Of a stretch of DNA of 64,000 bases, positions 1 to 64,000 are shown one piece after another (position 1 is the first letter of the stretch; each line of letters opens with the position of its first letter). Position numbers and translations under genes: made by a program. The stretch lies in NCBI GenBank assembly GCA_963727805.1, contig CAVSHF010000003.1:2112001-2176000 (forward strand), in the 5' to 3' direction. The notes beneath the pieces were generated by a model. It saw only the letters and a program-made list of their open reading frames with translations. It was not told the DNA's origin and searched no databases. The stretch comes from an uncultured Nitrospiraceae bacterium. GTDB lineage: Bacteria > Nitrospirota > Thermodesulfovibrionia > Thermodesulfovibrionales > Dissulfurispiraceae.

Positions 1-444
1 TCGCTAAGGATCGATGAGTCCACGAAGAAAGCATCGGTACGGGCGACTCTTTCCGGCCGTATAGCCTCTAATAATCATGCATCCAGAAATATCGAGAAAT
101 ACGTTTAACTGTTCACAGTAAGTCTCGACAGGCAGAGACCATTCAATGCTGAAGGTTTCTGCCGGCAATCAATGTCCTTCAAGAGTTTGCAAGTGACGTC
201 GTATGATGTAGAAGGCTCCGAGGGACTATTCGGGGAAAAATCTTATAGGCGGAAATCAAAAACCCACTTCAGCCACAAAGTCGAAAGCAGTTACTTCCCA
301 CAATATTGTAGTATCGAACAACTTTGTTCTAAACATGAGAAGAATAAAAAAGCAAGTATACTTTAACTTCAACTACTTGCAAACTTAGCAAGCTTTTTGC
401 TTATTAATACACGAATCAATAATCTGTCTTGAAAGGGGACTGCT

Positions 445-786
445 ATGAAAAGGATAGAGGCAATCGTTCGCCCCACCGGGGTAAAGCAGGTATGCAACAT
501 TTTGGAAAAAGTAGGCTATCCTGGTGTCACGATTTCGAACGTTGAAGGTCACGGTCGCCAAAAGGGTTTCCGCGAAGTTAATGTGCGCGGCAAGATGTGT
601 AAAATGCCTTTCCTAGAGAAAAAGAGAATAATATTGGTTGTTCAAGACAATGATGCCGACAAGATCATTAAAGCTATCCGCGAGGCAGCATGCACAGGCA
701 AAATGGGAGATGGCAAGATATTCGTCTCGCCCATGGACGATGTAATAAGGATAAGCACAGGCGAGACCGGCGACGTTGCGGTCTAG
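445..786 (+). CDS. P-II family signal transduction protein (GlnB/GlnK-like)
   Basis: MKRIEAIVRP start, GHGRQKG T-loop base, TGKMGDGKIFV B-loop motif; AAGGGG RBS. Confidence 0.93.
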   Translation: MKRIEAIVRPTGVKQVCNILEKVGYPGVTISNVEGHGRQKGFREVNVRGKMCKMPFLEKKRIILVVQDNDADKIIKAIREAACTGKMGDGKIFVSPMDDVIRISTGETGDVAV

Positions 787-897
787 ATTCTGAAGTCTTT
801 TCTGGTCCGCAAACAGACATAATAGTCTTCAACAACTCACAGAAGTACTCACCTGTGAACATCGAGCTCTACATTAAGATAAATAGAGGTCGTCTTT

Positions 898-945
898 CTT
901 ATATAATTTTTATGCTCGACATACATTTTTACACTATTTTTACGG
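898..945 (+). promoter_or_regulatory. Putative tandem KdpE-type binding boxes upstream of kimA-like gene
   Basis: CTTATAT-N4-TTTATGC (898-915) and TTTACAC-N4-TTTACGG (928-945); 11-bp-period direct repeats shared with the kdp promoter. Confidence 0.65.
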
Positions 946-996
946 TCATCTCGGCTATCCTGAAGAAATGGATCTCAGAAATCCCTTGGAGGAGAG

Positions 997-2811
997 ATGT
1001 CACTTAAAAGTATTCTTATAGGCAGACCCATTGAAACGGTCAGGGAAAAACACGAACGTCTTCCGAAAACCCTCGGTCTCGCTGTCTTTGCATCGGACGC
1101 GCTGTCTTCCGTGGCATATGCAACGGAGGAAATTCTTCTAGTGCTTGTGCTTGCTGGCACTACGATGCTTCACTATTCGATGCCAATTGCGATTGGGATA
1201 GCAGCCCTCATCACCATTGTTGCAATATCATATCGGCAGACCATCCACGCATATCCATCTGGTGGAGGGTCGTACATTGTTGCTAAAGACAATCTCGGCA
1301 TAAACGCCGGCCTTGTGGCAGCAGCGGCACTATTGATCGACTACGTGCTTACCGTCGCTGTCAGTATCACTGCAGGAGTGGAGGCGATAACTTCAGCAGT
1401 TCCAGCCCTTCAAAGCCATGCAGTCCTACTGAGCATGATTTCGCTGCTAGTTCTGACTGTCGGCAATTTGAGGGGCGTCAAGGAGTCAGGCAAGATATTT
1501 GCACTGCCGACATATGTATTTATCGGGAGTATATCCGCACTGATAATCTACGGGCTTTTTAAATATTTTTATTTGCCACACCCCCCTTTGCCCGAATACA
1601 AGGCAGCCCCGGCAGGCAGCATACTGCCGATATTCCTTGTGATGAGGGCCTTTGCATCAGGATGTACTGCACTGACAGGGATAGAAGCCGTATCGAATGG
1701 AGTGAAAGCTTTCAAGAAACCGGAGGCAAGAAATGCAAGCGTTACGCTGACCTGGATGGCTGCGATCCTTGGAATCTTCTTTATAGGGATTACCTTTCTT
1801 TCAAACCACTACGGTATACTTCCCAGCGAGAACGAAACAATTCTTTCGCAACTCGCGCGCACGGTGTTTTCACATGGGGTCCTCTACTATATAGTTCAGA
1901 TATCCACATTTCTGATCCTTATCCTGGCAGCAAACACCTCGTTCGCCGATTTCCCGAGGCTCTCCTCCATAATGGCCGTGGATGGTTATATGCCGAGGCA
2001 ACTTAGCAACCGAGGTGACAAACTCGTATTTTCAAACGGCATACTACTTCTCAGCCTTTTTTCCGCAATCCTTATCATCGGCTTCGGAGGAGAGACGCAT
2101 GCTCTCATCCCACTATATGCAGTCGGCGTCTTTCTTGCCTTTACATTGTCACAGATTGGTATGGTGAAGCACTGGATCGACAAAAAAGGAAGCCATTGGC
2201 AGAAATCGGCTGTGATCAACGGCATAGGAGGGATAACAACCGCGCTTGTTCTAATCGTGATAGCGGCGACGAAATTCATGCACGGGGCATGGCTGGTCAT
2301 CATAGCTATACCGACCATTATGTATCTGACCAAGAATGTCAAGTCCCATTACATGTCCGTTGCCGCCCAGCTGTCTCTTGAAGGACACATCAAAGAAACT
2401 GAATTTACCCACCATTCTGTAATTATCCCCATATCCGGCGTGCAGAAGGCCGTGATACATGCAGTCAAATATGCCAAGGCGCTTTCCGACGACGTTGCTG
2501 CCGTATATGTATGTCTGGACCCGGAAGAGACAAAAAGGATACAAATCAAATGGCATGAATACGGTATGGACGTGCCGCTAATAGTACTCGAATCACCGTA
2601 CCGTTCTATAATGAAGCCATTCCTCGATTTCCTGAACGAACTGCACGCAAGATATAAAATGGGCGTTATTACCGTCGTGCTGCCTGAGTTTGTCCCTCAA
2701 AAATGGTGGCATCACCTGCTCCATAACCAGACCGCCATTCTTATCAAAGGGGTGCTGACTTTTAAGCGGGGGATAGTGTCGACCAGCGTGCCGTTTCACT
2801 TAAACGAGTGA
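997..2811 (+). CDS. kimA: KimA/YdaO-like APC-superfamily K+ transporter
   Basis: LIGRP...AVFASDALSSVAYATEE, AYPSGGGSY, about 12 TM segments, cytosolic C-terminal domain with VVLPEF..KWWHHLLHNQTA. Confidence 0.85.
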   Translation: MSLKSILIGRPIETVREKHERLPKTLGLAVFASDALSSVAYATEEILLVLVLAGTTMLHYSMPIAIGIAALITIVAISYRQTIHAYPSGGGSYIVAKDNLGINAGLVAAAALLIDYVLTVAVSITAGVEAITSAVPALQSHAVLLSMISLLVLTVGNLRGVKESGKIFALPTYVFIGSISALIIYGLFKYFYLPHPPLPEYKAAPAGSILPIFLVMRAFASGCTALTGIEAVSNGVKAFKKPEARNASVTLTWMAAILGIFFIGITFLSNHYGILPSENETILSQLARTVFSHGVLYYIVQISTFLILILAANTSFADFPRLSSIMAVDGYMPRQLSNRGDKLVFSNGILLLSLFSAILIIGFGGETHALIPLYAVGVFLAFTLSQIGMVKHWIDKKGSHWQKSAVINGIGGITTALVLIVIAATKFMHGAWLVIIAIPTIMYLTKNVKSHYMSVAAQLSLEGHIKETEFTHHSVIIPISGVQKAVIHAVKYAKALSDDVAAVYVCLDPEETKRIQIKWHEYGMDVPLIVLESPYRSIMKPFLDFLNELHARYKMGVITVVLPEFVPQKWWHHLLHNQTAILIKGVLTFKRGIVSTSVPFHLNE

Positions 2812-2885
2812 ATTCTCCAGTGGCTACCGCAAAATGCGCCACTATCCCTCGGGCGAATCAACCCGCAATTCTCAGAGGTAGGTTG

Positions 2886-3035
2886 TCAATACCAGTAGAG
2901 TAGAGAACAGGGGATAGGGCTTTTGTCACTACGCCAGTTCTCCACTCTACCGCACTGATAGAGAGCCACCTCTGCCTGCACCTCAGGAATACCTACGTTC
3001 TTTGATAGCTTCTCTACGAGTTCTGCTTTGTTCAT
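2886..3035 (-). pseudogene. Truncated HU/IHF-family DNA-binding protein (N-terminal stub)
   Basis: Own translation MNKAELVEKLSKNVGIPEVQAEVAL matches the HU N-terminal helix pattern and has an AGGAG RBS; sequence then diverges and stops after 49 codons. Confidence 0.7.
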
Positions 3036-3119
3036 ATTCTTGTTCTCCTATAAGGTAACTGATGCCAAAAATATACCACCTATACTTTCTCATGGACGTC
3101 TATTTGAAAGTACTCGTTA

Positions 3120-3169
3120 TATACGATAATTTTATGCTACCACCCTCATTATTTACACCTATTTTATTC
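3120..3169 (+). promoter_or_regulatory. Putative tandem KdpE-type boxes
   Basis: TATACGA-N4-TTTATGC (3120-3137) and TTTACAC-N4-TTTATTC (3152-3169), 32 bp apart. Confidence 0.65.
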
Positions 3170-3207
3170 ATTTTTTTGATACTCTGAAAACAGGGAGGTG
3201 GATGAAA

Positions 3208-3309
3208 ATGGAAGGCTTAAAATGGATAGCTCACATTTTTATAATGGTAACCGGGTTTATCATTCTCACCGGTTTGATGTTAAAACTTGTAAAACTCTTC
3301 AACGTATAA
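3208..3309 (+). CDS. 33-aa single-TM hydrophobic micropeptide
   Basis: Own translation MEGLKWIAHIFIMVTGFIILTGLMLKLVKLFNV; strong GGGAGGT RBS; stop abuts the next ATG (3310). Confidence 0.7.
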   Translation: MEGLKWIAHIFIMVTGFIILTGLMLKLVKLFNV

Positions 3310-3843
3310 ATGACAGAAATGAATAAATGGATTAACTTACAATCTTTGCAGTCCCTTCTCAGTGGAGCTGGCGCATCGCAAGTAGCCTTTTCAGAGCACC
3401 CGCTACTTGATGTGATGGCTCTTAATGCGAAGAGTGGCCATCATTTTGTAGTAATCCCAATCGCAAATGTGGACAAGCTGTCGATGAACGCAATCCGTTA
3501 TGCAAAACTCTTTAGCGGCGAAATTGTTGCAGTCCACATACTTCTTAATCCTTCGGACAAGGACAATATCAAATACCAGTGGAAAAAGCAAAATATAGAT
3601 ATTCCGCTTGTACTCTTCGAATCGTCCAATGGCTCTCTTATTGAGCCACTTATGACATATGTCGACGGAATACGTTGTCGCCATAAGGAAAGTGTCGTCA
3701 CTATTGTGTTACCGGTACTTGTCACGCTGAAATGGTGGCACCGCTATCTGCACGACCAGACGGCACGTTTAATTGAAAGGGTAGCGCAGCGAGATGCAGG
3801 CGTGGTGACAGTACGCGTTCCGTATTTTATTTGTAAAAATTAA
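3310..3843 (+). CDS. Stand-alone homolog of the KimA cytosolic C-terminal domain
   Basis: Colinear with the C-terminus of 997-2811 (HH.VIIPI, A.RYAK, PL..LES, VT.VLP, KWWH..LH.QTA, VP.); no TM region. Confidence 0.85.
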   Translation: MTEMNKWINLQSLQSLLSGAGASQVAFSEHPLLDVMALNAKSGHHFVVIPIANVDKLSMNAIRYAKLFSGEIVAVHILLNPSDKDNIKYQWKKQNIDIPLVLFESSNGSLIEPLMTYVDGIRCRHKESVVTIVLPVLVTLKWWHRYLHDQTARLIERVAQRDAGVVTVRVPYFICKN

Positions 3844-3875
3844 AATGAAAAAAAGATTGTAAATGCGATGGGCGA

Positions 3876-3919
3876 TTTCAGAGATGACGTGGAGTGCTTC
3901 TCTCTGAATATCAGTAAGT
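3876..3919 (+). repeat. Dispersed ~45-bp imperfect direct repeat, copy 1
   Basis: TTTCAGAGATGACGT.GAGTGCTTCTCTCTGAATATCAGTAAGT resembles 6407-6451. Confidence 0.7.
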
Positions 3920-4022
3920 TTTGGATAATTCGCGGTAGAATCCATGTCAGGTCAATGCAATATGACAATAATTGTGGAGGCAACCACATATTATATTGGC
4001 ATTCTGGAGATGAGAGGTACAT

Positions 4023-4886
4023 ATGATAGCAAAGTTGTTTGAGAAGGCAATAGGAATAGAAGCTCCTTGGTATGTGCGTGATATATCATTCGACATGGCT
4101 GGCAACAAGGTCACCATCTTCGTAGATTTTACGGTCGGCAGCCGGTTTCAGCACCCGCAATTTGAAGGTCTGTATCCGGTATATGACACGACCACTCAGC
4201 GCTATCGGCATCTGAACATTTTCGAGCACAAGTGCATCCTTGAGGTCCAAGTTCCTCGTGTGCAGTTGCCTGACGACTCGGTGCGGATGATCGAGCCCTC
4301 GTGGCCAGCTTCACGCAGCGGTTCGAAGCTCTGGTGTGATGCTCTGTCGGCAGATACCCTTTCAGTCTGTGCCAGCCTAGTCAACGAGAGGCGGCATAAG
4401 ATTGGCAACGATCTGTGGTCGTATAGTCGATTTGGCGCTTGCTGAGGCCAACTTCTCCGAGGTACTTGCAGTGGCTATCGACTAAACCTGTCGGTGCAAC
4501 GGCACATATCTATGTGACCGTGGCTGCTGATGCTGGACAGTGACCAGTTACTTTTTACCGAGGGCGGGGACACTGAAGCCCTTGCAGTTTTGGCCGAAGA
4601 TCTGCGCACTCATTGCGGTAATCCTGAGGCGATTGAATCGGTCAGCATCGACATGTCGCCTGTATACATCAAAAGCGTGGATGAGCACATTCCCAATGCG
4701 GAGATCACAATCGACAAGTGTCATATAATTACCCAAGCATCAAAGGCAGTAGACAAGACTCGAAGTATTGAACAGAACCGTGATCACCTAGAGGACATCG
4801 TCTTCTGGACTCGAACGCGCCGGCAAGATCGACTTTTCGCGGATAAACCCTTTTGTGGTGCTACTAACTTATAATTCAAAAGAGCC
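4023..4886 (+). mobile_element. Degenerate ISL3-family insertion sequence (fragmented transposase, right IR)
   Basis: LFEKAIGIEAPWYV, YRHLNIFEHKC.L...VPRV and SIDMSP.YIK...PNAEIT.DK.H are ISL3 motifs, split by frameshifts and stops; terminal AATTCAAAAGAGCC (revcomp GGCTCTTTTGAATT) ends at 4886. Confidence 0.85.
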
Positions 4887-5057
4887 TCAAAAGGTATATG
4901 ATGGGACCGCTCATTGCATTGAGTCGCTGTGCCGTCGGGATACAATATTTTGTTCATGTTCTCTTAACAAGTGCAGCTTTGCTCGTCACTCATCAAAATG
5001 CCCCGTCCTTCGGCAGGGAATTTTGTTATAATTGAAAAAACTCTCGGGAGACTATGC

Positions 5058-6290
5058 GTGGAATTAGCGATCAGCTTTGAGATGGCGAGGCAGCTATTGC
5101 TATCTTTTGCCGTCATCTTGGCTGCAGGCACCTTTTCGGTTTTTTTGTCACAAAAGCTCAAGGTCCCGGATGTGGCGACATTCCTTCTCGCAGGCATCCT
5201 GCTCGGACCTGAGGTGTCCAGTATCTTACACATCACTGCCGAATCTGATCTGAACCAAATCATACTTATATTTGGCGCCTGTTATATCCTCTTTGATGGC
5301 GGGGCTTCGATCAAGCTGAAGGTCATGAAGCAGATCTGGATTACTCTCTTCGTGCTCGCTACAATCGGCGTTATTATCATGACGACAATCACGGGTATTG
5401 CTGCTTATTATTTGCTGGGGCTCCCTTTAATTACAGCTCTATTGCTTGGTGCTGCAATTGCGCCCACTGATCCTGCAACGATAATCCCAGTTTTCCGCCA
5501 GGTCAGAGTAAAGGAGAGAATTTCACAGGCGCTGATCAGCGAATCGGCCTTTAACGATGCAACAGGCTCCGTCCTCACTTTCGCAGTCCTTTCTGTCGCC
5601 ATGGGTTCCGCCGGCTTTTCGTTAACAGCATCCCTTTCAGATCTTTTGAAACAGTCCGTCGGGGGTATTGTCATAGGCGGTGCAATGGGATATCTCAGTG
5701 CGCTGCTAATAACCCAAGAGAAGGTCGACTTCCAGGCCAAATATGCCCTTGTAATAACGCTGATGGCCGTCATCGGTACTTATCTGGGTGCGGACGGCAT
5801 ACAGACGAGCGGGTTCATGGCGGTTTTCGTTTTTGGAATCATCCTCGGCAACAAGGAAACCTTCGGCTTGCGGATGAATGTGGAGGAGCATGAAAAACTC
5901 CAGGAATATGTCGCAAGGACAGCTGTGATAATGAGGATGTTTATATTCATCCTCCTGGGCTCGCAGGTCGATTTCAGTCTAATGAGCAAATTCCTGTTCG
6001 GCGGGGTGATCATCGTCACCATCTTCATGCTGATCGCAAGGCCGATTACCGTTTTTTTATGCGCCCTTCCGGACCGGCAAGCAAAATGGAGCAGCAAAGA
6101 AATGCTCTTTATGAGCTGGACGAGAGAGACGGGCGTCATCCCCGCGGCACTTGCAGGCTTGATGATGGGAAAGCACGTGCCCGGGGCTGAAATCATAGCT
6201 GCCGTTACATTTATCGCTATTCTTATCACTATCCTAATCCAGGCGACGACTGCGAAATGGCTGGCGGGAAAATTGGGATTGCTGGAATAA
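5058..6290 (+). CDS. CPA1/NhaP-type Na+(K+)/H+ antiporter
   Basis: ILFDGG, APTDPA and ESAFND motifs, multi-TM; GTG start at 5058 with GGGAG RBS preferred over 4971. Confidence 0.9.
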   Translation: MELAISFEMARQLLLSFAVILAAGTFSVFLSQKLKVPDVATFLLAGILLGPEVSSILHITAESDLNQIILIFGACYILFDGGASIKLKVMKQIWITLFVLATIGVIIMTTITGIAAYYLLGLPLITALLLGAAIAPTDPATIIPVFRQVRVKERISQALISESAFNDATGSVLTFAVLSVAMGSAGFSLTASLSDLLKQSVGGIVIGGAMGYLSALLITQEKVDFQAKYALVITLMAVIGTYLGADGIQTSGFMAVFVFGIILGNKETFGLRMNVEEHEKLQEYVARTAVIMRMFIFILLGSQVDFSLMSKFLFGGVIIVTIFMLIARPITVFLCALPDRQAKWSSKEMLFMSWTRETGVIPAALAGLMMGKHVPGAEIIAAVTFIAILITILIQATTAKWLAGKLGLLE

Positions 6291-6406
6291 GAAGCAAAGC
6301 AGTTGTAAATTGGCGAATGTTATGATAAAGCAGCTTTTTCTGGTACGCTGGTTATTTTCACTTACACGCTTAATGACGGCGCCCAGCTCGATTGCCGATT
6401 AGACGG

Positions 6407-6451
6407 TTTCAGAGATGACGTTGAAGTGCCTCTCCCCGAATACCTGTAAGT
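6407..6451 (+). repeat. Dispersed ~45-bp imperfect direct repeat, copy 2
   Basis: TTTCAGAGATGACGTTGAAGTGCCTCTCCCCGAATACCTGTAAGT resembles 3876-3919. Confidence 0.7.
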
Positions 6452-6608
6452 CATATCTGTAAATAGGACATTTTCACTTTGGCTTGACATCGTATCTGTA
6501 AAAGTTGACATTTCACTGAAGAATCTATTCCAGGTTATTTCAATAAGACAATCATTATGTCGGTGATTACATATTGGTATTTGTGTCAAAGAACTCGGAA
6601 TATGTTTT

Positions 6609-6658
6609 TTTACGAAATATTTATATCTTGGCACCCCTTTTTTACACTAACTTTATTC
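6609..6658 (+). promoter_or_regulatory. Putative tandem KdpE-type boxes upstream of porin gene
   Basis: TTTACGA-N4-TTTATAT (6609-6626) and TTTACAC-N4-TTTATTC (6641-6658), 32 bp apart. Confidence 0.65.
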
Positions 6659-6809
6659 GGTTTTTTGCTACTTTATAAGTGGCGGAGCTTCGATTGAAGC
6701 TATTTGTTTCGTAATGGGCATTGTGATGTTCGATATTTGACATGTGATACTGTGGGCATATCCTTAACAAGGACTTGAGTCCTTTGAATAGTCATAGGGG
6801 GTTTTTAAC

Positions 6810-7670
6810 ATGAAACGTTTAATAGTATTTTTGACAGCAGTCTTTGCAGTGTGTCTTATCATTAACGTATACGCCGAAGAGCAGGCGCCGGCAGTAGCGC
6901 CCGCTCCGGCAGCAACTGCGGCACCGGATGTAACCGGCAGTGTCTCATTCGCCGGATTGAACAAGTATATCTTCAGGGGCGCCGAACTGAGCGCTAGGAG
7001 TGTAGTGTTGGAGCCTTCAGTAATAATCAACTACAAGGGATTTTCTCTTAATGTATGGGGTAACATCGACACTGACCAGCATCAGACCCAGGCGTTTACT
7101 CCCGGCAAAGATGGCAGCGGCGAAGGACACAAGAGCTTCAATGAAACCGATCTTACACTTAGCTATGCCTACGCTATCGATAAACTGAGCCTTACGGGCG
7201 GCTATATTTATTATGGGACCGAATATGTTCAGCAGACCCAGGAGCTCTATGTAAGCGCAACCTATGACATGATCACGCATCCGACGATCTCGGTATACCG
7301 CGACATTGATGCCAATCCAGGCTGGTATGTCAATCTTTCATTTTCGCAGTCTCAGCCTGTGGTCAAGATGCCGAACGGTGATATGACCGTCGATCTTGGC
7401 ACATCATTCGGTTATTACAATATCAGTAGCCTTACGCCTGCCAATAAAACATACAGCGCCCTGCATGACGGCATGGTTAAAGTCGGCCTCACCATCCCCG
7501 TGGTGAAGAATGTAGTCGTGCAGCCTATAACCCAGTACTGGTTCCCATTATCTAGTAAGGCACATCATGATCAGATTGTCACCGTTGGCGACAATATTTT
7601 CAATAACAATCCGGCCGCCCACATCGACAATACATTTGTCTTCGGCGTCGGCGTGACATTGAACTTCTAA
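6810..7670 (+). CDS. Putative outer-membrane beta-barrel (TorF-like porin)
   Basis: Signal peptide, Ala/Pro linker, KYIFRG motif, alternating aromatic beta-strands, C-terminal GVTLNF. Confidence 0.75.
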   Translation: MKRLIVFLTAVFAVCLIINVYAEEQAPAVAPAPAATAAPDVTGSVSFAGLNKYIFRGAELSARSVVLEPSVIINYKGFSLNVWGNIDTDQHQTQAFTPGKDGSGEGHKSFNETDLTLSYAYAIDKLSLTGGYIYYGTEYVQQTQELYVSATYDMITHPTISVYRDIDANPGWYVNLSFSQSQPVVKMPNGDMTVDLGTSFGYYNISSLTPANKTYSALHDGMVKVGLTIPVVKNVVVQPITQYWFPLSSKAHHDQIVTVGDNIFNNNPAAHIDNTFVFGVGVTLNF

Positions 7671-7834
7671 ATTAAGCATAAGGGGCACAATTTCAAGAGG
7701 AGAAATTAGAATGAACCTTGTAATCTGCCTTCCGACAATGTTTGTTTTGGGTATCGGCGCAGTGACACTGTGCCATCTGCAAAAAAGGGCTCTTCAGTTG
7801 TCTCAGGAGATCCCTATTAAGAAAGGTCGAAGCA

Positions 7835-8032
7835 ATGGAATCACTCGAAAATAAATTAAGGGAAATTGAGAAGGACGAAATCATTCGCGCGCTCAAAGAA
7901 TGTAATTTCGTGAGAGCTAGAGCTGCGAGAAGGCTGGGCATTACAGGAAGGATGATTGGATACAGGATAAAAAAATACGGCTTAAGGATAAAGGAAGTGG
8001 GGCCGGTCGAAGAAAGCGGCGCAGAGCAATAG
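7835..8032 (+). CDS. Stand-alone Fis-type HTH protein
   Basis: EKDEIIRALKEC...ARAARRLGIT.RMIGYRIKKYG resembles the C-terminal HTH of NifA/NtrC activators. Confidence 0.75.
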   Translation: MESLENKLREIEKDEIIRALKECNFVRARAARRLGITGRMIGYRIKKYGLRIKEVGPVEESGAEQ

Positions 8033-8212
8033 AACGCCTGGAATCGCAATATATAAATTATTCCTGAAATGAATAATGCATCGACATGGATAATAAAGAT
8101 AACCGGAATTCCCCCTGTTGCGCTCATTATGTTGTGCGTAAATGCTACGCAGGTTCCGAATGGAGCTCGAATCGCCCGTGCATACGACAGATTATTATCG
8201 CTGTCCTTAATT

Positions 8213-8262
8213 TTTACACTTTTTTTATACAATATGCCTATTTTTTTACACCTATTTGATTT
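8213..8262 (+). promoter_or_regulatory. KdpE-binding boxes of kdp operon promoter
   Basis: TTTACACTTTTTTTATAC (8213-8230) closely resembles the E. coli KdpE site TTTATACTTTTTTTACAC; second box at 8245. Confidence 0.8.
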
Positions 8263-8296
8263 TCTATGGTGATAAACTTTACAAATGGAGGTGCTT

Positions 8297-8380
8297 ATGG
8301 ACCTAATCTATTTCGGAATAATTGCAGTTTTTTTCGGGCTCACCTGGCTGCTGGTACTGGCTGCCGAAAAAGTTAAGTAG
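8297..8380 (+). CDS. 27-aa hydrophobic peptide upstream of kdpF
   Basis: Own translation MDLIYFGIIAVFFGLTWLLVLAAEKVK; GGAGGT RBS. Confidence 0.75.
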   Translation: MDLIYFGIIAVFFGLTWLLVLAAEKVK

Positions 8381-8406
8381 CAGTTTAAAGAGATGAGGAG
8401 GTTAAA

Positions 8407-8499
8407 ATGGAAACCCTTTACATTGTAAGTGGTATCATTGCCGTCAGTCTATTGGTATACCTTGTCGTTGCACTCATGAAACCGGAGATATTCTCATGA
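8407..8499 (+). CDS. kdpF: K+-transporting ATPase subunit F
   Basis: Own translation METLYIVSGIIAVSLLVYLVVALMKPEIFS (YL..AL..PE.F motif); AGGAGG RBS; ATGA overlap with kdpA. Confidence 0.9.
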   Translation: METLYIVSGIIAVSLLVYLVVALMKPEIFS

Positions 8500-10280
8500 C
8501 AACGAACGGTATTTTACAAATAGTCTTGTATCTCGTAGTCCTTGTTGCCCTCGTCAAGCCGCTGGGTAGTTATATGGCGAAGGTATACCAGTCCGAGCCA
8601 ATATGGCTCAACCGTATCCTCGGTCCGGTCGAGAGACTCATTTACCGCATGCTTGGAACTAGGCCTGAGGACGAGATGTCCTGGAAAGGATATGCCGGAG
8701 CGGCTATTCTCTTCAAGCTCGCATTTCTCTTTCTTTTGTATGCGATTATGCGCCTCCAAGGGATACTGCCGCTGAACCCTCAGAATTTTAGCGCCATCTC
8801 TCCGGATCTCGCCTTCAACACCGCGGCCAGCTTCATCACGAATACTAACTGGCAGTCATACGGCGGCGAATCGACCATGAGCTATCTGACCCAGATGATA
8901 GGACTCAGTGTGCAGAACTTCGTCTCAGCAGCTCAGGGGATGGCAGTCCTCGTTGCGGTCATCCGTGGCTTTACTCGCCGGACCGCGGGATCGATAGGCA
9001 ATTTCTGGGTCGACCTTACTCGCTCTACGCTCTATATCCTGTTGCCGCTCAGCCTTATTATGGCTGTGCTGCTCGTCTCTCAGGGCGTCGTCCAAAACTT
9101 CAGTCCGTATAAAACTGTGCCGCTTTTGCAGACTATCAATTACGATAATCCCAAGATGGATGCTAACGGCCAACCGGTACTGACCGCGGACGGAAAGCCT
9201 GTTACAGAGCCTGCTAAGGCCACTGAACAGTCCTTGCCTCTTGGGCCGGCAGCCTCGCAGATTGCAATAAAACAGCTCGGCACCAATGGCGGCGGATTTT
9301 ACAATGTAAACTCTGCTCATCCATATGAAAACCCTACGCCGTTTTCGAATTTTCTGGAGGTGCTCGCCATCCTGCTCATTTCGGCTGCTCTTTGTTACAC
9401 CTTCGGCAAAATGGTCCTCGACAAGCGGCAGGGATGGGCTTTGCTTGCGGCGATGCTCGTCATATTCATCCCCCTCCTGATCATTTGCTATTCGGCTGAA
9501 CAGGCAGGTAATCCTCTCCTTACTGCAATAGGAGTAGATCCGTCAGGCGGCAACATGGAGGGCAAGGAACTGCGCTTCGGTGTCGCTAACTCGGCAATTT
9601 GGGCCACGGCGACTACTGCTGCATCGAACGGCTCGGTAAATGCCATGCACGACTCGTTCAGTCCGATTGGTGGGCTGGTGCCGATGGTTTTAATGCAGTT
9701 GGGCGAGATCATTTTCGGCGGTGTAGGTTCAGGCCTTTACGGTATGATCGCATTTGCCATCATGGCGGTCTTCATAGCAGGGCTCATGGTCGGACGGACA
9801 CCCGAGTACTTGGGCAAAAAGATTGAGGCTTTCGAGGTGAAAATGGCTGCGATCGTCATCCTAATACCTTGCTGCTTTGCCCTGCTCGGCACGGCGATTG
9901 CGTCGGTCACTAGTGCGGGCGTGGCGGGCATTTCGAACCCCGGACCTCACGGCTTCTCGCAGATGCTCTACGCCTTTTCATCGATGGCTAACAATAACGG
10001 CAGCGCCTTCGCAGGTCTCAGTGCAAACACGGTGTTTTACAACACACTCGGAGGCATTGTGATGCTCTTCAGCAGGTTCTGGACCATGATTCCGATGCTT
10101 GCCATCGCAGGCTCGCTGGCCGCAAAGAAAAATGTTCCGCCGAGTGCAGGCACGCTGCCGACTCACACTCCTCTGTTTGTTGTCATGCTTGTGGGAGTGA
10201 TAATCATTGTCGCGGCGCTAACTTTCTTCCCTGCCCTGGGGCTGGGGCCGATAGCAGAGCATCTGATGCTTTATAAGTAA
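8496..10280 (+). CDS. kdpA: K+-transporting ATPase subunit A
   Basis: TNTNWQSY, LGTNGGG, SNGS and NNGSAFAG selectivity-filter loops. Confidence 0.98.
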   Translation: MTTNGILQIVLYLVVLVALVKPLGSYMAKVYQSEPIWLNRILGPVERLIYRMLGTRPEDEMSWKGYAGAAILFKLAFLFLLYAIMRLQGILPLNPQNFSAISPDLAFNTAASFITNTNWQSYGGESTMSYLTQMIGLSVQNFVSAAQGMAVLVAVIRGFTRRTAGSIGNFWVDLTRSTLYILLPLSLIMAVLLVSQGVVQNFSPYKTVPLLQTINYDNPKMDANGQPVLTADGKPVTEPAKATEQSLPLGPAASQIAIKQLGTNGGGFYNVNSAHPYENPTPFSNFLEVLAILLISAALCYTFGKMVLDKRQGWALLAAMLVIFIPLLIICYSAEQAGNPLLTAIGVDPSGGNMEGKELRFGVANSAIWATATTAASNGSVNAMHDSFSPIGGLVPMVLMQLGEIIFGGVGSGLYGMIAFAIMAVFIAGLMVGRTPEYLGKKIEAFEVKMAAIVILIPCCFALLGTAIASVTSAGVAGISNPGPHGFSQMLYAFSSMANNNGSAFAGLSANTVFYNTLGGIVMLFSRFWTMIPMLAIAGSLAAKKNVPPSAGTLPTHTPLFVVMLVGVIIIVAALTFFPALGLGPIAEHLMLYK

Positions 10281-10295
10281 CAGGAGGATCAATCC

Positions 10296-12368
10296 ATGAC
10301 TAATAAAAAGAAAAAGACCACACTATTCGATCCACGGATCATCCGGCACGCACTGATCGATTCGCTGATAAAGCTGAATCCGAGGAATCAAATCCGCAAC
10401 CCGGTGATGTTCGTGGTCGAAATCGGAAGTATCCTAACGACGCTTCTCTTTGTCCGTGCTCTCTTCGTGCCCGGCAGCGAGTCGCCGTGGTTCATACTTC
10501 ATATCTCAATCTGGCTCTGGGCTACGGTCCTTTTCGCCAATTTCGCAGAATCCGTAGCTGAAGGCAGGGGTAAGGCCCAGGCGGATGCGCTCCGTGGCTC
10601 GCGAAAAGACGTCCAGGCAAAGAAGCTGGCGCAGCCCGACAAAGATGCAAAGGTTACCGTTGTCACTTCTGCTCAATTGAGGAAGGATGATTACATACTT
10701 GTGGAAGCGGGAGACATCATACCTGGAGATGGTGAAATAGTAGTAGGAGTCGCCTCAGTCAATGAGAGCGCCATAACGGGCGAAAGCGCGCCGGTTATAC
10801 GTGAAAGCGGTGGAGACAGGAGCGCCGTGACCGGCGGGACGATGGTTCTTTCGGATTGGATCGTTGTGAGGATCACCGCAAACCCGGGAGAAACATTTCT
10901 CGACCGCATGATATCTATGGTGGAGGGCGCAAAGCGGCAGAAGACGCCTAATGAGATCGCACTCAACATACTGCTGGCCGGGTTGACTATTATCTTCCTG
11001 TTCGCTACCGCAACTTTGTTACCGTTTTCGATCTTCAGCGTCACTGCGGCAGGCCAAGGGAACCCTGTCACGATAGTCGTGCTGGTGTCGCTTCTTGTCT
11101 GCCTGATACCGACTACAATCGGGGGTCTTCTATCAGCAATCGGCATTGCGGGCATGGACCGCCTTATACAGGCCAACGTCATCGCCATGTCGGGCCGTGC
11201 AGTCGAAGCAGCAGGTGATGTGGACGTGCTCCTCCTGGACAAGACTGGCACTATAACACTCGGCAACCGGCAGGCCACAGCTTTCATCACAGCTTCCGGA
11301 GTCAATGCACAATCACTTGCAGATGCTGCACAGCTTTCATCTTTGCCGGACGAAACTCCGGAAGGACGCAGCATCGTCATACTGGCCAAGGAGAAATACG
11401 GGCTTCGTGAGCGGGACATTCATGCGCTCGGGGCAAAATTCATACCATTTTCAGCCCACACCAGGATGAGCGGTGTAGATATGGACGGCCGCGAAGTAAG
11501 GAAGGGCGCCCCGGATGCTGTCGAAAATTATGTCAAAAGCAAGGGAGGAATCTTTCCTCCTGATATCAAAGTGATCGTCGAAGAAGTGGCACGCACGGGC
11601 GCAACTCCGCTGGTTGTTGCTGAGGGCAATAAGGTGCTCGGCGTTATCCGTCTGGGCGATATCGTAAAGGGAGGCATTAAGGAGCGGTTTGCTGAACTCA
11701 GGACGATGGGGATAACAACAGTCATGATTACCGGCGACAATCCGCTTACAGCTGCAGCGATTGCAGCGGAAGCTGGGGTCGACGACTTTCTGGCTCAGGC
11801 CACACCGGAGACTAAACTTCAACTGATTCGGAAACACCAGACAGGCGGGAAATTGGTAGCAATGACCGGGGACGGTACAAATGACGCCCCTGCGCTGGCA
11901 CAGGCTGATGTCGCAGTCGCAATGAACACAGGCACGCAGGCGGCTAAGGAGGCCGGCAATATGGTCGACCTTGACTCTAATCCGACGAAGCTGATCGAGA
12001 TAGTCGAGATCGGAAAGCAGTTATTAATGACGCGCGGCACACTGACGACATTCAGCATCGCAAATGATGTTGCGAAATACTTCGCGATCCTGCCTGCTGC
12101 CTTCATCGTCATTTATCCACAGCTCGCCGCGCTCAACATTATGGGACTTTCGACACCCCATAGCGCCATATTGTCGGCGGTCATATTCAACGCGCTGATA
12201 ATCATTGCCCTGATCCCTCTGGCTCTGCGCGGTGTCTCGTATCGGCCACTCGGCGCTGCAGTCGTATTGCGCAACAATCTCCTTATTTACGGACTGGGAG
12301 GCCTGATCGTGCCGTTTATAGGCATCAAGCTGATCGATATGATAATAACCTTTTTGAATCTGGCGTGA
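10296..12368 (+). CDS. kdpB: K+-transporting ATPase subunit B
   Basis: TGES, DKTGT phosphorylation site, [10 protein letters not shown]. Confidence 0.98.
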
Positions 12369-12378
12369 GGTGATGGCT

Positions 12379-12957
12379 ATGTTGAAAATGATAAGACCAG
12401 TAATAGTCTCGCTCTTTATATTTACGATATTGACGGGGGTCCTATACCCCCTCGCGGTGACCGGCATCGCGCAGCTGATCTTTCCGGATCAGGCGAACGG
12501 GAGCCTCATACTCAAAGACAGCAAGCCTGTCGGCTCCTCTCTCATCGGGCAGCCGTTCGATGATCCGAAATACTTCTGGGGACGGCTATCGGCTACATCA
12601 CCATTTCCGTATAACTCTGCGTCTTCGTCCGGGTCCAACTTAGCTGAAACGAATTCCGACCTTGTGAAAAATGTGCAGGGACGGATAGATGCTTTGAAGG
12701 CCGCAGACCCGGAGACGGGGAAACAGGTTCCCGTCGATTTGGCGACCGCGTCCGGAAGCGGCCTGGATCCTCACATTAGCCCCGCTGCAGCCGAATTTCA
12801 GATAAAGCGGGTAGCGAAAGCCCGTGCATTGGATGAAGCAAAGGTCCGAGCCATCGTTGCGCAATATTCCGAGGGCCGGCAGCTAGGAATACTTGGCGAT
12901 CCGACGGTAAACGTCCTTAAGCTGAATTTGGCACTGGATGAACTTGGCCGCAAATGA
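12379..12957 (+). CDS. kdpC: K+-transporting ATPase subunit C
   Basis: [38 protein letters not shown]; start may be 12370, 12373 or 12379. Confidence 0.97.
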
Positions 12958-12994
12958 AATATGAAATGACGATTAAAATAAGTGGGGAGGAACT

Positions 12995-13384
12995 GTGAGA
13001 TTAAAATTATTGAGGGTATGCGCGGGAGTGTTCCTTTTGTTCGCAATGAGCATTCCTTCAACTGGTCACGCTGTTTCCTACCAGCCCGCTTTTCGTCTTA
13101 CCCCGGATAGCGGATCAGTGGTTGTGAAGGGCGGCAGCGTATATCTGTTTCATAGCGGAACACGCGACATCACAGACACGGTCCATTGCGGGGATATCTT
13201 TATCGTCTATCGAATAAGCCCTTCGTGCATGATGCATGAAGTCGGCAAAGTCCGACTTGTCAACTTTCACGGAGATACATATATGGAAGCCGAGGTCATC
13301 GAGGGTGAGCTCAAGGCAGGTGATATAGCAAAGAAAGGAAATATATCGTGCCTCATCGTATCTACGGAACCATGCATCCGATAG
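12995..13384 (+). CDS. Hypothetical secreted protein inside kdp operon
   Basis: GGGGAGG RBS with GTG start, signal peptide, beta-rich mature part with 4 Cys. Confidence 0.7.
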   Translation: MRLKLLRVCAGVFLLFAMSIPSTGHAVSYQPAFRLTPDSGSVVVKGGSVYLFHSGTRDITDTVHCGDIFIVYRISPSCMMHEVGKVRLVNFHGDTYMEAEVIEGELKAGDIAKKGNISCLIVSTEPCIR

Positions 13385-13435
13385 AATGGCTACCGAGTAA
13401 TTATATGTTAGAGGATAAGTTAGAAAGGAATAGGA

Positions 13436-16141
13436 ATGGTGGAAGAACGACGACCTGATCCTGAACTATTGCTCAATCAGATGCGCAGGGAGACCGCGCG
13501 CAGCCGCGAAGGACAGCTGAAGATTTTCTTCGGCTCGGCCCCTGGTGTCGGCAAGACCTACGCTATGCTCGAAGCCGCACGCAAGAAGCTCTCCGCAGGT
13601 GTCGACGTCGTAGTCGGACTTGCCGAGACGCATGGGCGCAAAGAAACGGAAGCCTTGCTTGCCGGTTTGCCAATACTACCACGCAGGAGCATCGAATACC
13701 GCGGCGCCGTCCTGAAGGAATTTGATATAGACGCAGCCCTTGCCCGAAACCCCTCAATCATCCTTGTCGATGAGCTTGCCCATTCAAATGCGGAAGGATC
13801 TCGACATAAGAAACGCTGGCAGGATATATACGAACTGCTTGGCGCCGGGATTACGGTCTATACGACAATGAATGTACAGCACCTTGAAAGTCTGAATGAC
13901 GTAGTCACCCAGATAACCGGCATCAACGTGCGGGAAACGGTCCCCGATTTTCTTCTCGACAGGGCTGATGAGATAGAGCTTATCGACCTTCCCCCGGAAG
14001 ATCTTCTGCAGAGGCTGGCCGAGGGAAAGGTATACGTGGCAGAACTCGCTGCACAAGCCCGTAAAAACTTCTTCCGGAAGGGCAACCTCCTTGCTCTGCG
14101 TGAGCTTGCATTGCGCCGTACCGCAGAACAGGTTGATGTGCAGATGCAGGACTACCGGCTGGATAAGGGCGTAAAAGATGTCTGGCCCGCTGCCGAGCGA
14201 ATTCTCGTGTGCGTCGGTCCTAGTCCTTTCGCTGTCCGCCTAATTCGCGCAGCCAAGCGAATGGCTGCCGGGCTTCGTGCCGATTGGATCGCCGTCAATG
14301 TCGAAGCGCCCGGAAAGGTGCGCCCTTCTGAGAGCGACATCAAAGGACTTACCGAAAACATGCGTCTTGCTGAAAGCCTCGGCGCCGAGACGGTCGTGCT
14401 TTCCGGTCACAAGGCGAGCGATGAGATTCTGACTTATGCACGCAGCCGCAATGTCACCAAAATCATCATAGGAAAACCGACCCATCCCCGCTGGAAAGAT
14501 ACGTTGTTCGGATCGATGCTTGACGAAATCGTCCGGGGGAGCGGGGACATTGACGTTTACGTCATTTCAGGAGATGTAGCTGCACCCGCACTCGCACGAC
14601 AGAAACCCACCCGTCTCAGGACACCGGCTAAAGAGTGGGGGATCAGTATTTTGGTCATAGCACTTTGCACTGGCATCGGGTTTCTCATGCGCCAGGATTT
14701 CACCCTTGTCGACATAGCGATGGGCTTCATACTGGGAGTCGTCTTTATTGCAAGCCGCACCGGTAATGCTCCCTCCCTGCTCGCCTCTCTTTTGAGCGTC
14801 GCTGCATTCGACTTCTTCTTTGTCCCTCCATACTATAGTTTCGTGGTACATGACGTAAAATATTTAGTAACGTTTGTCGTGATGTTCGTTGTCGCTTTTG
14901 TAATCAGCAAGCTTACATTGCGCATCCGCGAACAGGCCGATGCTGCAAGGATACGGGAGAGGAGCACGGCGGCCCTCTATCGCTTGAGCCGGGAATTGGT
15001 CTATGAGCGAGGGATAAACCGATTGAGCGACATCGCGACGAAACACGTCGGAGAGATGTTTTCCGGGAAAGCGGCCATTCTTATGCCTGATGACCAGGAC
15101 AGGCTGAGTGTTTCTGCAGCCGGACCTCAGACACTGATTCTTGATGAACGTGAATTGAGCGTTGCACAATGGGCATTCGGTCACCGCCAGAAGGTTGGCA
15201 GGGGGACTGATACCCTTCCCGGTGCGAAGGGTCTATATATACCTTTGGCTGCATCATCAAGGACGGTCGGCGTCATAGGTATCATATCAGATGACGCTAC
15301 GGGACCATTAGACCCGGAGCAGATTCATGTCCTCGAGAATTTCGCCCACCAGATTGCCATGGCGTTCGAAAGGGCCCTGCTTGCCGAAGAGGCACAGCAA
15401 GCGGTTCTGAAGGCAGAAACCGAAAGCCTGCGCAATACGCTGATAAGTTCGCTCTCGCATGATCTCCGCACGCCGTTAGCCGCGATCACTGGCTCATCAA
15501 CGACATTGCTTCAACAGGATGATGTCCTTGACAGGCATAACCGCCGTGAACTCATCTTCACTATTATCGAAGAAGCTGAGCACCTCAATCGGACAGTTCG
15601 CAATGTACTCGATATGACCCGTATCGAATCGGGCGCCATCACTGTAAAGAAAGAATGGCTGCCAATCGAGGAAATCGTCGGGGCCGTGCTGAACCGTCTC
15701 GCGGAAAAGCTAAGAGACCATCCGTTGGCGACCAGTATTCCAAAAGACCTCCCAATGGCTTCCTTTGATCCGCTCCTTATAGAGCAGGTGCTTATGAATC
15801 TGCTCGAAAATGCTGCAAGATATACCCCGGCAGGGACGGCTATCGAACTTTCGGCTGCCGTCAAAGACCATGAACTCCTAGTCGAGCTTGCCGACCATGG
15901 TCCGGGGATTACTCCGGGAGACGAGGAGAGGATATTCGATAAGTTCGTCCGCGGGCCAGCAGCAGTAGGTGGAATCGGTCTCGGACTGACAATATGCCGG
16001 GCGATCATCAATGCCCATGGCGGCCGAATATGGGCTGAAAACGGGAAGGGCGGCGGCGTAGTCTTCCGCTTTACGCTTCCGATATCGAAGCATCCCCCGG
16101 TCGTGGAGACCGATGAGGAGACAGTGCGGTTCATATCATGA
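13436..16141 (+). CDS. kdpD: Sensor histidine kinase KdpD
   Basis: GSAPGVGKTYAML, USP domain, 4-TM region, GAF, SHDLRTPL H-box, HATPase. Confidence 0.98.
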   Translation: MVEERRPDPELLLNQMRRETARSREGQLKIFFGSAPGVGKTYAMLEAARKKLSAGVDVVVGLAETHGRKETEALLAGLPILPRRSIEYRGAVLKEFDIDAALARNPSIILVDELAHSNAEGSRHKKRWQDIYELLGAGITVYTTMNVQHLESLNDVVTQITGINVRETVPDFLLDRADEIELIDLPPEDLLQRLAEGKVYVAELAAQARKNFFRKGNLLALRELALRRTAEQVDVQMQDYRLDKGVKDVWPAAERILVCVGPSPFAVRLIRAAKRMAAGLRADWIAVNVEAPGKVRPSESDIKGLTENMRLAESLGAETVVLSGHKASDEILTYARSRNVTKIIIGKPTHPRWKDTLFGSMLDEIVRGSGDIDVYVISGDVAAPALARQKPTRLRTPAKEWGISILVIALCTGIGFLMRQDFTLVDIAMGFILGVVFIASRTGNAPSLLASLLSVAAFDFFFVPPYYSFVVHDVKYLVTFVVMFVVAFVISKLTLRIREQADAARIRERSTAALYRLSRELVYERGINRLSDIATKHVGEMFSGKAAILMPDDQDRLSVSAAGPQTLILDERELSVAQWAFGHRQKVGRGTDTLPGAKGLYIPLAASSRTVGVIGIISDDATGPLDPEQIHVLENFAHQIAMAFERALLAEEAQQAVLKAETESLRNTLISSLSHDLRTPLAAITGSSTTLLQQDDVLDRHNRRELIFTIIEEAEHLNRTVRNVLDMTRIESGAITVKKEWLPIEEIVGAVLNRLAEKLRDHPLATSIPKDLPMASFDPLLIEQVLMNLLENAARYTPAGTAIELSAAVKDHELLVELADHGPGITPGDEERIFDKFVRGPAAVGGIGLGLTICRAIINAHGGRIWAENGKGGGVVFRFTLPISKHPPVVETDEETVRFIS

Positions 16142-16872
16142 CAAACGACAAAGGGCTTATTCTACTTATCGAAGACGAACCCCAGATGCGGCGGTTCCTG
16201 AAGGTGACGCTTCAGAGCCACGGCTATGTCCTAATAGAAACGTCGACGGGACAGGAGGGTCTTACCCAGGCTACAACACGCAATCCCGATGTGATCCTAC
16301 TCGACCTCGGGCTGCCAGATCTCGACGGACTGGAAGTCTTGGGTAGATTACGCGAATGGTCGCATATCCCTGTGATCATCCTTTCTGCCAGAGAACAGGA
16401 GCAAGACAAGATCATGGCGCTCGATGCAGGCGCAAACGACTACCTAACCAAACCGTTCAGCGCTGGAGAGCTATTGGCCAGGATCAGGGTTGCGTTGCGC
16501 AATCAAGGTTTGCAAGCAGGTCTGTCAGAGCCGGTCTTCGTTCTGGATACGCTGCGCGTCGATCTTGCCAAACGCCGCGTGTTCCTGAAAGAATCAGAAA
16601 TTCATCTCACGCCTATCGAATACAAGCTACTTGCATATCTCGTAAAAAACGCCGGCAAAGTAATCATGCATAAGCAGCTGCTAAAAGAGGTATGGGGCCC
16701 GGCTTACGCCAACCAGGCGCACTACGTACGGATCTATATGGGCATGCTCAGGCATAAACTCGAGGAGGACCCCGCGCGCCCCCGCTTTTTCATCAACGAA
16801 CCGGGAGTTGGATACCGCCTGAGGTTAGAGGTGGAAGAGACAGTGAAAGGAAATGAAACCGCACCTCAATGA
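16138..16872 (+). CDS. kdpE: Response regulator KdpE
   Basis: Receiver domain (LLDLGLPD) plus OmpR wHTH (LRHKLEEDPARP..GVGYR); overlaps kdpD stop. Confidence 0.96.
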   Translation: MTNDKGLILLIEDEPQMRRFLKVTLQSHGYVLIETSTGQEGLTQATTRNPDVILLDLGLPDLDGLEVLGRLREWSHIPVIILSAREQEQDKIMALDAGANDYLTKPFSAGELLARIRVALRNQGLQAGLSEPVFVLDTLRVDLAKRRVFLKESEIHLTPIEYKLLAYLVKNAGKVIMHKQLLKEVWGPAYANQAHYVRIYMGMLRHKLEEDPARPRFFINEPGVGYRLRLEVEETVKGNETAPQ

Positions 16873-17505
16873 ATTCCGCTGCACTTCGTGTTTTTAAGTC
16901 AAATGGTCCATGAAGATAGCAGGATAAAACATGTAATCTATTTTTAAAACATTTTTGGGGAAATCGCCGAAATGGCGATATGGACGTCGTCGATGATAAT
17001 GAGATGGCACCAACGTTCTCCACCGACAAGCTCTGGTCATGACTTCGGGAAGAAAGCTTGTATAATGAGCCGTGTCCCTGCGGTGATGATACTAGAAGCC
17101 TCTATTAGTTCTGATGTAAAATTGTGCTATGGTTGCAGAAAGATAATAATATAAAGCGATCAAGCTATGAATATTGGATTCTGTGCTTTCTTTAAAAAGA
17201 GTATGCCTGCATTCAAAGGTTACGTGCAGAAGTCCGCAGTCCTCAGCATCCGTATCTTTTGGAGGATGACACATATAAACCAAAACTGGCAAACGTTTCA
17301 ACGTGATCACAAGTTCCGATCGTACCTCTCATGTTTTGTAAGCAGGCGATTTCGAGAGGTACATCCTCAAGCTGTTCCATAATTATGACGACGACTTTTC
17401 CCCCAAAGTCCTGCTGATAATGTACCACTCCTTTCTATCGATGCCACAACCATACATTCACCCTAGACACTTGCTCGCCCGGAAGCGGATTCATATCCTG
17501 CGTCA

Positions 17506-18630
17506 CTATTGGTCAAGTATTGCGAGGGTTGAGACACTCGTACCGACAAGAAGTAATGCAATAGAGGGCGGAACAGCCAGCGTGGCGAGGCCAACAAGCA
17601 GCAGCGCCCCCCCGCCGATCACATGCAGTCGCGACCGAACGTTCGGCACTGCCCACAGATACCGGCCTTGGGCAGCCAGAAAGAGAATCGGCCCTCCGCC
17701 CAGCAGCAGGCTCAGCCCAAACGAGGTGTGTCCATACGGGTGCGCAATCACCTCTTTATTCGCGACCGCCACGGCGATGAGTCCCGCGACCATTACCATT
17801 AGAGCGTTTACTGCGTGGCGACTGGCGCGAATGGGGTCACTCGTCTTCTCCAAATGCCGAATGATGAGCCGATGGGAACGGCCGAAGCTCAGCGCCCACA
17901 GGGCGACTGTTCCCACAAGCGCGAACGTGCCCGTTGCCAAGGTCATCACGGTTATGGAGGATTCGGAAATGGCCATGCCCGTCGTGACCACCGTTTCCCC
18001 GAGCGCAATGAGCAGGAACATGCGGCAGCGTTCCAACATATGACCTGCGTCGAACTCTACATTCTCGGATCGCAGCCGCCACCCGGGAAGGGGATGCGCC
18101 AACCACCTGCCGATTTGATCTATCCCGGCGGCCAGCGCCCACCACAGCAGGCGGGCTTCCGCATTTACGGCAGCGCCCACTATCCATAAGGGCGTCGTGG
18201 CGATCACCCAAAGAAGCGTCCGGTAGTAATGGTCTCGGAGCACCACGTTGGTTGAATTTACGAGCGTCCACACGGTGCGCCCCAGCTGGATCAGCAGCAG
18301 AGGAATGACGAAGGCCCAGCCGGAGATGGTGAAGGCCATGGTCACCGAAGCGTTCATGAACAGGCCTAGCAGCATAACCGCCAGAACCAACCAGCGGGTC
18401 CGGGATTGATCGGCTCGGATCATGGTGGCCGACCAGCTTGTAGTAAACCATGCCGCGAATATTGCTAGTAGCATCACCAGCGTCTCGGCTGCACCTCGCC
18501 ATGATAGGTGAGTTAAGAGATGTTGCGAGAGCTCCGATAGTGCGAACGCGAACACGAGGTCGAAGAGCAGCTCCAATGGAGTGACCTCATATTTTTGTTC
18601 AGGGATGTCGTGAATGCGATGGACAGTCAT
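17506..18630 (-). CDS. ltrA: Low temperature requirement protein A family membrane protein
   Basis: VTPLELLFDLVFAFA and H..ER...F..IALGE motifs. Confidence 0.85.
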   Translation of the reverse strand: MTVHRIHDIPEQKYEVTPLELLFDLVFAFALSELSQHLLTHLSWRGAAETLVMLLAIFAAWFTTSWSATMIRADQSRTRWLVLAVMLLGLFMNASVTMAFTISGWAFVIPLLLIQLGRTVWTLVNSTNVVLRDHYYRTLLWVIATTPLWIVGAAVNAEARLLWWALAAGIDQIGRWLAHPLPGWRLRSENVEFDAGHMLERCRMFLLIALGETVVTTGMAISESSITVMTLATGTFALVGTVALWALSFGRSHRLIIRHLEKTSDPIRASRHAVNALMVMVAGLIAVAVANKEVIAHPYGHTSFGLSLLLGGGPILFLAAQGRYLWAVPNVRSRLHVIGGGALLLVGLATLAVPPSIALLLVGTSVSTLAILDQ

Positions 18631-18688
18631 TTATCCTCATCTGCCTCGCGCGGAACTATTCTATAAATCATCGGCTGTCAGGCCACGC

Positions 18689-18850
18689 CTACCTGCCAGA
18701 CCATTCGACCCAGTACGCAAGTTCCGGCCCTTTGTTCCTTCGTAGGCGAGCTCGCCAACAAGTAGCGCGGACGGCTCGTGTAACGGGCGATCCGTAAGGG
18801 GGCAGTGCACACAGTATCGAAACCTGCGTCGCGGATCAGCTCAGTGGCCA
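18689..18850 (-). pseudogene. 3' remnant of an NADPH-dependent F420-reductase-like oxidoreductase
   Basis: Across frameshifts reads ELIRDAGFD...PLRIARYT.EP.ALLVGELAYEG..GPELAY. Confidence 0.5.
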
Positions 18851-19594
18851 GTCTACTTCATTTATACATCTTATTGCATTTAATGTCCTTGGATATCCCA
18901 CATAAGGTAATAATTGAGTAACAGTACTAAGTAATACTTCTTTATTATTTCCAACATTTAAATTGCCTTGTATATGCCCTGTTAACTGTGCCTCACATCC
19001 ACCCAAAGATAAAATCATGGAAAACGTTAAAAGCTCTCTTGTTTTTATGTCTAATCCTTTTCTGGTATAAAAATCACCAAAACAATTTGCAGATAAATAT
19101 TTTTGAATATGAAGCTGATTTGCCGGTGATTCGTTATACATTTTATCAATCATTCCTCCAAAAATTGATTTTTGTATTTCTAATCCTTTTTCAAATCGTG
19201 TTTCGGGTGAGGTGGTAGATTGTCCTTCTAATGGCAGCTTTATTCCCCTTCTTTCCATAATTTCATTTGTGGCAATGATAAAATCAAATGCTTTTGCAAT
19301 TCCAACATAAGGCACAGCCTGATATACAATTTCTTTTACTTCAATCGGAGTTACACCTCCATTCAGTGCACCGTCGAGCATCACTTTATATTCGCCTAGA
19401 GCCTGGCTTGCAATCATTGATCCCAAAATAACCATTAACCTTGTTCTGGTATCTAAGTTTCCATAACTAAGCACTTCGTCAAATGCAAAATTGTCAAATA
19501 CTTCTATCAGTTCCGGATCTGTTATTTTTAATGTGGATTTACGATTTGGGAATAGTTCCTCATGGTTTTTGTTTGCTGTTTCACTCACACTCAT
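18836..19594 (-). CDS. Carboxymuconolactone decarboxylase family protein (two CMD domains)
   Basis: FDNFAFDEV..LD.RTR, NCFGDFYTRKGLD.KTRELL, PYVGYPRTLNA; AT-rich. Confidence 0.9.
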   Translation of the reverse strand: MSVSETANKNHEELFPNRKSTLKITDPELIEVFDNFAFDEVLSYGNLDTRTRLMVILGSMIASQALGEYKVMLDGALNGGVTPIEVKEIVYQAVPYVGIAKAFDFIIATNEIMERRGIKLPLEGQSTTSPETRFEKGLEIQKSIFGGMIDKMYNESPANQLHIQKYLSANCFGDFYTRKGLDIKTRELLTFSMILSLGGCEAQLTGHIQGNLNVGNNKEVLLSTVTQLLPYVGYPRTLNAIRCINEVDWPLS

Positions 19595-19706
19595 GTTTAC
19601 ACCCTTCTTTCATAAAATTATTGTTCGTGTTCATTTTTGCTGCTCACCTATTTGCAAATAAATATTTTGTTGCTAGAGACATTTTCTCCAAGCTTAGTCC
19701 TTCACT

Positions 19707-20255
19707 TTATATTTTTCCCCCCATTTCATAGGCTTCTTTCAATGCCGGCTTGCCTTTGATGTCGCCTATATTCCAGGCACCAGTGCCATAGATAATACCC
19801 TTTTCTTTAGCTCCGCTCAGGCATGAGGTAAATCCTCTAAACCCTTCAAGAGTTCTCTCCATAGCCCGTTTGCTGCTGTCTGCGGCAGCCACTATGAAAT
19901 AAAACTCCTTATTGTTGATTTCAGTATAGCGAGAACAGGTTCTGTCAATAAGCGTTTTCATCTGTGCGTTCATGGTATAAAAATAGACAGGCGTTGCCAT
20001 CACAATCACATCAGCCGCAATCATTTTCTCGAGAACTTCAGACATGTCATCTTTCTGAGGACAGCGCTTTTTGCCGTTATAGCAAGTACTGCAACCCATG
20101 CAGTAATTTATTTTTTTGTCTTTTAAGAATATTTTTTCTGCATGGAATCCAACCGCTTGTGCTCCCGACATAAATTGGTCACATAGCAGGTCAGAATTGC
20201 CGCCCCTTCTCGGACTAGCGGACAGCACTAATACTTTTTTACTCATTAATTGCAT
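19707..20255 (-). CDS. Flavodoxin-fold NADPH-dependent FMN reductase (iron-sulfur flavoprotein-like)
   Basis: SPRRGGNS, C.GC..C.....C.QKDD, ATPVYF. Confidence 0.9.
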   Translation of the reverse strand: MQLMSKKVLVLSASPRRGGNSDLLCDQFMSGAQAVGFHAEKIFLKDKKINYCMGCSTCYNGKKRCPQKDDMSEVLEKMIAADVIVMATPVYFYTMNAQMKTLIDRTCSRYTEINNKEFYFIVAAADSSKRAMERTLEGFRGFTSCLSGAKEKGIIYGTGAWNIGDIKGKPALKEAYEMGGKI

Positions 20256-20340
20256 CCTCCATTTTGATAAATCATATTGTGCTTGTTCACTCGACTTCTT
20301 ATTTGTTGTGACGCTTTTGCATTGTTTCCTCCTCTGAGTG

Positions 20341-21408
20341 TCACGCCGGTTGCTCAGATTTGAGAGACGCCATGTCGATGGAGAAGCGGTACTTCACATC
20401 AGACTTTACCATTCTCTCGTAGGCTTCGTTGACCTTCTGGATGGGGATTACTTCCACATCGGCGGTGATGTTGTGCTTGCCGCAGAAGTCGAGCATCTCC
20501 TGTGTCTCTGCGATGCCGCCTATGAGCGATCCAGAGAGACTGCGGCGTCCGAACAGCAAAGCGAAGGCAGAGACCGCGAAAGGCTTCTCCGACGCCCCCA
20601 CGAGGGTAAGGTTACTGTCGCGGCCGAGCATATTGATGTAGGCGTTGATGTCGTGCTCGGCGGCTATGGTATCGAGGATGAAGTTGAACGTGCTGGCGTG
20701 TTTCTGCATCTCTTCAGCTTTGGTGGAAATGATGACCTCATCGGCTCCCAGGCGGAGCGCATCCTCTTTCTTGCTGGGGGAGGTCGTGAAGACAACGACG
20801 TGGGCTCCGAAGGCATGGGCAAGCTTGACCCCCATATGACCCAGTCCCCCGAGACCGACCACGCCGACTTTCTTGCCCTTGGTGACGCCCCAGCGGCGCA
20901 TCGGAGAGTATGTAGTAATCCCGGCGCAAAGCAGTGGTGCGACCCCGGCAAGATCGAGGTTGGTGGGGACGCGCAGAACGAAGTGTTCATCGACGACGAT
21001 ACTTTCCGAGTATCCGCCGTAGGTGACGCCACCCAGATGTTTGTCAGGGGAGTTGAAGGTGAGGGTCTGGTTTGGGCATAATTGTTCCAGGCCATCCCGG
21101 CAATTCGGGCAGGTGTGGTCTGAATCGACTAGGCAGCCGACGCCCACAAGGTCGCCCGGCTTGAACTTCGTGACGCCGGAACCGACTTGGGTGACCCGGC
21201 CGACGATCTCATGGCCCGGAACGCAGGGATAGACCGTAGGCATGATGCTGCTCCACTCGTTGCGAACCGTGTGGAGGTCGGAGTGACAGATGCCGCAGAA
21301 AAGGATTTCGATCTGCACGTCGTGTTCTGTCGTATCGCGTCGCGGGATCTTGGTGGACGCCAGCGGCGATGTCTCACTGGCAGCGGAGTAAGCTTTGGCT
21401 TTGAACAT
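20341..21408 (-). CDS. Zn-dependent NAD(P)-dependent alcohol dehydrogenase (YahK/AdhC-like)
   Basis: CGICHSD, GHE, APLLCAGIT, GLGGLG, VKYRF. Confidence 0.95.
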   Translation of the reverse strand: MFKAKAYSAASETSPLASTKIPRRDTTEHDVQIEILFCGICHSDLHTVRNEWSSIMPTVYPCVPGHEIVGRVTQVGSGVTKFKPGDLVGVGCLVDSDHTCPNCRDGLEQLCPNQTLTFNSPDKHLGGVTYGGYSESIVVDEHFVLRVPTNLDLAGVAPLLCAGITTYSPMRRWGVTKGKKVGVVGLGGLGHMGVKLAHAFGAHVVVFTTSPSKKEDALRLGADEVIISTKAEEMQKHASTFNFILDTIAAEHDINAYINMLGRDSNLTLVGASEKPFAVSAFALLFGRRSLSGSLIGGIAETQEMLDFCGKHNITADVEVIPIQKVNEAYERMVKSDVKYRFSIDMASLKSEQPA

Positions 21409-21445
21409 GGATTAATCCTCCTGTTGGTTTTGTTCTTGTGCTGAA

Positions 21446-21841
21446 TCAGCTTTTATATTGTTCGTCGCTGACATGTTCCATCCAATCGGCGCTTTTGCCG
21501 TCGAGCTGTTCCACAATGGCAATGTGCGTCATGGCTGTGGTTGCCGCGGCGCCGTGCCAATGCTTTTCACCAGGTGCGATCCAGACCACGTCGCCGGGCC
21601 GGATTTCCTGGATCGGGCCACCCCAGCGCTGTACCAAGCCGCAGCCTGCCGTCACGATTAGGGTCTGTCCCAGCGGGTGGCTGTGCCATGCTGTGCGAGC
21701 GCCAGGCTCGAAAGTGACAGTGGCGCCGAGCGCGCGTGCCGGATCGTTTGCCTGAAATAGTGGGTCAACACGTACAGTGCCGGTGAAATACTCGACAGGT
21801 CCTTTGCTGGAAGGTTGTGAGCCACTTCTTTTGATTTCCAT
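21446..21841 (-). CDS. Cupin domain protein
   Basis: [18 protein letters not shown] and GEKHWHGA. Confidence 0.92.
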
Positions 21842-21981
21842 ATTTTGAATTCCTCAAATGATTGTCTTCTTATTTGGACATCTATTGTCAGGCGGAATTT
21901 ACATCTCCTGACGCGTGGGTTGGAACAGTCTCGTTCACATCCATCTCCACTGGCTTGAATCCTCCTTGCTATGACGATCGC

Positions 21982-22998
<1,017 letters not shown>

Positions 22999-23175
22999 CT
23001 ACTTTCTTAAAGTTTACTAACATCCATTTGCAACTCTACTGATGATTTTATTGTAATTATGAAAGAACAAAGTCAGGTAGACCAATCCTGCTCATTTATT
23101 GCCTAATCCTACTAATTCTTCGATAAATAGGTTGTAAACTAAGTGGCGTCTGGTAATATTAGAGAGGAGGTATAA

Positions 23176-24120
23176 ATGAATAAGCAGGCTGTCAATAGGT
23201 CATTTGGGAATAACAACATGGAAGTTGCGCTTGAAGCGTTGGGAAAGAGCATTGCCCGATGGACCGATAAAGGCGACAAGGTCATGACCGCGGTCCCAGG
23301 CTTGTCACTCTATCGGCGGGACGAACCGACCCAGCCGACGATAATCATGTACGAACCGCGCATTTGCGTGATCGCACAAGGGGCAAAACGCGTGCTGCTC
23401 GGGGACGACACGTATGAGTATGACTCCCACCATTTCTTGATTACGTCTGTGGATCTGCCCACGGTTGTGCAGGTTATCAAAGCGAGCCGGGAGAAGCCTT
23501 ACCTGGGGCTCATATTGAAGCTTGATCAGCGCGAAATATCACAGCTAATGGTGGACAGCAATCTTCCCCTGCCGCGTGCCCAACAATCAAGCCGCGGAAT
23601 GGCGACCGGCAAGGTCACGTTACCGCTGCTCGCAGCCTTTCAACGGTTGATCGACGTACTTGATGAACAGAAGGACATTCCGATTCTGGCGCCGATCATC
23701 AAGCGGGAAATTTTTTACCGCTTGCTAGTGGGCGATCAAGGCGTTCGTCTGCGCCAGATGGCGTCGGCAGGAAGTCAGAGTCAACAGATAGCGCGCGCAA
23801 TCGATTGGTTAAAAAGTAACTTCACACTGCCGTTGCGTATCGATGACCTTGCGACGCAAGTCAATATGAGCACATCGACCTTCCATCATCATTTCCGATC
23901 TCTGACGGCCATGAGCCCGTTGCAGTACCAAAAATGGTTGCGTTTGAATGAAGCGCGGAGGTTGATGCTCGCCGATCGTCTGGATGCAACAACAGCGGCA
24001 TTTCAGGTCGGCTATGAAAGCCCATCCCAATTCAGCCGCGAGTACAATCGTTTGTTTGGCGACTCACCATTGCGCGACATCACGAATCTGCGTCAAATGG
24101 CTGCTATGGAGACGGCCTGA
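23176..24120 (+). CDS. AraC family regulator (YqhC-like)
   Basis: AraC_N domain plus SPLQYQKWLRL..AR and VGYESPSQFSREY; divergent from the oxidoreductase operon. Confidence 0.95.
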   Translation: MNKQAVNRSFGNNNMEVALEALGKSIARWTDKGDKVMTAVPGLSLYRRDEPTQPTIIMYEPRICVIAQGAKRVLLGDDTYEYDSHHFLITSVDLPTVVQVIKASREKPYLGLILKLDQREISQLMVDSNLPLPRAQQSSRGMATGKVTLPLLAAFQRLIDVLDEQKDIPILAPIIKREIFYRLLVGDQGVRLRQMASAGSQSQQIARAIDWLKSNFTLPLRIDDLATQVNMSTSTFHHHFRSLTAMSPLQYQKWLRLNEARRLMLADRLDATTAAFQVGYESPSQFSREYNRLFGDSPLRDITNLRQMAAMETA

Positions 24121-24388
24121 CCGGTATTGCCCGTTCTGATCATAAGGTACTTCGGCGAGTTTCCAAGGCATTCTTGAATTGCGGGCCGAGGATTTCCGTT
24201 TCATAACCGATAGAATTTCATGATGACCTCCTGTGCGGAGTTCAGAAAGTTCTCATACCAAGCTGACTGATCCGTCTAGGTGCGGATAACGACATGCAAT
24301 TGCGGTTGTCAAATTTCCAGCAACGATGGAGGGGACAGACGGCAATCATCATACCGCAAGAAATATGGAAATCAATGTTACTTCTATG

Positions 24389-24619
24389 TTAAAAAGGCAA
24401 GACCTTTCCACCCGACATAGTATGCTGCAATGTCTGTTTAGCAAGCGCCATCCTCAAACCCCAACCTTTTATAAGCAGACAGTCTTCGTCTATGAAGGAC
24501 TCTCCGCTTCTAAGACTTCTTGCTACCTTGCGGCAGTCTACTCGGTCGATCTTCTTCGCTCTCTCCTTGTCCTTTGTTGGTAAATCGGCCGGATATTCTT
24601 TGATAAAGAGGTATATCAA
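24389..24619 (-). pseudogene. IS110-family transposase fragment
   Basis: PADLPTKDKER.KK.DR.DCRK.ARSLRSGE matches the KTD..D region of IS110 transposases. Confidence 0.65.
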
Positions 24620-24759
24620 CTCCTGTTAGAATACCAAGTTCGAATGGTATTTCACTAGCAGTACGAATTTAAGGCGCTAGCGTCCACCATTGATAGATTT
24701 CTAATCATTTTTAGCTTTCTTTTAGCACTGGTACCCAAAAATAGCACGCCAGACTGAAG

Positions 24760-26407
24760 GGGGCGAGTACTTTATCTTCTCAAGAGAGGCAGTACCTCTA
24801 TTTCAGAATCCAGACATCTAAAGACCTTCGAGCTTTCTTTTCTGACCGTGACATTGAGAAAAGCTTAAAGACCCGCCTTATCACTCATGCTAAAATAGAA
24901 AGCAGTGCGCTTTTCTATAAACTCAACTAATCTTCATGATGATAAGGAGCGGCATGTTAACAGATGTTCAGATAAAGATGCTTATTAGACAGTTCATAGA
25001 CAGTATCTTAAAAGGCTGTGAGGAAAGCCGCCTTTGTGGTTATGGTCTTCCTTCCGATGAAGATGCCCTAGACGATGCTATAGACGCTCACGAAGAAAAG
25101 ATAGCCGAATACAGGGAAGCTTTAGCTTTCAATCAAATAAAGCCTGTTCAACACATCGTAGATGAATTGATACAGCATGCCTCTTTGCCAGTGTATAACC
25201 AGTCAGAGGAGTACACAAAGCTCTCGAGAGAGGTCCTAAAGGCTCTTATCAAGGTCATGCAGATAGAGAAGGAGAGGTTGAGGGGTAACTATAAGAACTC
25301 TTACGACAAGATGTTAACAGCATCCCTTGTCTCGTCTCCTGTGATCACAAAGGAAGAAAGACCGTCCAAATCCTTAGCCGATGTCATAGACGAGTATTCA
25401 AGGGAGAAGATAAGTAAAAAAGATTGGACGCCAAAAGCCGCATATGAGAATGCCGGAATATACAGACTTCTTCAGATAATTTCAACCAATATCCTCAACG
25501 TGAATACGGAGAATATTAGGCTTTGGGATCGGTGCATATCGATTAAATATTCCGAAGTCCTCTCTAAACTACCCGCTAACGTGAGAAAGAAGAAGGCTTT
25601 TCGTAACCTATCTCTTGAGGAAATCTATGAAGCTGTATTAAGGAAGTCTGTCGAACCTATGAGTACAAGGACTTATAATAAGCACCTAGAACGTGTTAGC
25701 GCAATGTTTACATGGGCGGCTAAGCAAGGTTACATTGAACGTACCCCTGCCGAAGGCCTTACTGTTAAGAAAGACCATGTAGAGTCGCAAGAGCGTGATG
25801 CTTACGACAAAGACGATTTACAAAAGCTTTTTAGTTGTCCGGTTTATGCCTCTCCTAATACCAAAGAGCCTGAGAAGTTTTTTATCCCCTTGCTTACCCT
25901 CTATGGCGGTCTGCGTTTAGAAGAAGTCTGTCAGCTTTACTGTGAAGATATTAAGGAAATAAACGGCATGCTGTGTATTGATATAAACAATAACCACGAC
26001 AAACGTCTTAAGACGCCTTCTAGCAAGCGTCTAGGATACATCCCTCTCTTCTTGACTTAGGCTTTCTCCGATACTGTCAGACCGTTAAAGGCTTATGCCT
26101 TTGGGAGAACCTACATAAAGGCTGTGATGGTTACGGAGACGCTTTCGGCAAGTGGTATCAAAGAGTAAACCGTGACTTTATCACTAAGAATAGTAAGCGT
26201 GTATTCCGTTCCTTCAGACTTACTTTTATCAATAACCTGCAGCAAAAAGAAGTCCCCGAAACGATCATAGCTGAGTTAGTCGGTCATTCTTTAGACTCTC
26301 TAAAACATGGGCGTCAGGGTAAACGGTATGATATCGATGTTCTCCTTGATGCTATCAATAAGCTTGATTACGGGATTGACTTAAAAGACCTCGGAATCTG
26401 GAAATAA
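24760..26407 (+). pseudogene. Degenerate tyrosine recombinase/integrase (DUF6538-like N-terminus)
   Basis: N-terminal YLLKRG..YFRI...DLR....KSLKT; core ORF 24936-26060 with YGGLRLEEVCQL; after a frameshift continues as FRSFR...LVGHS...GRQGK to a stop at 26407; start approximate. Confidence 0.85.
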
Positions 26408-26781
26408 ATAGACACCAGTTCCAGTTCATTTCGGACGTTAAATATGCGTTAACATCCATTGCTCTTTGTAAGTCTATGAGTGCTGTTATTGGAGCACTTT
26501 TGACTTTCCTGTGGGAAATCTTTGTCGCTCCTACATCGCTCAGAATTGGCAACAGTTGGTAAATTCAACTCAAGTGGATGGTATGCTTATACTTCTGCAG
26601 TAATCCGCCGCTATAATCGCTCAAAAAATGTGCGGATTAAAAAAGGTTAAATCCTCGCCCCGCAAGAGTCGCTCTTTTATCATATAATAAAAGGAGCACA
26701 GTTAATTTAGAGCATCCTCGCTTGCAACGCGCTGTGAAAGAGCACAAGCATAGTACTTGACGATGTCCACATTTCTCACTG

Positions 26782-27093
26782 ATGCTATTAACGAAGTGCT
26801 TTGATATAATGCAAAGTATGATGAAGAAAAGTGGAGTTACCATTCATGACGGATGGGTCCTCTATATTCTCACCTGTAGAGGAGACCGCTTATACACAGG
26901 TATCAGTAATGACTTACCCAGTCGCTTGAGAGCTCATAAAGAGGGAAGAGGTAGTAAGTTCGTCAAGGCCTTCAGTCCGTTTACACTGGCAGGAGTGGTC
27001 CCCTGTAAAGACGCGACTGAAGCCAGAAAGCTGGAGAGCAGGGTCAAAAAGATGAGAAGATCTGAGAAATTGGATTTCATTAAGCCTCGTTAA
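26782..27093 (+). CDS. GIY-YIG nuclease family protein (UPF0213)
   Basis: W.LYIL.C....LYTGISNDL..RL..H..G.GSKF; true start probably further downstream. Confidence 0.88.
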   Translation: MLLTKCFDIMQSMMKKSGVTIHDGWVLYILTCRGDRLYTGISNDLPSRLRAHKEGRGSKFVKAFSPFTLAGVVPCKDATEARKLESRVKKMRRSEKLDFIKPR

Positions 27094-27325
27094 GGCAAGT
27101 GTGCAACAAAAGGGCGGAAAGGAGTTACTGCCGCGGATAAAGATTGAGAGATGCGTGGTGATTGTCTTTTGGAATCTCCCAAGAGTCCTTTACATATAAT
27201 GCACAACTTCTTCCCGCTCCAATATTTTCCGGGGAACACAATGTCATGTAATATTGCAGATCTAATTCAGTAAGAATTTTGTTCTTGTGTGCTCAAGGAT
27301 AATTAAGTGAATAATTATATCGCAT

Positions 27326-28650
27326 CAGAAGCGTCCCAACGTTAATCGAACAATATCAACTGGTTCTCGGACAACGTGTCGTTATCGCCGATCTGTGTAT
27401 CTGTAAGTATCTGTATTAAAGGTGTTCTCTCAAACATGGTCACGCTCAATATCTGTAGAATCGTATAGAGACTTGCCTGTAATTTGAGACGTTTCTTTAT
27501 GATCGCCACCAGAACATATATCGATACGGCGATCCAAACCTGAGTTTTGACTGCATTGTCGCTTGTTCCGTAGAAACTCTTGATTCTGAGGTTCTGTTTG
27601 ATCCACTTGAAAAAGAGTTCCACCTGCCACCGGCATCGATATAGTTGAGCTATCGTCATTGCTGGAAGCGTGAAATTGTTGGTAAGAAATACCAGAGTCT
27701 TGTCCAATTCGGCGTCGTGATATTTGATCTTGCGAATTTTCTCCGGATAGTGAGAGGCCGAATAGAATCCGGTTAGCGTACCGCTTTGATCGCAGATAAG
27801 CCCCGTTGTCCGATCTACAGGATGGGAATACTGTCTGCGAAATTTGAAATTGGATTTGCCTCGGGTGACGAAGAACGCCCTGCTCAAATGCAACATATAC
27901 AGTCTGGCAAAATCCAGATATCCTCGGTCCATTATGTAGAATGCTCCTGGCTCTATAACAAGACAATCCAGAATATTTACTTCGTGCATCTTGCCATCGC
28001 TTATATGAATGAACGTTGGGATGTTGCCGCGAAGATCCAGTAGCGTATGGAGCTTGACTGCAGCCTTTGTCTGACGAAAATGCGCCCATGGGAATACTGA
28101 TAGACACAGGTCGATAGTCGTTGCATCCAGTGCGTATACCGTCTGATCCAGTTGCACGCCGAAGTCTTCGTCCAAATAAAGTGCACGGGCTTTCTGAATC
28201 AGGCAATGAGCGAAGTCGGCATAGATGCGCCAGTCCCTTACCTTGTTGGCGTTGGCCAAGGTGTTTCTGGATACATTGCCACGAATGCCCATGTGATAGA
28301 GTTTGCTTCTTTGAGATCGAAGGCACGATTCGATATCTCTCAGACTTTCCCGATAGGTCAGTTGCGCAAAGGCCATGCATAGATACTGATCCAGACAAGT
28401 GAAGTCTTTGATCTTGTAATTCCCACGATAACGGTTGACGCTCCGATGAAAGGCTGGTAGTGGTATGTGTTCGACGACCTGAGAGAAAATCAGCTTGCCT
28501 GTATACATGGGTACGCTCCTCGTGTTTGTTACCACGAGAATGACGGATGCCCAAACTTCTTTTCAAGTCGTTTTCGTGCTCCATTATCAATTCCATATGT
28601 TATTTCAATATGTTAAACTCAATCCGTCATTAAACGTTGGGACACTTCTG
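27326..28650 (-). mobile_element. Intact IS4-family element (1325 bp) with terminal IRs and 9-bp TSD
   Basis: IRs CAGAAG(C/T)GTCCCAACGTT at both ends; direct repeat ATATCGCAT at 27317-27325 and 28651-28659. Confidence 0.95.
27342..28508 (-). CDS. IS4 family DDE transposase (DUF4372 N-terminus)
   Basis: FAQLTYRESLRDIE, ALDATTIDL, MDRGY, Y..RW.VE.FFKWIKQ; ATG 28508 after GAGGAG. Confidence 0.95.
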   Translation of the reverse strand: MYTGKLIFSQVVEHIPLPAFHRSVNRYRGNYKIKDFTCLDQYLCMAFAQLTYRESLRDIESCLRSQRSKLYHMGIRGNVSRNTLANANKVRDWRIYADFAHCLIQKARALYLDEDFGVQLDQTVYALDATTIDLCLSVFPWAHFRQTKAAVKLHTLLDLRGNIPTFIHISDGKMHEVNILDCLVIEPGAFYIMDRGYLDFARLYMLHLSRAFFVTRGKSNFKFRRQYSHPVDRTTGLICDQSGTLTGFYSASHYPEKIRKIKYHDAELDKTLVFLTNNFTLPAMTIAQLYRCRWQVELFFKWIKQNLRIKSFYGTSDNAVKTQVWIAVSIYVLVAIIKKRLKLQASLYTILQILSVTMFERTPLIQILTDTQIGDNDTLSENQLILFD

Positions 28651-28845
28651 ATATCGCATGTGACATAATTATTCACTTAAAAGTATTTTCTTATTTATTA
28701 GTGCATGATGCCCCTACAATGAACTGGATAAGCAACGAAGTCATTAGGAGAACTTCCAATAATTCTCAAAATGTTGTAGATTACACTTGCTAGAAGTGTA
28801 ATCTATAGTAAAATTACTCCTTAGAGTTATTGTGAGGCGTATAAG

Positions 28846-29772
28846 ATGAGGGATCAACAGAAAACAAAAGAACAATTGATAAATGAATTGAGGGGATTGC
28901 GCCAGCAGATTGCAGAAGTGAAAGGATCGGAACATCATTATCGGCACGTCATTGAGGACGTAGCAGATGTCATCTACACTCTCTCGCCCAGTGGAGCAAT
29001 CATGTCTCTAAACCCGGCATTCGAAAAAATTACGGGCCTGTCACATATTGAGTGGATTGGGAACAACTTTGATCAACTAATTCATCCTGCTGATCTGTCG
29101 TCTGCCATGGAGAAATTTCAATACGCCCTAAGCGGGGTAGCGCAATCGAAGTTTGAATTACGGACTCTCACAAAATCAGGCGAATATCTGGTAGGTGAAT
29201 TCACTGCAACACCACAGATACAGGATGGGAAGGTGGTCAGAGTGTTGGGCATTGCCCGAGATATCACCGAGCAGAAGAAGATGGAGGAAAAGCTACGCGC
29301 TCTATCTCTTACCGATGAACTTACAGGTCTCTACAACCGGCGAGGATTCTTTGCTCTAGTTGATCATCTTCTAAAGTCTGTTAAACGGCGCAATGCAAGA
29401 GTACTCATGCTTTATGCCGACCTGGACAATATGAAGGGGATTAATGATTCATTGGGCCACCAGGTTGGAGACAAGGCGCTAGTGGATACTGCCAATCTCT
29501 TGAAAGCAACGTATCGGGAGTCTGATATTATTGCACGCATTGGCGGAGACGAGTTTGTAGTTGTACCAGTGGGGACGAACGGCGACACTATCGAGGTAAT
29601 TACGGCTCGCCTACAAAAAAATATTGATACATATAATGCAAAAAGTAATCGGAGATTCAGGATTTCGATGAGTTTGGGCATTTCTTGCTATGATCCAAAA
29701 TTCCCTTGTTCTATTGACGAGATGCTTGCGCAAGGGGACAAGGCGATGTATGAGAAGAAAAAGCTCAAATAG
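28846..29772 (+). CDS. PAS-domain diguanylate cyclase
   Basis: PAS/PAC (ARDITE), DELTGLYNRR, RESD I-site, intact GGDEF. Confidence 0.95.
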   Translation: MRDQQKTKEQLINELRGLRQQIAEVKGSEHHYRHVIEDVADVIYTLSPSGAIMSLNPAFEKITGLSHIEWIGNNFDQLIHPADLSSAMEKFQYALSGVAQSKFELRTLTKSGEYLVGEFTATPQIQDGKVVRVLGIARDITEQKKMEEKLRALSLTDELTGLYNRRGFFALVDHLLKSVKRRNARVLMLYADLDNMKGINDSLGHQVGDKALVDTANLLKATYRESDIIARIGGDEFVVVPVGTNGDTIEVITARLQKNIDTYNAKSNRRFRISMSLGISCYDPKFPCSIDEMLAQGDKAMYEKKKLK

Positions 29773-30238
29773 GGTCTTAATACAAAGTCTTATAGAAAAC
29801 GTCCTAGTAATACCTGATTTTATAACTACATGACCCCTATTTTAGTTCTACCTTCTTTATTGCGATTTTTCAGGAGGTCTTTCAAAGATTCTACCTTTTT
29901 TGCTTCGATCTCCTTTTCATTTGTGGGTTCAGTCCAAGGCTGTGTAACCGACCAGATTATCACGCCACTGAGAGGCGGTTCGATGTAAGCACCGGGGGGT
30001 TATTTATTCAGTGGGTAGACCCCTCCAACATCTTCAGACTATATCAGATTTATATCAGATTATTCATTCTGGTTCAACTCCACTGACTTCAGCGCGAGCA
30101 TAGCATGAAATACTCGTTTAATTCGATCTCAGATAGATCTTTGTTTTCATCCCTGATAAGGGTAATCTTATTATAATTAGCGTCTCTGCTTGTCGTTCGC
30201 GGGGCGAATAAATTCTAACTTTTTAAGGAGGATCAATA

Positions 30239-31087
30239 ATGCCAATAACAGACGGCGTGGAGAAAAAAATCAGTCGATCACTTATAAAACGATATCAGCC
30301 CTGCCCCGAGCTTCAAAACTTATTGGTGAAGAATAAGGGCAAATTCAATGTGCCGATAATCGCCGATATGCTGCAAGCCATTCCATGGGAGTGCCAGAGA
30401 TATCTCGTTGACAGATACGGGAAATATATTCCCGAAGTCGAAAGCAGCATCTTTAATGTCATAGCAAGGGAATGGTTTGCCGCTCGTGCCGCTGCGGCGA
30501 GGCACGGCAGGTATGCTTTGATAAGCGATTTAAAGGGTATGTTGAAAGACTGGGGCTTCCATGACTTTTACGAGCAGCATAACAACTTACTCGCGGTAAA
30601 TGTGAATGATGAGCTTTTTAATCAACTCAATATTTACTATTGTCTAGATGAAACATTCGAATCTCATATAAACAGGTTTCATGAAAAAGCCCCGAAAAAA
30701 AAGGCACCTACGGGTGTGAGCATCCGAGCGGATGTCTCAGAGGACTCAAGGCCGGAGATGATAGCAACGACCGCGAAGACATTCTTTTTTGCATCGATGC
30801 TCAACCTACAGCTGAAATGGATGCTTGAGTTGATGGACCTAGCTTACCTGGACGGCTCAATGGGGGTGGCCCTGGACAGTGAAGAGTACGAAAAGTTTCA
30901 AAATCTGCATCAAGCCATAAACGTTTCCACGGTCGATGAGCTAATAGACATTCTGGAAATGTTCCCCCCTCATACCTCAAAAGAAAGCACGATCGCCCTG
31001 CGACTCTTATTAAAGAATGCGGAAACTGAGATTACGCAGAAAATCCTCATGGGAAGACAGAACGTAATGCGCAAGAGAGGCAAATGA
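30239..31087 (+). CDS. Hypothetical protein
   Basis: 282-aa ORF with AAGGAGG RBS; no recognisable motif. Confidence 0.75.
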   Translation: MPITDGVEKKISRSLIKRYQPCPELQNLLVKNKGKFNVPIIADMLQAIPWECQRYLVDRYGKYIPEVESSIFNVIAREWFAARAAAARHGRYALISDLKGMLKDWGFHDFYEQHNNLLAVNVNDELFNQLNIYYCLDETFESHINRFHEKAPKKKAPTGVSIRADVSEDSRPEMIATTAKTFFFASMLNLQLKWMLELMDLAYLDGSMGVALDSEEYEKFQNLHQAINVSTVDELIDILEMFPPHTSKESTIALRLLLKNAETEITQKILMGRQNVMRKRGK

Positions 31088-31237
31088 ACCTGCTATTTTG
31101 TCGTTTTCCGCCAAAGTATCCGCAGAGATTGTCTGTACGACTAAGTCGGAGCACTTGGATGACATAAGTGATTTATTTTTTAACGACTCAAAATTGGATT
31201 AAAAAGTGCAAGTGGTTCCTTTTTTCGTGGAGAAACA

Positions 31238-31441
31238 ATGGAGTCCTTTAATTTTGGGGTCCGTAGATACGTAGAGGTCCCTGAGGACCTACGCCCTACA
31301 GGATGGGCTCAGGTAGAAACCTACCGGTCGTCATCACTGCCTGCAATTCGCACCCGCCATACACGACAGAAAACAGCTAGTCATAAAGTTACTACGCCAC
31401 ACGGCACTCAGATAACTATTGTTGACTTCATAACGCCGTAA
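31238..31441 (+). CDS. Small hypothetical protein
   Basis: 67-aa ORF with GGAG RBS; no motif. Confidence 0.35.
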   Translation: MESFNFGVRRYVEVPEDLRPTGWAQVETYRSSSLPAIRTRHTRQKTASHKVTTPHGTQITIVDFITP

Positions 31442-31740
31442 TCAATCTACTCTCACCGAAAAACTGCGTATGTACGCTTGTACGGTGCCGATAATCGCAA
31501 TAGTTGACCCGCTAGACTTTTTCTGGAACTCCTTCATATTCCTGATCGAGCAACAGCAACCTTTCTCCCGATAATTTCGCCTTCTTATATTTTTTAGTGA
31601 CGCATTGTCGTAGCAATTGGCTTCCACTTGGCGATGGTGGTATAGCAGAATGTTCATCGGAGGGGATTCAAGAATTTGGCCCATTGCAGCAGATAAAAAG
31701 GAGGCTGGCTTTTGCCCAGCCTCCTCCGCAACAAAACCTT

Positions 31741-32112
31741 CTATGGCTTTGCAGGGACCATATCTTTCCCACAGCTGCACTTGCCAGGGTTTTGACTAAC
31801 AGTGTCACATTTGCACTGATCACCGCATGCGCATGTATACTTTCCCTTCTGCTTGTAAACTTTTTTTCCACCGTCAACATAGACCATGCCATTTTCGACT
31901 TTCGTGACGGTTACTTTTACCATATCCTTCCCACAGCTGCATTTGCCGGGATTCCTCGACATAGTATCGCAGGGACAGGTCTCACCGCATGCACAAACAT
32001 AAATCTCATCTCCTGGCTTAACGTCCATTACGCCATTTGACGCCGCGAAAGCAACCACTGCGATAGCCACAGCAACAAAAACTGCCAAAAGAGTAACTGT
32101 CGATTGTTTCAT
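31741..32112 (-). CDS. Secreted Cys-rich protein with two repeated putative metal-binding modules
   Basis: Signal peptide from ATG 32112 (AGGAGG RBS); two copies of Y.CACG..C.CDT.S.NPGKCSCGKDMV. Confidence 0.85.
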   Translation of the reverse strand: MKQSTVTLLAVFVAVAIAVVAFAASNGVMDVKPGDEIYVCACGETCPCDTMSRNPGKCSCGKDMVKVTVTKVENGMVYVDGGKKVYKQKGKYTCACGDQCKCDTVSQNPGKCSCGKDMVPAKP

Positions 32113-32126
32113 CTTCCCTCCTCCTT

Positions 32127-32354
32127 TTATTTGTGCTTCAAAGACTTCATCTGTTCGCCGCAACAGATTATGTCACAAAAATCGACGCACCCGCACACCT
32201 CGTTGACGGTTACGGCAAGGCCGCAGACGCCACATTGGTAATGGCCACCCACTTTGAGATCTTTCTGCTTCTTCGGTGATGCCTTTTTCACAAGCTTTTT
32301 GGGCTTGGTCTCCTTTGCTTTCTGTGCAGTTGATATCTTTTTCTTTATTGCCAT
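32127..32354 (-). CDS. Small Lys-rich/Cys-rich protein (desulforedoxin-like C-terminus)
   Basis: GGAGGT RBS; basic N-terminus then YQCGVCG...VCGCVDFCDIICCGEQM. Confidence 0.8.
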   Translation of the reverse strand: MAIKKKISTAQKAKETKPKKLVKKASPKKQKDLKVGGHYQCGVCGLAVTVNEVCGCVDFCDIICCGEQMKSLKHK

Positions 32355-32468
32355 CTTACCTCCGTGTTATGAGCTATTTCATATCAATATATCAACTTTT
32401 ATGATCGTTGCATATACCGCATAATTACATTGGGATCAGATACCTTAGTGTGCCCGAAAGACTACTCG

Positions 32469-33074
32469 TTAGAAAGCGAAATCACAATCCGCATGCCTGC
32501 AGCTCTTTGCAGCCTTGATAACCTTTTCTGCTGAACCAATTCCAAGCGCCATCATTTCCCGCATCTGTATCTGAAAGATCTGGGCGGCAAAGAAGGCATC
32601 TGCGGCGGCATTATGCCGGTAATATTGTTTCAGGCCATAAGTTGCGATCATACCGTCAAGGCTTAAATCCCGTTCGTCAGCTTTCCGTTTTCGCCTTAGC
32701 CAGCGTTCTACCATTGCTATATCTATAAGATCTCTTTTGAATCTCACTCCCAATTCCTTGAAGTTTGTTTTCAAAAAAGTGAAATCAAACTCAATAGTAT
32801 GCCCAACGAGGATACCATCCGATATCTTCAGAATGCGCTCCGAAACCTCTTCAAATTCCGGTGCATCCTTAAGATTATCCTTGCTTATACCATGGAACTT
32901 CATTGCCTTGTAGTCATAACTCTTAGGGTTAATCAGGGTGTAAAAAGTATCTCGAACAAGGATTTTCAAATTAATAATGGGGACACAGGCAAAAGATATA
33001 ATCTCGTCTTTGTCGAAGTCTAATCCTGTGGTTTCAATGTCAATGGCATAAAATTTGGCAGTTCTCAGATCCAT
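32469..33074 (-). CDS. DnaQ-like 3'-5' exonuclease
   Basis: AIDIETTG, VGH...FD, HNA.ADA DEDDh motifs. Confidence 0.92.
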   Translation of the reverse strand: MDLRTAKFYAIDIETTGLDFDKDEIISFACVPIINLKILVRDTFYTLINPKSYDYKAMKFHGISKDNLKDAPEFEEVSERILKISDGILVGHTIEFDFTFLKTNFKELGVRFKRDLIDIAMVERWLRRKRKADERDLSLDGMIATYGLKQYYRHNAAADAFFAAQIFQIQMREMMALGIGSAEKVIKAAKSCRHADCDFAF

Positions 33075-33092
33075 AAAACTATGTCTTCTATC

Positions 33093-34910
33093 CTATAGTT
33101 GACTATAAACGATAGTTCGACTAACACCATACTTTTTCATCAGAAACTTCTGAAATTCAGAGACGATCTTGAGTGACTCCTTTAATATGAGCAAGTCGAC
33201 TTTCGATAGTTCCTTTCCGGTAACCAGGTTATTCATAGGGGACTGATTCAATACCGCCCGCGCATGATGTCTCAGCCTTAGATCCTGTAAAAAACCATAC
33301 GACTCGATGAGATCGTGGCACATTTCATTGCTGATCGTCGTATTGGCACTCAGCGCCTCCAATCGCTCCTTGGTGTTGGTTATCCCCCAAACCCCAGTGT
33401 CTATAGAGAGGACTCTTGCGCCGTTAACAATAGGATAAATCCCATAGGTCTTTAGGTCCACCCCTTGATGCAGACCCAGGATCCCGAATATTCCAAGAGG
33501 CGGCTTGAGTTCAATGGCATCCTCAGCCATCAGCTTTATGGCCTCGGCTTTTACTTCCAGCTTAATCGATTCCAGCAAGTCATTGTATAAGGCTATCTCT
33601 CCGTATACCGGTCTCATGTCCAGAAACACGGAAAGGTATCGGAGATGGTAAGGAATTGGTTCTGAAAACCACTGCTTGAAGTATTCTTTCCATACTGGCA
33701 AGGGCTGATTCCACATTGTGTTGGATGCCATATAATTTCCGAGGCATTTAGGGATGCCAATATTGGCCAGTGATTCATTGATATCATTGGCTAATGCTGC
33801 GGGATTGTCTCCCACATAGATTAAGGCATTGTCCTGGTCGGTTGCGATGATCTCTTCTTTTCTACCGGAACTGCCCATATTAATCCATAAGAACTGTGCC
33901 TGGGCATGTTTACCGATAAGAATCTCAATGACCTTGGCCACTGCGGCATCATGAACAGAGCATAACATCCTGGTCAAGTCGAAGAAATTAGGACCTGTCA
34001 TCGCAATCTTTGAGACTGATACCTTGAGACCGTCAAAGGCGGTTTTAAGCTCTTCGATAGAGGCTGCACGGTGGATTTTTCTGAACAGTTTGACTATGGA
34101 GAAAGAGGGTTCCAGATGGATCTGAATATCTTTCCTGGTGATTACACCAAAGACTTTATCCTCTTTCGTCACGACGAGGTGGTCTATTCCAGCATCAATC
34201 ATTTTTGTGAAGGCATCGAATATGGTGGCCTGCACATTGATTGTCTTAACCGGAGATGACATAAACTCAGTAATCAGGTCCAATCGGTCACCCTGGATTA
34301 ATACCTTCCTCAGGTCCTTATGGGTCAATATGCCGATCGGCTTTGCATCGTTGTCTATAATGACAATTGAACTAACCGAATTCTTATCCATCTCAGAGGC
34401 TGCACCGGCTATTGTCAGTCCAGGGCTGCAAACAACAGGCTGTTTATATATTATCCTCTCAACCTCCAAAACGAATGAGGCCTCCTCAAGGATCTTTTTG
34501 TCTGACGCTATGGTCTTAAATGATCGGAATCTTCGATTGAGTAAAGTAGAAAAATACGATGCAAACCTTTCACTTGCATCGAAGACTGTCTTGAATTGTC
34601 GGTAATCCACTGCATAGCAGACAGTATCCTCAATTGCATTGGCAGTCGAATTCAATGGATGCCCAAAAAGTGACACGACGCCGAAGATTTCACCTCTCGT
34701 GAGGTAATCTACTACCGCATCGTCATCATAGAGGCCGACAAGTCCGGAGAAAATCACATAAACATATTCAGAGGTCTGACCCTTTTTATAAATTGTTTTC
34801 CCCTTTTCAAACAACTCGACTTCTAATCCGGATATTATGATGTCCAGATCATCTTCTGACAAAAAGGAAAAGGGGTGGATCTTGCGTATAAACTCTCGGG
34901 GGGGGATCAT
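33093..34910 (-). CDS. cNMP-binding/CBS/DUF294 putative nucleotidyltransferase
   Basis: HPFSFL cNMP domain, CBS pair, MGSSGR.E....DQDNAL, MASN..W, DLK..GIYPIV. Confidence 0.92.
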   Translation of the reverse strand: MIPPREFIRKIHPFSFLSEDDLDIIISGLEVELFEKGKTIYKKGQTSEYVYVIFSGLVGLYDDDAVVDYLTRGEIFGVVSLFGHPLNSTANAIEDTVCYAVDYRQFKTVFDASERFASYFSTLLNRRFRSFKTIASDKKILEEASFVLEVERIIYKQPVVCSPGLTIAGAASEMDKNSVSSIVIIDNDAKPIGILTHKDLRKVLIQGDRLDLITEFMSSPVKTINVQATIFDAFTKMIDAGIDHLVVTKEDKVFGVITRKDIQIHLEPSFSIVKLFRKIHRAASIEELKTAFDGLKVSVSKIAMTGPNFFDLTRMLCSVHDAAVAKVIEILIGKHAQAQFLWINMGSSGRKEEIIATDQDNALIYVGDNPAALANDINESLANIGIPKCLGNYMASNTMWNQPLPVWKEYFKQWFSEPIPYHLRYLSVFLDMRPVYGEIALYNDLLESIKLEVKAEAIKLMAEDAIELKPPLGIFGILGLHQGVDLKTYGIYPIVNGARVLSIDTGVWGITNTKERLEALSANTTISNEMCHDLIESYGFLQDLRLRHHARAVLNQSPMNNLVTGKELSKVDLLILKESLKIVSEFQKFLMKKYGVSRTIVYSQL

Positions 34911-35535
34911 GCGTTTAATTTAACGGCAGTTTCAAAAATATTCATCAGCAAGGTCACCTGCATTAACTCCTGATGTACATTCCTACCAAGTCAAAGTGCT
35001 CGTCACTGTATCAAACACTTATCTCAACAATCTATTGATGTTATCTTACCATAACATCAGAAGATCCTCTGCGCAGAATCGTGAACCCTAGTAGAATCCA
35101 GACATATGGTGTATTAAGGGCGAGCACCTGAAAATAAAGTGCCATCGTGCCATTCTTCATAGTTCAAAGCGCGACCGATAAACTATATGGGAACAGAACG
35201 ATGGCAGAAAAAAGTGTAGCTTTTTCGGAAAAGTTTCGTAAATACCTTAAAGGAGCGGGCCAAGTCCTGTCAAGAGGTGTATTAGTGAACATGCCTTTCA
35301 CCGAGTCTATTCATGATTATGAAGGCAACTCCTGGGCTGCTTCCTTGATCGATTCCAGCGTCATATAGTGCTTGCATATCATCCATGCCTTGGTCTGGTC
35401 AGGCAATACAAATCCAACAAAATGGAAGCAATCTACGCAGACTCTTTTTAACGTATTCAAAAATAGACAGTGAGCATTGTATGATAGGAAGATCAGTCTG
35501 CCACAAAATAATTGGATTGCAAGAGGAGATCCACA

Positions 35536-35826
35536 ATGACAAAGATCGCAGTGCTCACGTCAATATTAGCCTTACTCATAGCCTTCTTTTCATCATCAGC
35601 CTTTGCTGATAAAGTTACTCCAATCAATTCCTGCACAAAACCGCATCATCCCTATAAATTCAAGAGTGAATCTGAGGTAAGTGAATATAAGGCGCAGGTT
35701 GAGAGCTACAAGAAGTGTATAAATGATTTTATCGAAGAACAGAATCAGGCTATTGAAAAACACAGGGCCGCGATAAACCAGGCGATAACTGAATGGAATT
35801 TTTTTGTGAATACGGAACTACGTTAG
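35536..35826 (+). CDS. Small secreted hypothetical protein
   Basis: GAGGAG RBS, signal peptide ending AFA, two Cys, helical C-terminus. Confidence 0.75.
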   Translation: MTKIAVLTSILALLIAFFSSSAFADKVTPINSCTKPHHPYKFKSESEVSEYKAQVESYKKCINDFIEEQNQAIEKHRAAINQAITEWNFFVNTELR

Positions 35827-35884
35827 CACACCACCTTTTAACTGTCTTGCTGGCGATGATTTTATATGGGGTTGGGAATATTTC

Positions 35885-36427
35885 TCATGCTGTTTTTTCA
35901 TCCCAAACAGCACTCGATTTCAGCCTGCAAATAATTGATGCAGTGTCCTGATAGACATATATCTTTTCAATGCCATTAGGAAGATCTTCTTTCAATTCTT
36001 GTAAAAGCTCATAAATACGAGGATCACAGTTCTTACTAAAATTGATATAGATAACTCCTGCATAGCATTTATAGACCAACGCTTTTTCAATCAATTCCTT
36101 TAGACATTCCCCTCCCTTGCCGGACAGGGATGAGGTTATCTTTGCTATGGAAGAAATAGTATCATGAGAATGCATTCCCACCAACAAATAGGGCTTCCCC
36201 TCATATTTTGCGATGTAATAAACCCTCTCACTCGCGGGCAAAGCCCAGAGCAGACGTTTGCGCCGCGTGGTCTTTTTTTCTTCGGAAAGCATCCTTTCCT
36301 TTTCACCATCAAATGATATAAGAAAACCTCTAAAAGCTTCTCCTCCCTCCTTCTGTAGGTCCTTTATCAATTGGTCCGCTTCGATCTGCGATAACATTTT
36401 GATAGTTATAGCCCTCTTTTTCCCCAT
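35885..36427 (-). CDS. Hypothetical protein
   Basis: 180-aa AT-rich ORF; no clear motif. Confidence 0.6.
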   Translation of the reverse strand: MGKKRAITIKMLSQIEADQLIKDLQKEGGEAFRGFLISFDGEKERMLSEEKKTTRRKRLLWALPASERVYYIAKYEGKPYLLVGMHSHDTISSIAKITSSLSGKGGECLKELIEKALVYKCYAGVIYINFSKNCDPRIYELLQELKEDLPNGIEKIYVYQDTASIICRLKSSAVWDEKTA

Positions 36428-36640
36428 ATTCTAATAATACTGCACAAGCGACAAATATTTACAGTTTTTTAGTCTCCATGCCGAGAAGAAGTCAGCGTAA
36501 GCCTGCTCATCTCAAACGATCGTATTGTTACCTCCTTTTACGAGTATTCGCCCATTCCATTGATTCAAGTTGGTTAATCTCTGTCGTCTCACCTGCTGGC
36601 AACAAGACTGTTTGATCTTTCCCGATTTCGTGCTATCCTA

Positions 36641-36973
36641 ATGAAAGACATGGAAGAGAATTTCGATACCGCTGAACCTGTTGAACTTTCTATTGACGGG
36701 ACACTCGACCTTCACACCTTCAATCCTCGCGAAGTAAAGGAGTTACTGCCTCACTATCTCGATACTTGCAGGGGAAAAGGTATATACGAAGTACGTATCA
36801 TTCACGGAAAAGGGACGGGGATGCTGAGAGAGACTGTTCATTCTATTCTCAGGCAACTGCCGGGGATTCTTTCGTTCGGACTCGCGGGTGAAAATGCGGG
36901 TGGATGGGGCGCGACTATTGTACAGCTTGAACCCGTTTCCTCCCAGCATGCAACGATAGAAAAGAACAGCTAA
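36641..36973 (+). CDS. Smr/MutS2 C-terminal domain protein
   Basis: LDLH, IIHGKGTG.LR, GGWGAT. Confidence 0.92.
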   Translation: MKDMEENFDTAEPVELSIDGTLDLHTFNPREVKELLPHYLDTCRGKGIYEVRIIHGKGTGMLRETVHSILRQLPGILSFGLAGENAGGWGATIVQLEPVSSQHATIEKNS

Positions 36974-37011
36974 TCTCCAATATTCTACTATTCATTTCGG
37001 GGAGGAATCAT

Positions 37012-37674
37012 TTAATGAATCTCCGGCAGATGGATCGCCCTATCCTTCATTACCAGCAAGCGGTCGGCTAGCCTGCCTGCCTGTTCCTTGTCGTGTGTGG
37101 TCATAATGACAGCTACCAATCTTTCCTGTTTCATTTTGAGGATGATGCCCTCAATAACCTCAGTATTCCTCTGATCGACGGATGCGGTCGGCTCGTCGAG
37201 AAACAGGATTTCGGGCTCTATCACCAGCGCCCTAGCAATCCCCAGTCGCTTGGTTTCACCGCTCGAGATGGTCAATGCATTCTGATCCTTCTTGTGCAAT
37301 AGACCCACAAAATCGAGCACCTTATCCACTCTCCCTTTTGCTTCGCGCCCGTCGATTCCCCGCAATAACAGCCCGAATGCGGCATTCCTGAATACGGTCG
37401 CATTGAAGACACCTACCTTCGGCAATAAAAGTGTTATCCTCCTTTTTAGGGTAAGATCATGATTTAGCATATGCCCATCAGAAAAATAGTTGACTTGACC
37501 GCTGTCCGGAGACTCAATAAGAGCACATATTCGTAAAAATGTAGATTTGCCCGAACCGTTCGGCCCCGTTAACACGTAGATGCCGCTCTCATCGAAGGAG
37601 AACGAGCAGTCCTTCAGTACCCCGTTTCCGTTATAGCTTTTGTTGATATTCGATACCGTCAGTCTCAAGCTCAT
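37012..37674 (-). CDS. tupC: Tungstate ABC transporter ATP-binding protein
   Basis: GPNGSGKST, SSGE signature, LFLDEPT; operon context. Confidence 0.85.
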   Translation of the reverse strand: MSLRLTVSNINKSYNGNGVLKDCSFSFDESGIYVLTGPNGSGKSTFLRICALIESPDSGQVNYFSDGHMLNHDLTLKRRITLLLPKVGVFNATVFRNAAFGLLLRGIDGREAKGRVDKVLDFVGLLHKKDQNALTISSGETKRLGIARALVIEPEILFLDEPTASVDQRNTEVIEGIILKMKQERLVAVIMTTHDKEQAGRLADRLLVMKDRAIHLPEIH

Positions 37675-38378
37675 CGGGTGACACCTACCATCCCTTTTTT
37701 CTGGATAATATGAAGCGCTGTATTTATCATTAAGGAAATCGCGAGCAAAATGATGCCAAGTGCAAGAGCAAGTTCAAAATTCCCTTTATCCGTCTCGAGG
37801 GCGATAGTTGTCGTCATGACTCTGGTGTACCCGGCGATGTTGCCGCCAACGATGAGTATAGCGCCGACCTCAGCCATTACCCTGCCAAAGGCGGCTATGA
37901 TGGCGGACATTATTCCGTACCGTGCCTCCCTGACAACGGTCAACGAAACCTGCAGAGGGGTTGCCCCGAGGGTCCTTGCCGCCTGCCTTATGATCGGGTC
38001 CACGCCTGCAATGGCGGCATGGCAAAGGGCACCCACAATGGGAAAGGCGAGAATGCTCTGGGCAACAATCATCGCGCTAGGCGTATACAAAAGAGACAAG
38101 AATCCGAGAGGACCGCTTCTCGACAGCAGCAGATAAACAACAAGCCCGACTACTACGGGAGGGAGGCCCATGAAAGTGTTCAGTATAGTAATGGCTGCAC
38201 CTCTCAAAGGGAACTTCGTGAGCCCGAGCAGGGCACCTAGCGGAAGCCCGATACTGGTTGCGACAAGAAGAGCGGTGCCTGAAACCCTGATGGATAGAAG
38301 AATGATGCCGAGCAATTCAGCGTCGAGATGCAGAATGAGCGATAAAGCCTGTGAAAAACCGTCTATGATTGACGACAT
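37671..38378 (-). CDS. tupB: Tungstate ABC transporter permease
   Basis: MGLPPVVVGL.VYLLLSRSGPLG, EVGA..IVGGNI...TRVMTT.I.LET. Confidence 0.92.
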   Translation of the reverse strand: MSSIIDGFSQALSLILHLDAELLGIILLSIRVSGTALLVATSIGLPLGALLGLTKFPLRGAAITILNTFMGLPPVVVGLVVYLLLSRSGPLGFLSLLYTPSAMIVAQSILAFPIVGALCHAAIAGVDPIIRQAARTLGATPLQVSLTVVREARYGIMSAIIAAFGRVMAEVGAILIVGGNIAGYTRVMTTTIALETDKGNFELALALGIILLAISLMINTALHIIQKKGMVGVTR

Positions 38379-38450
38379 GCTATAGGATAATCAGAATAGG
38401 GGACAGCAGTCCAATAACATACTGTCTGCCACCCCCTGTCGATTTTTCTC

Positions 38451-39275
38451 TTATTTCGCGTTCGGGATAAAGAGCGGATTGCCGTTCTTATCCTTAAAAG
38501 AAGCGATAGCCTGCTGGCCTTCCCTAGATATGAGCCAATTAATGAATTCCATCGCCTTTTTATACTTCACATGCTTGTACTTTGCAGGATTAACCGCCAT
38601 GATGCCATACTGGTTGAACAGGGTCGGATCACCCTCAAGCACGATCGCCATTTCGAGCCTATCCTTGTCCTTTGTCGCCAGTCAGGTGCCCCTGTCCGTA
38701 AGCGTGTATGCACGCTTCTCATCGGCAATCCTCTGGGTCTTCTCCATGCCCTGCCCCACTTCGAGATACCATTTCTGGCCCTTGGGTTCTATTGTTGCCT
38801 TCTTCCAAACGGAAAGCTCTTTAGTGTTGGTTCCCGAGTTGTCTCCGCGAGAAATGAACGTCGACGATGCCGCTATCTTCTTAAATGCCTCGACTGACGA
38901 CTTCATGCCTCTTATCATGGCCGGATCATCGGAAGGGCCTATGATTACGAAGTCGTTGTACATGACATCGTGGCGGTTGACAAAAAATCCTTCCTCAACG
39001 GCCGTTAACTCCTGCTCTCTGGCGTGGACAAAAGCGACATCTGCATCGCCTCGTTTGCCCATTTCAATGGCGGCTCCCGTGCCACGGGCGACTACCTTCA
39101 CTTTTATGCCGCTCTTCTTTTCGAATATGGGCAGGATGTAATTGAATAGCCCTGAATTCTCTGTGCTCGTCGTCGATGAACAGATTATTTCCTTATCAGC
39201 GGCAAATGAACCAGACCAGCCGCATATCCCCATTGCTGTAACGAGGACTACCAATGCAAGCAACTTTCTCATCAC
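38451..39275 (-). pseudogene. tupA: Tungstate-binding periplasmic protein with an in-frame TGA
   Basis: Signal peptide, TTSTENSG, SRGDNSGT; TDRGT-TGA(38684-38682)-LATK continues in frame to 38451. Confidence 0.88.
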
Positions 39276-39462
39276 AGATATTTTCTCCTATCGTTATTGG
39301 GCCACACCTTTGTTCTCTTTACAGAGACGGCACCCTCCATAACTCTCAATCTTTTCATCAGGGCAGAGTCTGGTAATATAGATCCTTGCTCCATTGCAAG
39401 CCTCGCATATGGTTTTCCTACCGCAAAGGCCACCAGCTTACCATTGATCGTCACATTTACTA

Positions 39463-40242
39463 TTATTGACCTTTTTCCCGCAGGGGTACTGCATCGGGCT
39501 GGAAAAGACAGGCTCCGTGTTTGATGTAATTTGCAATGATACCCTGCCCATCTCGCGAAGTGACAAATGCGATAAAGTCCATGGCCTCTCTGTATTTGAC
39601 ATTGGGAAACCTTACAGGGTTGATGGCTATAACGCTATATTGATTCCTGAGAGCCGGATCACCCTTGAGGAGCACCTTGAGTTTGATTTTCGATTCATAA
39701 TTAAGAAATGTCCCCATGTCAGCAAGAATATATGACTTCTGTTTGTTAGCTACCAGCAGAGCATCTCCCATTTTGCTTCCAGTTTCAAAGTACCAACTCT
39801 TGCCTTTCGGATTGATTCCCGCATCGTCCCAGATATCCAGCTCTTTTATATTAGTGCCCGAATCGTCACCTCGCGACACGAAGGGAAAACCTGTTTCGGC
39901 GATCAACTCGAATGCTTCTACCGCTTTTTCAACCTCCTTAATACCTGCCGGGTCTTTGGAGGGGGCAAGGATAACAAAAGAATTATGCATAACAGTCCGT
40001 CTGTTTGTGCCGTATCCTTCCGCCACAAATTTCTCTTCCCTGAAGGGGTCATGTACAAACAGCAGGTCCGCCTCCCCCTTCTTAGCCATCCTTAGCGCTT
40101 TACCCGTTCCGACGGCAATAACCTCGACGGTTACATTATACTTCGTCGATTTCTTGTATGCAGGGAGAAGTATGTCGAGGAGCCCCGAATTAAGAATACT
40201 CGTAGTAGATGCAATGACTAATATTGCCTTTTCTCGAATCAT
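39463..40242 (-). CDS. TupA-like oxyanion-binding protein lacking a signal peptide
   Basis: STTSILNSGLL, GTGKAL, SRGDDSGT, NQYSVIA; in-frame TAA two codons upstream of the ATG. Confidence 0.85.
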   Translation of the reverse strand: MIREKAILVIASTTSILNSGLLDILLPAYKKSTKYNVTVEVIAVGTGKALRMAKKGEADLLFVHDPFREEKFVAEGYGTNRRTVMHNSFVILAPSKDPAGIKEVEKAVEAFELIAETGFPFVSRGDDSGTNIKELDIWDDAGINPKGKSWYFETGSKMGDALLVANKQKSYILADMGTFLNYESKIKLKVLLKGDPALRNQYSVIAINPVRFPNVKYREAMDFIAFVTSRDGQGIIANYIKHGACLFQPDAVPLREKGQ

Positions 40243-40357
40243 CCCTTAAACATACACAGCTATGCTTTTCAAGTCAAATTGATTCCATTCATTAAAACGA
40301 TGTAATTCTTTGATGTTTAGTTTGACACCTTCTGCTGGACTCCTTAGAATAAGTCGC

Positions 40358-41263
40358 ATGGAAGACCACAGGCTGAAAGCATTCTGTCTCGTTTGTGAAA
40401 TGAAGAGCTTCTCGAAGGCTGCTGCCGCGAAGTTCATGACCCAGTCTGCCATGAGCCATCTCATAAAAAACCTCGAAGATGAACTCGGCATCAGGCTGCT
40501 CATCAGGCAGGGCAAGACGGTCTCTCCTACGCCTTCCGGCAGGCTTTTTTATGCTCATGCAAAAAAGATTCTCGACCAGTACAAAACGATGGAAGATGCC
40601 GTCTATTCCGCTATCAATATAGTCAAGGGACCACTAACTCTGGGGGCAACGACTACTATTTCGACTTATCTACTACCACAGGTGTTCTACCGCTTCTCGC
40701 GGAAGCATCCCGAAGTATCGATCGAACTCACTGTTTCAAATACCGAAAAGATTATTGACGATATCGAGAAGGGCATGATAGAGATGGGCATTGTCGAAGG
40801 AATCATGAAGAACCCTACAATCCATTCTGAGATTATTGCTGAGGATGAGATCGTGATAATCGTATCGGACGACAATCCCTTATCCATGAAGAAGACAATT
40901 ACTTGTCATGACCTCGCCACGCAGGTTTTTATAATGCCGGAGCCGGGTTCGGGGACGCGGGAATTGGTTGACACCTTTCTGCGGGAAATCGATATGCCCG
41001 CGAATGCCATAAAGATCTCGATGACGCTGGGCAGTCCTGAATTGATATTGCAGATGGTCAAATCGGGAGTGGGGATATCTTTCGTCTCAAAGTGGTCCGT
41101 GTTTCAGGCGCTGAAGGATGGATCGATTAAGCTTTTGCAGGTGCCAGGGAAAAGGCTCCGGAGAAAGTTCTATCTCATTAGCATTGGGAAAGAGCCGTCA
41201 ACGATAGCCGCAAAAACATTTTCGCACTTTCTCAAAGGATACCGGTTTTTCGCGCCCTTTTGA
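40358..41263 (+). CDS. LysR family regulator (CysL-like)
   Basis: SFSKAA..FMTQSAMS..IKNLE HTH; E.GSGTRE substrate domain; start at ATG 40358. Confidence 0.92.
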   Translation: MEDHRLKAFCLVCEMKSFSKAAAAKFMTQSAMSHLIKNLEDELGIRLLIRQGKTVSPTPSGRLFYAHAKKILDQYKTMEDAVYSAINIVKGPLTLGATTTISTYLLPQVFYRFSRKHPEVSIELTVSNTEKIIDDIEKGMIEMGIVEGIMKNPTIHSEIIAEDEIVIIVSDDNPLSMKKTITCHDLATQVFIMPEPGSGTRELVDTFLREIDMPANAIKISMTLGSPELILQMVKSGVGISFVSKWSVFQALKDGSIKLLQVPGKRLRRKFYLISIGKEPSTIAAKTFSHFLKGYRFFAPF

Positions 41264-41266
41264 TTT

Positions 41267-42220
41267 TCACGCTGCCGCACCCGTGCAGGACGATCCTTGG
41301 CCAGCGGTGCAGCCGAAACAGTGTTCATCACAAGCTATTTCCCTGTGGACAAGGAGTAATCGGTCGAAGTCCTGAACAATCTGTGGATAATTTCCGAGCA
41401 GAGGGAGATTGACCATCTGGTTGAAATCGCAGTCGTAGAGGGTCCCATCCCATCCCACATTGATAAGATGACGGCACATGATGACATCGAGCGTCGCTGG
41501 ATTAAAGGAGTTTCTAAGCCTTTCCATGTAGCGCTCGAGCTGGTTCTTCTCGGTCAGAAAACGCCTGAAACGGCCGATCGGCATGTTGGTAAGAGTAAAG
41601 AGGTTAGTGAAAGAAACCCCATAGTGCCTTTCAAGTTCTCTGCGATACTCCTCCTCCATCGTCGATTGTGGTGGGGGGAAAAACATTCCCTGAGGATTAT
41701 GAACAAGGTCTAGTTTTAACCCTCCGGGTTCAACTCCAAACCCGAGGTCATTCAATGTCCGGAGAGCGCTGATGCTTTTTTTAAAGGTCCTCTCACCGCG
41801 CACCCTGTCGACGGCTTCTTCGAGATAGTGGGGAAGTGACGCCACTAATTCAACCTCATATTCTTTATAAAAGCATGGCAGGTCATTCATGCCATCTTCC
41901 CCAAAAATCGTCAGGTTGCTTCTGACCATTACATGGCACCCAATTCCCTTTGCCTTTTCGATAAGATACCTGAGGTGTGGATTACATTCGGGTGCACCGC
42001 CTGTTATGTCGAGTGTCCTAATGCCAGATGCCTTCAGGATACCGAGAACAGCTTTTATGGTTTCGAGTTCCATTGTCTCTTCGCGCAGAGGCCCGGCCTG
42101 AACATGGCAGTGTTTACAAGACATGTTACACCGATATCCGATATTGACCTGGAGAGTCTCAAGACTCTGGGCCTTAAGGGGATAAGCGCCGTGTTTCCTA
42201 AGGGTCTCTACGAAATCCAT
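41267..42220 (-). CDS. arsS: ArsS-like radical SAM protein (arsenosugar biosynthesis family)
   Basis: LQVNIG.RCN.SC.HCHV.AGP, DITGGAPE, YDCDFNQM, C-terminal HCFGCTAGQGSSC. Confidence 0.88.
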   Translation of the reverse strand: MDFVETLRKHGAYPLKAQSLETLQVNIGYRCNMSCKHCHVQAGPLREETMELETIKAVLGILKASGIRTLDITGGAPECNPHLRYLIEKAKGIGCHVMVRSNLTIFGEDGMNDLPCFYKEYEVELVASLPHYLEEAVDRVRGERTFKKSISALRTLNDLGFGVEPGGLKLDLVHNPQGMFFPPPQSTMEEEYRRELERHYGVSFTNLFTLTNMPIGRFRRFLTEKNQLERYMERLRNSFNPATLDVIMCRHLINVGWDGTLYDCDFNQMVNLPLLGNYPQIVQDFDRLLLVHREIACDEHCFGCTAGQGSSCTGAAA

Positions 42221-42229
42221 CTGCGATTC

Positions 42230-42562
42230 TCACATTGATATCTTGTCGATAGCATTATGGGCCTGTATCGCATGGATTAAAGACGCGCCACCGCGAATGG
42301 CGGACGCAACATGCACCGCTTCGGTAATATGATCGAGATTCATCCCCTCTTCAAGACAGCTCTTTGTATATGCATCTATACAGTACGGGCATTGAACCGC
42401 ATGAGCAACGGCCAGCCCGATAAGGACCTTTTCTCTTTTTGAAAGAACGCCAGGCTGAAGCGACGCCCCGTACCACTCCATAAATTTCTTAAAAAGATCC
42501 GGGCGATGCTTGCCTACTTCACCAAATCTGTCCAGATCATTGTCGTTATAGTAATCTCCCAC
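42230..42562 (-). CDS. ArsS-associated peroxidase-like CMD/AhpD-family protein
   Basis: YY...DL..F, REK.LI.LAVAHAVQCPYCIDAY, AIRGGA; GTG 42562 with GGGGAG RBS. Confidence 0.88.
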   Translation of the reverse strand: MGDYYNDNDLDRFGEVGKHRPDLFKKFMEWYGASLQPGVLSKREKVLIGLAVAHAVQCPYCIDAYTKSCLEEGMNLDHITEAVHVASAIRGGASLIHAIQAHNAIDKISM

Positions 42563-42573
42563 GTGTTGCTCCC

Positions 42574-43833
42574 CTATTTCTTTGACTCGACATGGCACTT
42601 ATCACATGTTGTCACGGCAAAGGCATCCTTATCATTATGACAGACACCGCAGAACTTCCCCTCATACATGGGATCCATCGTCATCTTCTTTATGCCTTTC
42701 TTCATAGGCCAGATGGCTGTGTGGCACTTGTTGCACTCAAAGACCTTCGTATGGAATTCGTGACTGAAGACGACTGGAGCCGCGTCCTTCGGTTTATATA
42801 CGATCGGCCCCTTGGGGAAAGGCACCTTTGCATGGCAATTCGAGCAGTTAGTCGTGTAGGCGAACGCCTTCTTGCCGTTGTGACAGGAAAAACAGAGCTT
42901 TCCGGCAGTGTGATCGGTAAATGCGATTTTGACGCCATCTCTTTTCATGGGGAACAGCACCATATGGCATGTATCGCATCCAAAAGCAGCAACATGGACG
43001 AAGTGCTCGTATTTGACTGCGGACTCCCCTGTTCCGAATGCAATCGGACTTTGCGGATACAGGCTTTCTCGATTCCTGTGGCAAGCCAAGCAGTTCTCAT
43101 CGGCCGGTGGATGCAAGTTTTCAGACCGTTTCTGGTCATGGCAATTGAAACAGATTTGCATGTTAGACCGATAGCCGGTGATGCCGCTATGGGTTATTTT
43201 GGCGTGACAGATCACACAATTTATCCCCATGTCGAAATGCTTCCTATGATGGGGATCAACTTTAGCCGTGGGTCTCACCGGCTCGACGGTAATGTCTGGC
43301 AGGCCGCGCTGCTTCCGGAATTCAGGGTTCTTGACGCTGTCTACTAGACGGAAAGTGACGCCCAGAGACATGATTCGACTACTTCTTATCTTTTGATTCA
43401 TAGCATCGGAGTGGCAGAACAGGCAGATGTCATTTTTCACAAGTTGGGAGGCATAAGCTGGATCACTGGCACTCATGAGGACATGCATCTTATGATCGGG
43501 ACCCTTGATAAACTGGCCATAGACGTCATAGAGGCCGCCCATTTTAGCTCGCAAATAACCTACTAAGCCCGGTTCGGCGTGACAGTTGAGGCACGTAACG
43601 CCGGCCCTTGCATGAATCGACTTCGACCATGTATAGACCTCACCCAAAGGTCCCGGTTGGTCAGAGGGATGGCACCTTCTGCAGAACGACGGATCGCTCG
43701 AAAAATGCAGGGCTTCAATGCTTATAAAAATAAAGAACGCGGTGAGTGCAAGTATGATAAGTATCGTAAGCTTCGTATGCTTAACTACAAAGTTTCTAAG
43801 CTTTTCTTCAGACCTTTTGAGCCACTGCCACAT
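42574..43833 (-). CDS. Membrane-anchored 12-heme cytochrome c (NapC/NirT-type N-terminus plus c7-like domains)
   Basis: N-terminal TM helix; 12 CxxCH motifs counted; FSHEFH...C..CH c7-type repeats. Confidence 0.92.
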   Translation of the reverse strand: MWQWLKRSEEKLRNFVVKHTKLTILIILALTAFFIFISIEALHFSSDPSFCRRCHPSDQPGPLGEVYTWSKSIHARAGVTCLNCHAEPGLVGYLRAKMGGLYDVYGQFIKGPDHKMHVLMSASDPAYASQLVKNDICLFCHSDAMNQKIRSSRIMSLGVTFRLVDSVKNPEFRKQRGLPDITVEPVRPTAKVDPHHRKHFDMGINCVICHAKITHSGITGYRSNMQICFNCHDQKRSENLHPPADENCLACHRNRESLYPQSPIAFGTGESAVKYEHFVHVAAFGCDTCHMVLFPMKRDGVKIAFTDHTAGKLCFSCHNGKKAFAYTTNCSNCHAKVPFPKGPIVYKPKDAAPVVFSHEFHTKVFECNKCHTAIWPMKKGIKKMTMDPMYEGKFCGVCHNDKDAFAVTTCDKCHVESKK

Positions 43834-44388
43834 AATCCCTCCAGTATGATCAAATCTTAATTATGGCCGCCGCGCCGGCTAGCCTTGCGAATATTTTTAC
43901 AATACCAGTAATAATACCAATTTTCGCTCAACTTTGCAGCAGAAAAAGCCTGAGATTCTCTAGGCCTTCAAACCTATGTACGCTTACATGGTCAGTATAT
44001 AAGGTTTCATAGTTTATGAGTCCCTCTGACACGCCGTCAAATTATATTTCCTTATAATTCAATTTAAATGAGTTGATAGCAGTTAACATATTCTTCCTTG
44101 TCGATGCTATCCCAGCAAGCCGATACGTCCGGGGAACATGATATTTATTTATATGGGCCTGCTCGAACAGTACTCGGATATCATCTCCTACCACCCATGG
44201 CAATATTCAGACATAGAATGGCTCTCGAGCAAAACGCCGAGGCCATGAGGCCATATCGATTATCTGTCAGCACCAGGCATCAGATATCGTCGAGCTATAG
44301 ATCCACTACTTTCGTGCAGGGCCTGCACCGGCGCTTCCGTGGTGGCAATTCCCTGATTCGGCCTGCTATAGTATCTAATAAATTCATT

Positions 44389-45156
44389 ATGGATTTCCTG
44401 GCAATAGCACTACAATCCGGCAGTTGTGGTAACTGCATTTACATTGAAACTGCAGGCACTCGGCTTCTCTTTGACGCAGGCTTGAGCTGCATCGAATCAG
44501 AGCGACGGCTTGCTGCCCATGGTAGGGACATCAGGAACGTAGATGCCATCCTCATTTCCCACGATCATTACGATCATGTCCGGCATGCGGGGGCACTTCA
44601 GCGTAAATACGGCCTCCCTCTTTATATCACCCGTGACACCCTCGATGTCTCCCTTGCGAAGCACCGGCTCGGACGTATGGGAGATATCAGCCATTTCAAC
44701 GCCGGTGACCCGATTAGAATCGGAGAAATCATCATACGGACGATTCCGACGCCCCATGACGGAGTCGACGGCGTCATCTTTGTCGTTGAAAGCGGTGCTA
44801 AGCGGCTCGGAATCATGACTGATCTTGGGCATGTTTTTAACGGCCTGCGGCGTGAGATTTCCAGCCTCGATGCGGTCTTTATAGAGAGCAACTATGATCC
44901 CGAGATGCTGTCGAAGGGACCGTACCCCTCTTTTTTGAAGCGCCGCATCCAGGGGCCGGGCGGACACATCTCGAATTTCGAGGCAGCTGAACTGCTCCTA
45001 TCGGGAGAGCGACTGAAATGGGCATGCCTTTCGCATCTTTCACAACATAACAACTATCCTGATCTGGCACTCAAAACACACCGCTCTGTCCTCGCGGATT
45101 CACTTACCCTTCATCTGGCCAGCCGCACCCATCCGACCGATATACTCACCGTATAA
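44389..45156 (+). CDS. MBL-fold metallo-hydrolase (YycJ/WalJ-like)
   Basis: SGS.GN, SHDHYDH, TDLG, ESNYD, GHISN, HLS..NN; likely start ATG 44389. Confidence 0.9.
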   Translation: MDFLAIALQSGSCGNCIYIETAGTRLLFDAGLSCIESERRLAAHGRDIRNVDAILISHDHYDHVRHAGALQRKYGLPLYITRDTLDVSLAKHRLGRMGDISHFNAGDPIRIGEIIIRTIPTPHDGVDGVIFVVESGAKRLGIMTDLGHVFNGLRREISSLDAVFIESNYDPEMLSKGPYPSFLKRRIQGPGGHISNFEAAELLLSGERLKWACLSHLSQHNNYPDLALKTHRSVLADSLTLHLASRTHPTDILTV

Positions 45157-46470
45157 ATGGAACAACTTTCTATGCTTAAACCAGCCTTGACCCTATTCGA
45201 GCTCAACTCGCTCATTAGGTCCGCACTCGGCAACACTTTCCCCGACCTGTACTGGGTGGTTGCAGAGATTGCCGAGAGCAAATGCAATCAGAAGGGCCAC
45301 TGTTATCTCGATCTTATCGAGAAAGAGGACCATAAGACTATCGCACAGATCAGGGCCACGATATGGTCCTACGAATATCGCACATTGAGCCGGAAGTTCG
45401 AGGCCGCCGCAAAAGCACCGTTAATGCAGGGCATGAAAGTGCTGCTACTGGTTGCTGTGACTTTCCATGAAGTCTACGGATTAAGTCTCAATGTGAAAGA
45501 TATCGACCCCGCTTATACAATGGGGGAAATGGCCCTCCGGCGGAGAGAGATCATTGAGCTGCTTAAAAAAGAAGGCATCATGGACATGAATAAGGAATTG
45601 ACCTTGCCGCTTGTACCTCAAAGAGTGGCCGTCATATCATCGCCCACAGCGGCAGGCTACGGAGATTTCCTAGACCAGTTAAAGATGAATTCCTACGGAT
45701 TCCAATTCGCGCATGCCCTCTTCCCGGCGCACATGCAAGGGGAAGAGGCCGAGAAATCAATGATTGCAGCATTTAATATGATAGAGAAAATGAGAGAACG
45801 TTTTGATGTTGTTGTGATAATCAGGGGCGGCGGCTCAGTAGCCGACCTGAGCTGTTTCGACAGTTATGCTCTCGCTGCCCGGATCGCCTTATTTCCTTTG
45901 CCAGTCATCACTGGCATCGGCCATGAAAAAGACGATACTGTTGCCGACATGGTAGCTCACACAAAGATGAAGACCCCGACTGCCGTCGCCGAGTTTCTGA
46001 TATCCGGCATAAGGAGCTTTGAAGAAAAGATCATCAGCATCGAAAACAGGCTTCATCTTTATGCAGAACGGCTTTTGAACGATGCCGCCTATACCCTCAA
46101 TTCTCTGGCTCAAAGGCTCTGCCTCGTACCATCACATATCACGACCGCGCCGCAGAACCATCTTAACGCTCTTGAAAAAAATATCAGAGGATCTCTCAGG
46201 CAATACCTGCAGCACAAAGAAAACAAACTCTCTGTAATGGAACAAGCCGTGCGGCTTCTTGACCCCATCAATGTGCTCAGGAGGGGCTATAGTATAACCA
46301 GACACAACGGCCATGCTCTCAGGGACACAACGGCCATTTGTAAGGGAGATGAGATCGAGAGCAGGCTTTACAAGGGAAGCATTGTTGGTATCGCTAAACA
46401 TATTACACCGAACAATGAAGAGGGGCGCGGCAAGGCATCTGACCCATTAGCAGACACTGACGGTGCTTGA
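45157..46470 (+). CDS. xseA: Exodeoxyribonuclease VII large subunit
   Basis: GHCYLDL OB-fold, IRGGGS..DL, TGIGHE.D, TPTAVAE, VLRRGYSI. Confidence 0.95.
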   Translation: MEQLSMLKPALTLFELNSLIRSALGNTFPDLYWVVAEIAESKCNQKGHCYLDLIEKEDHKTIAQIRATIWSYEYRTLSRKFEAAAKAPLMQGMKVLLLVAVTFHEVYGLSLNVKDIDPAYTMGEMALRRREIIELLKKEGIMDMNKELTLPLVPQRVAVISSPTAAGYGDFLDQLKMNSYGFQFAHALFPAHMQGEEAEKSMIAAFNMIEKMRERFDVVVIIRGGGSVADLSCFDSYALAARIALFPLPVITGIGHEKDDTVADMVAHTKMKTPTAVAEFLISGIRSFEEKIISIENRLHLYAERLLNDAAYTLNSLAQRLCLVPSHITTAPQNHLNALEKNIRGSLRQYLQHKENKLSVMEQAVRLLDPINVLRRGYSITRHNGHALRDTTAICKGDEIESRLYKGSIVGIAKHITPNNEEGRGKASDPLADTDGA

Positions 46471-46529
46471 ATAAATGAGTGACGAACGCTAAGTGTTAAC
46501 CCTGCCGATATTCACCATCTATATCTCAC

Positions 46530-47792
46530 TTAATGGAATTCTTCAGGATTGCGATTGAAAACAGGGAGTATCCTGCTGAATATCCCGAACAGGAAGAAGG
46601 GAGTTACCGCCACCAGGAGTGCGCCTCCAAGTCCTTCCTTGAATGTCTCCCAATCATGCGGAATTATCGGCAGATGATAGTGCATATAGCCGGCGAAGGT
46701 AAGGGAGAATGACTGTCCTCCAATGACGACATTCCACCGCATCATGAAGACGCCGAACAGAACGAGTATAACACCGACTGCGGCCCTCCTTATTGTTAGC
46801 CGTGGCAACAAAAAAAGAATGAATGGCAGCAGATTTCCGACTCCATATTGAAGGATGAAGATGTCGGCGAAGTCCTTACCGTAGATTACGCTTCGCAGGA
46901 TATCCCATGTTTTCACTGCCGTATAGCCCCTGAATATGAGGTCCAGAAGTTCAAGGCTTATGGCGAAGATGAGAAAGAACAGAAGATATCGTGCGGTTAT
47001 CCGTATCTCGTTTAATTCCAAGCCCTTTATCACTTCCCTGGCTGCGAGATGATCAGATCCCAACTCTTGAGGGCCGGCCCGGAACTTTTTTATCTCCATG
47101 ATAACTATATAGGTGAGCATGCATAGCGCGATTCCCGATACAACAGCGGACATGATGAAAATGACCGGCATGAGCGGTGTCATCCAAAGCGCGTTTGCCT
47201 TGACCGAGCCAAAGATAAAGCCGGCATATCCGTGGAGAAAACAGGCGACGGGGATTCCAATGCCGGCTAGGATTTTAACGGCCTTCTCGTCCTTGTGAAG
47301 GGCCTCCTCGCTCACATCCCATGCTCCAAGCGTCAAAGCTGAGAAAAAAAGATGTTTAATTTTGTTCAGAAGACTTCCGTCTATCTTTTTTCGCAGGGAA
47401 AGCGCAGTATCGACAAAGTGCTTTCTATAGACAAACCATAATTCCGATGCAACGATGGCGCCGTAGGTCGAAAAAACAATGCCAAATGCTGCTATTGCCG
47501 ATGTGAAATGCGGCGTCATCAAAACTTCGATGCCTCTCTGCGGTTGCTGCAAATGCAGCATAAGGGGCATCATGGCCACAGGAAGTAAGGCAAAGGAAAA
47601 GACAAGAGAAAAACGGGCCATGTTCTTCAGTTGTTTTATGCCGAAGACATGGTAAAGAGATGACAATACGAAGGCGCCTGCGACAAGCCCAGTCATAAAG
47701 GGGTACATGACGATCTGTATGCTCCAATAAATGTATTCATTCGGAAGAACGAAAAGCTCTTTTACCGTCCAAAGCTCGCCGTGAACAACCAT
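46530..47792 (-). CDS. NrfD/PsrC family membrane subunit (Geobacter CbcU-like)
   Basis: W...IV.YPF.TGLVAGAF, LHL.QP.R, MRWNVVIGGQ. Confidence 0.9.
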   Translation of the reverse strand: MVVHGELWTVKELFVLPNEYIYWSIQIVMYPFMTGLVAGAFVLSSLYHVFGIKQLKNMARFSLVFSFALLPVAMMPLMLHLQQPQRGIEVLMTPHFTSAIAAFGIVFSTYGAIVASELWFVYRKHFVDTALSLRKKIDGSLLNKIKHLFFSALTLGAWDVSEEALHKDEKAVKILAGIGIPVACFLHGYAGFIFGSVKANALWMTPLMPVIFIMSAVVSGIALCMLTYIVIMEIKKFRAGPQELGSDHLAAREVIKGLELNEIRITARYLLFFLIFAISLELLDLIFRGYTAVKTWDILRSVIYGKDFADIFILQYGVGNLLPFILFLLPRLTIRRAAVGVILVLFGVFMMRWNVVIGGQSFSLTFAGYMHYHLPIIPHDWETFKEGLGGALLVAVTPFFLFGIFSRILPVFNRNPEEFH

Positions 47793-47794
47793 GG

Positions 47795-48580
47795 CTATCT
47801 CACCTCCTCATCCAGGCCTATATAATAAGCCTGGGGCTTGGTTCCATATTCGCTCTTCAGTACACTGACTCTTTCTGTCATGATGATCTTTGTGATGGGG
47901 TCATTGGGGTCTTTGATGTTGGCGATCATCCTGGCCCCGAAAGGACACGCGTCGACACATGCTGGCTTCAGGCCCTGATTTATCCTGTGATAACAGAAAT
48001 TGCATTTTTCAGCGACTTGATAGACGGGATGAAAAAATCTCACACCATAGGGACATGCCATTATGCAATACCCGCAACCGATGCACCAGCTTCGGTCTAC
48101 AAGAACCACCCCTTCCTTAGTCTGGTAGGTGGCCCCCACAGGGCATACCTGCACACAAGGCGGGTTCTCGCACTGGTTGCAGAGTTTGGGGACAAAGAAG
48201 GCTTTATCTATATCTTCACTATTTATTTCCTGATATTTCCCTTGTCCAAGATCGATTTTCCCCGAAATAAATCCGTCTCTGGCACCGTTTGGCGTGTCAG
48301 CGAAGACCATCCCGTCTTTACGGCGTACATATCTTTCCACCCAGGTCCTTGTCACATGGGCGTCATAAGGTATTTCGTTTTCGGTCTTGCACGCCTTCAC
48401 GCATAAGCCGCATCCCACACAATTGTATGTGTTGATCAGAAATGCCCATCTCACCGGAGCCTTTTCACTTTTTGCCGCAAAGAGCTTCAGGGGACTGACT
48501 ATTCCAACGGCTGCGAGCGGAAGCGTCAACCCCGCCAACCCTGTTGCCGCTTTCTTCAGAAAATCTCTCCTCGATATCAT
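47795..48580 (-). CDS. Tat-exported 4x[4Fe-4S] NrfC/DmsB-like protein (CbcT-like)
   Basis: SRRDFLK Tat motif; CVGCGLC..AC, CNQC.NPPCV.VCP, CIGCGYC..ACP, KC.FC...PAC. Confidence 0.93.
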   Translation of the reverse strand: MISRRDFLKKAATGLAGLTLPLAAVGIVSPLKLFAAKSEKAPVRWAFLINTYNCVGCGLCVKACKTENEIPYDAHVTRTWVERYVRRKDGMVFADTPNGARDGFISGKIDLGQGKYQEINSEDIDKAFFVPKLCNQCENPPCVQVCPVGATYQTKEGVVLVDRSWCIGCGYCIMACPYGVRFFHPVYQVAEKCNFCYHRINQGLKPACVDACPFGARMIANIKDPNDPITKIIMTERVSVLKSEYGTKPQAYYIGLDEEVR

Positions 48581-49050
48581 TTCATTGCCTCCAGGTTGGG
48601 CATATGAGGATTATGACAGGCCGAACATTCGACACCGGGGTTGTGTTTTTCGGGGTCCACCCCTCTGATACGTGCCCTGCCGCTTGTGGGATAGGCAAGG
48701 GGGAAATGGCATCTGAGGCACAATTCCCGCTTCTTGTCGATCGTCAATTTTTCGGGATTGGTAGGATGATCCAGGACAGGACCATGGCAGTTTTCACAGT
48801 AGATAATCGCATGCGGTGTCTGCATTATCGAATATTTGTCACTGTGGCAATCCTTACAGTATTCCCCGTTGAATCGATATTTCACCTTGAACGCCTTCCA
48901 GTCGTCCTCGTTACTCTGTCGATGGAAGCTATACATATAGCCCCTCTCATAGACGCCGAAGTCTTTCGGCACAACAAATGTTCGTGCGATCAGAATAATC
49001 ACGATCACCCCTATTACAACAAAAAGCGGCCGCCATATGTGGCTTTTCAT
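48577..49050 (-). CDS. Membrane-anchored tetraheme cytochrome c (CbcS-like)
   Basis: TM helix; CKDCH, CENCH, CLRCH, CSACH; ATG 49050 after GAGGGG. Confidence 0.9.
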   Translation of the reverse strand: MKSHIWRPLFVVIGVIVIILIARTFVVPKDFGVYERGYMYSFHRQSNEDDWKAFKVKYRFNGEYCKDCHSDKYSIMQTPHAIIYCENCHGPVLDHPTNPEKLTIDKKRELCLRCHFPLAYPTSGRARIRGVDPEKHNPGVECSACHNPHMPNLEAMK

Positions 49051-49340
49051 TGATATCCCCTCATCGACCCCAATATAATCATATGTATATACTATCAAAA
49101 ATATTTGCAGAATTCTAGAGTGCTTTAATACTTCAGCAGTTTAATCCAAACTCGAATATCCACACGACTGGTCATCTGCCGATACACCGCCTCCCCGCTC
49201 TATGCTCAGCAAAGGGTACAGCATCATACTAATTCAGGAAAAAAGGAAAGGTTGGGAACTCCTTTTAAACCGTGATATAATCGAAAGTAGACTGTTCACT
49301 GGAATTGTCAGGAGCGCAGTTGATAAAAACAGGAGGGACA

Positions 49341-49589
49341 ATGGCCAGGAATAAAGAGCTTACCTATAGTCAGGCCCTTGCCGAGCTTGAGGATATCATA
49401 AGCAGCATAGAGTCCGAGGAGGTCGATGTCGATTCCCTAGCCGAAAAAGTAAAAAGGGCAGCGGTCCTTATCAGGTTCTGCAGGGAGAAACTTAAAGGCA
49501 CCGGGGAGGATGTAAAAAAAGTCCTCTCGGAAATGGATATGAAAGCTGCCCCGTTGAATTCAGTCGATAGCGACCTCGGGCTGCTCTAG
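49341..49589 (+). CDS. xseB: Exodeoxyribonuclease VII small subunit
   Basis: Y.QAL.ELE.I...IES.E.DVD.L...VKRA..LI.FC..KL; AGGAGG RBS. Confidence 0.93.
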   Translation: MARNKELTYSQALAELEDIISSIESEEVDVDSLAEKVKRAAVLIRFCREKLKGTGEDVKKVLSEMDMKAAPLNSVDSDLGLL

Positions 49590-49603
49590 GCGTTGCTGGT
49601 ACC

Positions 49604-50020
49604 ATGACAGAATCAAGGGAATTCTTTAGAGTTGATGCGCTCGTTCCGATGTTTGTGCGGGCCCTAACCAAGGATGAGGGGAAACGCTGTTCTTGCCATC
49701 TGAGTGAGAAGGGATTTGATAAGACACTTAAAAAGACCCTTATCCGTAAGATCAACATAAGCGGAGCCGGCATCTGCTTTGAAAACGATATGCCGTTCAC
49801 TTCGGGGGATATCCTTGAGATGAGGTTGATGCTTGAAGATGCTTACGACGGCATCATTGGCCTATGCGTGAAGGTGTTACGGGTCGAGAAGCTCTCCAGG
49901 AATTACCGCATTGCAGTCAACTATGTTGACATGAGTGAAAACATCAGGGAACTCATCGTAGCATTCGTCTTCAAGCGTGAGCGAACACTGATACAGGAGA
50001 AACGGGTTGGCTGGTTGTAG
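49604..50020 (+). CDS. PilZ domain protein
   Basis: R...R (REFFR) and NISGAG motifs. Confidence 0.85.
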   Translation: MTESREFFRVDALVPMFVRALTKDEGKRCSCHLSEKGFDKTLKKTLIRKINISGAGICFENDMPFTSGDILEMRLMLEDAYDGIIGLCVKVLRVEKLSRNYRIAVNYVDMSENIRELIVAFVFKRERTLIQEKRVGWL

Positions 50021-50032
50021 TCCGGAGCGAGT

Positions 50033-50574
50033 ATGAATAAAAATCTCTTCCCTTTACTGCTGCTTGTATTCGCCGTCGCCATTTTGCTTAATGCAACCTC
50101 CTGCACCCCAACCGCTTCGCTGAGAACGGCCTCTGCAAATCCGGCAGAACTGCGCGGAACCTATCCCGTCTTCCTTTAGGGGGCCCGCCACAGCAACGAT
50201 AGAGAAACAGTCGCCATCCTTGCAAAAGAGAAGTTCTCTTACACGGTTGAGATCTATTCACCCCATTCCAATTATAAGACCATCAAGGGAATGCCCGCCG
50301 ACCAGGCATACGAGAGGGCTGCTGAGTTTGTCAGCTTCCACATGCTTTTGATTACACTGTCATGAGAAGGATCCTTGATGAAAATGGGTCTGTTATCGGA
50401 TATGAAGTGAGGCCCTACTAGAATCATCTTGAATTCGGTCATCCTGATGTCCTCGATGTATCGTACACCCCTGCAGACGGAAAGGTGATAGTCAGGATCC
50501 ACCGGATACCCGCTGTCGAACAATATCTCAGGAACAGGGATAGACGGACTCCTTTTCTCTTCAGGATGAGCTAG
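50033..50574 (+). pseudogene. Lipoprotein pseudogene
   Basis: Own translation: lipobox-like signal (..NATSC), then two in-frame TAG stops and one frameshift near 50340 within an otherwise continuous protein. Confidence 0.65.
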
Positions 50575-50721
50575 ACTGATTGCCCCCTACGACTGCTCGC
50601 CAATGACCACAGAGAGGTCCGTTCATCTCCGATAGTAGTTCTATAGTGAAAACTAATCTGCAATGCAGACATTTCGTGAAAAGTGATTAGAATATAAAAA
50701 AGTGTCATCGAGGCATACTTA

Positions 50722-51594
50722 ATGGACTTGATTGTAAAAGCCATAGCCAGAACAGGGCCTATCGCTGTAACGGTCCTCGTGAATACTTCAACAGTCGAGA
50801 AGGCGCGAACCCTGCATGATACGTATCCGACGGCAACAGCAGCACTTGGCCGGACCATGACGGGAGTTATGCTCATAGCATCGCTCCTCAAGGAAGGTCA
50901 GAAAATTTCCATGCAGATCGTGGGAGATGGCCCCCTCAAAGAAGTCTTTGCCGAAGCAGACTGGCTTAGTAGAGTGCGGGGATACGTAAGAAAGCCCCAC
51001 GTCTTCATGGGCCTAATCGGAGAGAGCCTCGATGTAGGCAGGGCTATAGGTCCAGGGTATCTCCATGTGATAAAGGACCTCGGTCTCAGGGAGTCTTATC
51101 ACAGCAGCATTCCTCTTCAAACAGGCGAAATAGCATCTGACATCGCTTATTACCTGAGTGTTTCGGAACAGTTTCCGGCGGCTATCTCACTCGGTGTTTA
51201 TGTCGATACCGATAATTCAGTCAAGGCGAGCGGCGGCTTCCTTGTCCATACCATGCCGAGTGCAGACGATTTGCTCGTCACCTACATGGAAGACAGGATT
51301 AGCACAACACCCACCGTAAGCTCGATGGTCCTTGATGGAAGGACACCCGGAGAGATCATACACGAGATCCTCGGCATGCCCTTCGACATCATTGACCAAA
51401 GAGACGTATCTTATTACTGCCCCTGTAGCAAGGAGCGAGTCCTGCGGGCCCTCATCACCCTCGGCCAACAGGACCTACGCGAGATGATAGCTCAAGAAGA
51501 ACCCCTTGCTATACAATGTCATTTCTGCAAGACCGATTATTCAGTGACACCATTGGAACTTGAGGATTTGATACGGGAGATGCAGGCTGGATAA
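50722..51594 (+). CDS. hslO: Hsp33 redox-regulated chaperone
   Basis: AALGR, GDGPL, GEIA.D..YY...SEQ, C.C...C..C zinc motif. Confidence 0.95.
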   Translation: MDLIVKAIARTGPIAVTVLVNTSTVEKARTLHDTYPTATAALGRTMTGVMLIASLLKEGQKISMQIVGDGPLKEVFAEADWLSRVRGYVRKPHVFMGLIGESLDVGRAIGPGYLHVIKDLGLRESYHSSIPLQTGEIASDIAYYLSVSEQFPAAISLGVYVDTDNSVKASGGFLVHTMPSADDLLVTYMEDRISTTPTVSSMVLDGRTPGEIIHEILGMPFDIIDQRDVSYYCPCSKERVLRALITLGQQDLREMIAQEEPLAIQCHFCKTDYSVTPLELEDLIREMQAG

Positions 51595-51620
51595 TATGCC
51601 CGTCCTACAAGTTCCAAATT

Positions 51621-51726
51621 TCATTTGATCTGACCCCTCATCTCCCCGTCGGGATATTTTTCAGTATGGATATTAATATAATAGTCTCCGTTCGTAAGCT
51701 GCTGGTACAATTCCCAAACTGTTTTA
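51621..51726 (-). pseudogene. CHRD-domain gene, 3' part (separated by IS607)
   Basis: Own translation KTVWELYQQLTNGDYYINIHTEKYPDGEMRGQIK* carries the CHRD Y.N.HT..YP.GE.RGQ motif. Confidence 0.9.
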
Positions 51727-51900
51727 CCGTTCCTAAAAGCATGTGATTTTATATAGTGCCTTAAAAAGGCTTTAATATAGTGATACACTCACATTCGCCA
51801 GCCGAACAGTGTTACTGACTTCCGCCAGATGGTTTCCCTCTGGAACCCGGCGAACCATCCGTAGCGGGTGTAGGCCCTGCCGCTGTGGATAGAGGTACTC
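51727..51900 (-). ncRNA. Putative omegaRNA/reRNA scaffold of TnpB
   Basis: Position overlapping the tnpB 3' end up to the right end; hairpins GATGGTT...AACCATC and GCGG...CCGC; 5' boundary uncertain. Confidence 0.55.
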
Positions 51901-53305
51901 CTCTTGCCGGGTTGCTTGATTGCCGGCTACCTGAGCGTAAGTCCTTTCGGGCTCGCTCAAGCACCCGGGAGACGGCACGCCAATCCGACCAGACATGCTT
52001 CGATCGATTCCTTGCAGGTAGATCGAAGGTGTATCTTAGTCTTCGTGTAGCGAACCGCTCCCCGAAACCGAGACCCCGTCTGGCTATGGCTACTGCCGCT
52101 GCCTGATGCGGGGTTAATTTATATCCTGCCCCGAACTTCACCAATCCGATTACACTGGTGTACGCCGGGTTAATGCCTATCACTTCCACACCTTCCCTGA
52201 ATGCCTTACTAAGAATTAGATTTTTGAATGCCGTGTACGCCATCATCGAAACCTTGCGATTGGACTTACTGCTCCGTCCGGACTTCTTCTTGTCAAGATC
52301 GAGGTTCTCGATTACTATGGGCACCAGGTTGCCTTTGGCATACTGAACTACAGATGCAACTGTGTCTCCAAGTAACGCCGCTATCTGATGCTTCGTCTTT
52401 CCGAAAAGAAGCGTCGGGATGTTCCATGCTTCAGTGGGATTACCGGAGGCGTCGACCCTCGATACCGCGATATGATCTGCGTTCAGATCGAGTCCGAGAG
52501 CCCCGTGCTCTCTGGCGGTGACAGTAGCAACTTCAACCCGTTCCGTAGTCGCATGCACGTACCAGCCCTTGTCTTTACGGACAAACAGATAGCTTATGGC
52601 CTGACCAGCCAGCAGAGCGCTATTAATTATCTCCTGTCCGTGAGGGAAAACAACGGGGACTGCGATATGAGTCCCGAACTCACCGGCCAAAGCATTCGGG
52701 AGTCTCAGCTGCAGTCCCTTGGGTAGATACTGGCAGGTCTGGTTGCCAAACGATTCGTCCTTGCTGCCCAGACAATAGAATTGTGACGCTCTGGCAGACT
52801 GCCAGTCCGCAAGCCATTCAGTATGAGACCCATAACCGTTATCCTTAAGGCTGAATTGCTTTCTGAACAGATTTCTGGAGCCGAAGCAGATGGATGGCGT
52901 ATCAGACTTTGTCCGTTCTTCAAGCACAGACATCTTGTGCTTAAGGTGGGAACCCTGTCGTTTGTATTGGTGTATTTTAAACCAGTTTTTTGGGTTGTCA
53001 TTAAGAGCGGACTTAATGCGTTTAGTAACCGCCTCTAGTTTCCGTTTCTTAGTATCCAGATTACGCAGAAGTGCCTGTTTGTTAGCTTCGACTTTCCCCG
53101 ACAGGTTGAAGATGACACCGTTTAGCTGTCTGCCGGTAATCCCATATCGCTTAAGAAAAGATCGCTTCAGTTCATTGCGATCACCATGTTTAATATACCT
53201 CTCTTTGAAGTAGAGCCGCTCCACCTTGTCCATAAGCGCGGATGTCGCTTCCAAAGCAGGATACAGAGAAGTGTCTTTAATCTTGCCGCAGACGGTTATT
53301 TGCAT
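51812..53305 (-). CDS. tnpB: TnpB-related RNA-guided nuclease (atypical, no Zn ribbon)
   Basis: RuvC-I GLDLN, RuvC-II IVIENL, NPAYTS, then HQAAAVAIARR with no CxxC pairs. Confidence 0.88.
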   Translation of the reverse strand: MQITVCGKIKDTSLYPALEATSALMDKVERLYFKERYIKHGDRNELKRSFLKRYGITGRQLNGVIFNLSGKVEANKQALLRNLDTKKRKLEAVTKRIKSALNDNPKNWFKIHQYKRQGSHLKHKMSVLEERTKSDTPSICFGSRNLFRKQFSLKDNGYGSHTEWLADWQSARASQFYCLGSKDESFGNQTCQYLPKGLQLRLPNALAGEFGTHIAVPVVFPHGQEIINSALLAGQAISYLFVRKDKGWYVHATTERVEVATVTAREHGALGLDLNADHIAVSRVDASGNPTEAWNIPTLLFGKTKHQIAALLGDTVASVVQYAKGNLVPIVIENLDLDKKKSGRSSKSNRKVSMMAYTAFKNLILSKAFREGVEVIGINPAYTSVIGLVKFGAGYKLTPHQAAAVAIARRGLGFGERFATRRLRYTFDLPARNRSKHVWSDWRAVSRVLERARKDLRSGSRQSSNPARGVPLSTAAGPTPATDGSPGSRGKPSGGSQ

Positions 53306-53307
53306 AG

Positions 53308-53885
53308 TTACTCGCTCTTGGCCTCTTGATCCTGCAATGATTGTAATGCCTTCTTCGCTTTATTTTTGGCAGATCGCTTGCCGTAGAGCCTCGCACAAAA
53401 AGAGGTCAGCACCGCGATCATGTCTTCCACCAGGTCATTGGTGAGTTCCGAAGGGTCAACAACTACTAATTTCCTGCCTTGGGCGGCGAGGGCTGACTCC
53501 ACATACTCGGCGCCAAACCTCATTAAACGGTCACGGTGTTCCACTATGATAGTAGTGTACTTCGGGTCGGCAAGCAGCTTCATAAGCTTCGGGCGATGCC
53601 CGTTTAGTCCACTGCCGATCTCGGGACTACCTGATGAATGGCATAACCGTTCTCTGTGCCCCACATGGTGATTCTCGCCACCTGCCCTTCAATATCGTTT
53701 TTCTGGTCGTGTGACGACACCCTGACATAAGCTGCCGTCTGTCCTTGAGCAGACTGAGCCGGGGTAATGATGATCGTCCCCGAGGCAGTCTGATATGCTG
53801 GCACAGGAAGTTGCCCCTTTTTAAACCACAGAAACGCCGTCTGATACTTGATGCCCTGCGATTTTGCCCATTCGCTTAGTTTCAT
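53308..53885 (-). pseudogene. tnpA: IS607 serine recombinase TnpA, frameshifted near 53625
   Basis: MKLSEWAK HTH, YVRVSS.DQ catalytic motif, then a frame break into EIGSGLN, VEHRDRL.RFG, LTSFCARLYG. Confidence 0.92.
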
Positions 53886-53945
53886 ATTGTATATATTAAT
53901 GTATATTACGTATTAAAAACAGCTATCTAATGGCGCTGTTGTAAA

Positions 53946-54320
53946 CCCTTAAACGACGACATCAGGTCCTCTGCTCCGATAGAGCCCTCAGCCAGGGTGC
54001 CGCTTATCTTCCCTTTATTCTTTGCCCTTATAGCAATGAGTGCGATCGGTGGTCCGTTCTCGCCAACCTTGCCTATATAGATGTGGGCGGCTGTGATATT
54101 TTCTAAATCCGAAGCAGTGACAGTGTAAAACAGCAATGTGCATTCCCTACTAAGCGGAAAGGTCGCTTTGCCTTTGGCATCCGTCTTTATTGGAGGAACC
54201 ACCTTGAGCCGCTCATAGTAGCGCTGAGTTCGGGCAGATCTCTAATGTAGCCATACTCAGCCATGCAGACTTCGCAAAAGCGATAATCAGGATAATGATC
54301 AATACAAGTACCTTCCTCAT
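53946..54320 (-). pseudogene. CHRD-domain secreted protein gene, 5' part
   Basis: Signal peptide MRKVLVLIIILIIAFA, VVPP..T.A.G.A.F, ITAAHI..G..GENGP; two extra frameshifts; cut by IS607. Confidence 0.85.
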
Positions 54321-54482
54321 TATTACTTCCTCCTCTGACAATTTTTATCTCAGTATGGTTGCAGCATATCTGGCCACGGCGTGTTAAATACTGGGGAACA
54401 AGTTTCCTTGGTTCCTGCAACATCCTATATATTATTGACATTAGCTTTCTGTCGTTTTAAGATATAACCTAATCGATTTGAT

Positions 54483-54590
54483 ACGCCGAAATCTATAAAT
54501 TATGGATGCGGGGGAACCGGATAACGGGGCGAATTCCATTGTGGATAGGACACTTCCAAGTCCGAGCCCGTCAGCTAACCTCGTAGGCGA
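54483..54590 (+). ncRNA. c-di-AMP (ydaO/yuaA) riboswitch
   Basis: CGCCGAAA...GCGGGGGAAC...GGGGCGAAT...CCGAGCCCGTCAGCTAACCTCGTAGGCG matches the ydaO consensus blocks; lies upstream of kup. Confidence 0.92.
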
Positions 54591-54675
54591 CTGGAAGGCA
54601 ATATGGCAACAATCATTCTTTGCTGGCACTCCGGCATTTTCTTAGTGCCTCTCCTTACCCATCCCGGGAGCGCCA

Positions 54676-56490
54676 ATGCTTGTTAAGGAGTCACCCGCCA
54701 AAGGGATAATCAAGTCACTAGGCCTTGTTTTCGGCGACATCGGGACAAGCCCCATTTATACCCTTACCGTCGTATTCCTGCTCACAAAGCCGACCGCTGA
54801 CAACATCTTCGGCGTCATATCCCTGGTCGTCTGGACCCTGGTCATCCTTGTTACTATCGAATATGCCTGGCTCGCTATGAGTCTCGGGAAGAAGGGCGAG
54901 GGCGGGACTATCGTGCTCAGGGAACTTCTCATCCCATTGCTCAAATCCGGAAGAAAGGCTGCTTTTGTTACATTCCTGTCCTTTATTGGTATATCTCTGC
55001 TTATCGGCGACGGCGTAATCACCCCTGCCATCAGTATTCTCAGCGCCGTAGAAGGTTTGCTGCTGATCCCCGGTCTTGAGAGCACAGCACAGGAAATGCT
55101 GATACTCATTGCGGGGATTATTGCTATACTGCTCTTTTCGTTTCAAAGAAAGGGGACCGAAAAGGTCTCGGTCGCCTTCGGCCCAATCATGATTGTCTGG
55201 TTTGCGGCGCTGGCAGTTTCTGGCGTCTTGTCCATTTTGGAGTTTCCAACCATACTCAAGGCGGTCAATCCATATTACGCCATACGCTTCCTTGTCGAGA
55301 ACGGCATCGCGGGTTTCTTTGTTCTCTCCGAAGTCATCCTCTGCGCAACAGGAGGCGAGGCCCTCTACGCCGATATGGGGCATCTCGGCAGAAAACCGAT
55401 AACCAGGGCATGGTATTTTGTCTTTGTCGCCCTTCTGTTGAATTATCTTGGCCAGGGGGCGTTCGTCATCACCCATCCTGGGAGTAAGAATGTCCTCTTC
55501 GAGATGATCTTCACGCATTTCCGAATATTGTATGTCCCCTTTCTCATCCTGAGCATAATGGCTACGGTAATAGCCTCCCAGGCGATGATAAGCGGCATGT
55601 TCTCGATCGTATACCAAGGTATTACAACACATGTCATGCCCCTTTTTAAGGTCGATTACACATCAGAAGATCTGCGGTCCCAGATCTATATCGGCTTTGT
55701 AAACTGGTTCCTGCTTATCGCTGTCTTGTTCATCATGTATGAGTTCAAGGAATCGAGCCGCCTTGCCGCTGCCTATGGCCTTGCCGTTACCGGCACCATG
55801 ACGCTTACCGGGATTATGATGACTTGGATATTCAGTCTCAAGAAGAACAAACTTTACGCGGCGGCTTCGGCATTCGTGGCGGTTGTCGATGTCGTGTTTC
55901 TGGTGTCCAATATCTATAAAATACCGCACGGTGGCTATTGGTCTATCATCATTGCGGCGATCCCGTTATGCGTAATTATCCTCTATACGCGCGGGCAAAA
56001 GAGGCTCTACAGCACTATGAAACCCCTGGATAAAAAGGAATTTCTCACGCGATTCGAGTGGGCCTACAAGAACATGAGCAGGATAACGGGTACGGCCCTT
56101 TTCTTTGCGCGGGGAATCGAAAAGGTGCCTCCTTACATCGTCAACACGATGTTTTTAAATAATATCCTCTATGAGGACAATATCATTGTCTCTATCATCC
56201 GGAGAGACGATCCTTTCGGAGTCACCGGCTATTTCAAAGACCTCCATGTGGATGGTTTGAGGATATTCGAGATACAGGTCGGGTATATGGAAATGTTCGA
56301 TGTTGAGGAGATACTTCGAGACGCAGGCATAGAAGAAAAGGTCATATTCTATGGCCTTGAGGACATCGATACCAGGAGCATCGTCTGGAAGATATTCTCA
56401 CTGATAAAGAAACTGAACCCCACCTTTGTACAGTTCTACCGGCTGCCGTCTCACAAGCTTCACGGTGTCGTAACCCGCGTCGAGATGTGA
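54676..56490 (+). CDS. kup: KUP/HAK/KT K+ transporter
   Basis: LGLVFGDIGTSPIY, GEGG, GDGVITPAISILSAVEG, TGGEALYADMGH, AYGLAVTGTM. Confidence 0.97.
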   Translation: MLVKESPAKGIIKSLGLVFGDIGTSPIYTLTVVFLLTKPTADNIFGVISLVVWTLVILVTIEYAWLAMSLGKKGEGGTIVLRELLIPLLKSGRKAAFVTFLSFIGISLLIGDGVITPAISILSAVEGLLLIPGLESTAQEMLILIAGIIAILLFSFQRKGTEKVSVAFGPIMIVWFAALAVSGVLSILEFPTILKAVNPYYAIRFLVENGIAGFFVLSEVILCATGGEALYADMGHLGRKPITRAWYFVFVALLLNYLGQGAFVITHPGSKNVLFEMIFTHFRILYVPFLILSIMATVIASQAMISGMFSIVYQGITTHVMPLFKVDYTSEDLRSQIYIGFVNWFLLIAVLFIMYEFKESSRLAAAYGLAVTGTMTLTGIMMTWIFSLKKNKLYAAASAFVAVVDVVFLVSNIYKIPHGGYWSIIIAAIPLCVIILYTRGQKRLYSTMKPLDKKEFLTRFEWAYKNMSRITGTALFFARGIEKVPPYIVNTMFLNNILYEDNIIVSIIRRDDPFGVTGYFKDLHVDGLRIFEIQVGYMEMFDVEEILRDAGIEEKVIFYGLEDIDTRSIVWKIFSLIKKLNPTFVQFYRLPSHKLHGVVTRVEM

Positions 56491-56505
56491 TTTGCAGAGG
56501 CAGGA

Positions 56506-56973
56506 TTAATCCCTGCCCCTGCTTCCTTTGAATGAGGTAATGCGGGCGAGCACTTTGTCGATAAGCACGGGCAAGGCCGCCTCAACAGACGGGGAAAGAC
56601 CCTCTCCATAATCTAATGAATCCGCAGCAATGGAATAGACGACTGTTGCAGGGTGTGTGTTATAGAGCTCCTCGACGCAGCCCAATAATACGCTAGGGCT
56701 GAGGTTGTGCGAAAAGATCCCTGGGACTGCGTTGTCTGGAACAACCTCCACTTCTTTCAATGTGCCTGGCTCATCTCCCACATGGGCGTCGATAAATATC
56801 GCGAGGTCTGCGTCTCTCAGGTCTTCGGCAAGTTGGATTCCTAACTGAAGCCTGACCAGAGCCTTCACCTCCTGGTCCTGCACAAGGCTTTCAATGCGCT
56901 GTACTGCAACCTGGCCAACGCCGTCGTCCCTCCGCAGCGGGTTTCCGAATCCGATGACGAGAATCTTACTCAT
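56506..56973 (-). CDS. Hydrogenase maturation protease
   Basis: VIGFGNPLRRDDGVG, FIDA, SH.LSP, GEGLS. Confidence 0.9.
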   Translation of the reverse strand: MSKILVIGFGNPLRRDDGVGQVAVQRIESLVQDQEVKALVRLQLGIQLAEDLRDADLAIFIDAHVGDEPGTLKEVEVVPDNAVPGIFSHNLSPSVLLGCVEELYNTHPATVVYSIAADSLDYGEGLSPSVEAALPVLIDKVLARITSFKGSRGRD

Positions 56974-56999
56974 CCCCCCGCCTCACTCCCGCACCGCTA

Positions 57000-57194
57000 T
57001 TACCCTTTGTGCATCTTTATGAAATTGCTGATCGGATGGTCGTAAGTCTTTTCGAACTGGGCGCTGAAAAAGTACGCCGGCAGCTCGCCGTTGTTGCGGT
57101 GATAATGCAGGCACTAGCAACATTTATGCTTGCGCTCACAAGGCTCATAGGTGCAATAGCACATCTTTATATTATTTTCGATAAAGCAATCCAT
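57000..57194 (-). pseudogene. Small Cys-rich protein (DUF6485-like) with in-frame TAG
   Basis: Own translation MDC..ENN...C.CTYEPCERK.KCC*CL.YHR..GELPA.FF....EKTYD; TAG at 57116-57114; AGGAGG RBS. Confidence 0.7.
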
Positions 57195-57364
57195 AGTCTT
57201 CCTCCTGATTGGAATGTCTTCCATTTTAACCACAAAAGACTGAATTTGGCATTACCGAAATATCAGGTGGGGTTATGTACACGTCTGGCAGGGCCGGGAA
57301 GCGAACCTACGGTCTGGAGAAGTTCAGTTGGCCGGAATCTCGCGGACCCGGCCAACCCCTTTTT

Positions 57365-58636
57365 CTATCTGAACTTCATGACAGTGCTTTTTTTCGTCTT
57401 GGCAGATGGAAGGGTATCGCCCCACTGTTTGCCTGTCTTTTGTCCGATGTCCCTGCGAACCGGAATGTGCTGCCTTGATGGGCGAGTATACTCGCCGTCT
57501 TTTCTCGGCGCAGCTTCACCGTAATCAAAGCCTTCCAATGTGCGGCGCTCGATCGTTCCGCCCAGGACTCTTTCGATATCGTGCACCACGTCCCTGTTTT
57601 CGGGGGTCACGAGCGTGTATGCATCACCACTCCGGGCAGCACGGCCGGTACGGCCGATGCGATGAATGTAAGCATCGGTGGTATCGGGGACATCGTAGTT
57701 GATGACGTGGGAAACTTGGGTCACGTCGATCCCGCGTGCTGCGATATCGGTTGCCACCAGGATCTGGTATGTACCGTTGCGGAATCCGCTCATTGCGGCC
57801 TGACGCCGCGACTGCGAGAGATTCCCCTGCAGCGAGGCCGTCCGATACCCTGCATTGACCAGTTGTTCCCCAAGGCGCTTGGCCCGGTGCTTGGTACGGG
57901 TGAAAATCAGCACGGACTCAGTATCGGTATGGTGAAGCAGATTCAGAAGCAGAGGTGTCTTCAGGTGCTGGGCAACCGGATATAATGCGTGACTCACAGT
58001 AACCGCAGGTGCCGTAACACCTACTTTGACCATGACCGGCTCGTTAAGAGTATCGTTGGCTAGATGCCTGATCTCTTCGGGCATAGTGGCCGAGAAGAGC
58101 ATGGTCTGCCGCCTCTGGGGTAAGTGTTTCAGTATCTGTCGAATGTCGGGTAAAAAGCCCATGTCGAACATGTGATCGGCCTCGTCGAGGACCAACATAT
58201 CCAGCCGCGATAGGTCGATCGTCCTCTGCCCGATATGGTCAAGGAGCCGCCCGGGACAGGCGACAACAATCTCTACGCCGCGTTTCAGCTTATCCACCTG
58301 AGGAGTGAAGCCCACTCCGCCATAGATGGTTACGCTCCTAAGGCCAGTATTCCGTCCCAGGATACTGATTGCTTCGTGCGTCTGCTCTGCCAGCTCTCTC
58401 GTAGGTGCAATGACAAGGGCACGGACGTAGCGGCGCCCCCCCTGCATCAGTCGGTGCAGGATGGGAAGAGCAAAAGCAGCGGTCTTGCCGGTGCCTGTCT
58501 GTGCCAGGCCCATAATATCATGGCCCTGCATGACCAGCGGAATCGCCTGCGCCTGGATCGGCGTCGGCGTTGTATAGCCCGCGGCCTTGACCCCGGCCGC
58601 GACGTGGGGATGAAAATCAAATACGTTAAATTCCAT
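57365..58636 (-). CDS. DEAD-box RNA helicase (RhlE-like)
   Basis: AQTGTGKT, PTRELA, DEAD, SAT, ARGID, HRIGRTGR. Confidence 0.96.
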   Translation of the reverse strand: MEFNVFDFHPHVAAGVKAAGYTTPTPIQAQAIPLVMQGHDIMGLAQTGTGKTAAFALPILHRLMQGGRRYVRALVIAPTRELAEQTHEAISILGRNTGLRSVTIYGGVGFTPQVDKLKRGVEIVVACPGRLLDHIGQRTIDLSRLDMLVLDEADHMFDMGFLPDIRQILKHLPQRRQTMLFSATMPEEIRHLANDTLNEPVMVKVGVTAPAVTVSHALYPVAQHLKTPLLLNLLHHTDTESVLIFTRTKHRAKRLGEQLVNAGYRTASLQGNLSQSRRQAAMSGFRNGTYQILVATDIAARGIDVTQVSHVINYDVPDTTDAYIHRIGRTGRAARSGDAYTLVTPENRDVVHDIERVLGGTIERRTLEGFDYGEAAPRKDGEYTRPSRQHIPVRRDIGQKTGKQWGDTLPSAKTKKSTVMKFR

Positions 58637-58662
58637 AAACTCCTTTTTTCTGCATACGGACG

Positions 58663-58688
58663 AAAAAAAACCCCGGTGTATTCCGGGG
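58663..58688 (-). terminator. Intrinsic terminator-like hairpin in the helicase 5' leader
   Basis: Minus strand CCCCGG-AATACA-CCGGGG followed by T8, upstream of the helicase RBS. Confidence 0.75.
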
Positions 58689-58734
58689 CTTACTTACGAT
58701 GTAGTTTTCATCCGGGTACAGCAGTTGATAATGA

Positions 58735-58764
58735 ATAATACCAGCCATGGGAAGCCTTTGTCAA
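58735..58764 (-). promoter_or_regulatory. Sigma70-type promoter for helicase leader
   Basis: Minus strand TTGACA-N18-TATTAT with TG extension. Confidence 0.6.
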
Positions 58765-58863
58765 ATAAAAGAATTTCGGGTGAGCCTTAGATATTATGCC
58801 AGATGGGTTTCATCAGGCAGGGAAAAGATTGCATTTGCACAGGCTTTTCAGATAAAACAGACT

Positions 58864-59352
58864 ATGCAAAAACATTTAGCCCTTATGGTCCTTCTTATCC
58901 TTGCCTCTGTGGTGCAGACTTTCTATTACTATCCCCAGCTACCTGAAGTGATTGCCTCCCATTTTAACTTCGAAGGGAACGCAAATGGCTGGCAGCCAAA
59001 GAGGGTCTTTTTCGGGATATACAGTGGCGTGCTCGTACTCCTTGTTTCCATCTTCTCGGGATTACAGCTGTTTCTGGACCGCATTCCGGACTCGCTCATT
59101 AATCTGCCGCGAAAGGCGTACTGGCTTGCCCCGGAAAGACGGGCAGAGACATTCTCCTTCATAAACGCGCAGATGCTCATATACGGTAATACCACCCTGG
59201 GGTTCATATTCGTGGTCTTCCAACTTGCAATCCAAGCGAACCTGACACCACAAAAACAGCTCCCTCCTACGACCATGCTGCCCCTGCTGGGGGCTTATAT
59301 TCTTTTCTCCCTAGTTTGGACTGTCAGATTTATCCGCAAATTCAAGAAGTAA
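58864..59352 (+). CDS. DUF1648-family membrane protein
   Basis: YPQLPE.IASHFN..G.ANGW motif, 4 TM segments. Confidence 0.82.
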   Translation: MQKHLALMVLLILASVVQTFYYYPQLPEVIASHFNFEGNANGWQPKRVFFGIYSGVLVLLVSIFSGLQLFLDRIPDSLINLPRKAYWLAPERRAETFSFINAQMLIYGNTTLGFIFVVFQLAIQANLTPQKQLPPTTMLPLLGAYILFSLVWTVRFIRKFKK

Positions 59353-59375
59353 GCGATTCCATCCCTCTTACCCCC

Positions 59376-59404
59376 TTGACAGTGAACTATCGTTCACCTA
59401 TAAT
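59376..59404 (+). promoter_or_regulatory. Consensus sigma70 promoter with embedded LexA-type operator
   Basis: TTGACA(59376)-N17-TATAAT(59399); palindrome GTGAAC-TATC-GTTCAC (59382-59397) fills the spacer. Confidence 0.9.
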
Positions 59405-59410
59405 TTAAGT

Positions 59411-60004
59411 ATGAAGAATGAACCGAAAGACGACAAACTCAGGTCCCGGATCAGGAACATATCGCTTTTCTACCATAAAAAAGGCCGGATGCCAAGCTTT
59501 TCGGAGATTGGGGAGTTTACGGGCCTGCGATCGAAGAACGCCGTCTCAAAACTCGTCGATAAGCTGGACAGTCTGAAGGTAATCGGAAAGGATGCGAAGG
59601 GCAGACTCATACCGCGCTCCATAGCATCTCCGGTAAGGATACTCGGATTTGTGGAGGCTGGATTCCCGAGCCCTGCAGAAGAAGAGCTTGCCGACACACT
59701 CTCGCTCGACGACCTCCTCATCGAGAACCCGGATGCGACCTTTCTGCTCAGGGTCTCGGGAGATTCTATGTCGGAGGCCGGGATACTTCCGGGCGATATG
59801 GTAATCGTTGACAGGGGGCAGACACCCAAGAGTGGAGATATCGTAATCGCAGAGGTCGACGGCCAGTGGACCATGAAATACCTGCGAAAAAAGGGTGAAA
59901 GCATCACCCTTATTCCTGCGAATCCTAACTATAAGCCGATCAAGCCGAAGAATGAATTGAAGATCGGAGGCGTGGTGACAGCAGTGGTAAGGAAATACCG
60001 CTGA
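59411..60004 (+). CDS. lexA: LexA-family repressor with UmuD-like S24 domain
   Basis: N-terminal wHTH (MPSFSEI....GLRSK.AV), AG cleavage site in VEAGFPSPA, GDSM Ser, TMK Lys. Confidence 0.85.
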   Translation: MKNEPKDDKLRSRIRNISLFYHKKGRMPSFSEIGEFTGLRSKNAVSKLVDKLDSLKVIGKDAKGRLIPRSIASPVRILGFVEAGFPSPAEEELADTLSLDDLLIENPDATFLLRVSGDSMSEAGILPGDMVIVDRGQTPKSGDIVIAEVDGQWTMKYLRKKGESITLIPANPNYKPIKPKNELKIGGVVTAVVRKYR

Positions 60005-60014
60005 ATTCGAGAAG

Positions 60015-60072
60015 ATGTGTCGGAAGCGTCCTGGGTTTCTGCATGATGAAAGCCGGGATACTTCCGACACAT
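60015..60072. repeat. Long intergenic hairpin
   Basis: ATGTGTCGGAAG (60015-60026) / CTTCCGACACAT (60061-60072) perfect 12-bp arms plus an imperfect inner stem. Confidence 0.8.
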
Positions 60073-60083
60073 ATACGAAATTT

Positions 60084-61400
60084 ATGAATAACACCTCCCC
60101 TATTACCATCCATTCTTGGCCCCGTGCAATCCTCCATCTGGACGCGGATGCTTTTTTTGCGTCCTGCGAGCAGGCGATCCATCCCGAGTTAAAAGGCAAG
60201 CCGGTAATCACCGGTAAGGAGCGCGGGATTGTCGCCGCCGCCAGCTATGAGGCAAAGGCGCGTGGAGTGAAGCGTGGGGTAAGGCTTTCGGATGTGACGA
60301 AGTTATGCCCTGATGCGATCATCTTACCGTCCGATTACGAAACCTACAGCCTTTTTGCACTGCGGATGTTCGGTATTATCAGACGTTTCACGCCTGATGT
60401 GGAGGAGTATTCCATCGACGAGGCCTTTGCCGATCTTACAGGTCTGCGGAGGAACTTCCACGGCCCTTACAGCCTGATCGCCCGGACAATGCAGGAGACG
60501 GTCGAGAGAGAGTTGGGCATTACCGTCTCCATCGGTGTAAGCCTCTCCAAAGTGCTTGCTAAGGTGGGATCGAAACACAATAAACCGTGCGGCATTACGA
60601 TGATGCCAGGCAGAGAAATCCACCACTATCTAGAGAATTTGCCTATCGAAAGCGTCTGGGGCATAGGTCCGAATACAGCGGCATTCATGAGAAAGTTCGG
60701 CATAAATACCGCCCTCGACTTTGCGCGCAAGAGCGAAGAGTTTGTCACAAAACGCCTTTCTAAGCCGTATCAGGAGGTCTGGCATGAACTGAACGGCAGG
60801 AGCGTCTATCCCGTCACCACCGAATCGAAAAGCAGCTACCAATCAATAAGCAAGACGAGAACCTTCACCCCTCCATCGAAAGATGAAACCTTCGTCTTTG
60901 CGCAGCTCTCCAAAAACCTCGAAAACGCCTGTATCAAAACCCGCCGCTACGGCCTCGCCGCCACAAGATTGATCGTCTTCCTGAGAAAACAGGACTTCAC
61001 CGACAGCGGGGTCGAATTGAAGCTGACATGCCCTACCGCCCATCCTTCAGCCCTCTTCATCCTCTTGCGTAAGGGATTCGACACCCTCTATCGACCCGAC
61101 ACCCTCTATCGCCAGACAGGCGTCGTGCTTGCGGGGCTCATTGCCGAGACCGCAGTCCAGTACACACTCTTCGATGACACCGCACGGATCGAGAAGATGT
61201 CGAAGGTTTACGAAGCCGTAGACATGCTCTCCGAAAAGTTCGGTAAATATACAGTCCGCCACGCAGTGAGTCTGCCGACAAAAATTCAATCTCAACATGA
61301 GGGAGAGCGCGGAGATGTCCCACAACGCAAACAGGAACTCTTCAAAGGCGAAAACAACAGGCAGAGGCTGGGGTTACCGGTGCTGGATGTCAAGGTGTAA
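60084..61400 (+). CDS. dinB: Y-family DNA polymerase (DinB/Pol IV-like)
   Basis: HLDADAFFASCE, ASYEAK..GV, SIDEAF, VWGIG; ATG 60084. Confidence 0.92.
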   Translation: MNNTSPITIHSWPRAILHLDADAFFASCEQAIHPELKGKPVITGKERGIVAAASYEAKARGVKRGVRLSDVTKLCPDAIILPSDYETYSLFALRMFGIIRRFTPDVEEYSIDEAFADLTGLRRNFHGPYSLIARTMQETVERELGITVSIGVSLSKVLAKVGSKHNKPCGITMMPGREIHHYLENLPIESVWGIGPNTAAFMRKFGINTALDFARKSEEFVTKRLSKPYQEVWHELNGRSVYPVTTESKSSYQSISKTRTFTPPSKDETFVFAQLSKNLENACIKTRRYGLAATRLIVFLRKQDFTDSGVELKLTCPTAHPSALFILLRKGFDTLYRPDTLYRQTGVVLAGLIAETAVQYTLFDDTARIEKMSKVYEAVDMLSEKFGKYTVRHAVSLPTKIQSQHEGERGDVPQRKQELFKGENNRQRLGLPVLDVKV

Positions 61401-61403
61401 AAA

Positions 61404-62567
61404 TTACAGAAACTCGGTCAAAGAACGCACCTTCTTCACTACCTTCGGGAGCACTTCAAGAGTGTAAGTGATATCTTCCGCAGTCACGTATCTGCCCAAG
61501 GTAAGCCGAAGCGATCCCGATATAAGATCGGACGATAATCCAATAGCAGAGAGTACATGGGATGGCCCAGTACTCTCTGCGCTGCAGGCCGATCCTGTCG
61601 AACACGCGATCCCTTCCTCGTCCATATGTCGGAGGAGCAATTCCCCCTCTGTATTCTTGAACGAGAAGTTCACATTGCCCGGGAGCCTCACCGTCGGATG
61701 TCCGTTCAATCGGGAACCCTTTACATTGTCAGCGATCCCCTTGATCAATGTATCTCTAAGCGTCGTAAGGGTTCTCATCTCCTCCTCCATCCGTTTTTCA
61801 GCCAACTCTAAGGCCTTGCCAAGGCCGACGATACCAGGGACATTGTGGGTAGAGGCCCTTCTGCCCCTTTCCTGGGAGCCGCCGTGCATGAAGGGACTAA
61901 ACCTCGTGCCGCTTCGGATATAGAGAAACCCGGCCCCCTTGGGGCCATAGAACTTGTGTGCTGATGCGCTCAAAAGATCTATATTCAAAGCGTCAGCACC
62001 AAGAGGGATGTGGCCAATGGTCTGGACCGCGTCTGTATGAAAGGTGATACCTCTTTCCCGGGCAATCTTTCCTATCTCGGCTATCGGTTGTATCGTGCCT
62101 ATCTCGTTGTTCGCATGCATGATCGATATGAGGATGGTCTTGGGTGTAATCGCTTGCAGGACGGCTTCGGGATCGACCATTCCGGCTGTATCGACTGGAA
62201 GATAAGTGACAGTGAACCCGTTCATTTCCAGGAACTCGCAGGATTCGAGAACTGAGTGATGTTCAATCGAAGACGTGATGATGTGGTCTCCCCTACTACG
62301 ATTGGCAGAGGTGACACCTTTCAGTGCAGCATTATTGCTCTCCGTGCCACCCCCGGTAAAAACAATATCACGCGGCTTCACGCCCAGTGACCGGGCGATT
62401 GCTGCGCGGGCATCTTCAATAACCGTTTTCGCCTCCCTGCCAAATGAATGGACGCTTGAAGGATTGCCGAAGACTTCACTGAAAAACGGCTGCATCGCAT
62501 TTACGATTTGAGGATCAGTAGGGGTTGTCGAGGCGTAATCAAGATAGATTTTTTTCATGGAAAGCAT
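61404..62567 (-). CDS. Cysteine desulfurase (IscS/NifS family)
   Basis: YLDYASTTP, GNPSS.H, NNEIGTIQP, HTDAVQ, SAHKFYGPKG, STGSAC. Confidence 0.95.
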   Translation of the reverse strand: MLSMKKIYLDYASTTPTDPQIVNAMQPFFSEVFGNPSSVHSFGREAKTVIEDARAAIARSLGVKPRDIVFTGGGTESNNAALKGVTSANRSRGDHIITSSIEHHSVLESCEFLEMNGFTVTYLPVDTAGMVDPEAVLQAITPKTILISIMHANNEIGTIQPIAEIGKIARERGITFHTDAVQTIGHIPLGADALNIDLLSASAHKFYGPKGAGFLYIRSGTRFSPFMHGGSQERGRRASTHNVPGIVGLGKALELAEKRMEEEMRTLTTLRDTLIKGIADNVKGSRLNGHPTVRLPGNVNFSFKNTEGELLLRHMDEEGIACSTGSACSAESTGPSHVLSAIGLSSDLISGSLRLTLGRYVTAEDITYTLEVLPKVVKKVRSLTEFL

Positions 62568-62599
62568 ACCTCGAATATTGTAAGCTATGTTAAGTTCAT

Positions 62600-63814
62600 A
62601 TGGCTACTATTTTAAGAATCATACTTTATGGCATGCTTGCGATGCTAATCGGCGTAAATCTTTATCTCTTTCTCAATAAGGATAAAGACGGGACCCCAAA
62701 AAGTATCCAGCCGGTTGTTGAAAATGCCGATTCATTGAATACTCCGGCATCACCTGCTATATCCTTTCCCCCGGCGCCCGTGCCGACGCCAGCGGCGCGG
62801 GAGATCATCAGGGCCGTCGACGACAGTTCATCTCTTGCCAGGAGCGCAAAAGAGAGCTTCGAAAAGGGAGATTATAAGACAGCCGCCAATCTCTGTAAAC
62901 AGCTTGCCGAGAAGGATAAACAAGCATTCCTCTGCGTCGGCCTCGCTTATTTCAAGATGGCAGACTATAAGAACGCGATAGCTTTTCTCGAACAATCCCT
63001 CGAAAGCGGCGGCGATGAATACACCTCCCGCAAATATCTTGCTTTCTCCTACTACTACCTCGACAACTTCGAGAAAAGCCTGTCCAATGCAGAAAAAAGC
63101 CGCGGAAGCATAAAAGACGCAGAACTCGAAGCATTTTACAACAGACTTATAAAGGAGAAGCGAGCGCAACGCAATTTCGTCAACGAAAGCACTAACCACT
63201 TCAGAGTCCAGTATGATGGGTATGAGCACGGAGGCATCAGCAGAAAGGTGATCGGATTGCTTGAAGATGCTTACTCGTCGATAGGTAGCGATCTCAACTA
63301 TTATCCTTCTGAACCAATAACGGTAATCCTATATACAACGCACGATTTTTATGATATAACCCAGATGCCGGGCTGGTCAGGCGGACTGTTTGACACTAAG
63401 GACGGCAAGATTAGGATTCCGATCAAGGGCGCAGAAGGGAAAGAAGACCTCCTTAGGACCGTCCTGTTCCATGAGTACGTGCACGCACTTATCCATTCGA
63501 TCACAAAGAGTTGCCCGCTCTGGATTCATGAAGGCCTCGCCGAATATTTTTCCAAGGGACCATCGCAAAGGGTCGGTCAGGTCATTCCACTAACCTATCT
63601 GGAGAGTTCCTTTTCTGGAATAACCGGCAGAGGGATATTGTTGGCTTATGCAGAAAGCCATTCGGCGGTTTCCTATCTCATGGACCGATATCGGTCCAAC
63701 AGGATGAAGGACATGCTTTTTGCGCTGTCAAAAGGCAACGATCTCAACAAGGCGTTCACCGATTGCTTTCAGATGAGTTATACTGAATTCATCGAAAAAT
63801 GGGGGAAGAAATAA
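62600..63814 (+). CDS. Membrane-anchored TPR protein with peptidase MA-like domain
   Basis: N-terminal TM, Pro-rich linker, TPR repeats, HEYVH...P.W..EGLAEY. Confidence 0.85.
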   Translation: MATILRIILYGMLAMLIGVNLYLFLNKDKDGTPKSIQPVVENADSLNTPASPAISFPPAPVPTPAAREIIRAVDDSSSLARSAKESFEKGDYKTAANLCKQLAEKDKQAFLCVGLAYFKMADYKNAIAFLEQSLESGGDEYTSRKYLAFSYYYLDNFEKSLSNAEKSRGSIKDAELEAFYNRLIKEKRAQRNFVNESTNHFRVQYDGYEHGGISRKVIGLLEDAYSSIGSDLNYYPSEPITVILYTTHDFYDITQMPGWSGGLFDTKDGKIRIPIKGAEGKEDLLRTVLFHEYVHALIHSITKSCPLWIHEGLAEYFSKGPSQRVGQVIPLTYLESSFSGITGRGILLAYAESHSAVSYLMDRYRSNRMKDMLFALSKGNDLNKAFTDCFQMSYTEFIEKWGKK

Positions 63815-63824
63815 GGATCGGTCA

Positions 63825-64000
63825 ATGTTAAGAAAACCTCTTTTGCTGAAGATATTTGACGCCGCCAACATGCAGCGTTGGAACGACAAGATAAGGCCGG
63901 TTGAGCTGCGTGAACTGGACAAGCAAGCTCACAAGATGGTCATTGCCTATTTTATCGGTAAATTCCAAGAGAATGAGGAAGACTTCGACTGGATTGCAAT
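63825..64000 (+). CDS. HD-domain protein (YfbR-like), 5' part, truncated by window edge
   Basis: Own translation MLRKPLLLKIFDAANMQRWNDKIRPVELRELDKQAHKMVIAY. Confidence 0.7.
   Translation, partial: MLRKPLLLKIFDAANMQRWNDKIRPVELRELDKQAHKMVIAYFIGKFQENEEDFDWIA

Follow-up and report, generated by a model that had tools for sequence, protein, structure and literature searches.

Organization of the locus

In the window, i.e., the whole 64,000-nucleotide stretch of DNA analyzed here, a CHRD gene is split by an IS607-family element that carries a tnpA pseudogene followed by tnpB. The features of the locus, all of which lie on the minus strand, are as follows.

51727..53945 (-): IS607-family element, 2219 bp, delimited by frame restoration, the gap in a contig of run X2, and the conserved ends of relatives
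53946..54320 (-): 5' part of CHRD with an N-terminal hydrophobic stretch and with frameshifts near 54271 and 54204 (Pfam, orthologue alignment)
51621..51726 (-): 3' part of CHRD (Pfam CHRD positions 89-117, orthologue alignment)
53886..53945 (-): left end, 60 bp ahead of the tnpA start; starts TTTACAACAG, in relatives TTGACAACAG / TTGAGAACAG
53946..53949 (-): left flank AGGG, with the presumed GG crossover core and the predicted TAM (GGG/RGGG)
53308..53885 (-): tnpA serine recombinase pseudogene, in two pieces (53604-53885 and 53308-53664), with one base missing near 53624
51812..53305 (-): tnpB, 497 aa, RIIIr-4 type, with D273, E333, and H400, without a C4 zinc finger, and with a premature stop at 51814
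51727..51913 (-): predicted omega/right-end RNA scaffold, minimum extent, overlapping the 3' end of tnpB; it may start further upstream
51797..51819 (-): covarying hairpin with a loop (51804-51810) complementary to the element end
51726..51732 (-): terminal GAACGG and the first flank T, predicted to form a pseudoknot with the hairpin loop
51707..51726 (-): predicted native guide (right flank), placed according to the IS607 TnpB papers; it may start at 51725 if the T belongs to the scaffold

Excision of 51727-53945 in silico rejoined the CHRD frame, reading F-K-G-K-T through to the natural stop. Excision of 51728-53946 or 51729-53947 gave the same product, while three other cuts tested broke the frame. 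The three excisions are equivalent because GGT, not GG alone, is common to both junctions. Both junction strings given in the initial annotation occur unchanged in the sequence. The element is flanked by Pfam CHRD positions 11-70 on one side and 89-117 on the other. CHRD orthologues were present in 6 of the 40 other genomes searched, and the rejoined C-terminal half aligned with all six intact orthologues without a gap at the junction (33-53% identity).

A natural empty allele was also found when four sequencing runs (X1, X2, X3, and X5) were compared with the window as contigs. One X2 contig lacks exactly 2219 bases, with the joint at 51725/53945 and three letters that fit either side. It comprises 591 letters at a depth of 10.8, its shorter side is 223 letters, and it differs from the window at 31 further places. 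The joint recurs, with one other letter, in a second X2 contig that is more distant. The empty allele was found in X2 only, i.e., in one of the four runs, and 51663-54426 is deleted in related strains of X3 and X5. In the empty-allele contig, each CHRD frameshift is filled by one extra base; because its two gaps lie there and X2 has single-base insertions at 54204 and 54271 at a depth equal to that of this contig, it probably represents a frame-intact CHRD allele. The boundaries given in the initial annotation (51727-53945) are correct, and we regard the ends and the empty site as practically certain. The search for uninterrupted CHRD alleles proposed in the initial annotation thus yielded both a strain-level allele and orthologues. 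Its suggestion that the target is the uninterrupted CHRD allele is supported in so far as such an allele exists in X2, but an empty site in this genome would still lie in a pseudogene because of the two further CHRD frameshifts.

The element is present as a single full copy in the genome, and blastn of the genome otherwise detected a right-end remnant on contig C5 (289 bp, 78% identical). GG is found at both junctions, target-site duplication is absent, and the empty site is scarless. NF033518 matches both tnpA pieces (positions 2-93, E 5.5e-17; positions 95-187, 122.6 bits with a cut-off of 110), a Pfam Resolvase match is also present in tnpA, and tnpB starts directly downstream, 2 bases past the tnpA stop. 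By every feature testable here, the element belongs to the IS607 family, as had been annotated. No group I intron was detected in 51000-55000 at E values up to 5 and the left end is just 60 bp, which does not correspond to an IStron; no terminal inverted repeat was seen at the printed element ends. A left-end-like 14-mer at C3:2106207 was discarded since it runs into an ordinary gene start, and a promoter scan was at chance level (7 vs 4.3 +/- 1.9 expected).

Copies of tnpA from three of the four runs (X2, X3, and X5) have an extra base at 53624. A programmed frameshift was considered for tnpA and ruled out, as other copies carry the extra base. With its frameshifted tnpA, the element is not intact as a mobile unit, and its own TnpA cannot mobilize this copy. 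Absent from the initial annotation were the lesions in tnpA (frameshift near 53624), CHRD (frameshifts near 54204 and 54271), and tnpB (stop at 51814), as well as the D-E-H type of TnpB. The clustering of four single-base lesions within 2.5 kb of a five-contig assembly raises the question of whether the frameshifts are assembly errors in an intact and active element. We consider this very improbable: the neighboring genes are full length, and X1 contigs otherwise identical to the window share its letters over 53624, 54204, and 54271, with the limits that X1 may be the source sample and that 51814 lies outside the cover of these clean contigs.

The TnpB protein and its active site

The TnpB protein is matched by NF040570 (E 1.4e-14, under the 100-bit cut-off of that profile) and TIGR01766 (46 bits, cut-off 32), and by Pfam PF07282 at an E value of 0.021 only. 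Of the best 120 of 722 homologues, 119 retain D273, 116 retain E333, and 112 retain H400; the exceptions at position 400 are six gaps, one Tyr, and one Asp. A late CxxC (in the last 30% of the chain) occurs in two of these best 120 and is absent from the window TnpB. The protein has neither the canonical D-E-D triad nor the C4 zinc finger between RuvC-II and RuvC-III. It instead combines the RuvC-III Asp-to-His change with the loss of the zinc finger, as in RIIIr-4, a clade defined by Altae-Tran 2023 (PMC10691335) and one of five major TnpB clades. The two features of the motifs and a right end in common with that clade place the protein, at the sequence level, in RIIIr-4. DNA cleavage is not to be assumed for this protein, which is D-E-H and lacks the zinc finger, unlike canonical D-E-D enzymes. 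A PDB sequence search with the homologue alignment returned no chains at E 0.01, and matches in the ESM Atlas were unnamed or 'transposase' clusters only.

The dN/dS ratio was 0.06-0.14 in all 21 pairs among seven tnpB genes (codons 1-440, with dS often saturated). These values show purifying selection on tnpB and indicate that the protein does something. In 12 of 15 close relatives (at least 60% identity; the window and L085 left out), tnpB occurs without tnpA.

What the protein does is a matter on which we are evenly divided as far as double-strand DNA cleavage is concerned. The same element and guide RNA may serve a D-E-H TnpB that is not a double-stranded DNA cutter and whose activity would instead be binding, nicking, or an action on single-stranded DNA or RNA, aiding the element by another route; we hold this to be a substantial possibility, though not the favored one. 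It is suggested by the His at RuvC-III in 112 of the best 120 of 722 homologues and the absent zinc finger, and by the literature. The 59 orthologues in Supp. File S2 of Nety 2023 (PMC10278001) include a single one with the RIIIr-4 label (orthologue 39, from Nocardiopsis dassonvillei); it gave a clear processed RNA of 466 nt and was negative in the TAM screen, and the authors suggest other substrates for such proteins. This negative test was the one experimental test of an RIIIr-4 TnpB retrieved by our literature search, which covered few subscription journals; the same search returned no match for the aspartate-to-histidine change together with TnpB, and the words 'rearrange', 'histidine', and 'RuvC-III' are absent from the accessible part of a review (PMC13565253). 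However, the negative result is a single case in an assay with 27 positives and 32 negatives among 59 orthologues, D273 and E333 are kept in the window TnpB, and Altae-Tran 2023 argues that conserved active-site rearrangements imply activity. The difference between the GGG left flank and the CGG right end, described below, also fits self-avoidance by a cutter.

Element ends, target consensus, and predicted TAM

Loci related to the element were drawn from genomes, metagenomes, and viral contigs, the last of which contributed one distant locus. Matches on plasmids were all below 60% identity and were left out of the end counts; two of three examined end GAACGG followed by T, and the third has no GAACGG-T motif in the range scanned. 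In an unselected blastn search with the right end, 31 other loci (some of them duplicates) reach the terminus. Similarity stops at the terminal GG in 1 of the 31 and one to five bases past it in the other 30. Among 94 loci scanned for right ends, 62 were recognizable by a CGG-ending motif, and 56 remained after six duplicates were dropped, including the window and the C5 remnant. The base after the right end is T in 50, C in 5, and G in 1 of these 56, and the flank is mixed from +2 onward.

Left junctions were sought in 41 loci with upstream sequence and in L091, and 23 were accepted, partly by eye and anchored on GG. Two duplicates (L055 and L067), a locus at a contig edge (L020), and three distant loci (L013, L072, and L073) were dropped; the left-end candidates in the distant loci read AGG, not GGG. 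Position -3 is G in all 23 left junctions, including all 14 of close relatives, and position -4 is A in 13, G in 8, and T in 2 (a purine in 21 of 23), with mixed bases at -6 and beyond. For comparison, G precedes GG at a background frequency of 0.22 in this genome and T follows GG at 0.215; as kin among the loci are not independent, nominal P values exaggerate the significance. The target consensus is R-GGG-T. The lineage has evidently been mobile, as identical ends occur at unrelated sites with 56 distinct right flanks and 23 left flanks.

The initial annotation had proposed that the TAM is a suffix of the left flank, and the relatives narrow this suffix to GGG, with a purine before it in most junctions. 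Given the consensus, we consider a TAM that ends in GGG likely, either GGG itself or RGGG; the remainder of the left flank is uninformative. By analogy with other IS607 systems, crossover would take place over the GG dinucleotide, and GG and GT cores give the same empty site.

Predicted right-end RNA and guide

The right end folds better than shuffled sequences (z = -2.6; 3 of 200 shuffles were equally good). An alignment of 15 close relatives shows several stems from about 51913 down, with double changes in 12 of 76 pairs. In 37 sequences, the hairpin at 51797-51819 has double-sided changes at six of the seven stem positions tested. For the hairpin and pseudoknot together, 94% of the cells are paired vs 84.8% in shuffles (0 of 500 as good) and 27-52% if slid. 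Most of the covariation sits in the hairpin rather than in the pseudoknot: the pseudoknot helix, whose 3' strand was selected by motif, is paired in 97.7% of the cells yet mostly invariant, with a double change in one of seven pairs. The flank T takes part in the seventh pair, which is kept in 33 of 37 sequences. No Rfam family was found at the right end. By prediction, the right end specifies a structured RNA with a terminal pseudoknot formed with GAACGG, followed by a variable guide, since right-flank conservation drops after +1. The right-end guide RNA of the initial annotation was borne out in this form, and we consider it highly probable on the basis of these models. In a genome search, no other site matches the predicted guide, and the best match has six mismatches.

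The start of the guide is less certain. The initial annotation had it begin directly at the right flank, and its position in the flank stands, while the first base is ambiguous by one. The scaffold might take up the first flank base, with GAACGGU as its end, GGGT as the TAM, and a guide starting at 51725; the target would be the same, in a register shifted by one. The T in 50 of 56 distinct right flanks, as opposed to 0.215 in the background, and its potential pairing with the purine of the loop (33 of 37 sequences) point in this direction, as does L012, which has C at that position at both ends. In the published systems, the orthologue 39 primer of Nety 2023 sets the scaffold end at GGAACGGU, after the U, and according to Yoon 2023 (10.1101/2023.08.09.552727), the first flank base becomes part of the scaffold in IS607 TnpBs. 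The CboIStron scaffold, however, ends UCGG (Zedaveinyte 2023, 10.1101/2023.11.20.567912), and a preference of TnpA for GG-T accounts for the T equally well. Furthermore, L020, L056, L069, and L102 differ at that base between the left and right junctions, and the loop and flank bases show no clear covariation (A-T 34, G-T 12, A-C 2, G-C 2, G-G 1). We regard the shifted register as rather unlikely, and the predicted guide may start at either 51726 or 51725.

State of this copy

The tnpB gene stops at codon 498, and the stop at 51814 costs a 17-residue tail, the 12 closest homologues extending to 509-515 residues; contigs of three runs have a sense base at 51814. Together with the tnpA frameshift, the two CHRD frameshifts, the single-copy state, the deletion of 51663-54426 in related strains of X3 and X5, and the lack of a matching target in the genome, this may indicate that the copy is wholly dead, TnpB included, and persists as a neutral fossil in a pseudogene. 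This possibility deserves weight, though we do not adopt it. The tnpB frame runs uninterrupted over 497 codons and contains all RuvC motifs, and the tail motif lost here is present in just 14 of the best 120 of 722 homologues. The change at 51814 also spares the RNA, as it converts a C-G pair of the hairpin to U-G and pairing is kept. The alternatives considered in this study (a dead copy, a non-cutting TnpB, a shifted register, and assembly errors) are not mutually exclusive.

Proposed mechanism

The explanation that we favor, and consider likely, is an IS607 insertion in a CHRD pseudogene with a D-E-H TnpB that would use the right-end RNA as guide and recognize the empty site behind GGG. As deduced from Chen 2018, Yoon 2023, and Zedaveinyte 2023, TnpA would have inserted the element by recombination over GG. 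TnpB likely binds the right-end RNA and likely reads the next 16-20 bases of the flank as the guide, and it would recognize the rejoined empty site behind the predicted GGG motif. The occupied site would be spared because the right end reads CGG, not GGG. As in other IS607 systems, TnpB would then cut empty alleles, and repair from an occupied copy would keep the element. Targeting likely works as in canonical D-E-D TnpB nucleases. Because TnpA is broken in this genome, few excisions are to be expected, and TnpB would come into play only if an empty allele arrived from outside.

A bolder reading is that RIIIr-4 TnpBs are working but chemically different RNA-guided effectors, in which a D-E-H RuvC without a zinc finger binds or nicks instead of cutting, or cuts another substrate, and in which the first flank base forms part of the scaffold. 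We consider this improbable. If true, the GGG-T preference of TnpA, the pseudoknot, and the TAM would form one coupled constraint, and this lineage, in which most elements carry tnpB alone and purifying selection acts, would be suited to demonstrating it.

As an IS607 insertion with readable ends, the locus is ordinary; the readout of TAM and guide from IS607 ends has already been published for three TnpB groups (Yoon 2023, Zedaveinyte 2023, and Ren 2024). It is modestly useful as a test case for the RIIIr-4 clade, with its single, negative test in the literature searched. The lineage offers intact homologues, element ends, an RNA structure, and a target consensus that rests on dozens of independent insertions, so that cutting by a D-E-H TnpB is directly testable. 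The copy in the window is a poor reagent, and intact relatives such as L020 are better.

Comparison with known IS607 and TnpB systems

The element resembles H. pylori IS607, IS1535, and ISC1926 (Chen 2018, PMC6188088) in having a tnpA with an N-terminal DNA-binding part and a resolvase domain followed by tnpB, and in its GG junctions and (G)GG target without target duplication or terminal inverted repeat. Chen 2018 describes a (G)GG target with GG at the junctions and no further target preference of IS607. In contrast, this lineage adds a T after GG and a purine before GGG, and tnpA is frameshifted here.

The measured IS607 TAMs cited here are all from TnpBs other than this one. ISXfa1 TnpB, with a typical active site, has a measured TAM of GGG and a right end of CGG (Yoon 2023), and the measured TAM of CboIStron TnpB is TGGG (Zedaveinyte 2023). 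Both systems share with our element a GGG left flank, a right end closing CGG, a right-end RNA overlapping tnpB, and a pseudoknot between a loop and the scaffold end, which is predicted in our case. They are demonstrated cutters, whereas the proteins of this lineage have His at RuvC-III, no zinc finger, and 497-515 aa, with no intron found in the element. The RAGATH-18/ISFba1 IS607 TnpB has measured TAMs of AGGAG or GAGGG (Ren 2024, PMC11061315) and is similar in its G-rich TAM matching the left flank (GAGGG in 4 of 22 strains). It differs in its D-E-D triad, its length of about 390 aa, and its RAGATH-18 RNA, a family that Rfam did not report here.

A close counterpart of the protein is orthologue 39 of the RIIIr-4 TnpBs (PMC10691335, PMC10278001), with which it shares the Asp-to-His change, the lack of a C4 finger, a length of about 500-530 aa, and the right end GGAACGGT, the motif match being judged by eye from the printed row. 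While orthologue 39 is listed without a transposase in Nety 2023, the element described here has a serine-recombinase partner and a target consensus derived from 23 left and 56 right ends.

Genomic context of the element site

The CHRD gene interrupted by the IS607-family element lies between two loci on the opposite strand (window coordinates):

50722-51594, + strand: intact Hsp33 chaperone gene (Pfam HSP33)
54474-54604, + strand: c-di-AMP riboswitch (Rfam RF00379, 94 bits)
54676-56490, + strand: Kup-type potassium transporter gene (Pfam K_trans)

The Hsp33 gene and the 3' end of CHRD are convergent, while the transporter gene and the riboswitch preceding it are divergent from CHRD. Related strains in sequencing runs X3 and X5 lack 2764 bases here (joint at window 51662/54427). 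This deletion takes in the site of the element together with much the greater part of CHRD, leaving the final 42 bases of the gene in place, and its break points differ from the element ends.

Reduced derivatives and other IS607 sequences

Sequences outside the window included the following:

G004:C176 (contig of another genome), about 1415-1730: mini-element at locus L014
G000:C3 (source genome), about 305.7-307.9 kb, - strand: second IS607 family, copy 1
G000:C3, about 2009.8-2012.6 kb, + strand: second IS607 family, copy 2
G000:C5 (source genome), 1241232-1241523, - strand: orphan right-end remnant, 78% identical

In the main element's lineage, tnpA-bearing copies are fewer than tnpB-only derivatives, which have their own left end of 100-120 bp (loci L019, L021, L023, L025-L028, L032, L048, and L069). 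In mini-elements, a left end and the first tnpB codons are joined to the terminal 30-130 bases of the right end; contigs of runs X1, X3, and X5 show such joints at 51753/53265 and 51858/53273.

The second IS607 family, whose two copies are 94% identical, is unrelated to the main element and encodes a zinc-finger-type TnpB. In copy 2, a group II intron (Rfam RF01999, RF00029) splits tnpB; the intron is about 630 bp long and lacks a long ORF on its own strand.

The flank of the C5 remnant has no further match within the genome. The remnant retains an intact hairpin and the terminal GAACGG followed by T. It could be a source of a second guide RNA for the TnpB of the main element.

Follow-up and report, generated by a model that had tools for sequence, protein, structure and literature searches.

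A TnpB of probable RIIIr-4 type with histidine at RuvC-III in a probably stranded IS607-family transposon

Introduction

What does a TnpB do when its RuvC-III aspartate has become a histidine and its zinc ribbon is gone, and why is its gene open beside a broken transposase gene? Both questions are raised by a locus in a 64,000-nucleotide stretch of DNA (the window) from an uncultured Nitrospiraceae bacterium. A preliminary description of the locus, made from the sequence alone, had proposed a nuclease with a rearranged active site, a nickase or an RNA-guided binder, possibly kept under selection after the element had been immobilised. We find that the locus is an ordinary stranded transposon and that, as far as the protein's motifs can tell, a histidine in the active site and the lack of a zinc finger are usual in a large TnpB branch described in 2023 and not oddities.

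The TnpB protein and its homologs

The tnpB gene (51812-53305, minus strand) encodes a probable RIIIr-4-type protein of 497 residues. The RuvC-I aspartate (D273, in GLDLN) and the RuvC-II glutamate (E333, in IENL) are both present, as had been reported, and the place of the RuvC-III aspartate is taken by H400 within HQAAAVAIARR. CxxC pairs are absent downstream of the PAYTS motif (residues 380-384), and the C4 zinc finger is missing; the Pfam zinc-ribbon model PF07282 (60 positions) was matched only over positions 2-28 and below its cut-off, and the NCBIfam TnpB matches, covering residues 302-386, were below cut-off too. In the AlphaFold model (mean pLDDT 84.9) the RuvC core is present, and H400 stands in the first turn of a helix (399-411) in register with the DxNAAxNI motif. 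The long basic helical insertion noticed earlier in the N-terminal half is a hairpin of two helices (58-102 and 108-133) with 19 K/R against 6 D/E over residues 58-133, and the C-terminal tail falls below a pLDDT of 50 from residue 460 on. Fold searches with the model gave Cas12f, Cas12k and TnpB as the best structural matches (8dzj: Z 14.7, rmsd 4.2, 310 aligned; 8h1j: Z 13.1, rmsd 4.6, 285 aligned), with no D-E-H TnpB standing out among the solved structures. Searching the sequences of solved structures with the TnpB protein gave no significant match, and with a TnpB profile only weak matches to Cas12f and Cas12m (E of at least 0.024).

A word search with the protein returned 722 proteins at E<=1e-5 (8,000 scored), and the profile was built from 109 of the 120 matches listed, 11 short or overlong sequences being left out. 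Among these 109 aligned homologs D273 is conserved in 109, E333 in 108 and H400 in 107; none carries CxxC after PAYTS, and the spacing from S384 to H400 is fixed at 17 residues in every one. With a cut-off of E<=1e-30 the profile retrieved 1,712 clusters, and with E<=0.001 it retrieved 5,055. In 144 new, more distant representatives the three residues are again present in most (D in 143, E in 142, H in 135, with aspartate at the histidine position in 4), and CxxC occurs in none of the 125 that have a PAYTS-like motif. Two further IS607 TnpBs encoded in the genome served as a control: both carry CxxC pairs, one has the usual HADVNA motif, and their profile scores are about 25 bits. Further acids conserved in the alignment are D183, E184, D336, E374 and E416, of which E374 and E416 are positioned at the flanks of the RuvC core and E184 in the N-terminal half; a different acid might take over the role of the RuvC-III aspartate, but this is not needed to explain the protein. 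A class-wide DNA search (390 genomes) found fragments only, in 5 other genomes, and of the 67 other genomes covered by a family-wide protein search 5 gave matches.

A major TnpB clade, RIIIr-4, has been described in which the RuvC-III aspartate is changed to histidine and the C4 zinc finger is lost; it is one of five major clades, its activity has been suggested, and altered RuvC-III motifs are found on six TnpB branches (Altae-Tran et al. 2023, PMC10691335). As characterised in the available text of that study, RIIIr-4 proteins are like the window TnpB in their RuvC-III histidine, their missing C4 zinc finger and their retained RuvC-I aspartate and RuvC-II glutamate, and like the window element in their association with a serine recombinase. 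We found no defining difference, the peculiarities of the window copy being its frameshifted tnpA and a tail 16 residues shorter than that of most close relatives. The earlier view of an atypical, rearranged active site therefore stands as far as the D-E-H set and the absent zinc ribbon go, but these are traits of a described clade. This comes close to the characterised clade of ordinary activity that had been named as the finding that would overturn it, except that the clade's one screened member was negative for dsDNA activity and its proteins may be nickases or binders. RIIIr-4 is said to be found in viruses too (PMC10691335), with which our observations agree: three Thermus phages (PQ109075-PQ109077) encode relatives of about 29% identity, and relatives also occur on plasmids (52 records; 22-46% identity among the rows listed).

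A second link to the clade comes from a screen of 59 TnpB orthologs for dsDNA TAM activity, of which 27 were positive and 32 failed (Nety et al. 2023, PMC10278001). Its sole RIIIr-4-labelled entry is ortholog 39, a 529-residue TnpB of Nocardiopsis dassonvillei (Supp File S2), which is like the window TnpB in its right-end motif and in its RuvC-I context, and differs in belonging to an actinobacterial subgroup with RHDAA at RuvC-III. The right end AGGAACGG(T) is common to the window element, to ortholog 39 and to a Streptomyces locus (L044), and the right-end primer listed for ortholog 39 starts ACCGTTCCT, which equals window 51726-51734. The Streptomyces TnpB (L044, P0265) comes from a plasmid locus that has this right end and also carries an IS607 tnpA. 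It shares 28% identity with the window TnpB and was paired with ortholog 39 by eye only; it scores 172 bits on the window TnpB profile against 25 for the two canonical TnpBs of the window genome. We regard it as very probable, from sequence comparison, that the element belongs to IS607 and its TnpB to RIIIr-4. Membership in RIIIr-4 is argued from the shared features and the indirect link through ortholog 39, since the published tree has six branches with altered RuvC-III.

The element and its insertion site

The element is a 2,219-bp IS607-family transposon (51727-53945, minus strand), delimited by an empty-site joint in run X5 and by end motifs in relatives. Its left end begins TTTACAACAG at 53945 and its right end finishes TTTAGGAACGG at 51727; a GG(T) core is common to both junctions, and there is no target duplication. 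The same right end recurs with differing flanks in many relatives (L002, L006, L009, L015, L016, L020, L024, L040 and others). In the X5 contig 51725 is joined to 53945, with 2,219 bases skipped and a 3-base ambiguity, and this contig also has extra bases at 54204 and 54271, so that it represents an intact, empty allele of the host gene. That gene encodes a CHRD-domain protein (PF07452) with a hydrophobic N-terminus; its 5' part (53946-54320, minus strand) is separated by the element from its 3' part (51621-51726, minus strand; PF07452 positions 89-117, E=1.9e-9). Apart from this split, one base is deleted from the 5' part near 54204 and another near 54271; with an X at both places its frame is open.

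Insertion at this site is polymorphic among near-identical strains. In runs X2 and X3, which hold copies of the element at other flanks, 51662 is followed directly by 54427, and the entire CHRD region is missing there. None of the seven other genomes of the genus (79-100% complete) gave a match to the CHRD 5' part. The interrupted host gene is dispensable.

Upstream of tnpB lies tnpA (53308-53885, minus strand), an IS607 serine transposase gene with a 1-base deletion near 53624, which gives 192 residues when read through with X. PF00239 matches both halves, and NF033518 gives 122.6 bits for the C-terminal half (cut-off 110) and 61.9 for the N-terminal half. The serine transposase gene ahead of tnpB, the GG core at the insertion and the mobility of the family all place the element in IS607. 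The well-studied IS607 element CboIStron likewise has a serine TnpA upstream of TnpB, a GG core dinucleotide without target duplication, a G-rich target motif and a right-end RNA scaffold finishing in GG (bioRxiv 10.1101/2023.11.20.567912); unlike CboIStron, the window element gave no group I intron in an Rfam search.

Two neighbours of the element may be mentioned here. A lipoprotein-like gene (about 50034-50574, plus strand) shows in-frame stops and small indels relative to related strains and is a second decayed gene near the element. On the other side, a c-di-AMP riboswitch (RF00379, 94 bits; 54474-54604, plus strand) precedes a KUP-type potassium transporter gene (PF02705; 54676-56490, plus strand).

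Predicted RNA and mode of action

A putative omega-RNA scaffold (51727-51960, minus strand) overlaps the tnpB 3' end and is predicted from folding and partial covariation. The last 234 nt of the element fold with z=-3.23, none of 200 shuffles being as stable, and changes on both sides of a pair are seen for 6 of the 34 pairs predicted, in an alignment of 8 partly redundant sequences (4 from one error-rich data set) from which the structure itself was derived. Sequence conservation ends at the right end of the element, and Rfam holds no match to the predicted RNA region. By analogy with CboIStron, the guide is predicted to be the host sequence just beyond the right end (51707-51726, minus strand), which matches the empty CHRD site. 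At the left junctions of relatives a purine-GG followed by T was seen by eye in 9 of 11 related loci among those listed, from which we predict a purine-GG TAM, here AAGGG (53946-53950, minus strand). A remnant of a related element elsewhere in the genome (L002; G000 C5:1241232-1241512) consists of the right end and the predicted omega-RNA only, 78% identical and with a different flank, and may be a stand-alone guide RNA.

Taken together, we moderately favour a reading in which an IS607 element with a broken transposase has inserted into a CHRD gene at a GG site, its RIIIr-4 TnpB serving as an RNA-guided nuclease against the empty site. The omega-RNA would arise by transcription running from the 3' end of tnpB out into the flanking host DNA, and the TnpB-RNA complex would locate the empty insertion site beside the predicted purine-GG TAM. 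There H400 would replace the last metal-binding aspartate, so that D273, E333 and H400 cut the DNA, and a cut at the site vacated by the element would favour the element's restoration. This proposal for restoration draws on IS607 studies with a canonical TnpB: TnpB-driven retention has been shown for CboIStron (bioRxiv 10.1101/2023.11.20.567912), whose CboTnpB, unlike the His-type TnpBs, is a proven dsDNA cutter. That a D-E-H TnpB cuts DNA at all is slightly better than an even bet. Among RNase H-like enzymes, histidine is known to serve in catalysis (PMC3985635).

The same element and clade might instead work without double-strand breaks, which we consider a serious if distinctly less probable alternative. 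Here the protein would nick DNA, cut RNA or ssDNA, or only bind the empty site, and the His-type TnpB would aid the transposon otherwise, perhaps by blocking TnpA or by steering it. Ortholog 39, the one tested member with a DNA result in the literature searched, had a clear RNA processing site and a 466-nt RNA but was negative in the in vitro dsDNA TAM screen, whose authors speculate that such proteins act on other substrates (PMC10278001). Within the literature free of subscription, PMC10691335 and PMC10278001 were the only papers bearing on tests of RIIIr-4 that we found, no report of DNA cleavage by RIIIr-4 was found, and the available text of a 2026 review does not mention the RIII clades (PMC13565253). 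However, the negative result concerns a single protein, assayed with its 466-nt RNA in a single in vitro screen in which 32 of 59 orthologs failed (PMC10278001). Against the alternative also stand the near-invariance of the aspartate and the glutamate together with the histidine, and the catalytic use of histidine in RNase H-like enzymes already mentioned. Active Argonautes with a final histidine exist as well. If the alternative were right, the RIIIr-4 TnpBs would form a distinct RNA-guided class (nickase, RNA or ssDNA nuclease, or binder) maintaining IS607 elements without double-strand breaks, a view that we put forward only tentatively. Intact relatives (for example L006 and P0267) together with the window locus allow a direct test of D-E-H TnpB function, and the window element is a useful test case in having mapped ends, a real empty allele and a predicted purine-GG TAM and guide.

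The fate of this copy

The proposal that tnpB has been kept under selection since the element was immobilised is not supported. By length alone, one indel would fall in tnpA rather than in tnpB with P=0.27; the insertion is polymorphic; the reverse pattern, an open tnpA beside a frameshifted tnpB, is seen in L011 (a single contig and possibly an error); and no second target of the guide exists in the genome (16 nt with at most 1 mismatch; 20 nt with at most 3). The suggested dN/dS comparison gave 0.08-0.11 for the tnpB core in four of five relatives (L013 gave no value), with dS saturated (above 1), and 0.03-0.09 for tnpA in three of three comparisons, again with saturated dS. These low ratios show purifying selection on both genes of the mobile family; they do not show it for the window copy itself. 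A promoter scan remained at chance level (7 against 4.2+/-2.3).

The gene is uninterrupted over its 497 codons, as described, but the genes of most close relatives (513-514 aa) run on for 16 codons more. The lost part falls in the low-confidence tail, and a 97% identical relative (P0266) ends at the same place, whereas a 96% identical one (P0267) does not; we therefore take the early stop as a probably tolerated variant and not as proof of decay. In relatives P0002-P0013 and P0267 the lost 16-residue tail (window 51764-51814, minus strand) is Cys-rich (HCSAGxCxC); the region overlaps the predicted RNA, and the tail is not retained in most distant homologs.

Decay of either gene is widespread in the family. 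TnpA is entirely absent from L007, L009, L020 and L040, and internal tnpB deletions occur in L020, L040 and the X2 and X3 contigs. Such non-autonomous derivatives either lack tnpA or have lost most of tnpB with both ends kept (joints 51858/51859 to 53273 in X2 and X3). In X2 the depth over right-end pieces rises to several hundred, which suggests high-copy miniature elements there. Neither the decay argument nor the dN/dS values draw on the many loci of the Ga0182022 metagenome that are rich in frameshifts, which are probably read errors.

Could the host nevertheless have domesticated tnpB after tnpA broke, for RNA-guided regulation or for defence? We consider this quite improbable, and think it likely that no domestication has taken place. 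In its favour, tnpB is open and all three indels of the locus lie outside it, in tnpA and the host gene (P=0.068), although the host indels may predate the insertion. Of amino-acid changes, 8 are private to the window TnpB, and all of them avoid the positions conserved in at least 90% of homologs (17% of the total; by hand, P is about 0.22), while its two sister copies have 2 of 9 and 1 of 11 at such positions, a difference that is not significant. Indel placement and private changes lean weakly towards continued constraint on tnpB; the tnpB differences common to X2, X3 and X5 (at least 5, among 40 of 577 listed: 3 silent, 1 residue change, 1 early stop) are too few and too selected to use. 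The right-end remnant in the genome could in addition provide another guide. Against domestication, near-identical strains have an empty site or no CHRD region, the CHRD 5' part was not detected in the seven other genomes of the genus, the guide lacks a second target, and copies without tnpA, with a frameshifted tnpB or with internal deletions are common.

The comparison with known exapted TnpBs points the same way. TldR-type proteins are alike in combining a TnpB fold with an altered RuvC site, yet they are not known to have the intact ends and the two canonical catalytic residues that the window copy retains. A TldR-like protein would be non-mobile with a guide target in trans, whereas the window TnpB lies inside intact ends at a polymorphic site, keeps its aspartate and glutamate, has no conserved host context and has no second guide match in the genome. 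The simplest reading of the locus is that of a stranded passenger, and most likely the window copy is just that, its tnpB not yet having been hit.

The frameshifts

Stranding presupposes that the frameshifts reported in tnpA and the host gene are genuine, and the 1-base deletions near 53624, 54204 and 54271 are indeed found again outside the window assembly. Over 53510-53757, 53783-54225 and 54211-54717 the X1 contigs show neither a difference nor a gap relative to the window; they cross all three sites, and the frameshifts are therefore not simple consensus errors, with the reservation that X1 (depth about 4) may be the source sample, so that its independence from the window assembly is not given. 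The extra tnpA base is present in X2, X3 and X5 and absent from X1, and tnpA lies in a single frame in L003, L006, L008, L011, L013 and L044.

A sequencing error in tnpA, which would have removed the argument from retention altogether, is thus not what the X1 contigs indicate, and the tnpA frameshift is probably real. Single-base deletions are typical long-read errors, and the extra base in X2, X3 and X5 fits an intact, active element misassembled here, but we regard this as scarcely credible given the X1 contigs, the status of X2, X3 and X5 as other strains (about 95-97% identity), and a window genome rated 100% complete in which the two other IS607 tnpA genes are open.

Mobilisation in trans by these two other TnpAs appears unlikely from their sequences, since they are 41% identical to that of the window and the left ends of their elements look different. 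The two canonical IS607 elements concerned (G000 C3:305937-307833 and C3:2009859-2011710) each have an open tnpA of 199 aa, and the TnpB of the latter is without the C-terminal RuvC-III motif.
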